A stretch of DNA of 49,774 nt from Atractiella rhizophila (taxonomy: Eukaryota). This document shows, piece after piece, positions 1-49,774 of this stretch. The stretch covers positions 62,001-111,774 of the forward strand of contig MU271271.1 of assembly GCA_021432655.1 (NCBI GenBank), written 5' to 3'. Below the pieces are notes generated by a model. It made no database searches, was not told the origin of the DNA, and saw nothing but the letters and a program-made list of their open reading frames with translations. The position numbers and the translations under genes were made by a program. How positions within the stretch are numbered: the stretch's first letter is position 1; the number at the start of each line of letters is the position of its first letter.

Positions 1-1
1 C

Positions 2-460
2 CAGGAGGGTGACGGTGTGTGGGTGTGATAGGTCGAAGGGAGAGGCAGCACGCGGATGAACTCGGGTGTTCTCTTCATCCGGTGGACTTTGCGTTTTAGG
101 TGTTATTACCTTCACCATGTTTCCTTGCATCTCAGTCACTGTCAACCCCGCTACTGATAGCGGGCTTATCGGTTCGGTTACGATACCGTCCAACAGTATG
201 CCGACATTGTTCACATCGAGGATGGACTTGAGTGACCTGAAGAAGCACTATAAGGTGAATGGTGGAATCTTCTCGTTTGTGATGATGGTCTGGACTGATG
301 CCATAGGCATATTGATTTCTGAAGCCACTTTGCTGATGATGAAACAGAATAAGGTACTGTCAATGTTGGACGAAACAGGGTTCCTGGCGTGGAAACCCTC
401 GTACCGAAACGGTCCTGTCTTCCAGGTGTAGCTCCCATAGGCATGGTGCTTTCTGACAAA
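2..460 (-). pseudogene. Interrupted reading frame of unknown family, runs off the window start
   Basis: One minus-strand frame (AYGSYTWKTGPFRYEGFHARNP...IPPFTL*CFFRSLKSILDVNNVGILLDGIVTEP...HPHTVTLL) stays open for ~150 codons except a single TAG at 248-250. No family recognised. Confidence 0.25.
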
Positions 461-470
461 TTTATTAGCG

Positions 471-562
471 CTGCGAAGTGCAAGATAACAATGAGTATAA
501 GTTGCATTTAGTATAAGGAAACTACATTACCTGCGAAGTGCCAGATAACAATGAGTATAAGT
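471..562. repeat. Direct repeat, ~32 bp, 60-bp period
   Basis: ctgcgaagtgc(a/c)agataacaatgagtataagt occurs at 471 and 531 with one mismatch. Confidence 0.8.
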
Positions 563-1394
563 CTCGCACTTGCAGGTTTACAAGCTTTTATAACAGAGAG
601 ATCCCTGTGGCAAAAGATTGGCCACAGTTCCAGAAAGTGCTCGAAGGAAACGAAACGCGCAAGTGCGCAAGTGGCGAAAGGAGGAGGAGCACGATTCTGT
701 CACTTTCTTCTTAGCCATTTCTATATAATTGTCTTATGGATCTAGTCTCTCGCTAGCAAGTGGGAACTTGATTCCATATCACTTTGCACTAACAGTCCCC
801 AGTGAGTGCAAACGATATAAACAGTTATGTGATTGGGGAAAAAGATATGAAGAAAATATATTGAGCCATACTTATAATAAGTGCACATGTTTGGCATGGC
901 ATCCGGAACCCAAGGCAAACGAGCCAAAGAGATGAAATCCACTAATCTCCAACAATGCGAAGAAGTGAAGCATCAAACAAAGGCTTTCATATTTGTTTGT
1001 ATGGGAGCGACCTCTTCTTTTCTTTTCAGATAGGATCAACAGTTTTCTACCCAAAAGGGTTGAAGAAATCGGCTCATACACAAATTCAAAATGGATTAGA
1101 GGCTTGTCGCTCTGTTCTTCCGGTCCCTTCGAGTCTGTGAATTTGCAACAGGTAGCAGGACAATGACAGGGAAAAGTAACATATTTAATTTGAACCTCAC
1201 GGGAACAGACTTGATGAGCCAGTGGTATCGTCCAAGCTCTTAGTCTAAGTGTTCGGCCCGGCAAAGGAAAACAAGTCAACGAGTCCTCCAAGTTCGTTCA
1301 TATTCGCAGGCACCGCCTTCAGTCGTGGGCTGCTGAGAGGAGTCGAGAGTCTGATACAGTCGCTTCGCATTTCGCATTAGGTGTGTGGATAGGA

Positions 1395-3156
1395 TTATGC
1401 TTTCTCCTTCTCCTCCCCAGGCTCCCAAATTCCTAACCCGTCCGTCCTTGCATACTTTGCCATCGTTCTCCTCGCAATCGCAATCTCCTCCTGGCTCCAC
1501 TCTCCAAAGAATAAACGAACCCCAAGGTGATGGTTCAGCTTCCTCCCATCTTCCCGATCACCGCTCTCAGCTCCCCTCACCTGCCAATCCCCAAAGAACC
1601 AGCGGATGAAGTCCAAGAAATCAAGTGAGTACAAAACACAGTACCGGAGTGTTATCCGGTATATCTCCGTTGCATTTTTAAGGGTGCTGAAGAACTCGCG
1701 GGAAATGAGGTTTGACGTTTCCTCGCCCCCGTCAAGGAACAGCTCGGTGAGCCGTGTGAGGTGTGACAAGTCGAACGGAGTGCGTAGGATGGAGGTCTTT
1801 CCATCAGCAGAGAAGGGGGCGAGCACGAGTGTGAGATGTTCCAGAAGAGGTGGCAGAGGATGATCTGAGATGGAGGAAGGGAGAGGACATAGATCGGAGA
1901 GATACAGGTAGCGGAGGGTTTGTGGGAGAGAGTGTGACGAAAGAAGCATGTACTTGTAGAGATCTAGGTATTCAAGGCGAGATGAGAAGTGAAGACCCGC
2001 TGAGGTTGAAACGGGACAGTCCTCCACGTTGTCAACTTTGAGCCAATTGATCCTGTCACCCATCCTCCGCGTAAAGTTCTCGATTTCCTCCCTCTTCCAC
2101 TTTCTTGAACCACTTCCAAACATAACGTCATCAACCCGTTTCAGGCCTTCAATTGCATTCAACACAATCTTCGCATCCTGTTCACTCCAAAATGCATCCA
2201 TCCGCACCATCATTACACCTGGCGAGCCTGCAATGACCTCTTTTGCCATGCCAACATCCATGCTTTTGTCCAACATCAGTCTGTCCCACAGTCGTCCCGC
2301 ACCAGGATAGCATGTCAACCGGGAATACTTTCCTGCCACAGAATCAGGTTCACCCCAATAAGGAGCTGAAACTTCCCTCCAGAGCTTGCAAATGTTAGAA
2401 ACAGTGGAAGCATCTTCGGAGAAACTAAATATGAGAGAGAGGAGTTCCACAGGCAAGCACGAGATGGAGCATGGAATAACGTCTGGAGGTGGGACAGAGA
2501 GTTGGATGATGCTGACTGTTCGTAGGGGCAATGACGATTCATCCTCACCGATGGGAAGGAAACGGTCTTCATGTTCGGAGTATGAGGCAATGGGGGCAAA
2601 TATGGCATTCTCGCGAAAGAAAGGAAATGTGCGAGTATATGGATCGTGATATGAAGCAAGCGGGTTGACCCCCGATTTGACATCTCTGTCCACAGTCGAC
2701 ACATGCCCTTCAATATCCAGAAGGGCTACTGAAACATTTTCGGTGCTCATAGTAATGTGAAGATTGATCGCGCCATCCTTGTCGAGAACATTTTTGACCT
2801 GTTCAAGTGATAAATAAGACAATTTTGATGACATCTCTACAAGTTCCCACCTCCCCAATGATGGCGATAAGGCAAACGAAATCTGGAGCGTGTGAATTGA
2901 TGCAGGTAGGTGACGTAGAAAAGATGGAAGAATGGAGAGGTGGATCGAATTGCTGGAGTCGTGCGGGGTGATAACATGGACTGATGCCGTCGAGTTTGGT
3001 ATCTGGTCAAGGCCAGACGTTTGCGGCTCTGGGAGAAAAGAGTCATCAGACTAGACCCCAAAACACACGTTAGATGATAATAGGAAATCGCAGGTGGAGA
3101 TGAAATCATGCCTGAGTCACATCATCAGGTGCCAACCACCTCCTCACCCTTCGCAT
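1395..3156 (-). CDS. F-box / LRR-like protein of a lineage-expanded family
   Basis: The 487-aa ORF frame stays open upstream to an acceptor at 3051 (CTAAC...CTAG). Predicted first exon is ATG CGA AGG at 3156-3148 with donor GTGAGG. F-box motif ISCLPVELLSLIFSF...ICKLWREV is followed by LxxLxL repeats (LEYLDL, LRYLYL, LEHLTL, LTELFL). Shares GGEE-x-LIS and FFxEW motifs with 33621-35384. Confidence 0.75.
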
Positions 3157-4289
3157 CTTGACGTGATGGAAACGCAATGAAGATTGACAAAAAGTTGAAC
3201 TGAGGTCCCAAACTGTGCGCTGTGCTACCACCTTGATGAACAATTCGTGGGAGAATCTAGCAGAATGAAATAGCGATGGATCACTTCGTTTTTGAGGGAT
3301 GGATGTGCTTTGTACGACTTTTTACTCTATTTGATGTGGAGACGTCAGACGTCAAGGAACGTCAGAGAGGAAGTCATGTTGGGCAAAAGAATGCTCTGTG
3401 AATGAATGAAGGGATTCAAACGGAGTATGTGGGGATCGTACCAAGGACATTGCTGCTAAACAAGATGGAATCAATATAATGCTTGTTCGGTTTGAAGGGC
3501 GGGCGTTCATACCCGCAGCCTTAAATTGCGGTTTAATACTCCCCCTTTCTCTTCCCATGCCGCAAAGACGAGGCGAGTTAGTTCACAAATCGTTTGGGGG
3601 AGCAGGCAAGAAGAAGATGAAAACCGTGGTCATTCCCTGGCGGATAGATCGCTTGTGGAGGACAAAAGGTAGGTGACATCGAGACACTCGGAGTCAGTCG
3701 GCTGAGTGAATATTGGTTCGAATGGAGGAGAAAACTTCGTTGGGTTTTAATTTTGAGAGAGGTGCGTACGCAAGATAATAAGAGCTTGAATAACTCACCA
3801 ATGACATTGGGAATTGGTCCTCCTTCGTTGTGCGCTTTCTGCCCTTCTGCTTCCGCGTCAGCCGCTCATCACTCGCCGCTTCCCTGCTACATTCCTCCAT
3901 CACACCGATCCCTCAGTTTTCTTCATTCGCCTCCTGGCTCCGGTGTCCTACCCACCCAGACGGAGAGTAACACTCATCTTTCCCGTTTCCCCACTTCCGT
4001 CTTTCCTCTCTTAAGCGAGTAAGCGAGAAAACGGGCCAGGATATTTAGGCATCCATGTTGCCCTAGTCTCAGAGGGCGGTCGTTCATCCAAGGAGAGGAG
4101 GAAGGACGCGTCCAATTGAGGCAGCTCTAAAATGATATTCACCCTCATCAAGGCGGGAAACGATGCTGTCGCTCGAAGGGAAATAAGCATATCATTCGCG
4201 CCTACTAGGGGTAAGGAACAATCAGCTACATCCAGAGGTTCTTGTGAAGGACGAGAGAGAATGAACTATTTGAGCCTGTTCGCAAACAG

Positions 4290-4826
4290 TATAACCCGAG
4301 CTTGGACCTGGCACGGATCCAAACGGGGGATGAGCCGATAAGGGAGCAAGCGGACTGTGAATTGATAAGGCTAAAAACACATAGTTGCATAAGATAATAG
4401 GAATACCATAAGACTTAAGGAAGCATACCTAAAAACACCCAAACTAGTCGCACGTCTAACGGGTGCGAACAGAGTCAAGTAGCAGTATCTCTGTGACAGA
4501 AATAAGCGACAAGAATGTGGACTAAGAAGGCCTAAGCCTACCTTCTAGTCCGGGTGCTCTTATACGATAACAGGGGCTCACGAAAGGGGGAATAGTAAGG
4601 GACCTGAAGAGTGCCCATTGGCATAAGTAAGATGTAAGAAAGTAAAGGGCTACTCACCTCGCACACTACAACAATGCGTAACGATTAAAAGACGCTACGA
4701 GTAAAGACAGATGGTGGTTGTGTGCGAGGGAGAAATGACTGAGACAGATTGGAAATTGAACACGGAATCAGATAAGTACTTCAACGTAAACATTGCACAT
4801 TATCAATACTTCTAACCCGTATTACA
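4290..4826 (-). repeat. 3' LTR (537 bp)
   Basis: Direct repeat of 10388-10923 with 4 substitutions and 1 indel. Minus-strand ends read TGTAATACGGG...CTCGGGTTATA. Confidence 0.97.
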
Positions 4827-4840
4827 CCCTCCCCCCTTTT
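4827..4840 (-). other. Polypurine tract (PPT)
   Basis: AAAAGGGGGGAGGG directly abuts the TG start of the 3' LTR on the minus strand. Confidence 0.93.
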
Positions 4841-4879
4841 AGAACCGAAGCGTCCCGCGAGGTTGGGTGTAATGAATCT

Positions 4880-7800
4880 CTAATTCTTCCTCCTTGCTCG
4901 TCCCTTTCTCTTGACTCTCATCCTCGCCATAAATTCGTCTAGGAGTTCCTGGCAGTTGGTGAGGTTCTCTTTGGGCTCCCAAGTCGCTTCCGAATGATGT
5001 TCTCCTGCCCAATGAACAAGATATTTGTTGCCCTTGACCTCGAGGATTTGTTGGACTTCTTGTTCTTCATCTTCTTCGAGGATTTGGGGGGCGGGGACGG
5101 CGTGACTTCGACGGGAGCGGAGAGAGTTGGAGGTAGAGGGGGAGATCCAAGGCTTGAGGAGGGAGGAATGGAAGACCGGATGGATGCGTGACATCGAGTC
5201 GGGGAGAGTGAGCCTGAAAGCGACCGGAGAGACGACCTTCTCGATTCTGAACGGTCCGACCCACAGGTCGTCAAGTTTGCGTGAGGGGCGGCGTAATTTG
5301 AGGTTTCTCGTCGACAACCAGACATAGTCGCCTTCGTTGAAATCTGAATGTCCTCTTTTCTTGTCTGCGTGCTCCGTTTGACGCTCTTGCGCGAGCTTGA
5401 TCTCCTTTTTGACCTTTGTGTGGAGGTCCTGTAGCCGGTTGAAAAGGGACTCTGCCTTTGGATTGATGGCTTCGCCAGCGTATGAGGAAGGGAACCGTGG
5501 GTGGTACGCGTAGTTGAGGAAGAAGGGAGTTTCGTTGGTAGTGGCTGAAGGGGAGTTGTTGAGTGCGAATTCTGCGAGCGGTAGGAGTTCTTCCCAGTCA
5601 TCTTGGTTGTAGGAAATGTAGGCACGAAGGACTTGTTCGAGCGTGCGGTTCGTCCGCTCTGTCTGGCCGTCCGTTTGCGGATGATACGCCGTCGACATCT
5701 TCAAGTCCGTTCGGAATCGCCGGAAGAGCTCCTGCCAAAAGGCGGAGGTGAATTTGACGTCGCGGTCAGAGACGATTGAGGAAGGAACTCCATGCAACTT
5801 AATGCAATGGAGGAAGAGGCCGGCAACCTGCTCCGCTGTGTTGTCCTTGCGACAGGGCAGCAGGTGTACCATCTTCGTGAATCGATCCACGACGACGAGG
5901 ATAGAGTCGTGGGCAAGCGTAGTGAGTGGGAGGTCCGTTATAAAGTCCATGGAGACTGATTCCCATGGCACATTAGGGACCGGGAGCGGCTGCAGCTTTC
6001 CTCTCGGCTTCTCGTTCGCTGGTTTCGTCCTCGCGCAAGTGGCGCACAAGGCACACCAGTCTCGACAGAAGTTGCTGATGTCGGGGAAGAAGAAGTCGCG
6101 TGTGACGAGGTTGTAAGTTCTATCTTGCCCGAAATGTCCTCCAAGCGCTGAATCATGACGCTCCTGAAGGATCTTCCTTCGCAGCTCGGTAGTTGGTATA
6201 ACGAGACGAGTTTTGTTTTTGTATAGTACTCCTTTTTCACTGAAAGCGATACCTCGAAGCTGAGAAGACACTGATCGGGTACGAGGGAGAGTTGGGTCGC
6301 GCAGAAAGGGGAGCAAGGGTGCCAACCATGCATCCTTTTCGTAGCTTGTCACACACTCCTGGATTAGTGGGGTACTGAGGGTGGAGACACTGAGGTTTGA
6401 GAGAGAAACCACTGATTGATTCCCTACTGCCGAAGTACAGGAACCGGGTAACGAGCGCAAGGCGGAGAGGTAGAACGCCGGGTTTCGAGAGAGCGCATCG
6501 GGTACCGAGTTTTGGGCCCCTGGAATGTATTGAATCTCGAAATTGTACGTTGAGAGAACCTCGTTCCACCGAGCTTGTCTACGAGATAAGTTCGGTTGAG
6601 TTTGGAAGTAACGGAGTGAGTGGTGGTCGGTTAGGATTGTGAAATGTGGGAGACCTTCAAGGTAGTGTCTCCAGGTCTTCAACGCATGTACGACTGCCAG
6701 CATTTCCTTCTCGTGTACCGTGTAGCGTACTTCTGCACCGCGCAGTTTGCGAGATTCGAAGGCAACAGGTTGCCACTTGCCTGTGTCTTCGAATTCTTGC
6801 TCTATTACTGCTCCGATAGCGAAGTCGGAAGCATCAGATGCGACACGAGTTGGGAGCGAGGGGTCGTAAACTCGCAGGAAGGGAGCGGAGGTGTATGAGT
6901 TTTTGAGCGAGTCGAATGCTTCCTGCTGGGGGGAAGACCATTCGAACGGTTGCTCCTTGCGGAGGAGGCTTGTGAGAGGAGTGACGATGGCAGAGTAGCC
7001 TCTGATGAACCTTCGGTAGTAGTTGGCGAGTCCGAGGAAGCTCTGGAGCTCACGGACATTTGATGGTGCCTTCCACTCCTGGATCGCACTGAGTTTCTTC
7101 GGGTCCATCGATATTCCTTTGTCAGAAACGATGTGACCTAAGAACTCGGTCTCCGTCACCCAGAACTCGCATTTCTTGGGTGAGGCAATGAGCTTGTTCT
7201 CGCGGAGTGCCTGCAGTACCAAGCGAATGTGCTCCGCGTGCTCCTCAGGCGTCTTGGAGAAGATGAGGATGTCGTCCAAGTAGACCACTACGAAGAGATC
7301 GAGGTATGGGCGGAGGACTTTGTTCATCAACGCTTGAAAGGTTGCAGGAGCGTTGGTGAGCCCGAACGGCATGACAAGGGACTCGTAGAGTCCATATCGG
7401 GTCTTGAACGCCGTTTTGTGAATCGAGTCTGGATGGATAGGAACTTGATTATAACCTTTGGTTAAATCAATCTTGCTGAAGAGCTTGGCTCCCACAAGCC
7501 TATCCAAACAGTCGTCGATTCGTGGAAGGGGAAAGCGATTCTTGATCGTTTGCTGGTTGAGCGCACGGAAATCATGACAGAGTCGCAGAGAACCGTCTTT
7601 CTTGGGAACGAAGAGGACAGGAGCACCATAAGGTGAGTCTGACGGACGAATCCTACCTGCTTCGACTTCTTCCTGCAACCAAGCTTTCAGAGTGGCCAGC
7701 TCTGATGGGGAGTTGCGGTAGAGGGGTCGATTAGGAGGTGAAGAGCCCGGGAGCTCGTGAATTTCGTGAGACACTCCACGGTCAACGACACCGCGAGGTA

Positions 7801-8911
7801 AGTCGGACGAGAAGACGTCCCGAAATTCGTTGAGGACCTCTTTCAGCGCGGTAACTTCCGTATTGAAGATGGAAGGCTGAGGAGTGGTGCCACACTCCTC
7901 CTCGTCGCGGGTGGAGGGACGGACCATTGCAAGGAACACTTTCGTGCTCTTCTTCCTTGCAGCACGTTTGAGAGCGAGGGAACTGATCAGATGGACGTTT
8001 GAGTGAGATTTAGGTCGATGCGCATCGGGAGGGGGTTCTGATCGCTGTTCCGAGGTCCAAAGGCGAAGTTGATCACGTAAGGGGAGACGAAGCGATGCGA
8101 TTCTACACTTGCTTCTCCTAGCGAAGTAGTGTTTCGGCGGAGCTGGTGTCCTGTGTACGCGAGTGGTACTTGCAGCCGGTAGAACGGACGACGAATCACT
8201 GAGAGGAGATGTTGGAGTTGGGTTTGGCTTGATTGGACATAGGGCTTCCAGTCCAAGCCAACCCAGGAGCCAAGGGACAAGACCTTTTGACTCCTGCTCC
8301 GGGAGCTGTGCTTCGGATGTAGTGGGTAGGAAGGAGTGGTCTGGGAGATACTCCGTGCCCGGACGCGACGAAAGGGTGTTCTTTCGAAAGTCGACGACAG
8401 GGTTGAAGATAGCAGACCATTTCTTTCCAATCACCACATCCGCGTGTGCAATTGACAACACACTAAGTCTCACGTTGGATGACTTGAAGACACCATCGAC
8501 TCCGGGAACTAGGAGCGATGAGGCTTCAATGTAGTGAGTTATGAGGGAACCAGGTTTCCCCTCCATCCCTTCGGTTCGGATCGCTTCTTCGTAGGGATGG
8601 AGCGGCAGGTTGGAACGTTGGCAGAAAAGGGGGTCGACTAATGCGACTGCGTCGCCTAAGCAGCCAGAGTCGTGGAAGATCGAGGCGGGACAGTCGTTGA
8701 GCGTTCCTTTCACGACTATTTGATCTTCCCAATCCGTCCCGAAAGAGTTGATGTAGATCTGGCGTTGACACTCTTTCTTGGGACGGGGACTCGATGCAGA
8801 GAGCTTAATCGAGTCCGAGGAGCCCTGCTCCTCCCCGGACGCCTCTATTTTTTCCGATTGGACGACCCGCGAGTATTCGGGCAGTCTTGATCCTTCGGAT
8901 GGGCCCCGCAA
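4880..8911 (-). CDS. pol: Pol polyprotein (protease, RT, RNase H, integrase, chromodomain), expressed by frameshift from gag
   Basis: Protease [20 protein letters not shown] and [13 protein letters not shown]; RNase [13 protein letters not shown]...EKEMLAV; integrase HDSALGGH...[24 protein letters not shown] module WVGPFRI...[11 protein letters not shown]; chromodomain [21 protein letters not shown]. Confidence 0.97.
8813..8854 (-). promoter_or_regulatory. Probable -1 ribosomal frameshift signal
   Basis: Pol is in the -1 frame relative to gag. Gag ends CGG AAA AAA TAG, and 7 nt after the A-run comes the hairpin GTCC-GGG-GAGGAGC-AGG-GCTCCTC-GGAC. Confidence 0.7.
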
Positions 8912-10305
8912 TAGCCACAGAGGTTGTTGACACGACGTCGCTCTTTCTCTGCAGCCGTGAGGTGTCCATCAGCATCGAGGTGTTCTGGTTTGGGAGGGGC
9001 GGTTGCATTTGAGTTGGACTTCGATTTCGTTGCCGGGGAGACGTTTGTGGAGGGTTTCTCCTTTGTAGCGTTCAAAGTCGAGGTCTTCGCTCCCAGCTCT
9101 GTCTTGCCTGTTTTGGATTTGCTCGACATCGCGAGGTCGAATGCAATAGCCTTGTTCGTCAACTCCACCCAGTCGAGGTCGAGGTAGTGAGGAATTTTTG
9201 CAATCTCGACCCGGACGGATTCCTTCAGGCTCTTCATGAAGAGGTGTTTCAGGAAGAAGTCACGAAAGTCCGGTGGGTTGATGGAGGAGGCTTGAATGTT
9301 GAAGTCGGCGACGAACTTGTTGACAGGGGTGTCAGATTCGTTCTTGAGTGCAAGGAGCTTATCCATATCGATAGAGAGCTGCTGTTCTCCTCCTAATCTG
9401 GCACGGATGAATTCCTCTGCCTGTTCCAGGCTTTGGAAGGGGTATTGCTCCGTGCTATCTACTCCAAGTGTTGTCTCCTCCGACTCCACCATATCCGCTG
9501 CCCGTCCGCGTAGGTTGTGGATGAACAGCCCTACTCGTCGCTCTTCAGAAGCATACTTGTGAGGGTAGCTTCGAATAATGGAACGGATCTCGCGTTGGAA
9601 GTCCTTGAACTTCCCGAAATCTTCTCCAGTAAACGGCTTACGAACCGTGTCGAGGGTAAACTCGCGCTCACTGAGGGCTCGTGCGAGCATGACCTCAGCC
9701 GGGTCGACAGAGGGGAGACGGGAGGAGGCAGCTCTGGGTAATGGGGCTGGGGAGCATGAAACTCTCGGTCGGATAGCTTCTGCTTCTTCCGCAATGGATC
9801 TCACCAGTCCTGGAGGGAGGATAGGCCAGGGAGGTGATGAACGAGGTAGGAGGAGGGAGAAGGGAGCCGGCGTGAGGAACCGGATAGTGCGGTACACCCA
9901 CCCCCGACAGAAGACAACCCAGAGGAGGGCAAGGAAGAGCATCACCTCCAAGAGGTTCCGCACCTTCCCTGTCCATCCTTGGAGCTGCTCCGCTAGCATG
10001 TGCCAGAACAGAGCGGTCATCGTCAGCGTGGGTTGCATGGTGGTGGACGAGGGTGGTGAGGTCGGCATGGATGCCGGAGGGGCCGTGATCGTCGTATCTG
10101 TTGAGAACTGAGCCGAAAACCACGAGCTGAATGGCGTGGACCATGGGGAGAGGGTGAAGGCGTTGAAAGGTGCTTGTAATGCGTCACCCATAGCGTCGAA
10201 AAAATTGAATGTCGCAGCGGCAGCTTGTGTCGTTACGCGAATCCCACGATATGAGAACGATGTAAAGCGGGAGGCGAGACGAAAGAGCTGGAACAGCCCT
10301 GACAT
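8845..10305 (-). CDS. gag: Gag with long N-terminal extension and transmembrane segment
   Basis: First ATG after the PBS is at 10305. Capsid-like [14 protein letters not shown]...LRGRAADM and [18 protein letters not shown]-terminal knuckle [14 protein letters not shown] is preceded by the typical [12 protein letters not shown]. Confidence 0.9.
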
Positions 10306-10372
10306 GTGCGCCGTTGGCGGCAGGTGTAGTAGTGTGAAGTACGAGGTTGGAAGGGAAGGTTGAACCGAAGAA

Positions 10373-10385
10373 GCTCTCGCTACCA
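10373..10385 (-). other. Primer-binding site, initiator tRNA-Met type
   Basis: TGGTAGCGAGAGC starts 2 nt after the 5' LTR. TGG-T-A matches CCA, A73 and U72 of eukaryotic initiator tRNA-Met. Confidence 0.8.
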
Positions 10386-10387
10386 GA

Positions 10388-10923
10388 TATAACCCGAGCT
10401 TGGACCTGGCACGGATCCAAACGGGGGTGAGCCGATAAGGGGGCAAGCGGACCGTGAATTGATAAGGCTAAAAACACATAGTTGCATAAGATAATAGGAA
10501 TACCATAAGACATAAGGAAGCATACCTAAAAACACCCAAACTAGTCGCACGTCAAACGGGTGCGAACAGAGTCAAGTAGCAGTATCTCTGTGACAGAAAT
10601 AAGCGACAAGAATGTGGACTAAGAAGGCCTAAGCCTACCTTCTAGTCCGGGTGCTCTTATACGATAACAGGGGCTCACGAAAGGGGGAATAGTAAGGGAC
10701 CTGAAGAGTGCCCATTGGCATAAGTAAGATGTAAGAAAGTAAAGGGCTACTCACCTCGCACACTACAACAATGCGTAACGATTAAAAGACGCTACGAGTA
10801 AAGACAGATGGTGGTTGTGTGCGAGGGAGAAATGACTGAGACAGATTGGAAATTGAACACGGAATCAGATAAGTACTTCAACGTAAACATTGCACATTAT
10901 CAATACTTCTAACCCGTATTACA
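10388..10923 (-). repeat. 5' LTR (536 bp)
   Basis: Direct repeat of 4290-4826. Contains a TATAAG on the minus strand near 10660. Confidence 0.97.
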
Positions 10924-11548
10924 CCACCTCCAGACGGAAAGATGAACAGGTGTGAGAATGTCGGTGAGGCTCAGTGGCGATAAGCTACCCAAATCTCCTC
11001 CACTCCTAAGTGGAAGGGATAGTAGTAGCAGTTCCGATCGCCTTCGGATAGTCCGCTCGTCGAGCGTCTGAGTACAGCTGCCGTCATCAACCTCAACTCG
11101 TCTTGGGAAACGAAGGCATACAAGGGATGGTTTCGTCTTTTGATACTCTCGTCGTACGAGAGATGTGAAAATTCTGTGGGCAGCCAGCACTGCTGACAGA
11201 AAGTGCGAGTTGTCTCCATTTGGATATGGCAGCAGAGCGTCGACAATGCCACATATCCTGCTCCATCGCATCGACCACCCTTCTCGGCCTGAGGATTGCG
11301 GGTTGTGTTCGGTCCGGTCAAACACTCAGAGGAGAGTCAGAAGGTCGACGGACCCTTGCTAAAACAGAAGAGAGAAGTCATCCAAACACGGTAAACTAAT
11401 AAACATGGAAGATGAGAGGAAGAAACAATGGTTCAAAGTAGATCAACGGTCTGACAGAACACTGAGGAGAGGAAGATGAAAGAGAGTGATAGTACTATCG
11501 AGAAAAGACAGTAATGGTGATGATGTACAGAGTCGCTTGCATGTACGA

Positions 11549-13652
11549 TCAGAAGGTGGTGCGGCCAAAGTCAGCGTAAGGATACTGGACCTTGATTTGC
11601 TTGATGAGCCACCAGGCAGGAGTAGCATACGTGACATGGTTTTGGAAGCCTTTTGGCTCTCCAGAGTGAAGCATACCGAGCATGCGCCCCTCGCGAGTCC
11701 AGACGAGTGATCCGGAGTCTCCATGATCGGAAAAGTGACCAGCTCCCGCCTTGAAGTTATAGATGCATGCTTCTATGGACTTCCTACCGAATTCGTTGCA
11801 GACGTAGGCTTCCAAGCCGGAGTATCGACCGATCGTTAAGTCAGTGGTATTTCCATCCTTGCCAACGATGTAGACGGGGTTCCCGCTCTCGTCGATATCG
11901 TTGGGATTAGCCATCAACTCTTTGTCGACAACACCTATGATGCGGTGGACGAGGTTCGAGGCGAACGTCTTGGCTCCCGACCGACTCGCAGGGTTGGGCC
12001 AGAACATGGTGTTGAGTTGGCTAGAGGTCCACTTGTTCCCTGGTGCCTACTTTCAATAATCGAGATATGAGAGGAACGAGACAAGGCGCACCGAGATCTA
12101 CGAGGTTACCCTGGAAGACATCTTTGAACTTGGTATCATGAAGCCTGAAGGTACCGACGTCCAGCGTGTAGTGTCTCTCGTCGACATCGATGGATACCTT
12201 GGGGGCCCAATGGACCTGCCCGATGTTTCGGCGGTCCATGTCGCTGAAGTTGGTCGTGACGTCTTTCAACCAAGCCTCAACCATGCCGGTGTCCTCTTTC
12301 AGCTTGTCCAACTGCTCTTGCTTAAGCCGCAGGGCCCGCTCGTTCCGTGTGTCGGCAGGTTCGCCCCTCAAGCGCCTTACGTCGGTAGCTAAACGGACTA
12401 TCTCCTCAAGGTTTCTACCCACCAAGTCACCGCTCTCGGTGAGGACCCGTTGAAAGCGACGCATACCACAGACGCGAATCTGTCGGACAGGTGCGCCTCG
12501 ACCCGTGTACAGGACATCGGTCCGGGTATCAGAGTTGAGGACATGCTTGCAGGTCACTCCCATGACATCGTTGCTTGGTTCGCCGTTTTTGTCCCTGTTG
12601 ACGTGGAAATAGAATCCCAGACTGCCTTGGGCATCCACCTCCTGACCTTCTTTGGGGGCAATGGGTAGGCCGAGAGCGGCAGTCAAGGCGCGACGGATGG
12701 AGTAGGTGGGGTCAGTTTCGTCCACGACGCTCATCAGGCTTGCAAGCTGCTTCACGCTGGCTTCGTACCACTCGAGCACCACACCGTTAACTCCATGATC
12801 TTCGAGGATCCTGAGGACGGCAGGAGAGACGTCACGGCATTGCCCTGGAGTGGTTGATCCCGGATGGGTCGCGATCCAGAGCGTGACAGGAGAAAGAGTC
12901 TTTTTCCCCTCATCATCGTAGGTGGAGAACCGAGCGCCTTTGAGGGAAGAGTAATCGATGCTGTTCTGCTCGAAGAGGTCAATGATCAAAGGTGCAACGA
13001 TATGCCAGATCGGATTCAAAGCTGTGTCGAAAACACCCTCTGCAGTCTTGACGGGGAACTTGAAGAACCTAGGTCCCCCAGGCGAAGGGAGAACAAACGG
13101 ATTCGTGTCGTGATCAGTACGCCAAACGAGATGAGGGGGGTCATCGGAGACACCATTCCAAAAGTGCACCCGCTCGAACTTGCAGATGAGGTGTGGGGCA
13201 GTGACATCGTACCACTCCGCGGGGGCGAAGTCATTAGAAAGTATCACATGGGTATCGCTCGCAGGGATAGGAGTGTGCTGAACTAAGAGGGACTGGCATT
13301 CGAACATATACAAGGTGACTCCTACTTGACCACATTGTCATTGTCATTCGATCATTATGGATAAGTGCTTGGGGAGAAACAAAGAAAACTCGCCTCTGAG
13401 CAGCCTCGGGTTATTGCTCAAGATCTTATCCAATTCATCGAAGATCTCGGGAGCTCCTATAAAGAAACGATTAGCGATTAGCATGATGTGATGTACACCT
13501 AAGACTCGCCACCAGGATTCCATAAGCCGGCGTTGGCAATATCCAGTTTGGTGAGTTGGGCAAGTGCTAAGGTAACGCTGGCTCGTTAGTGGAACCCACA
13601 AAACGGAGAGGCCTCACCCATAGTTTTCTGCGATTTGGACAATGGGAGACAT
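11549..13652 (-). CDS. Trypsin-fold (clan PA, Ssy5/Nal1-like) serine protease; 5' exons uncertain
   Basis: ORFs 12021-13313 and 11549-12007 join in frame through intron 12040-12091 (GTGCGC...CAG). Triad motifs GVTCKHVL, TLDVGTF and FSDHGDSGSLV, plus VGKDGNTTDLTIG. Start is either ATG 13307, or ATG 13652 via small upstream exons including a GC-AG intron at 13322-13393. Confidence 0.75.
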
Positions 13653-14257
13653 GGACAGATTTTTCGGCTCCGCGTCCAGATCTAGATTTCCGCCGCCCGA
13701 AAACCTGGTCTCAAACCCGCCTTCGTGGCCTTCGTGAGGAGGAAATGGCAGGTCACGTGCTCGGGCCAAACTATCTTAGCCTAATAATTTGAGCACCATT
13801 TCCACCTCACTTAGTCTGGTTGTACTTGTAGAGGGAAAAGGGAGAAACTCAAAACTTGAATACTGTTTTCCAACTTCAACCACATGTCCCTCCCTCAATA
13901 TTCATTGTTGAGCTTTCAGTGCAATCCGAGTTTTTAAGTGCATTCTGTAATTCCTACTGATTAATTTTCCTTCTCTTTAGCTCTCACAAAACTGAATTCC
14001 ACGCCGAGTGAACAAGAGTGTGATGCATTCCCCATAACTCGAGTTTTCGGCAACCACGCTTAACAAAGCTGTCAAATTTGGCATGCATGCTCAATACGAT
14101 CTATCGAAAGACTTCCAGAGGACAGCACATGTCTTGGAACATAAAATTTTCATCACTTTCTGACTTCTGCCTTTAGCTCAACTCAAGTAAAGCTGTTGAT
14201 TGCATTTTATGTTAACTGTTCTTTTTGATGTTCTGGATGTACTTTCTCAGTTTCAGG

Positions 14258-14622
14258 TGTTAGGGCTGACACTATGTACGGTCGCCAATGGACGATGCAT
14301 CTCCTAAGGGCATGATATAATATGAAGACTAACCTGTAGTGGAGATAAACCTAAGAGAATACTCTAAGGTCACCTCCACTACTCTCTGATCTATATATTC
14401 AAGCGGAATAACACTGCCACAGAGCGTAGAGGAGAGCAGATGAAACATGTAAGAGAACTAAAGGGGAAGTGACAGTTGGATTATGCGGAGTTAATAAGAG
14501 GAGAATAGACACAATTGGGCTAAGTGGTGATGTAGGCGCAAATGGGCAAACAGGCGACCGGAAGACACAGAGTGATGCAGAGTGGCGACGGGAGACAATT
14601 AGCGTACAATGCAAACCTGATA
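14258..14622. mobile_element. Decayed solo LTR
   Basis: Starts TGTTAGGGCTGACACTATG and ends GCAAACCTGATA. Its first ~140 bp are clearly similar to 15347 onward. Confidence 0.65.
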
Positions 14623-15058
14623 GTCCTTTCTTTTCCGTAGACACAATATCTAAATGTCAAGTAGCTACACCATGAGAGAAAAACAAAGATCTTCCTTCAC
14701 CTTTTCTGCGCATTGCTTGAGCTATCTTTTCTTCCTTAACAGAGCCGTGTTTGTCTGGATTGAATATTCTTGTATTGTACAGATGGCTCTGAGACAGTGT
14801 CAATTGGTGCTTCCATCCACAGACTATATCCTTGTTTGAGACTTTACAGATAAAGCCACGGACCATATGTCTCTGTCCAAAAAGAATTGACATCAGATAA
14901 TGAGGGTTCTGATGGCGACAGTGCTCATAACCATTTTCATAACACGAAAGAAAACGTTGGAGTAAGTGGTTACTGGTTTCATGTTCTCTCTGTATTCTTT
15001 GGATTCGTTTGCCCGTTTGCCTCCTATATTGACATGCAAATTTAAAAAAAAATTGTTA

Positions 15059-16956
15059 CACTGCCAATTCAGTTTTAGGAGGTGGCCAGTTGAATCTAAA
15101 GCTATAACCAAACAATGACAACTGTATTGTTCTGATCACTGGATTCAGCTATCCAGCCATATCTGCAAGCTGAAGTCATGTGAATTGCAGCTGCTTGCAG
15201 CGGGCTGCGACTGGTCACATCTGAGCACGTGATCGTATACAAATGACGCGCGTCCGAATCCAGACGAGGCTTTATGTAGTGAGTAGTTTCCCATAAGTTT
15301 TAAAAAGAAAAATACTCTTTCTACCACTTGGACTGTTCTTCCCATGTGTTAGGGCTGACACTATGTGCGGTCGCCGACGGGCGATGCGTCTGTAGTGGAG
15401 GTAAACCTAAGAGAATACTCTGAGGTCACCACCACTACATCTCGATGTATATATACATATGTAAAGGCACTGCCATAAAGTGTAACATACGTTTCTTGAA
15501 ACATGTAAGATAGCTAGATCAGGAAACCAATAAAGGGAATACTTGGAAATAAGACATACTGAGCAGTACAAGTGAGAAAGGATAATAAGGCAATAATGGA
15601 GATGGTGCAGACCGGCGAAATGTATAAGGTTTGCTGAGCGGCGATTCGTGTGAGACGGGGGAAGGCGGCGGTCAGTACGAACGTGAGCAAAGCGGCGATG
15701 GGTAGGCATGTGATCCCATGACGTGGTAAAGTAGGTCACGTGACTTCAAATGGTGCATTTCGGTAATGCGTAGAGGCAAGCCTGACATAAATGTGCAGTG
15801 AGACTTGTTTTCTTACTTCACACTTTTCTAAGGCATCTTCACAGTTCCCCTATTCTTAATCGCCGCATTTTCGTCTCCATGCATTTTCCTATGCAAGTTG
15901 CTCTGCTCATCCCAGGATGTATGTCTTATGTTGTGGCTCAGCCATTGTTTCACCGTGCTAGAATTCCTGGGCCTCTACCTCCTCTATGATGCCATACAGC
16001 TCCAACCTCCCCTTTGTCAATCTCAACCTTTCCTGCTCGTGTCAAATACCAATACTTGCATCAATCGAGCTTAGACAAATGTGGATGGGGAGGGGGGATC
16101 AGGATGATGACGTTGAAGGGGAGGAGGGGATCATGATGGCGCGATAAGCAAATGGTTTACAAGCAGGTTCAGTATGTGGTGTGGGCATGGGTACAGTGAG
16201 TTCTTTACTTTCGGCACTACCTTTCCACTAACCAACCATGTATGAGGCAGGTCTATTGACGGTCGAGGCACATGCTGCCGGCCAGGAGGTTGTGTGGTAA
16301 TGCATAGACATGACCTCCGCCTCACTTCCTCTGATCTTCCCAATCTGTGTCTCCCTTTCAGCCTGTAAAATAACTTATGAACCACTTTTGTCAATATCAT
16401 ATCATCATGCCCAGTACACAATTTGATGAAGTTTTGATGCATATTCATTTGAACCACATGAAGCAACAATGCTGAAAGCCATGAAGAGAAAGGGCCAAGC
16501 TTGTTTGAGCTATTTTCTTATTCAATGATAAAGTACAGACATGTGCAGGTATATACGTTGTGCTCTCAGCTTAATGCGGAGGTCCATTGCAATAGTGTGC
16601 AGCTGTCTGACTGGACGGTTACAGCTTGGTGCGCCTAGATACATATGGTTGAGGTGCCTGAGCACAGGTTGCCACATAACTGCTTACAGGTATTGGCAGG
16701 TGCTTTCAGACGGAGGGGACAGCTGAGAACAGGTGTGAATTATCTGATTTCAGGTGGTAGCAGCTAAGTTCAGTTGATACTACGACTGGATGAAGGCATA
16801 TTCAGTCGCAAGCGGTTATGTACATCTGAATCCAGATACGATCTCATCTTGTTCCAGTTGTCCAGCCAACTGCATTGTCCTGTCCAGCCATATCTGAGTT
16901 CTGCATTCAGAATTTGCGGGGCACAGCTGAATTCAGATCAACTTTGATTGGCAGTG
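15059..16956. mobile_element. Decayed/non-autonomous TIR DNA transposon, CACTA/EnSpm(CMC)-like termini
   Basis: Perfect 10-bp TIR CACTGCCAAT...ATTGGCAGTG flanked by TA on both sides. Subterminal motif TCCAGCCATATCTG occurs near both ends. No intact transposase visible. Confidence 0.65.
15347..15787. mobile_element. Solo LTR nested in the TIR element
   Basis: TG...CA ends with imperfect inverted termini (TGTTAGGGCT...AAGCCTGACA). Related to 14258-14622. No clean TSD. Confidence 0.7.
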
Positions 16957-18935
16957 TATTCTTCCTTGGTTTGGTTCTCTGTTTAACATTTGTCTTCTCA
17001 ATACCTATATTCACAAGCCCTAAACAAGTCTGCAATTCCTCTGTCTTTTTGTCTGTTTGTTTTGTTACATCAATACATATGCCAAAAATAACCCTCTTGC
17101 TCTATATGTTGCTTCAACCTGTGACTGTGCATTACTGCTTCGGGTCGTGCTTCTACTCGTTGTCCCTCTATGTTTATTCTCTCCATCGTCCTATTCTAAC
17201 TTCCCCTGCTTGATCTACACCCTCTCCTTCCTTAGCTTCCTTTCCCCCCATTTGGTTCCTTCCTCCGTTCACATGTCTATACATGAGGTATGCTTTCCCC
17301 CTTCTACGCCTGTCAGAGTATTCTGGTTTCATTGCTCATGTGCAAGCTTTCTCATGGTGCCTGATGCATATTGATATCATCCTGGAGTAATGTTGGCTGT
17401 TCCATTTCTTGCTCCATGCCACTTTGTCATGGTTTCATGTCCTTCCTTCACTGTGTGAACTGGTTCGTCATCACCATCCCAGGACCATCGATGTTGACAT
17501 CCTCCACAGTCATTTATTATACTGTACTGTGTGAATACAATGCCACTTCATGCTGGTGTAATCCTCTTGCAAGTGAGCATTTGACATACCCCATCCTTCC
17601 TTAGATACCATCACATGAAAGCCATCCACCAAAGACAGGCACCTGCGAGGCAAATGATCTATTTCACTTCAACACCAACCAGATTACGTACTTCCCTGCA
17701 ATCGTAACTCCGCAACCAAGTTTTTTTAATTCAATCGGAACAAGGAAATGTAGACAAAGGCCTATTCAAGATAGAACAAGGACCAATAGAAAACTCCATC
17801 TTAACCTTAAATAAGAAGACAATGGCGATTGGACAAGATAGAAAATGTGGGTGAGATAAAAGAATATAGGGCAACATAGGACTTAGGAAATGATGTAGGA
17901 GATTAGAGGATGACGAAGGTGTTAGAAGTTGATGTTAGTTGTAGAGCGGAGCCCGCAGATTTGTTTTATTCAGCGTGGGCAGTTTGTAACTGTTATTCTG
18001 AAGTGCATGGCACTTCACCGCTAGGTTGGATGTTTTAAACACACCACATTTCCATCCTCTTTTCCTTTCCTCAACCACTCTATTGCTTCTGTACTCATTC
18101 CTCTCATGTCGTGATTGGGGAACCAGAGTCAGGAACAATCTGTAAAGACCAAATCTCTTTGAAGGAAAAGAGGTGGAGCTAGGTGGAGCGCTGGAGGGAG
18201 AGGAAAACTATAAAAAGGGAAAGTTTAGAGGGAGATAACATTCCTCATTTGTACTGTGAGCATCCTACACTTTCGTTTGACTTCTTACTTATTTCTCTCA
18301 TCCTCAGGTGCTTGCTTTGTGGACTTTGGGTCAATTATAGTGTCAAAAAGCTCATTTTTCCATTGCAAACCACTAGTTTGCTCTCCTAGTTCTTTTCCAC
18401 TAAGCTGCTTCGATGTTTGCCCACCAAACGTTTATTCCCAACTTTGAACTCTCCCTCTAGTCTAGGATAAACGACTCCACATTCAGTTAATCGCTATCAG
18501 CCTTCAAAACTTCTCATGTAAATAACTCTTACAATGCTGTTGGAAATCGATGTGCTGAGGAGCAGAGCTAAGTACGACCTGGTTATGTTTGGCTGAGCTC
18601 TTGCGACACATGAGCACCAGGAAATGGAATTCTATGTGTTTATATAGCTTACAGCAGTGGCAACCAGAAAGAAGGAGAACATTCCAGAAAACTAAAGAAC
18701 TTTGCCACCAAGTGGCACGAAACTAGACTGCGAAATCCAACAAATGCAAGCAATGTTTATGTTGCCCGTGTGAATCCGTTCGGGGGCTGGTGGGGGCGTT
18801 AAAATTTCTTAGTGCTACAGTTGGTTTATAGTGTATAGTGTACTAGAGCTGCGACTACACACATTGAGACATTGAGACGAGACGTGGCAGTCAACCCTAA
18901 TCCACGTCAACTTTTGCCTGTGCAAGTGAGGCAAA

Positions 18936-19976
18936 ATGAAGTTCCTCCTTCTCCCTTCCCTTCTCGCTCTCGCCAGTGGTATGTCTCCTTCTCGTCTGGT
19001 TTACCGCAAAGCTGACGGGATGACGTGCAGCCTCCATCTTCAGCTCGTCCACGCCAGCGCCAGAACTTGAGGCGAAGGCTTCCTTTGGGCCAAACAACCC
19101 TCTCAACAGTGCGTTTTTAATCAGCATTGCGAAATATGGGATACGATGCTGATTACACGAATGGTTTTCAAGATGTGTACAATGGACAGCAAAACCAAGT
19201 CCTCATCTCTCTCCTCAATCCCTCCTCCTCCGAGCTTACCGTCACATTCATCGGAGGTTCGTTCAGCAAAGCGAGCGATGCAAAACACTTGCGTAACGTT
19301 CGTCTTCCTTTCTTCGTCCAAGATTTTGTAGGTGATCGTGTGACGTTGCAGACGACTTCGCTCAAATATAACCTCTTGATCCCTCCCTCTGGGAGCTCCA
19401 CCTCCCACCCTGTTGAAGGAGAGGATGGAAAGCCCGCCGCTTTCCAAGTCCCATATCAGTTTTGGAGCGAGTTTCCCACGGGAGACATCGGGTTGACTCT
19501 CTGGGTCGAATATCAGGATGCCGTACGTTTCTTCTACCTTCTATCAGGAAAAGATGGGAGATTGAAGCGTCTCGTTTCGGTAGGACAAAAACACGTACCG
19601 CACCCTAGCCTTTGACGACGTCATCACCGTCGTCGAACCTCCGTCGAGCTTCCTTGACCCCGCGCTCATCTTCCTCTACCTCATCCTCTCCACCATTTTC
19701 CTCGGCGGCGGGTACCTGGCCTACACCAACTTTGTCGCGTCGGGTGGAAAGAAGAAGCGGTCCAAGCGTCCCGTGGTCGCCAAGTCCCCTGCACCGGTTA
19801 TTGACGAGGTGACGGGTGTGGAGAAGAAGTATGAGGACAGCTGGATCCCCGAACATCATCTTAAGAGCAGAGCGAAGAAGAGCGGTGCGGGTGGAGCGAG
19901 CGGAACGTCTGCGAGTGAAGGTGAGGGAGCGAGCAGCGGTGGAGAGGGAAGGGGAAGGAAGAAGGGAAGGAAGTAA
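18936..19976 (+). CDS. IRC22: Translocon-associated protein alpha (TRAP-alpha / Irc22-like)
   Basis: Signal peptide MKFLLLSLP; VYNGQQNQVLI...FIGGSF; VPYQFWSEFPTGDIGL; TVVEPPSSFLDPALIFLYLIL (TM); YEDSWIPEHHLK. About 4 introns. Confidence 0.85.
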
Positions 19977-20580
19977 ATCCTAAGTGGGACTACGGGAGTG
20001 GTTGAGGGTGATGATGGAGAGGGTTGGAGGTGAGAGTGAAGAGTTAGAGGTGAGAGAGAGGAGCTGATGGTGAGCACCTCTTCGAAACGGAAGCGGAGGA
20101 TTTGTGAGGGTTGCAGTATTGAGGTTTGACGTTGGGGGTAAAATGTCCTATGGAGGATCTTGATGTGATACCGTGATTCAAAAAGTAGGATCGTAATTTT
20201 TATTATTCTTCTATCGCCATTTATACCGCATTCAAACGAACTCGCGGTTGAGATTGAACCTGTCGGTCTATAAGGACATGCAGTTAAGCATTTTTCGCAG
20301 CACCTCCTTCTCTCAAGCTCCACTCCCGCAGCATTTGAAGCGCAGCATGACTGGACCTGACAGGCTCGAGAGATTCGTCGTTGTTCTTCATGCCAATGCT
20401 CGTCTAGCCTGCAGGAATGCGTTAAGTCAGCCTCCCCCAAGAAAGGGTCATGGCTGCGGTCCGTAGCACCTGTTAGGAGAGGGAGGGAGAGATATAAAAG
20501 ACATTTGGAGTTTGGATCGATTTCCAACAACATCCTGCACTGAAAACTCGAATTTCGACTCCAATATCACAGAAATAACA

Positions 20581-22366
<1,786 letters not shown>

Positions 22367-23672
22367 GCTCTTTGTCCTCATCTCCCTTTTCTGTGCAGCC
22401 TTTCGCGTGATATAACGGCAAATATTGCAATTATGATTTCGTTCTTTTCACCATATCAAACTGAGTCTCAATTCCTTTTCGCGAGCCTCCTCACGCCCTC
22501 ACGCGAATGGACATCAACATAAGCAACAGAACGAGGATCGAGAATTCGTTTGGCTAACGCTCAGATAATAGTATGGAGAACAACTTTAAGTTTGTTGGAG
22601 GAACACTTGGAAAGGCGACCGAAATTATAATGGAGGAGTTACAGTGAAGGGATCAGCTGCTTATGACAAAGGGAAACAACCCAGCTTCAAGGAATTGTAG
22701 TAAACAGTGTAATTTTAACTAATTGTAAAGAAGCTCGTTGGCGAGCACACAACCTCCCGGCAACTATTGTCATCATGACATGCAAAATGAAACTCTTCCA
22801 CATTGATTGACAGAGTTTGATGATGGTCAATGGTCTGATATCTACGATGGCATGTGCAGTGAATTTCAGACGAATGGGTCTTTTGTGGGAACAGGTAGCA
22901 CTTACGGTTGAACGGCAGAAAGTTGGACATACTTCCATTCGAAAGAACAAACTTGTTTTTTGCGATGTTTTTATGTAACTCTTGGAACTGAAAAATAACT
23001 TTAACACGGATAGATGCTGTCCAAAGCGTTGTCAGAAATAACATGGATGATGCCCTGGAAAAATAGATATGTCATACTCTATGGACAATGCGACAAAGCG
23101 GATGCTGGTCTGTTGCATGTTATCCCGGCTCTATTTACCTCATGAGAAGTTTCATAATGCTAGCTATGCAGACATCCCCTTGCCAACCAAAGGCTAGAGG
23201 AGATTACCATCGACTGCAAAGCTTTCTTCAACTTTTCGCGAACGCAACAGACGGTTCAAGGGTTCTCAAGACGCCACCTCCAAAAGCACACATAATGAAA
23301 AATATCGCCTTACAGCACTAGATTCTGCAAACTCCTTAACTCATTCGAGCGACTACAAGACAACCTCCATCTCCTTGTCAAAGGATCCATATCATGTTCA
23401 GCCAACCTTCCAGCGGCAGGGTTCCGGAGTTTTTCTTATGTAAAGTTTCTTAGCGACTAAAATATATCTTCGCTATGATCGATTTCGACTGATCCTTATC
23501 GATGGCAGAAATCGAGTCGTCGTTGCACTCACCTGGAATCGCCGAAGTCGGCCGGAAAGCGCTGCGCTCCAAAGTTTTTTCCCAAGCATTTTCTCAACGA
23601 CGAACAGGTCATTTCTCACATCCAACTCAGCACCAGAGCTCACCTTGTAAGAAGAGATAAGCAATATTCAAC

Positions 23673-25749
23673 ATGGGTAAAAAGGAAAAAACGAAGATGT
23701 CACTCCATGATTTCTTGGATTCCGGTGATGGACGTATGTCTTTTTTTCATGTTTCAGAGGGGCTACCGGAGGATGAGAGGTCGAGAGTGACAGGAATTGA
23801 TTGGCTAACACCTTGGCCGTGGGGGTAGCGACTTCTTGGGCAGACGAGATGGACTCATTGCCTACCGCGCGTAGGTCCTTCCGACCATTTCCGCCACAAA
23901 GTTCGCCTGACCTTAACTGGATGGATGAATAGCCGCATACAGGGACGAGTCCGATCCTAAAGCTGGTATGCGACGGCCGGATTATGCGCGTCAGAGCAGG
24001 CAGGACGGTATCTTATCTCTTCGTTTCTCATGAAACGGTTTCTTACATCGTTTATTGGACAATATAGACAGACCCCAACGTCCAGATCTCCCTCTTCCCA
24101 CACGTCCACCTTTCACAGCCTTCGTCGGGAATCTGAGCTTCGAAGTGGTTGAAGGGGACCTCGAGGACCTCTTTTCGGCGCTTAAGGTCAGCAACCCCTC
24201 TCCGCACCCTGAATGTTCTCATCTCGAGCCATTGGATGCAGACAATCTCTATTCGCATTGTGAGGGGTCCAGATGAAAGGCCCAAAGGTTTCGGTTACGT
24301 CGAATTTGGGACGCTTGACGACTTGAAGACGGCGCTAACCAAAACTGGGATTGAACTGTCTGGTCGTCCTATCCGTGTTTCAGTGGCAGATGCACGTATG
24401 TCCTCGCTTTTTGTACTCCTGATTAATGCCTCAACCTTCTTGTGATTTAGCAAAGGAACGAGAGGAATCCCGCTCGGCTGGCAAATGGGAAAGGACTGGC
24501 CCTCTGCCCTCCCTTCCCTCCAGAGGATCCTTCAGAGGTCCTGACCGCGGCGATGGATTTCGTGATCGAGATGAAGGGGAAGAGCGGGACTGGACGCGTG
24601 GATCCAAGTTTGTCCCTTCCCAGGACAATGGCCCGCCGTCGCGTAGTGGCAGCAGTCTGGGATTCGCACGAAGCGTGAGCGAAAGGGGAAAACCGAGGGG
24701 AGGGTTTGCGGATCGGGAAGGAGGTGGTGGCGGGGACGAGGAGAGGGATTGGACCAGGGGTTCCAAGTTTGTCCCTTCGGCACCGATGAGCCCTCCTCCA
24801 TCTGCAGGTTTGGGTGTTGGGGATGGGAGGAAGCCTGGATTCAAGAGGGAGGATAGCTTCAATTCCAGGAGGGGGACGGATGATGGGCCTGCTAATTGGA
24901 GGGGCAGTGGATTGGGGAGAAGTGCGAGCAATGTCGGATTTCAAAGGACTCGTCCGTTATTCACCATCGCTCACCCCATGACTGTGACTGATGGCTTACA
25001 TAGCCCCTGAACCATCTCCACGTCTTGAACGTCGGAAACTAGAGCTTGCCCCTCGTGGTTCATCCTCCAATGTCGCTTCTCCCGAGCTGGCTCATGCCAC
25101 TCTTCCTTCCTCAGCCACTTCCAAACCTAGCCCATTTGGCGCTGCTCGACCCATTGATTCTGCAACAAAGGAGCGCGAGATTGAAGAGCGGTTGACCAAA
25201 GAAGCTGAGGTGCGGAAGGCGGACGTGGAGAAGAAGGAAGCTGAGAGGGTCGCGGAGGCCGCGAAGAAACCGGCTGCCGCTAATCCGTTCGGGAACGCAA
25301 AGCCTGTAGATGCGAGAGCGAGAGAGGAGGAGATCGAGAAGAGGCTGGAAAAGGAAAAACAGGAGAGGTTGGAGAAAATGAAGACAGAGGAACAAGCTCC
25401 GAAGGAGAAGGAGAGAGAGGTTACTTTGGGTGGTGCCTTCACGAAGAGTGGTGGTGGAGGATTAGGCCATGGGAGGACAAGGAGCCAGCAAGGGAAACCT
25501 CGCGGTCCGCCTCCTGCGAACGGAGCAGGAGCAGGAGCGGCAGTCAAATCTCCACCTACCAACGCCGCACCTCTGACTTCCCCTCCACCAGTCAAACAGT
25601 CGTTCAGAAAGGAGGGCTTTTCCTACTCTTCGATGGCTCGGGCTACCTCTTCACCTGCACCTCCACTTGCCCCTAAGACGGCAAAGGATGTAGCAACAGA
25701 GACGGAGAAAGTGGCGGAGCAGATGGGAGGGATGACGGTCGATGCTTAA
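23673..25749 (+). CDS. TIF3: Translation initiation factor eIF4B
   Basis: MGKKEKTKMSLHDFL...SWADE; RRM (PPFTAFVGNLSF, KGFGYVEF); R/G/D-rich repeats; RKLELAPR; SPFGAARPID and NPFGNAKPVD. Confidence 0.92.
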
Positions 25750-26175
25750 GCGAGGAGGAGACGACGAATTAAAAGTACAGACATGGAATACTTGTTCGTC
25801 TGTTCCTTTCCACTTTATACGTGTCTCAGCGCTGAGAGGAGGCGGTCTGTAGAAGTAATATCAACCTCCCGACAGATGTGATGTTGTCCTTTCGACTTCA
25901 ACCTAACCCACATTCAATACTTCCCTCTTTCACCCGCTTGTATCATTTCTCCTTGCCATTTCGTGACGAGATGGTTGAAGAGCTTCAGTCAAGGCTCCTG
26001 TGATTATGTTACTTATCACTATTTTACGTTTTCAACGAAATTACATCCAGAATCGACTGAAACTCCCTTATAGATAAGCCTTTGGGATAAGGAAATGAGA
26101 TGACCAGATGCATCATTCATGCTACAGCGCAACTAAACAGATACATACAGAAAATAATTTCATCAGTCACAGCTA

Positions 26176-28010
26176 TCAGGACGCGCGTTCCCAGTACTGC
26201 CTCTCCTTCTCCTTCTCCAGCACTTCTTTCGTATACAACCTGCTGTCACGACTATCGACCTCAAGGATGACGGGGAGCGTCCCTCCACCTATGGAACGGT
26301 TCCCCAGATTCGAGCTGACGGAGGACTTATTTGGAAGGTGATGAAGAGGGATCTCGGATCGCTGTTGAACACTCGAACCGAAAGAATTTTGCGCCGCTGT
26401 AAAGGAGTACGTCGGGTTATCGCCGCCTCCACCTCCTCCCCCTGGTTTGCTTGCCGACCTCTGCGAATCCTGCTCTTGTTGATCTTTGACATTCTGTACA
26501 CCAAGCAAACCCATCCATTCAGCAAAATGTGAGAAGAGAGAAGGGAGGAGAAAGAGCGCACGAGGACAAGCTTCGAGCTCATCACACTCGTGAGTAGTGT
26601 GACAGCAGGCGCGTGGAGAGCATTGTTGGAGACAACCTTGGAAGGTAGTACAAACCAACAAAAGTTTAACAAGTTGCACGAAAACACGATTATGAAGTAG
26701 AGGATTCCGTCCCTACTAGCAGGTTAACTCCGCGCATAATCGTGACGGAGAGGATTGTAGACCTGAGAATTAGACGCAGGAGAGGCATGGAGCCGCCACG
26801 ACGAAAGTAGCGCATGATTGGTCTATAGCGACCTTTATCAGCCGGACAAGCGAGGCCACACTGGTGTTATGAGAGTCAGGGACGGACATGATGGTCAGCA
26901 AAAGCAGCTCGCTTCGCCAATGTCACACTGTGAGCTTTAGGAGCGTTGAGATGAATCGATGTACGTATCATATAGCAGCGCAGCAAGCCCTTCCAACCTC
27001 TCATCAGCTACCTCAATAAACGAAATAAAATAGTCACAATAAGGTATCCTGAATCCTCCCTTTCCTCCATTTGATATACACCCAACCTCTCCATCGGGTA
27101 TAAAGATCGGAACGTCAGTACGGAAACAGACGATCTGCACTGCGACTGTGGTGATTCCAGTGAAAAGTCTAGCATGTTCTCTTTAGTGGCTAATATGGAG
27201 CGATAAACAAAGGCCAACATCAGGATTCCGATTCGACACTCCTGATCCCACATCTGAACACAATACGTCAGCTGACCGTGGTGATGATAATGCTAGATAG
27301 ACGACAGAGACAAACCGCCCATGCTCGCATTCCAAGGATGGTCCATGCACATACTTCGAAAGTAGTGATGAGGTTTAATTAGTTTTAGGGTAAAAAAAGC
27401 ACACTGTACAGTATGAGCTATGAAACCAGTTAACGGTGTAATGTAGCTAGCCAATGAAAAGGCGCACAGCTCCAATTGGCTCTAGGAAGTGGATTTTGTC
27501 GCAGACATCCTTTGGCACATCACTCCAGAAAAGGATGACGAGGAAAATCTGTGATGTTGAAGAATTAGTCCAAGTTCACACAATATGGGAAGAGCTAGAA
27601 GTTACAAAGAAGATTAATCCGAAGTGTCGATTCACTAGGAAAGCGACTCGCATCGCACTCCACTGCCAGGGAGCTTTCCTGCAACAGGACATAGCTTCTT
27701 AGCACAGCGTCATATACAGAATTAAGAAGATGATAGAAAGAGGAAGGTCGCACCATATCTGGCCATACTCTCGTGGCAAGGTTTGACTTTCAGCGCGGAC
27801 TTGAGTCAACCCGACCTCATTGGGAGGAACGCACAGATATTCCCAGAAATATATCCCTGGCCCGTAGTTCGTTAGCACTTGGTCAAGAAATTGGAGAAAG
27901 GGAGCAACGATACCAGCACAGGCAGCAGTGTACGCTCGAGACTGCTCTAACACCCGCTTGAGTTGCGCGAATTCGCCTTCGCTCAGCACCAGTGTAGAAG
28001 TTGAAGACAT
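26176..28010 (-). CDS. DUF6533-type multi-pass membrane protein, paralog A
   Basis: Spliced GIYFWEYLQTLPREYGQIWKAPWQWSAMRVAFLVNRHFGL (DUF6533-like signature) and LLRLILRDGILYFIIVF. Many small exons. Confidence 0.8.
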
Positions 28011-29160
28011 CTCTACCGTCCAGAGGACAACAATGGAGACCGGCTGCGGAGCTGGCTTCTTTGAAGTTTCTTCACCTCCTTCTGCACAAGGCTAAACCTC
28101 GACGCAGGAGATATAAAGCTTCAGATTTGATTCTTCCAGGACGACAGGCGGAAAGATTCCCTCTCTCCGAAGCCGTAGGCTATGATAGGTCAAATACTGC
28201 ATGGCTGTTGTCAAGCAGGAACATTCATGAGGAACAGACCTTTATACTTCATATAGCTTCATTGCTACATTATATTAGCAAGAATCCTTAAATTTTGTGT
28301 CAGAAGCGCCAGTGAACATGTTTTCAAGTTAAATTGTGAGCTTGACAGCTTCTCGAGCGAAGCTAATGCCAAAGGATTATAATAAAAAACGCATTCGGAG
28401 GGACACATGAGGGTGAGGAGGGAAAGTCGGAGGGTCAGAAGAAGAGACACAAGCCATTCGGGTCCTCGTACCAAACATGCAGATGTGTCCTGTCAAAGAA
28501 TTCCTCTTTATGTCTAAGAATTCCTCTTTATCTTTCGTTTTTAGTACTTAGCTAGTCAGATCCTACTTTGCCGCAAGGCAGCCCAGATCATCTCGGGTCA
28601 GCTCAGGTACCTATCGAGGATCTCCCTGGAACTCAAACAACAGATTTCTTCTCCTAAACCACGTGACTTAATATGTTGCAACCACAGGTTACACAAGGCA
28701 AGGAGCTTAGCTTACTGGGGAGGACAAACGAGAGGCACTTAGAGATATAAAACATATATGCTTCCAATTACTCTGCTGACGCTATCGGGAAGTTGGATGT
28801 AAATAGGCAATAACATGTGTCAGATGTTTATCTTATAGTCTACAGGAAATAACAAGGTCTTTGGATACAGAAGGGCTTCTATTTTACTATACCCAGCTTT
28901 GGTATCAATTTGATCGCTGATTACAAAATGTACATACTCACTGTTTTACATATCAAGAGAAATAAACCTGGAAAATGATCTACTCAAACTAAATGGCAAT
29001 CTATACGGACAGTTCTTGGATAAGAATCGGGACCTATGATCAGGATAAGAATGGACGTGGCACGATGAACAGGACTCAGAGATGTAGTATTCATGCACAA
29101 TGCGAACTGATCAAAATGTACACCTAGCAGATATTCTCACCAACCAGTTGGCAGTCGCAA

Positions 29161-30900
29161 CTATGAGCGCTCCCACCATTGTCTCTGCGTCTCCTTCTCC
29201 AGCACTTCCTCCATATAAAACCTGCTGCTACGACTGTCCGCCTCCTGAATAACCGAGAGCTTCCCTCCACCAGTAGAAACGCTTCCCAGGTTTGAACTCA
29301 CGGAGCTTTTGTTTGATAAGCGATGAAGAGGTATCTCAGATGGCTTTTGAAGACCTGGACCGAAAGAGTTGTGGGCCGCTGTAAAGGAATAACTGGGGTT
29401 TTGAACTGATCCTGCTCCTTGTTTGCTTGCAGACCTCTGCGAATCCTGCTCTTCTTGATCTTTAACATTCTGAGCGGCGACCGCATCGATCAGCTTCTCT
29501 TCATCAAAAATTGGAAAGAGGGAGAAGAACGCACGAGCACTAGTCTCGAGCTCATCACCGCCGTCAGCAATGAGACTGCGGGAGCATGGAGAGAATGGTT
29601 GGAGACGATTTTGGACGGTAGGGCGAACCAAATGAAATTTAGCAGGTTGACTGAGAACACGACACCGAAGTAGAGGAGTCCGTCACGAAGGATGAGACGC
29701 AAGAGAGGCATAGAGCCGCCATGGCGAATGTAGCGGATGATCGGTCTAAGGTGATCAATTTATCAGACCAAGGGCCAGTTCGTGTAACGGGAAGGACGGA
29801 CATAATGGTCAGGAAAAGAAGTCCACTTTTGTATGTAAGAGAATGATCAATGACCTTCAGTTTGTGTGGAGAGAAACAGATTTACGTATCGAAAAACAAC
29901 GGAGCGAGCCCTACTCATTTCATCAGCTGCTTCGTGTGGCACAAAGAGGATAGTCACAATAAGGTATTCTGTATGCCCTCTCCCCTCCATTTGATATGCA
30001 ACCGAATTCTCCAACCGGTACAAAGACTGGGATGCTAGTGCGGAGGCACACGATCTCCACTACGACTGTGGTGACGCCAGTCAAAAGTCTGACATTTCAC
30101 CATGTTAGATGACGTTACGGAGCAAAGGCAGAGACCGACATCAGGATTCCGATTCGGCGCTCCTGATCCCACATCTGAAACATGTCAGTCGACTAACATT
30201 AGGCGGAAGATGAGCTTGGGAGACAAACCGCCCACGCTCGCTGCCCTAGAATCGTCGATGCGCATACTTCGGAACACCAATGAATTTATTCCTCCAGTTA
30301 GAAGAACGAGAGCGGCGCACTGTACAATATGAGCTACGAGTGGCGAAATTGACTCAGGACGTAGTTCTTCTGATAGTACAAGAGACGTACACCTCCGACT
30401 GGCTCCAGGAAGTGGATTTTTTCACATTTCTCGCGTGGTACGTCAGTCCAGAACATAGTAATGAGGAGAACCTGTCGGAATTGACATTGAACCGAGTTCA
30501 AGCAAACGTAGAGGAGCTGGAATTTACGAAGAAAAGCAATCCAAAGTGTCGATTTACAAGGAAGGCGACGCGCGTCATTGTCCACTGCCATGGAGCTTTC
30601 CTAGTTATAGATATCATATGCGGAAGAGGCTCTCAGATAGAAGGACTCCGCACCATATCTGCCTATACTCTCGAGGAAAGGTTTGACTTGAATCGGGAAG
30701 CTCAGTAAGCTTAACCCCGTTGCTCCAGAAGTAAGACTCACAGATAATCCCAGAAATAAATCCCTTGTCCAAGTCAACTAGCACTCCATAATGAAGGGAG
30801 GGAACGTACCAGCACAGGCAGCAGCATACGCTCGAGATTGATCTAAGACTCGCTTCAGGTGCGCAAGTTCGCCTTCACTGAGCTCCGGTGTGAGAGACAT
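29161..30900 (-). CDS. DUF6533-type multi-pass membrane protein, paralog B (tandem duplicate)
   Basis: MSLTPELSEGELAHLKRVLDQSRAYAAACAG...LLRLILRDGLLYFGVVF...EEVLEKETQRQWWERS*, colinear with paralog A. Confidence 0.8.
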
Positions 30901-31679
30901 CTTTTTCTGACAACCAAAAAGGGGAGTGGAGACCAGCTGATGATGTAGAAGCTGGGTGAAGGTTTTATTCTCCCTCCCTTCAATGCGACGCTAACGCGAC
31001 GTAGGAAAGATGCTCTGAGAAGCGGATAGATTCAGGGATACTGAGATCATAACTTGAAAGCTCTCTTCGACGCCCGGCTAGGCTAGAACAATGCGGGAGT
31101 TAATGGCGGGGGAAGCCTGGCCGTCGTCAAGCGAACATACATGTGTTCATAACGGACAGAACTCGAGTTCATATAGCTTCATTTTCCAGCGCTTCAAGGT
31201 CGTCAGGAAGTGCCAAAGTTCCCTTCGAAAGAAACGGCGTCGTAAGATCCAAAAAGGGAATGAACCCTCACCATCGACTAAAGAGGCACCATGGAAGACT
31301 TGAAGACACCACTATTTTACGCCTCTATTTCAATCATTCACTACATTGTCTAAACGCAATTCTTGAAGTTATAATATTCTTAGTTGCCTCAGGCCGCTAA
31401 GCTTTTACTCTGCTCGGTTCCGGCTGTTTGCGTCATAAATCACGTGAGAGATCTCGAGACCGAGAGACGTGACAAAACATCCCAGCAAAATGGCGCTGAT
31501 TACTCTACAAATTGTACAACTTAGCGAAGTTGAAGCTAAGTACTGGCACGGGTACAAGCAGACATGTGGTGTTCTGCTTTAAGGAGCGATCTGGAAAGCA
31601 GGTATCACTGTCAGATAGGTTTCAAGTTACGTGGCACAAGTTGCACAGATAGATACAGCATTCAGTCCATTCCTTTATC

Positions 31680-33391
31680 TCATTCCCAAGAGTCATAATC
31701 AAACCTCTCCGGCCAAATCACGGGGGCAATGAGGGTCCATCCATAGATGAGAAGACAGAACCAAGAGCTGACAATGCGAATCCACATCGCGACCGTGCTC
31801 CTGCCAATCTTAATCCATCCTCCATCGTCAGGAGTCTGAGTCTTCGACACGACGTTCCAATCTGTGAGGAGCATGGCGATGTACATCGCCGCCATGGCGA
31901 AGATGATGTGGAACCAAGCATAGTTGTACCTCGTTCCAGTCCTCTCATCATCACGTTCATCCCCTCCTCCCAATCCTTCGTCCTTGTCATCATCCTCATC
32001 GTGCTCCTCCAATGCGGACGCGGGCAGGGAACCTGCAGCAACAGCTGCCACGAGAGCATCGCGCTTGGTCGGTTGCTTATTGACCACTCCGAGCTCCCCT
32101 CCATGGGTCGTTCCACCTTCGGCATCATCGGCAGAAGGACCAGTGGGCAGCTTGGTGTAACCTCCGTCCCTTTCATATCCTCCTTTATTCTTCCCTGCCA
32201 ACGCTTTACTCTGCGTAGCCGCTCTTGACGTCGAGTATGCGATGGCGAGGAAAGTAAATATTGCTCCCAGGAGCACCAAGGACTGCCGCGCTCCGTCCGC
32301 TCTCTTGCTAAGGGGATTGCAGACTGGGTCGTTCCGGTTCGCCAACGCAGAAGTGACGAGATAAGTGCAGTAGGCGAGAACCATGCCGCTTTGAGAGAGA
32401 CCAGATTTGTAGTTTGCCTCTTGGACGACTGGGAGGACACAGAGTACAGAGAGTACTATGGAGAGGAGGAAATTGAAGGTCACAAAGAATTGATTGAGGT
32501 GGCAGGAGCCGGAGGCGAAGTAGATGTAGTCGAGGATGGTCAACGTGAGGGAGAAGGCGTAAGCTAACAAGGTTGAACCGATCAAAACCGTCTTCCAGAA
32601 GGTGGAGTCAGTTTCTTGCCAGTTCTCGAGACACTTCTCGCTCCATGAGTGCGCAAAATCGACCAGAAGGACAAGGCCGATGAGTATGAAGACTGTCGCA
32701 CCTACAGGTGCAACATAGTTCCCCCAGAAGATAAAGAAGCCGTTGGGGATGAAGAAAGAAATGACGACGAGAACGATCCAGGCTGCAATCTTGGGACCCC
32801 ACCAGCTTTTGAACACAATCACCGTCTGTAAGCTTTTATGGAAATGGCACGCACCCATTCTGAATCTCCGCACGCTTAGTTCGCGTGTCATGAACGTCAA
32901 CGAGCGAAGCCGAGAGGATGAGATGGAAGACAGCGAGAGCAAAGCAAAATCGGTGGACCTATCCAACAGACCAACTGTCAACACCATGTCCCATTTCGCT
33001 TTTGACAACGGAGAATTAACTCACTGCAAGAACACCATAACACGTACCCCCCTCACAATTCATCTTGATATAATCATAACTCCACTTCTCAATCTGCCTT
33101 ACAGCCCATGGCGTAAGCATGATCCAAGCTACCACAGAGTTGAGGAGCATGATCAAGCTGAACCCAACACGGGTAGCAACTGAAGAATTGCAGTTGCATG
33201 ATTTACAGAAAGCTGTGGCCTAAACAAAGTGCATAGACATTAGCAATTCAGTCAACCCCTGGAAGGACAGAATGGTGGCTTACGGCTTTGGATGTACAGA
33301 AAAAGGTAAGACCTGCAATGCAGGAGCTGAACAAGGTAGTCAGCAGCCCGCCAGCGGTGCCTAGCAGTGGAAGAGATAGGAAAGCACCCAT
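31680..33391 (-). CDS. TMS1: Serine incorporator (Serinc/TDE/TMS1) membrane protein
   Basis: MGAFLSLP...CKSCNCNSSVATR...CYGVLAVHRFCFAL...IQNGWWGPK...LVDFAHSWSE...YNYAWFHIIF...WTLIAPVIWPERF. 3 introns. Confidence 0.95.
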
Positions 33392-33620
33392 CTCGAGGAG
33401 GTCGATTCGTCAATTCGTCGTTTGGTCTTGTCCTTTCGGCAAGTTGGATGCATGACTCATGGAAGATCAACTCACTTGCTGATGGGATTAGCTGATGAGT
33501 CTACTTTTGCAGGCTTAGGTGCCTTGCTGGCTTAGGTGAATATCCCTAAAAGTCTTTTGAAGTAATGTCAAAGTCTTTGCTCTCGCCCAAGTTTCTGGTT
33601 GACGAGAAACGCAGTCTGCG

Positions 33621-35384
33621 ATGTCATCTGCGGCACTGAAGGATAACTTGCTCCATATACTCAGCTACAATTTCGAACCTCTTCCAGGACCTGGACCTCT
33701 AGAAGTCTTCCTCTCATTTGCGATACCCTTTTCCTCGACACGGCGTCTCCATGCTCGCCATGCCGAAGCTGTCCATCTCATCTACCAGCTTTCGATGCAA
33801 TCTGAGCTAGTAGAAATCTCATCATCGCAGTCGTCTCTTCAAGTTTGTGCAAGTTTCGAAGTCGGCGACGGTGTTGATGTCGATATATCTATTGTAGCGA
33901 GTGCCGAACACTTCCCAAGCTTCGAGCCAACGTTCCTTCTTGCGGTCTGTCCTCGCGATGCACACCCCAACAATCCAAAACCTGGAATTTTACAAGGTAG
34001 TGACGAGTTTCGTCTGTGGCTCTCACAGGCTTTCGGTATGAGAGGCCGGCTTCAGCTGTCAGTAGAAATCTTCCAGCCGTGGCTCTCCAACCCTTTTGCC
34101 TTATTACCAATCGAATTGGTCAGCCTCTGTATGTCGGAAGCTGTGGTCGAGGATACTGAAAACACATCTCTTGCTGGAGGCCGAGAAATGAGAAGTCTCG
34201 AGACATTCTACACTCTCCAGCGACTGCGCCTCGTCTGCAGCGTGTTCAACGAACTTGGAATCGATCTTTTATGCAGGCTAGAGGGCAGCGGGAGGACTGA
34301 TATCATCACGAATCCGATGACCTTGATGCAAAGCTATAGGGAGAACTTCTCTCCGTGGCTGAAAACGCGAGTTCTTCAAGAACGAGATGTGTATGGTTCG
34401 AAGGATGTGTGGAAAGACATCGATGGGTTGTTAAATCACTGCATCAGGCTCGAAGAGGTGTTCCTAGTCATCGCTCCTCCACCCGATCCAAAGAAGAGAT
34501 CAAAGACACTAGGCAAGATTTTCGCGCTTGGAAACATCCAATCATTGCATCTTTGGTGTGACTTACATCATCACGAGCGATGGGACACTGACGACTTCAT
34601 GAGAGTATTTCGAAGTTCCACCAAACTACAATCTGTGTCTTTCAAAGGGTGGGATCTCTTAGCCCGCCCTTCTTTTCCGGCAGAGAATCCATGGCCTATC
34701 CCAGAGATTAAACTTGTCCAATGTAAAATTGGCAAAGATAACTTACGCTGGCTCGAGGACGTTTACAAGATGGACCAGAAAGCGAACACGCTCATCTTTT
34801 CTTCGTTCTGGCCAGTGGATATGTCAGACACCTCTCTGAACTCCTTCCTCTCTTCGTTCAGCCAAGTGTCGAAGTTATACCTCCTGAATAAACCTCTTTC
34901 TCGATACGATGTATACTCCCGCTTCCTGTTCCGATGCCACTCGACACTAAATCGTTCGCTTTCCTCTTTCTCGTCCCTCACGAAGCTTCTCATCAACGGA
35001 GGAGAAGAATCTGTCACTCTGATATCTCCTGACTTCTTGGACGATTTCTACTGCCCAAATTTACGAGAGCTGTGGATTAGCTTCACCTATGTTCCCGCCT
35101 ATTCTGTATGCCGTTTCATGACCAATTATCGGCAAGGAGTGTCTCGGTCTCTATTAGAAGTGAGGGTTGAAGTATTTTTCTGCGAGTGGGAGGAGGGAGA
35201 AAGCGCGGAACAGCTTTTACAGATGCTTCGCGGGAAAGTAGATTCAGAGACAAAAGTCATGGGTGAAACTGAGCGGTGGTACCTTGGTTATGATCGTTGG
35301 AGATTCTCTGGCGACCAATTCAACTTCGAGTTTACGGAAAGTGGGAATGAACCGGAATCTGCGATGGATTATGTTTGGGATTAA
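33621..35384 (+). CDS. Intronless F-box / LRR-like protein, paralog of 1395-3156
   Basis: 587-aa ORF. F-box-like PFALLPIELVSLCM...LRLVCSVFNEL; LxxLxL repeats; LLINGGEESVTLISPDF and VFFCEWEE match the first paralog. Confidence 0.75.
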   Translation: MSSAALKDNLLHILSYNFEPLPGPGPLEVFLSFAIPFSSTRRLHARHAEAVHLIYQLSMQSELVEISSSQSSLQVCASFEVGDGVDVDISIVASAEHFPSFEPTFLLAVCPRDAHPNNPKPGILQGSDEFRLWLSQAFGMRGRLQLSVEIFQPWLSNPFALLPIELVSLCMSEAVVEDTENTSLAGGREMRSLETFYTLQRLRLVCSVFNELGIDLLCRLEGSGRTDIITNPMTLMQSYRENFSPWLKTRVLQERDVYGSKDVWKDIDGLLNHCIRLEEVFLVIAPPPDPKKRSKTLGKIFALGNIQSLHLWCDLHHHERWDTDDFMRVFRSSTKLQSVSFKGWDLLARPSFPAENPWPIPEIKLVQCKIGKDNLRWLEDVYKMDQKANTLIFSSFWPVDMSDTSLNSFLSSFSQVSKLYLLNKPLSRYDVYSRFLFRCHSTLNRSLSSFSSLTKLLINGGEESVTLISPDFLDDFYCPNLRELWISFTYVPAYSVCRFMTNYRQGVSRSLLEVRVEVFFCEWEEGESAEQLLQMLRGKVDSETKVMGETERWYLGYDRWRFSGDQFNFEFTESGNEPESAMDYVWD

Positions 35385-35423
35385 AGCTCAGCTATTCACC
35401 GTCCATCACTTGACTCTTCGAAA

Positions 35424-37369
35424 CTAGCATCTAGTTGACACTCCACCGAACATCCACTTATACGCCTCTCCCACACCATCCTCGTTGCCAACTACTGTCC
35501 CCGTCAGTTTACAAACCCATAAGGTCCCCATCCCCGCGGTATGAACCTGGACGACAGGTTTGTTCTCCGCCGTCCTAACATGAACACTCTCCACGCACAT
35601 GCTAGGTTCGAGAAAAAGGGCAATGTGACGTCCCTCACCCTGAAGCTCGACCGTCTTCCGCGATGCTCGCCTCAAGGCTCCTTTCGCCATTGGGAGCCCA
35701 TGATAAGGATTTGATGAAGCGTGGCTAGCCTGCTGGACTAACGACTGAAAACTTCCTGAGATTGAGTTAGGGCATGAGGAAGAGAGGACCACGGATCTTG
35801 CTACCTCGAACTCAACGGTGCCATAAATGGGGAGTCGGGAGAGATAAAATTTGGAGATCCCATGGGGATAGCTTTCCGGGTCTGAAGTTTGCACAAACTC
35901 GAGGAGGTCCCGCCCCGTATTTGACTCCAGCTGGTCGACATAGGTTCGCCAGTCTCCTCGAAGTTCAACTCTGCCCTTTCGGTCCGACAGTTTTTCTTTC
36001 CTCCTCAGTTGCCGTTCCCCAATCACCTCTCCCGTCTTCTCAACTACCCAGTGACTCGTTCCATCCTCGAGTTCTATCAACGCAATTCCTCCACCGCAGA
36101 TTCTAGCGGAGTAAATTTTTACAGTCATGCTCCTCAATAGCTCGTCATCTCCACTAGCCGCCTTACGAATCTGAAACAGAGGGTTGGAGATGGATAACGA
36201 GAAGTAGGTGTACAACCTCTTGAGGGTGAACCGTAAGGAGACGAGAAGGTTTTCGACAACGCTGGTATCGCATGATGGTGTGAATATGTTGGATAGCACT
36301 CCATCACGTCGATGCGACGATGATGATGGACGAATGTTCCCAATGAAGGAATCCAGCCAAGCGTATGAGGCAACCAGGTCAGCGGTACTCGGGTTGAACA
36401 CTGAAGAAGTAGGAGGGTCTGTCTTTGGAGTTATCGGCCGATTGGATGACGGTCGGAGAGGAACGAAGGTCTTCAACGGACGTCCCGTAACATCAATCGT
36501 CTTAGCAATAGCGACAGTTTTAGAAGACGTGATCGAAGTCGAAATTCTCCCTCCTTCCTTTGAAACTTGTGAACGAGGAGGGTTGCCAGCTGCGCGACTT
36601 TTCGTTGATGGCGCCAGTCTAGAAAATGTCCACCTCCCGTTTTCATGCCTTGTGGATCCTACGCTGGCTTTGGACACGGCACTGGGCTTTGGTTCTGTGA
36701 CGGGTGCGTTCTGGGGTTGATTCGACCGAGGTTTCAAAGGGCTGACCATAGACTGCTGGGTAGATGCCGATTTGGCAGAGAGTGACGTGGGGGTATCGCT
36801 GATGATTGCCGCTGGTCCGCAAGAATGGATCTGTGCTTTCGTCGCCGTTGGAATTTGCCTCAGGGACGCTACGGCGCCGTCTTGCTCTCCGGTTTGAGAG
36901 ACTGTTAGAGTTTTCTCAGAAGTTGGACCGCCGTCCGCTGGCGCAGCGATGGCAATGCCACAATGGTTGATCAAACTTTTGTTGAGGTTTCCATCGACTC
37001 CCGTTTCTTCTCTTCTACTCAACGAAGCTTCTTCCGCTCCTGATGAGACTTGGGTATGACTCTTCTTCAGTTTCTTCGCCACTGATACATGGTATTTTAG
37101 ATACAGACGGGCTGGCCAGCGGGAAAGAGACAACCAACCGTGGGTTACTCCAATATCCGCGTCTGCACTCCGTTTCTTCAAAGGCTCTCCAGCGTCGTGT
37201 CTTTGGAGTCTCTCTACTAGATCTCCTTTCTTCCCAGAAACAGGAAGGCCACGCTCTTTCAGGATGACCTTTAATTCAGGACTGGGATGATAGGGCAAGA
37301 AAGTGACTGGGAATCACGTTGGAGGATCTCAAAGACTCACATTTTAAGTTTGGCATATTCCATAGGCAT
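35424..37369 (-). CDS. SAP-domain protein with low-complexity middle and unknown C-terminal domain
   Basis: Exon 1 MPMEYAKLK, intron 37282-37340, then IPELKVILKERGLPVSGKKGDLVERL (SAP consensus). Confidence 0.85.
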
Positions 37370-37405
37370 GATATTCAAACGTGATGAAGGAACTGTGGCA
37401 AAGGA

Positions 37406-37475
37406 ACGCGTCTGAATATCTAACGAACTTCCAGATTACAATGTGAACGCGTCAAATTGAACATTGGTCACGTGA
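37406..37475. promoter_or_regulatory. Divergent promoter with two MCB boxes and an E-box
   Basis: ACGCGT at 37406 and 37447; TCACGTGA at 37468, between ATGs at 37369 (-) and 37582 (+). Confidence 0.45.
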
Positions 37476-37581
37476 GCCTTAATTCAAAGTTGGGATTTGA
37501 TACACTGAAACAAGGGAGTCCTCTTCCTTGCTGCCATTCACAAAGAAAACGCCAGTTGCAAAGTGAATGCAGACAAATTCT

Positions 37582-38393
37582 ATGTCAATGTCAGCATCAG
37601 ACGAGGATCCTCTCTTGGCCCGCCTCGCTGCGCTCCGTAAACCTCCAGGACCTACGACCAATGGAGTGCCAAATGGGACTACAAGGTGAGAGCTGTCGCT
37701 ATCTTTCTCATCAGAAGTTGAGGTTTGGTATGGAACGAACGAATCCACTCAGCCTCAACACAGCAGATGATATTGCAGCGAGGGTGAATCGATTATCTGA
37801 TGGACTGCAGAAAGAAGAGAAACCAAGGACTCAGGATGACGAATTAGAGGATAAGGTGGGCTCACGGTCTCTATTGTAAAGGGTTAGTGGTGCGAACTTT
37901 GCATGTCTCTGAACTGCAGGTTGCGCGTTTTCTGTCCACTGCCTCCTCTTCCCCTCCCGTCTCGCCAATCCGCCCACAACCCCAGCCACGCAAGTCTGGT
38001 GGATCCATCGTGGACCCCTCAATCGAGATCCAATTCTTCTCTCCTCCCTCCACAAATCGCTCGAAGGAAGAAGAGGAAGAGTTGATTCGAAAACTGCAGG
38101 ATGAGCTAGACGTTGAGACTGCCCATGATGCCGAGTCAGAGGAGGATATCGAGACAACATTCCAGAAGCTGCAGAGGGACATGAGAGATTTGAAACGGAA
38201 ACAAGATCCGGAAGTGGCAAAGCTAGAGGAAGTCTTAGGTGTGCCTCTGAATGATCGCGACGACGAGGAGGTGCAGAGCCGGCTGGAGACCCTGAAAGCC
38301 CTCGGGACGAGAAACGAAAGGGTGGAGGAACTAGGGCCGCCGCCGGACGTGGGTACCCTGGACGACTTGAGGAAGAGTATTGGAGGAAAGTGA
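37582..38393 (+). CDS. Acidic helical protein with MIM1-like motifs (uncharacterised)
   Basis: Three exons join in frame with canonical GT-AG introns: MSMSASDEDPLLARLAALRK...DDIAARVNRL...DEEVQSRLETLK... Confidence 0.75.
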
Positions 38394-38719
38394 GGTGACC
38401 TGGGTGCCATCCGCTCCCTCCTCCCAGTGGGTTTAATGCAGTTGCTAGAACTAGGTCAAGGCTGTCTTTGTGTTGTGGTGTGAGGGAAATATTTGATCTC
38501 TGTTGTATTACATGCGTGATGGTATTAATAATAGTTATTCCATCATACTGCTCAAGCTGTTCCAGTCGTCGCTGATGAAGTCGACAAAGGCAACCCAGCC
38601 CGGTTACCAGGAGAATGGAACTTGGTATCTTCGTAAGAAGCTTTGCTGCGGAATACACAGTTTGAGCAAGTCATTTGGTCACCTTTGTTCAACCACGCAA
38701 ATCAAACAATCCGCACGAA

Positions 38720-39930
38720 ATGAGCCGCAAAATAGACGCAACCAGAGACTTCCTTACTTTCAACGGTAAGAAGATTATTTACTGCCAAGTGATTTGTTGA
38801 GAAGATATCCCAGAGACGGTGGACGAGATCCAACATTTTCGTGAGATTATATCGGTTGCTTCACACCAGCGTGCTGTTCTGAATCTACCGTAGTGGAAGC
38901 TGCCATCAATCATATTCTCTACATCCGTCAGATTTACCCTCACGGTTAGCCTGTCGTTCCACCGTCAGCACCAGCTAAAAACTCGAGTACACAGACCTTT
39001 TCGAAAAGCGTCAGAAATACAGTGCTCCTGTCTACCAAGCTCGCCATCCGCTTCTCATTAACTACATTGCAAGTCTCGTACAAGCAGTGAGGGATGAGTT
39101 ATTCAACGTTTGTCACTTTATTTATCCGGCTGTCACACAATAGCCTTCTCATCTAATGCGGACAGGGAACCCTTTCGCGTCTCTCTCTCATCTTCTTCTC
39201 CCCGTCAGAGCCAGAGGTCCCCCTCGAAACTTTCAATTTTGACTTCAATTGGTTGGTGAAAGATATCCAAGATTTTGTAGGGGATTCAGATGCGGCACAA
39301 ACGCGTCGACAACAGAAGTAGATGTTCCCCTCTTTGGCGGTTTATTATACTGGCTGATGACAATCGAATATACAGACCGATGAAGGATGGAATGCTTCGA
39401 TGTAATCTGGACTTGTTCCTTCGAGCCTTCATCCTCAAGATCAGCACGATGGAAGCTAACCTGGCGGATCTTCCCACAGGCATGATTCCTTTTTCGATTT
39501 GAAGCGTCAAATCTGACGCTTCGGACTGGACATAAAGATGTGTCGTTTACGGCTGTGATGGAGCTGGCAGACGACGTCGAAGCTCCATTCTCTTTCACGA
39601 AGTCGGACAAGCAGAAAACAGCGTATAAGGATGTGAGGACTTCCTTCCCTTCTTTCATTGCTGGATGATGTATCATTCCAGGATGGCGAACCGTGGGTTC
39701 CAGCACCGCAGCAAAGAGCCACAACTCAGGACGATAACATGAGTGGTGACAATGTGCCTCAGTCAGCAATGCAGCCCGTCAAGACCGTCGATCTAGGCCT
39801 TATCCAAGTGAGTCCTTTCCTTCCTTTGAATTATTGTCGTTGTAAACTCATAATGTCCTTTTTAACCCAGCTGAATCTCACAGTCTCAGAGTCACGGCAC
39901 AAAGTTAAAGGCCTAGGGCTACTCGCGTGA
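38720..39930 (+). CDS. REV7: HORMA-domain protein Rev7/MAD2L2 (DNA polymerase zeta subunit)
   Basis: Spliced VEAAINHILYIRQIYPHDLFEKRQKYSAPVYQARHPLLINYI...PLETFNFDF...LRAFILKI...DVSFTAVMEL...EPWVPA...VKTVDLGLIQLNLTV. Mostly missed by the ORF track because the exons are small. Confidence 0.88.
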
Positions 39931-39975
39931 TTGATTGATTCGATTTCAACAGGATACCATAGATACAGAACAGCA

Positions 39976-41380
39976 CTAAAGTTTTGCCATTGGGAATTCT
40001 ACTTCTTCGTCTCGCATCCCCGTTTTGTTTTCCTTCGTCAGTTCCGGTCTACTCGTCTCTAACTGTATCTGCATGTCTCCCATCCACTTCTTCAACTCTT
40101 TAGCCAATCCCTCCACTTGATGCTTCGTATTCATTGCATGCAGGCACACTCTAACTCTCTCGCCCCCCTTCGGTACTGTAGGATAACGGATCGGTCTACA
40201 TAAGAATCCTTTGGTTTTAAGATATTTTGAGAGTGCGATGGGATGAGGAGTTAGGATGGGGATAATTTGGGAGGGCTTTTTTGTGTGAGGGATGGAGAGT
40301 AGGGTATTCTCTTGGGATGATGATGGTGGAAGGAAGGAGGAGAGAAGGGTCGTCGTGTATTGAGATAAAGAAATAAGTGAAGAAATCAACAACTGTCCTT
40401 CCGTAGTCTGTAGGTGTAGAATTGCCTCTCGGATGGCGAGCACGTTCATGTACGGCAAACTGGTTGAATAGATTAAAGGTCGGGCATAGTTAACGAGAAA
40501 ATCCTTGAGAAGAGGGGGAAGGATGACGACAGCTGTCAAAAATGTGTCTTCGTCAGCGAAGCAAGGTCAGATCAGGGAAGAATCTGAATGACCAACCTCC
40601 AACTGTGGAAATCGCCTTGCCAAAGGTGTGCAAGCGGATCAGAAAGTGTTGCTGCAACCCAAGCTCGCAAGTCAACCCTTTGCCTTTTCCGCATACCCCT
40701 GTTGAGTGCGCCTCATCGACAACCAGAACTATTTTTTGTTGACCAAAGTCTTTCACGATACGGCACAGTTCTGAAAGGTCGCCCCAATCTCCATCCATAG
40801 AGTACAGAGCTTCAACAACGATCCAAATGTCCTCGTCATCCTTCAAAGGGGGTAAGGATCGCAAGATGGAGGACAAGGACTTGAAATCGTTGTGTGCAAA
40901 CGGGATGCGACGAGATGAAGGCACACGGGAAGCACGCATGCCGTCGTGGACTGAGGCGTGGATAAGGGAGTCGTAGATGACGTAGGAGTTAGAGGAGGGG
41001 AGGACAGAGAAAATGGAAACGTTCGCGGCGTGTCCAGAATTGAAGAGAAGTGCGCTCCTTCCTGCTGTCTCTCCTCCTTCGGACTTGGAAGGTTTCCATG
41101 GACTATCAAAGAACTCTTCCAGCAGCCCTTCGCACTCCTCGTGAATCTTCGTGTTCCCATCGAGCAGGCGGGATGAAGCTGGTCCATATACACCGTGTGA
41201 AGAGAGAGAAGCAACAAGCCGTTCCCGTAAAGCTGTAGACTGCGAAAAAGACAAATAGTCGTTTGAGGAGAAGTCGACGAGCGATGTCGAGCCATCTTTG
41301 AGCTCTCGAAGCATTCCGCGGGACGAACGAGATTGAAGTGAAGCTTGAACGCGCTCCCGCACTGGATAGGGAATGGTCAT
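39976..41380 (-). CDS. bioF: 8-amino-7-oxononanoate synthase (PLP-dependent, biotin synthesis), C-terminal PTS1
   Basis: VDFSSNDYL, SSRLLDGN, LFNSGHAAN, YDSLIHASVHDG, FAHND, EALYSMDGD, VVDEAHSTG, HTFGKA, IRYPTVP; one intron; ends AKL*. Confidence 0.93.
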
Positions 41381-42211
41381 GGTGTGGAATTGTCGTTCAA
41401 CGCGCGATGTGTCGTTGCCTAGTCCTATTGCCGTTAAAAGAACGGGTTAGGGCTCCAGTTATATGATGCGACATAACAGTAATGAAGAAAAGTATCAATG
41501 GACTTCTATCAAGGCATGTGATATCAATCTGGAGGGGATATTATTGAATTTGAGGAGACAATGTCAAACTCTAATAACAACTAGTAGTAATGGATTAGGG
41601 ATGCGTAATGCACGTTGTATAACTAACTTCTCCTTGCACAATGGAACACAATCAATCAGATGTCAAAGCAAAGACGGTACCTTTGCGATTTCACAACTCC
41701 GTTCACACGATGTGACTGTATCCAGCGAGCGGAAACAAAGAGGGCGATAACAGATGACGGCCGCGGCTGCCAACCCAGATAAACCAGATCACAGAGCGCT
41801 CTGCTTAAAGAGCTTTTTGCATCGTTGAAATCAGATTGAGTTTGCTGGGGCGATCTATCTTACTGCGGAAAAATAAGTACCAATCGACCCAAGTTTGTGG
41901 CACCTGACTTTACTTCTTCATCCAAGCGCTCACGAGAAATCCTCATTCTGCTGATTCAAAGAAGGAGATTCCTGATGATAGCCATCATCTAGGATACGGC
42001 TGGCATAATTCAAAGCATAATCATAGTCAATAAACAGTCCCTACATATTGGTTACCAAAACATTCAGTCATCATGCGATTCCGTACATCATTCGTGTCAG
42101 AACGCAGTCAACAACAAATCTGTCGATTCCTGCGTATCGAAATCGCATTTCTTGGACCTGAAAGCGTTGCTTTGTAGGTTGTAAAAGCGACGAATAGGAA
42201 AGACTGACTAT

Positions 42212-42403
42212 TCAAGCGCAAGACCCCTTCTCGTGGCAGCATCCAACCCCTTTGCCGCAATTCTTGCAAACGGTCTCCAGACACTTGCCGCACTCGGCAC
42301 AATGATACTGGGCCTGCTCAGGACAATGTTCTCTGCATCTTCCACATTGGTGATGTGGGTGGGTTTTGTTGCATCCCTGAGACTCGCAGGAAACAGAATC
42401 CAT
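42212..42403 (-). CDS. 63-aa Cys/His-rich peptide (metallothionein-like or zinc-ribbon)
   Basis: 13 Cys and 6 His in 63 aa, with three CxxC and one CC. Start context aagATGG. TATAAG lies ~145 bp upstream. Confidence 0.65.
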   Translation of the reverse strand: MDSVSCESQGCNKTHPHHQCGRCREHCPEQAQYHCAECGKCLETVCKNCGKGVGCCHEKGSCA

Positions 42404-43341
42404 CTTGTTATTGCTGATTGAGAACAGAGATGTGAGTGAAAGGCGCTAGATGAAAGAGGGGACAAACAGTTTTCGTGTTGCGGAGTTGCTGTTCGGTCGT
42501 CTGCTGAAGAGAAGACTTCGAAAGGTTGTGAAGAAAACTGTGCCTTATAAGACTGAGGAGAACAAGGTGGTTGTGATTTCCTCAACGTTTCTCCAGCAGA
42601 AAGTTCACCAACCGGTCACGCAGTGACTGCGGGAACTCAGGAGACCTCAATCATAGTAGGTCCCCACACCGCTGATGCTGCTCCTGAACCTGCAACCTAC
42701 TTCAACACGCGCAAACTCCTTTCAAATCTAACAATGACTCTAGGACTCTTAGTTTCTGTATCGGTTATGAAAATCGCGTGCTGAGTGTACCATCCAGCGG
42801 AAGGTGATTAACAGACTGGGTCTTCCAGCACCTAAAGGGCAAGCTCAGAAATCATCAAAGTGGGACGATTGGTCTGATGCTGGGATGAGAAATACACAAA
42901 AATACATCTGATCAGATCGATGTTGTAGATTGGAGAAACGCAACTGGAAATCAGTTCTGCGAGTTCTCCCTCGTAATATTCTGAATTGTTGATTATCGCT
43001 CACGTGAGCCACGACGAATTCTCCTGCTCAGTTGTTTCCAGAAGGGACAGTTTCCGCGCCACCATTACCAGAGATGTACAGTGCTCCTGACCTGCACACC
43101 CCCAACCTATGTGTAGGTGTGGATTCGAAACAATATGCATGGCAAACGAGCAGTCTCAATAACAAGTTGGAAGAACGGCCACTTAGTTCGTTAATAAATA
43201 CCAGCATTTGTCGCTTCTTCAAAGCATCGAGTGATGACAGCAGAGGTAAGATGAAGTTGGGAATGTCATCAGCAGGACCAGTCCTTTTGTAGAAGGGACA
43301 CCTTTCTTCCGCGTAAAAAAACCTCGGAAGCGTCGCGCTTC

Positions 43342-43646
43342 TTCATCCCAGACCGGAACTCAATAAAACAGAAAGTGGAAAGCTGCATGTTTATTTTCAG
43401 GGATGCCACAAAAGTTGACATCAGAGTCAAGTTCTCCTGACCCTCAGAATGGCTATATTGCTTAACACAGCAACTTCGTCTCCCATTAGTCGTATTTCAT
43501 CCTAAGCCGAAGCTCAATAAAACAGAAAGTGACAAGTGCATGTTATTTTCAGGGATGCCACAACCTTTGACTCAGAGTCAAGTTCTCCTGACCCTCAGAT
43601 TGGCTATATTGCTTAACACAGCAACTTCGTCTCCCATTAGTCGTAT
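43342..43646. repeat. Tandem duplication, two diverged ~150-bp units
   Basis: ttcatcc...ctcaataaaacagaaagt...ttttcagggatgccaca...gcaacttcgtctcccattagtcgtat at ~43342-43496 and ~43497-43646. Confidence 0.9.
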
Positions 43647-43714
43647 GTAACTACTTTTCCGACTCCCCCACTAACTGAAACAGCATAGAGCTGACCTCAC
43701 CTATCTCTTGCATT

Positions 43715-44318
43715 CTACCGTAACCCCAAGCTCTTACTAGTAATCTCCCTACTGCTTAACCGTCTCAGCACGACATAGCCCCTCTCCTCTCCTTGAGCTT
43801 TTCGGCCTCTCCCTTCAGCCCTCCCATTCCTCATATCCTCTATAACCTCAAAAATGGGGACGGACTCGACGCGGAGAATGGGGAGGAGGAAAGGATGGAG
43901 AATTTGTCCAAGGACACTCGGAGTAGGCGGGTGGTATGATCTGTGCACACACAATCAAGGCTTCCGTTGTACATGAGGGAGAGAAGACGCACGACCCCAG
44001 CCGCCTTTTGAGCCGCAACACCTTAAGAATCGCCTTAGTCTTGGGAGGCAGTCCTATGCTACTCCTCTTCTGTGTGACCTTCAACCAGCGATACCCATCC
44101 GCACCCTCCTCCTTCATTCTCTTCACTACCTCCTCCTCCTTGTCCAGCTTAGCCAGCTCCTGAATGTAAGGCCGCCAGAGGTATTTTGACCCTTCTGGTA
44201 TCACTGGCTTCACGTTTGGATCCTTCGGTGCGCCGACGACTGGAAGGGGGCGACGGGAGATGAGCAGGGCGCGGGAGGACGTGGAGAAATGGCGGAAGCG
44301 GGGGAACAGGGAAGCCAT
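43715..44318 (-). CDS. MRPL33: Mitochondrial ribosomal protein uL30m
   Basis: Presequence MASLFPRFRHFSTSSRA; L30 core WLKVTQKRSSIGLPPKTKAILKVLRLKRR...YHPPTPSVLGQIL; C-terminal ERGYVV; one intron. Confidence 0.85.
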
Positions 44319-44496
44319 CGTTTGCTCGCTGCTTTCGTGGTTGGTTTTCTTTCGTGTCTCACGTGACTTCAGAACATAAAAATTCGACCAACATTCTTTT
44401 GGACTCGTGAAGCATTCGTTGATTTGACTTTTAGGATTTTGTGGCAGATTTCGTGGATTATTTTTGAGCTGAGCTGAGCTGTTGAAGATTGGAATA

Positions 44497-45792
44497 ATGA
44501 AGTGGCTCTCTGTGCTGCTGGCTTTTACGTTCGTGTTCCCTGCTTCCCGCATGGTAACCAACCTCTACTGCTTAATGGAAATAACTGATGAATGGATGTG
44601 GTGCAGCCTCTTCCTACCGCTCCTCGCATGGGACCAACAAGACTAGTGCGTTCCTTATGTCTCTCCAGCTTCCACGCATGACCACCACTCTCTTGGAGAA
44701 ACAGTGAGATATTCGACCTTGTCTCTGCCCTCGAGTCAGCAGAAGGGAAGGGAACAACTTTCTACACCTTCCTAAACCTCACGAAAGGCGCATCCCTCAA
44801 GGACATAAACACCGCTTACAAGAAAAGGAGTCTGCAGTTGCATCCCGATAAAAACCCTGACGTGCCGCACCAGAAAGCTCAGGAGAGATTTGCTAGACTT
44901 GGAGTTATTAAGGATATCTTGAAGGATTCCGAAAAAAGGAAACGGTTCGTGTCCTTTCCTGTCATCCTCCCTGTTATCTTCTCCTGGATTTGGGCACTCC
45001 TTTCCCTGGAGACTGTTCCTTGACACTGAAATACCTCTATGACAGCTACGACTACTTCCACGACGCCGGCGTACCAACCTGGCGAGGAACGGGATACTAC
45101 TATTCGCGGTTCCGACCGGGTCTACGGAGCGTGCTGCTCTTCCTCGCCTTCCTCACCAACGGAATCCACTACCTCATCCTCCACCTGAACCGTATGCAGG
45201 ACCTGAAGAGGATCGACCGGTTCAGACAGAGCGCGAGGATGGTCGCGTGGGGTCCGCGTCTCAAACCTCAGGAGGGCAGGAAGATAGTCAAGGTCCGTAA
45301 CCATCTCCTCCTTATCTAAGCCCAAAAGCCCCTCCCATCGGCGTCTGACCATCGTCTACGTCGACAACATAGGTTCCCCTGGGAGGCAACATGCGCTCGT
45401 TCGAAGACTCTGACGAAGACTCAGACGCGACTCCTCGTCGTCGTGGTCCCCCACCGGCCAACTACCTTCGGATGGCGGTGGAAGGCTCTTCCGTCTGGAT
45501 CCTAACCGACGACGGGGACTCCATCGTATTGGATGAGACCAGTGCCTCCTCTCCGTCGTGGAGGCGAACGTGGATACCCTCGCTCTTTCGAGTGCTGGTG
45601 GGGAAGCTGTTCACGAAAAAGGTGGAGGGAGAGACCGAGGATGGGGTTAGTGAAGAGGAGGAGGAGGGCGTGGCTTTGAAGCTTGGGGAGGAGGTGGAGG
45701 GAGAAGAGGGGGAGGGGGAGAAGAAGAAGGTTATTGGAGTTGCGGGCAGGGCCGGAGGGAGGAGGAGGAAAGTGGTCAAGCCTAGGAAGTAG
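44497..45792 (+). CDS. ERJ5: ER-membrane DnaJ protein (Erj5-like)
   Basis: Signal peptide MKWLSVLLAFTLFLPLLA, then WDQQDYEIFDL; J domain with HPDKNP; YDYF..GVPTWRGTGYYYSRFRPG; TM helix. Confidence 0.88.
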
Positions 45793-46002
45793 AGGGTTAC
45801 TATACAATTATTCTGGACTCATTGTTAGACATTGAGCGTATTCACTGATCAAAGGTCGGTTTGGGGTGAACCCTGGGGAAATCGCATCACAATGGTAGTG
45901 ATAAGTATTGCGAACAACAACACAATCAGTCTAGATATCCCATCTCCTCGAATTTTGAGAATACCACCTTCCTCCTCCTGTCTCCTTCCGCTCCACAAAT
46001 GC

Positions 46003-47867
46003 TCAGAGGTTCTTAATGACAGCAAAAGTGAAGTCGCTCGTGTGATTATGACCTGCGCGACCCATTCAACATCTTTCCCACAAAAACGTAACAAAGTAAC
46101 TCACCTCCCATATCGGGCGTCCTAATCTTTCCCTCCTTGATAACGTCGTAAACCGCCTTGGCGATTTGATTAGCATGGTGGTCGAGCCTACGGGCCAAAT
46201 CAAAATACAGCAGGACCTCATTAGCAAAGTTCCACCAAACGATACAGAAAGCAGGAAGAGGGATAGGTGAGGAAAGACATACCCAAGATGCCTCAACATC
46301 ATAGTCGCGCTCAAGATCATCGCGGCGGGATTCGCAACGTCTTGTCCCTGGATATCCTTCGCCACGTGTCGACATCCAGGCTCGAACAGCGCATATTCCC
46401 TCCCAATGTTAGCTCCAGGAACGATCCCTGGTCCTCCTACGAGGGCGGCACCGATGTTGGAGACGATGGAACCGTACCTTACGTTTCCGTCCAATGCAGT
46501 TGAGCAAATGAAAACGTGGGGGACGGGATGGAGAATAGGGAAACATACAGGTTGGGCATGACCATCACGTCGAATTGTTGGGGCTTGGCTACAAGCTGCA
46601 TGGACCTTCACCCGTCACGTTCACTTTGAGCTGGAGATGAACATTGAAGAGAAAAGGGGGTTGCATACGTGTTGTCAACAATCATATCGCTGAACGCAAT
46701 TCCGCTAGCTTCGTACTCCTTTGCCACCTCTCGACAGGTGTTGAGGAAGAGACCGTCTCCGAGTTTCATGATGTTGGCCTTGTGAACACAAGTTACTTTC
46801 TGCTCCGCCATTCCAAATGCAACACTCCATCAGCTCAGTTCATTTCATGATTGGGAAAATCTTTGGCGTAGGCATTGGCATTGGCGTGGAAGGGAAGGTG
46901 GAACGGAGGACTCACTTTGCGGTCATTCTTCAGTGCGAAGTCCAAAGCGAAACGTGCTATCCGTTCGCTTTTGGCGCGCGTCATGATCTTCAAGCTCTCG
47001 ACAACACCAGGGTAGCTCTGTTCCCCAGGCGATCACAATTTCATCAGATCTCTGAATACCGCGGTGGGAAAGACGCAAAGGAGAGAAAGGAAGGGAGGGT
47101 GACATACCGAGTGCTCCAAACCGCTGTACTCCCCTTCCGTATTCTCCCTAATAATAGCAAAGTCCACACCTGCATGGCGGGTTGGGTAGCCTGGAACAGA
47201 CTTGCAGAGGGAGACGGAGGCGTAGATGTCGAGTTGTTGGCGCATGGCTACGTTCCAGGAAGTGTGACCGGAGCGTTCGACTGGGGTGTACAGAATGCCT
47301 ATAATTCGAGCACAAAGACGATACGTCACAAAGACAATTTACGACGACGGTGGACATACCCTTCAATCCCACTTTGTTTCGTCTCAAAGAATCCATGGAC
47401 TTCTTGAAAAGACTCTCGTCTGCACTAGTGTCACCCGAAATATTGAATTCCTCGAACTCAATGGGCGTGTTGGTGTGCTCGAAAATCTCTTTAACTGAAT
47501 TCGTGATTTCTTTTCCTACTCCATCACCAGGGATGAGGGTAACGGTGTAAACGCCGCCGTATTTCGTTGGCGCCTAGTCCTTGCATGAGACGAAGTTCTT
47601 GGGCAAGTAAAGAAAGGAAGGAACGCACTCGGGCACCAACTTTTGGGACATTCAAGCCTACAATTTCACCCCAAATAGCATGAGTACCTCACAAGTAAGA
47701 ACGAGATGGAATGCAGACTGACCAAGAGTGGTGGCCGTCCTGAGAGGTGCCGACTTGAAGAAAGACATGGATTAGCAAAATTCACGGCCCAAGGAGCCCG
47801 AAAGACTCACAAGTGGCGAGGAGGCCTTGAGAAGTCCAGAGGTTGAGCGAAGGGTAGGAAGGAGCAT
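46003..47867 (-). CDS. IDH1: NAD-dependent isocitrate dehydrogenase, regulatory subunit 1
   Basis: Presequence [79 protein letters not shown] (IDH1-type); [12 protein letters not shown]. Confidence 0.95.
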
Positions 47868-48605
47868 GTCTACGCCTGTCAAAGGGTCAGAGCAAGCGTC
47901 GAAGGTGAAGGTGTCGGTGGAAAAATTGTGACAGCCGGAGTTGATGCAGGTTAATGATGTAACCATATCCTCCCATCCTTGCCACTGAAAGAAAGAAACT
48001 GAGGTCTCGCTGTACTTTTATAATCTATTCTGGAGTTCACAAGTTGCTTCTACTGGCGAATAAACCCCCGATCTCAGAGAGCGAGTCTTGGTACGCGAGC
48101 GCAGAAACAGTTCCCGTGTTAAAACTCTGGAACATTATCAAAGATCTCTTGACTTTGGGCTGACAACTTGAGGGTGAGGATTGCTGTTAAAGCTCTCTAG
48201 TGGTGATTTTACTCACTCACGCTTCTGCAGAAGTGAGACTCTGAAAATTGAGATTGGGCTTTCAAGCTTCAAGTCTGCGAAATCTGCGAACAGCTCAGAA
48301 TCAAGTCATCCAGAGCTTTTTTGAACCAGCATGTCCCTATTTCTATGTTAATCGATGTGTCTGATTGTTTCCCACTGGCTCAGACATCACCTTGCAGGGC
48401 ATTGTACACTTGAAAGGTTCAACAGAACGAACATATCTATAACTACGTAAGGAGCAGATAGAACGATCAAGTGTGCTTCCCATATCCCGATATCCTCCTC
48501 CAATTTCTTAGACAGAAGCTCGGCTCACGAAGTTTCACAGAGAAAAACCATCAATACCTCGCCTGCAACCAATCATCCTTCAACCGGAAAAGTACCTAAC
48601 AAGTC

Positions 48606-49774
48606 ATGAAGCTCCTCCACAAATCAATTTCCAAAGACGCCTCCGGTCGAGTCAAGCTTCTCACAGAGAATAGCGAGGACATCTGGCACCTCTACAACCT
48701 CTTACGCCCATCATCCGGAGACATCGTCCGGTGTTCAACGATGCGAAAGATCACCACGACTTCATCCACAGGGTCGGTGGACAGCCGAAAACTACGGGTG
48801 ACACTCTCCGTGCGCGTGGAGAAGCTGGCGTATGATCCTCCAGAGGAAGGAAGGGGAGAAGCCGTGCTCCATATTTCGGGACCTACGGTGGAAGGGGTGG
48901 AGGGGATCAGTGTGGGAAGTTGGCACACTCTGGATGTCGGGGTTGAGGATACGATGCAAGTGGAGAAGGAGGAAGGCGAGTGGGATGAGGTTGCACTTGA
49001 GAGGTTGGAGGAGGCAACAAATGTCACCGAAGGCGCCGAGGTCGGAGCTGTCGTTTGTGGTGATGGTTCGTTTCCTCCTCACCTTCCTCTCTGTGCTTTA
49101 GATGGAAATTATCTGACCTAACTAATGGGATTAGGAACGGCTAATGTGTGTTTGATCACGGATCATACCACCGTCGTCCTGCAGCGGATCGAGGTTAGCA
49201 TACCTCGTAAACGGCAGGGAGCAGGATCGAGTGGGACAGAAAAAGTAAAGCCTTTCCCCCACTGTTCCGAACACAAGCCTGATAGCAGTCACAAGGCTAC
49301 AGAACGATTTCACCAACAGGTTTACGATGCTATTACCCGACATTTTAAGTTGGAAGAGCTCAAGGTTATCATCCTTGCTAGTCCGGGATTCTACAAGGAC
49401 GCATTGAGTGCCTACATCTTCAACGAAGCAGTGGTGCGTCACCTTTACATTACACCCATGCCTAACCCAACCCTACATGACATCGCAGAAACAAAACAAC
49501 AAACTCCTCTTACAATCCCGGCCCAAGTTCCTCCTCCTCCACTCACCGTCACACCACGTCCACTCCCTCCTATCCCTTCTCTCTACCCCAGAGATCTCAG
49601 CCAAGCTCTCAACTTCCAAATTCGCTCGCGAGTCTACAACCCTCCAAACCTTCTTCAAGCTCCTAGATAAAGATCCACTACGGGCATGGTACACCACCGA
49701 ACACGTAAAGTTGGCGATCAAGAGAGGGGCGGTGAAGACGCTCCTCATTAGCGATAACGTTTATCGGTTCGTCC
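48606..49774 (+). CDS. DOM34: Pelota/Dom34 ribosome-rescue factor, 3' end beyond the window
   Basis: MKLLHKSISKDASGRVKL..EDIWHLYNL; GSWHTLD; WDEVALERL; IPRKR; ILASPGFYKD; LDKDPLRAWY; LLISDNVYR. Confidence 0.95.

Follow-up and report, generated by a model that had tools for sequence, protein, structure and literature searches.

An Atractiella rhizophila chromovirus whose Gag carries a selected N-terminal extension with a predicted membrane anchor

The Gag protein of a Ty3/gypsy chromovirus from Atractiella rhizophila carries, in frame and ahead of its capsid domain, an extension that combines a basic N-terminus with a strongly hydrophobic helix. Sequence evidence shows the feature to be genuine, under selection and transcribed, and its membrane role is predicted. 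The reading that we favour, the case for which we regard as evenly balanced, is that Gag is anchored in an endomembrane with its capsid in the cytosol and works like mouse IAP Gag. To our knowledge Ty3/gypsy Gags are generally regarded as soluble and as lacking a matrix domain. The window analysed is a stretch of 49,774 nucleotides (assembly GCA_021432655.1, contig MU271271.1, positions 62,001 to 111,774 of the forward strand), and coordinates without a prefix refer to it; all features of the element are on its minus strand.

The element

The element extends from LTR to LTR at window 4290-10924. The 5' LTR (10388..10924, with TG...TA ends) and the 3' LTR (4290..4826) are both 537 bp, and their alignment shows 4 substitutions and 2 gap columns, which marks the copy as young; it is also intact. 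The primer-binding site (10372..10385) has 14 nt of complementarity to the 3' end of tRNA-Met with its CCA, and the partner is a tRNA-Met gene of the same genome (L056:1500-1580) with features of the initiator type. The CAT anticodon of this gene is split by a very short intron directly 3' of the anticodon, and ARAGORN reports the gene as unassigned. A self-priming site, judged by eye, was dropped once the matching tRNA gene turned up. The polypurine tract is at 4827..4840.

The gag gene (8845..10305, ATG at 10305 and stop at 8847-8845) encodes 486 aa (P0003) and overlaps the pol frame (4880..8968, 1362 aa), which has a protease-like DSG motif, reverse transcriptase (RT), RNase H, integrase and a chromodomain. 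Pfam gives the order RT-RNase H-integrase, as in Ty3/gypsy, with chromodomain PF00385 C-terminal to integrase (aa 1312-1348, E 3.9e-11). The 3' LTR begins only about 50 bp beyond the pol stop, and there is thus no env ORF in the element. The LTR pair, primer-binding site, polypurine tract, pol domain order, chromodomain and Ty3-type capsid together place it among the Ty3/gypsy chromoviruses. The nearest Pol proteins are 59-62% identical, with none closer than about 62% among the 120 matches listed.

A candidate -1 frameshift site lies at the gag stop (8848..8854), reading G AAA AAA here and A AAA AAC in a sister family described below; as both families have a slippery run at this place, Gag-Pol would also bear the anchor. 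The G/C-rich stretch directly 3' of the gag stop (8844-8805) is conserved between the families and is likely to be a frameshift-stimulating structure. The long protease-RT spacer of both families retains an Arg-rich block and a moderately hydrophobic helix (WLLGWLGL or LMLGWLGL; pol aa 228-246, window about 8290-8230), which at 4.36 on the crude insertion scale used below is not of transmembrane grade.

Organisation of Gag and its hydrophobic helix

The first 36 residues (10198..10305) form a basic and presequence-like N-terminus, predicted to be a strongly amphipathic helix, with 4 Arg and 0 Asp/Glu, a hydrophobic moment of up to 0.73 and a conserved YRG(I/L)R motif. They overlap a second predicted helix at aa 28-44 (10174..10224) with the conserved pattern TxxAxxxTFxxxDxxGD. 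A stalk rich in Ser, Thr and Pro follows at aa 51-95 (10021..10155), these residues making up 64% of it here and 47% in the sister. An amphipathic helix at aa 95-117 (9955..10023) then leads into the hydrophobic core at aa 118-133 (9907..9954), a helix of membrane grade with a WVVFC end that is conserved in the sister family. C-terminal to the helix is a basic and aromatic flank, aa 134-152 (9850..9906), with 3 Arg in the 15 residues after the helix, and then a Pro-rich linker, aa 145-220 (9646..9873), in which WPI(L/I)P and F-x-LD are conserved. The linker joins a Ty3/PEG10-type capsid domain at aa 221-400 (9106..9645), and a variant zinc knuckle, C-x2-C-x2-H-x5-C, is at 8881..8919.

The initial annotation had described four parts ahead of the capsid, and all of them (basic N-terminus, Ser/Thr/Pro stretch, hydrophobic helix with basic flank, and Pro-rich linker) are present. 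It had also drawn attention to an extension of about 200 aa: the helix and the basic N-terminus are indeed unusual, but the length itself is ordinary, since the pre-capsid region is at least 150 aa in 17 of 89 capsid-matching Gags (median 102 aa).

With regard to the helix, the most hydrophobic 19-mer in Gag is aa 115-133 (Kyte-Doolittle 2.05). A crude insertion scale gives the core at aa 118-133 a score of -0.60 and the best helix of a Serinc protein in the same window -0.70, and 28 of 2000 shuffles of the extension matched the score of the core. Scoring was by hydropathy scales with no trained transmembrane predictor, so that membrane grade here means by these scales, and the insertion scale also put two non-Gag ORFs of other elements (L041, L047) below zero. 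The core is short, at 16-17 residues, with Glu120 near its start. Cys133 is conserved in both families and is a putative palmitoylation site.

A sister family and selection on the extension

The genome contains a second family (G000:C65, L026:4830-6290, protein P0254). Its Gag is intact, also 486 aa long and without stops; it is 40% identical over residues 3-481 and retains every part of the extension. Motifs kept in both include a run beginning YRG(I/L) and WPI(L/I)P. The sister helix remains hydrophobic despite substitutions, scoring -0.32 (matched by 49 of 2000 shuffles) as against -0.60 here. Over aa 1-165 the two families are identical at 83, 106 and 45 of 162 codon positions 1, 2 and 3 respectively (position 2 versus 3, Fisher p=1.4e-11), and a DNA-guided control alignment gave the same pattern (77/164, 107/165 and 57/164). 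In comparison with the sister family, pS is 0.75 and pN 0.45 in the extension, and 0.78 and 0.37 in the capsid; because pS is saturated dN/dS cannot be quantified. The remaining two frames over the extension have stops in both families. It is clear from these comparisons, which rest on two families of one genome, that the extension is under selection as protein. The initial annotation had looked to stops or frameshifts in related copies as a sign against it, and the sister extension is intact. C135, a third copy, belongs to the sister family but has decayed: its frame changes both behind the helix and within the capsid, and the decay is uninformative on the extension specifically.

The same data bear on where translation starts. 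A start downstream of the helix, for example at MLARAL, had been considered at the outset, but this Met is not conserved in the sister, which ruled it out. The sister has no Met at all in residues 86-307, which leaves no conserved AUG start downstream; the conserved alternative AUGs are all upstream of the helix. If scanning were leaky, initiation at one of the following AUGs (39-103 here; 52 and 85 in the sister) would still yield a product containing it. The start codons of both families have a pyrimidine at -3 and thus a weak context, as might be expected if the extension were an untranslated or neutral pyrimidine-rich leader that is open by chance; with the strong codon-position bias, the stops in other frames and the want of a conserved downstream AUG, we find this hardly credible.

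Transcripts and leader introns

Two sequencing runs were used. Run X1, recorded as RNA, gave small pieces only (share 0.09) and is not taken as evidence of habitat or expression. The library type of run X2 is not on record, but it has GT..AG joints, one of them common to X1. A 5619-nt X2 contig spans 4799-10417 with 26 differences and no gap, and since it runs unbroken through gag the main form carries the extension unspliced. Among the 8 gag differences listed, 5 are silent and none makes a stop. None of the 4 joints listed would excise the extension, although contigs lose rare forms.

Three introns are placed in the 5' LTR leader, two of them supported by RNA and one predicted (10754-10468, with the same positions in the 3' LTR), and their signals are conserved in the sister LTR. 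Intron 1 (10701..10754, 54 nt, GTGAGT...CAG) contains 2 AUGs and is predicted only; its donor is conserved in the sister LTR, and none of the 4 joints listed matches it. Intron 2 (10588..10638, 51 nt, GT...AG) corresponds to X2 joint 4490-10639, and intron 3 (10468..10525, 58 nt, GTATGC...TAG, 5 AUGs) to X2 joint 10467-4429, both converted to 5' LTR coordinates; the joints may derive from other LTR copies. A further joint, 10702-10800, is non-canonical. The introns are near the 3' end of the LTR and would be expected to be lost on copying of spliced RNA, yet they persist.

All 7 AUGs in 10840-10306 fall inside introns 1 and 3, so that with the three introns removed 10305 would be the first AUG; 2 leader AUGs are left if only the RNA-supported introns are removed. 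This first-AUG status is conditional, as the transcription start is unmapped and unspliced contigs are also present, and the LTR has two further AUGs within its first 35 bp. In the sister the five leader AUGs behind a conserved LTR block fall in equivalent introns (coordinates read by hand).

Insertion sites and neighbouring sequences

Clear 5-bp target site duplications were found at 3 of the 7 solo LTRs examined. There is none at this copy (GGTGG/CTGTT, 10925-10929 versus 4285-4289) and none at the C65 copy (L026:4234-4238 versus L027:3040-3044), the pol of which is interrupted by host-like sequence. The missing duplications and the interrupted pol suggest recombination or assembly joins at the LTRs. 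A search for a flank representing the empty site gave no match.

Just upstream of the element, both X1 and X2 show splicing of a GT..AG intron (window 11068-11121) in a minus-strand transcript, and the element may lie within a host gene or at its end. Host ORFs identified by Pfam are F-box-like (1395-3050, just below cut-off), Serinc (31680-33020) and SAP (35424-37313). A tandem duplication of about 2.9 kb (26185-27995 versus 29167-30891, 72-90% identity in pieces) is probably a duplicated host gene. Another gypsy family in the genome (L041:8426-9041, in reversed orientation; also L036, L040 and L046) has an ORF of about 200 aa beyond the end of pol, which in L041 includes a very hydrophobic stretch; as the copies differ there it may be non-coding.

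Capsid identification and structural models

Gag on its own has no Pfam match, and the sister Gag matches PF03732/PF19259. PF03732 (Retrotrans_gag) is matched by 84 of 91 aligned proteins, the sister among them; this alignment includes 89 of 130 non-self hits, picked for long capsid matches. The Gag family profile matches PEG10 at 4e-20 and Ty3 Gag at 4e-15. The Gag model resembles retroviral-type capsid folds, and three viral Gag models reached E 0.001; no PDB structure matched it at that level. An AlphaFold model from 2 sequences was unusable (mean pLDDT 37). The model from 91 sequences predicts one continuous helix at aa 95-144, with the hydrophobic core inside this 50-residue helix, but just 2 rows of the alignment are truly homologous over the extension and confidence there is suspect.

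Distribution

The initial annotation had left room for membrane-spanning Gags being the norm in this clade, and among the relatives compared the helix is absent. None of the 130 capsid-matching non-self hits has a comparable one (best score 2.49 versus -0.60). Within the genome, Gag-like ORFs at 20 loci from the top of 123 RT matches, which represent about four other families as judged by eye, have no such helix.

The extension is equally restricted in our searches. A word-indexed protein search with Gag found only itself, and among longer proteins only the two families align over the extension. With HMMER over cluster representatives the best stretches of non-self matches start at residue 147 or later; P0004 is the match to the decayed C135 copy. 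Metagenome scans and viral-contig scans found no relatives of the extension, and the ESM Atlas gave no usable feature match, with structure TM-scores by query of 0.42 or below. These searches outside the genome are weak negatives, and several depend on exact short words. Capture of the extension from a host gene was considered, but a genome search with aa 1-202 gave element copies only. In the titles, abstracts and passages of openly accessible papers we found no description of a membrane-spanning fungal Ty3/gypsy Gag, and the available portions of PMC13524379, PMC3758190 and PMC6466679 have nothing bearing on it.

A proposed model for membrane-tethered Gag

In the model that we favour the element would make tethered Gag and, by the -1 frameshift, tethered Gag-Pol. 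Splicing of the leader would strip the upstream AUGs to give translation from 10305. The helix at 118-133 would act as an internal signal-anchor, most likely in the ER or nuclear envelope, placing the 117-aa N-terminus in the lumen with capsid and nucleocapsid in the cytosol. The N-out/C-in topology proposed in the initial annotation accords with the flanking charges: these are +2-1 before the helix and +3 after it in this Gag, and -5 and +3 at the corresponding places in the sister, and they favour the capsid on the cytosolic side in both families. Gag would then collect RNA and assemble on the membrane. In such shells Gag N-termini point outward, and for this reason the particle would either bud lumenally or need release by protease: it may acquire a membrane coat by budding into the lumen, in the manner of IAP particles, or the protease may cut the linker to free it, the conserved F-x-LD directly ahead of the capsid being a candidate site. 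The extension would thus be a functional stand-in for the retroviral matrix domain.

The model draws support from the intact and selected Gag in two families, the RNA-like contig that spans gag, and the splicing of two LTR introns. Against it, the core is short and embedded in a predicted 50-residue helix, and neither family has an N-glycosylation sequon ahead of the helix. The 117-aa net-basic N-terminus would have to cross the membrane without a signal peptide, which is not a usual route, and it is equally presequence-like.

This last property leads to an alternative that we consider unlikely but worth keeping in view, a bipartite mitochondrial signal with residues 1 to about 30 as presequence and helix 118-133 as a stop-transfer or arrest sequence. 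Such a signal would retain Gag at the mitochondrial envelope and, should import stall, leave its capsid in the cytosol; the PINK1-like layout offers a parallel for arrested import. Over the first 30 residues the net charge here is +4, with no acidic residue and a hydrophobic moment of 0.73; the sister values are +3, 1 and 0.53, and the corresponding cut-offs are passed by only 1 of 89 related Gags. The sequence R-x-(F/L/I)-x-x-(T/S/G), which we take to be a presequence processing motif, is kept as RGIRVT here and RGLRAT in the sister. However it is by crude descriptors only that the N-terminus is net positive, acid-poor, amphipathic and provided with an Arg motif, and basic amphipathic N-terminal helices bind other membranes too. 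The sister has Asp6, full import would part the capsid from its RNA, and residues 18-41 are conserved beyond the level usual for presequences. We are similarly doubtful that the helix does not span the membrane at all, aa 95-152 being a monotopic or surface anchor (ER or lipid droplet) or a bundle that oligomerises Gag, with both ends cytosolic and the helix derived from an ordinary pre-capsid helix of Ty3/gypsy Gags. The single continuous helix predicted at 95-144, the short core, the milder pre-capsid helices of related Gags and one heptad register with hydrophobic residues at 12 of its 15 positions, here and in the sister alike, are consistent with this. Yet the heptad count comes largely from the hydrophobic core itself, and that core scores as a true transmembrane helix, far from all 130 relatives.

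It is very improbable that the N-terminus of Gag is a built-in envelope substitute, exposed on the outside of budded particles with stalk-borne amphipathic helices that would help them to re-enter the cytosol or nucleus by fusion, or to reach a different compartment or hypha. The element has no env ORF, and the order of parts (amphipathic helix, stalk, membrane-proximal helix, transmembrane helix, Cys, basic flank) resembles that of sORF2/FAST proteins as given in the available text of 10.1101/2025.03.14.642691. The parallel with FAST-type fusogens drawn in the initial annotation fails, however, on the criteria in that text: neither protein has MGxxxS/T (they start MSG here and MPF in the sister), and the ectodomain is 117 aa here and 120 aa in the sister rather than 10-50 aa. 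On a further criterion, at least 3 Lys/Arg in the 15 aa after the transmembrane helix, the families differ, with 3 here and 2 in the sister. No relative was found in other genomes and there is thus no sign of spread, and nothing was found in favour of the movement between nuclei or hyphae suggested in the initial annotation. The related idea that Gag is its own envelope, with particles budding into the ER or perinuclear lumen under a coat of Gag ectodomains and then fusing out without an env gene to enter the nucleus, a further compartment or a different hypha, seems to us improbable.

If the anchor is confirmed, membrane targeting of Gag would have arisen here independently, in a fungal parallel to IAP; such targeting is the step that parts retrotransposon particles from budding retroviruses. 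The anchor would also offer a compact module with which to ask where the particles of fungal retrotransposons assemble and by what route they come to hyphal nuclei. Its narrow distribution, with two families in one genome, and the predicted nature of the membrane anchoring limit the weight of this.

Comparison with known systems

In MLV glyco-Gag a membrane anchor likewise extends Gag at its N-terminus, but that protein is a minor type II glycoprotein that starts at a CUG and accompanies normal Gag. In the present element the anchored form appears to be the sole conserved AUG product, and the charge bias suggests that it is oriented the opposite way. Among fungal chromoviruses, Gags of the Retrotrans_gag/Ty3_capsid/DUF4939 type are alike in capsid and zinc-knuckle region, but lack a membrane-grade helix (0/130), and in nine sequences viewed the pre-capsid region was mostly acidic or Pro-rich.

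The plant Athila and Tekay elements are also Ty3/gypsy elements that encode transmembrane proteins but, in the available text of PMC11728184, these are separate additional ORFs outside Gag. The sORF2/FAST-like proteins of the Drosophila MDG1 group are single-pass N-out modules, amphipathic and basic, upstream of the capsid in Ty3/gypsy elements that are also without env (10.1101/2025.03.14.642691, available text). In the same text sORF2 is a separate ORF of 63-107 aa (criterion 60-210 aa) and mostly myristoylated, whereas the module described here is fused in frame to the capsid in a protein of 486 aa, without MGxxxS/T and with a 117-aa ectodomain.

Ty1 of S. cerevisiae is another fungal LTR retrotransposon with ER-linked assembly: its Gag uses SRP, and assembly is nucleated at the ER (PMC3945221, available text). 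Ty1 is copia-type, however, and according to that text its Gag, in which no signal or transmembrane domain is discernible, is soluble when it enters the lumen. Mouse IAP is a betaretrovirus-derived ERV with its signal at the N-terminus of Gag, whereas here in a chromovirus the helix is internal (aa 118-133) and is preceded by a 117-aa basic and Ser/Thr/Pro-rich segment, and no sequence relation is expected. The likeness is in organisation, as IAP (IAPEz) is also an env-less LTR element with an in-frame membrane-targeting segment at the front of Gag (10.1101/2022.06.22.497016; PMC3945221, available text of both), and in IAP the loss of env went together with the gain of an ER signal at the N-terminus of Gag (10.1101/2022.06.22.497016, available text).
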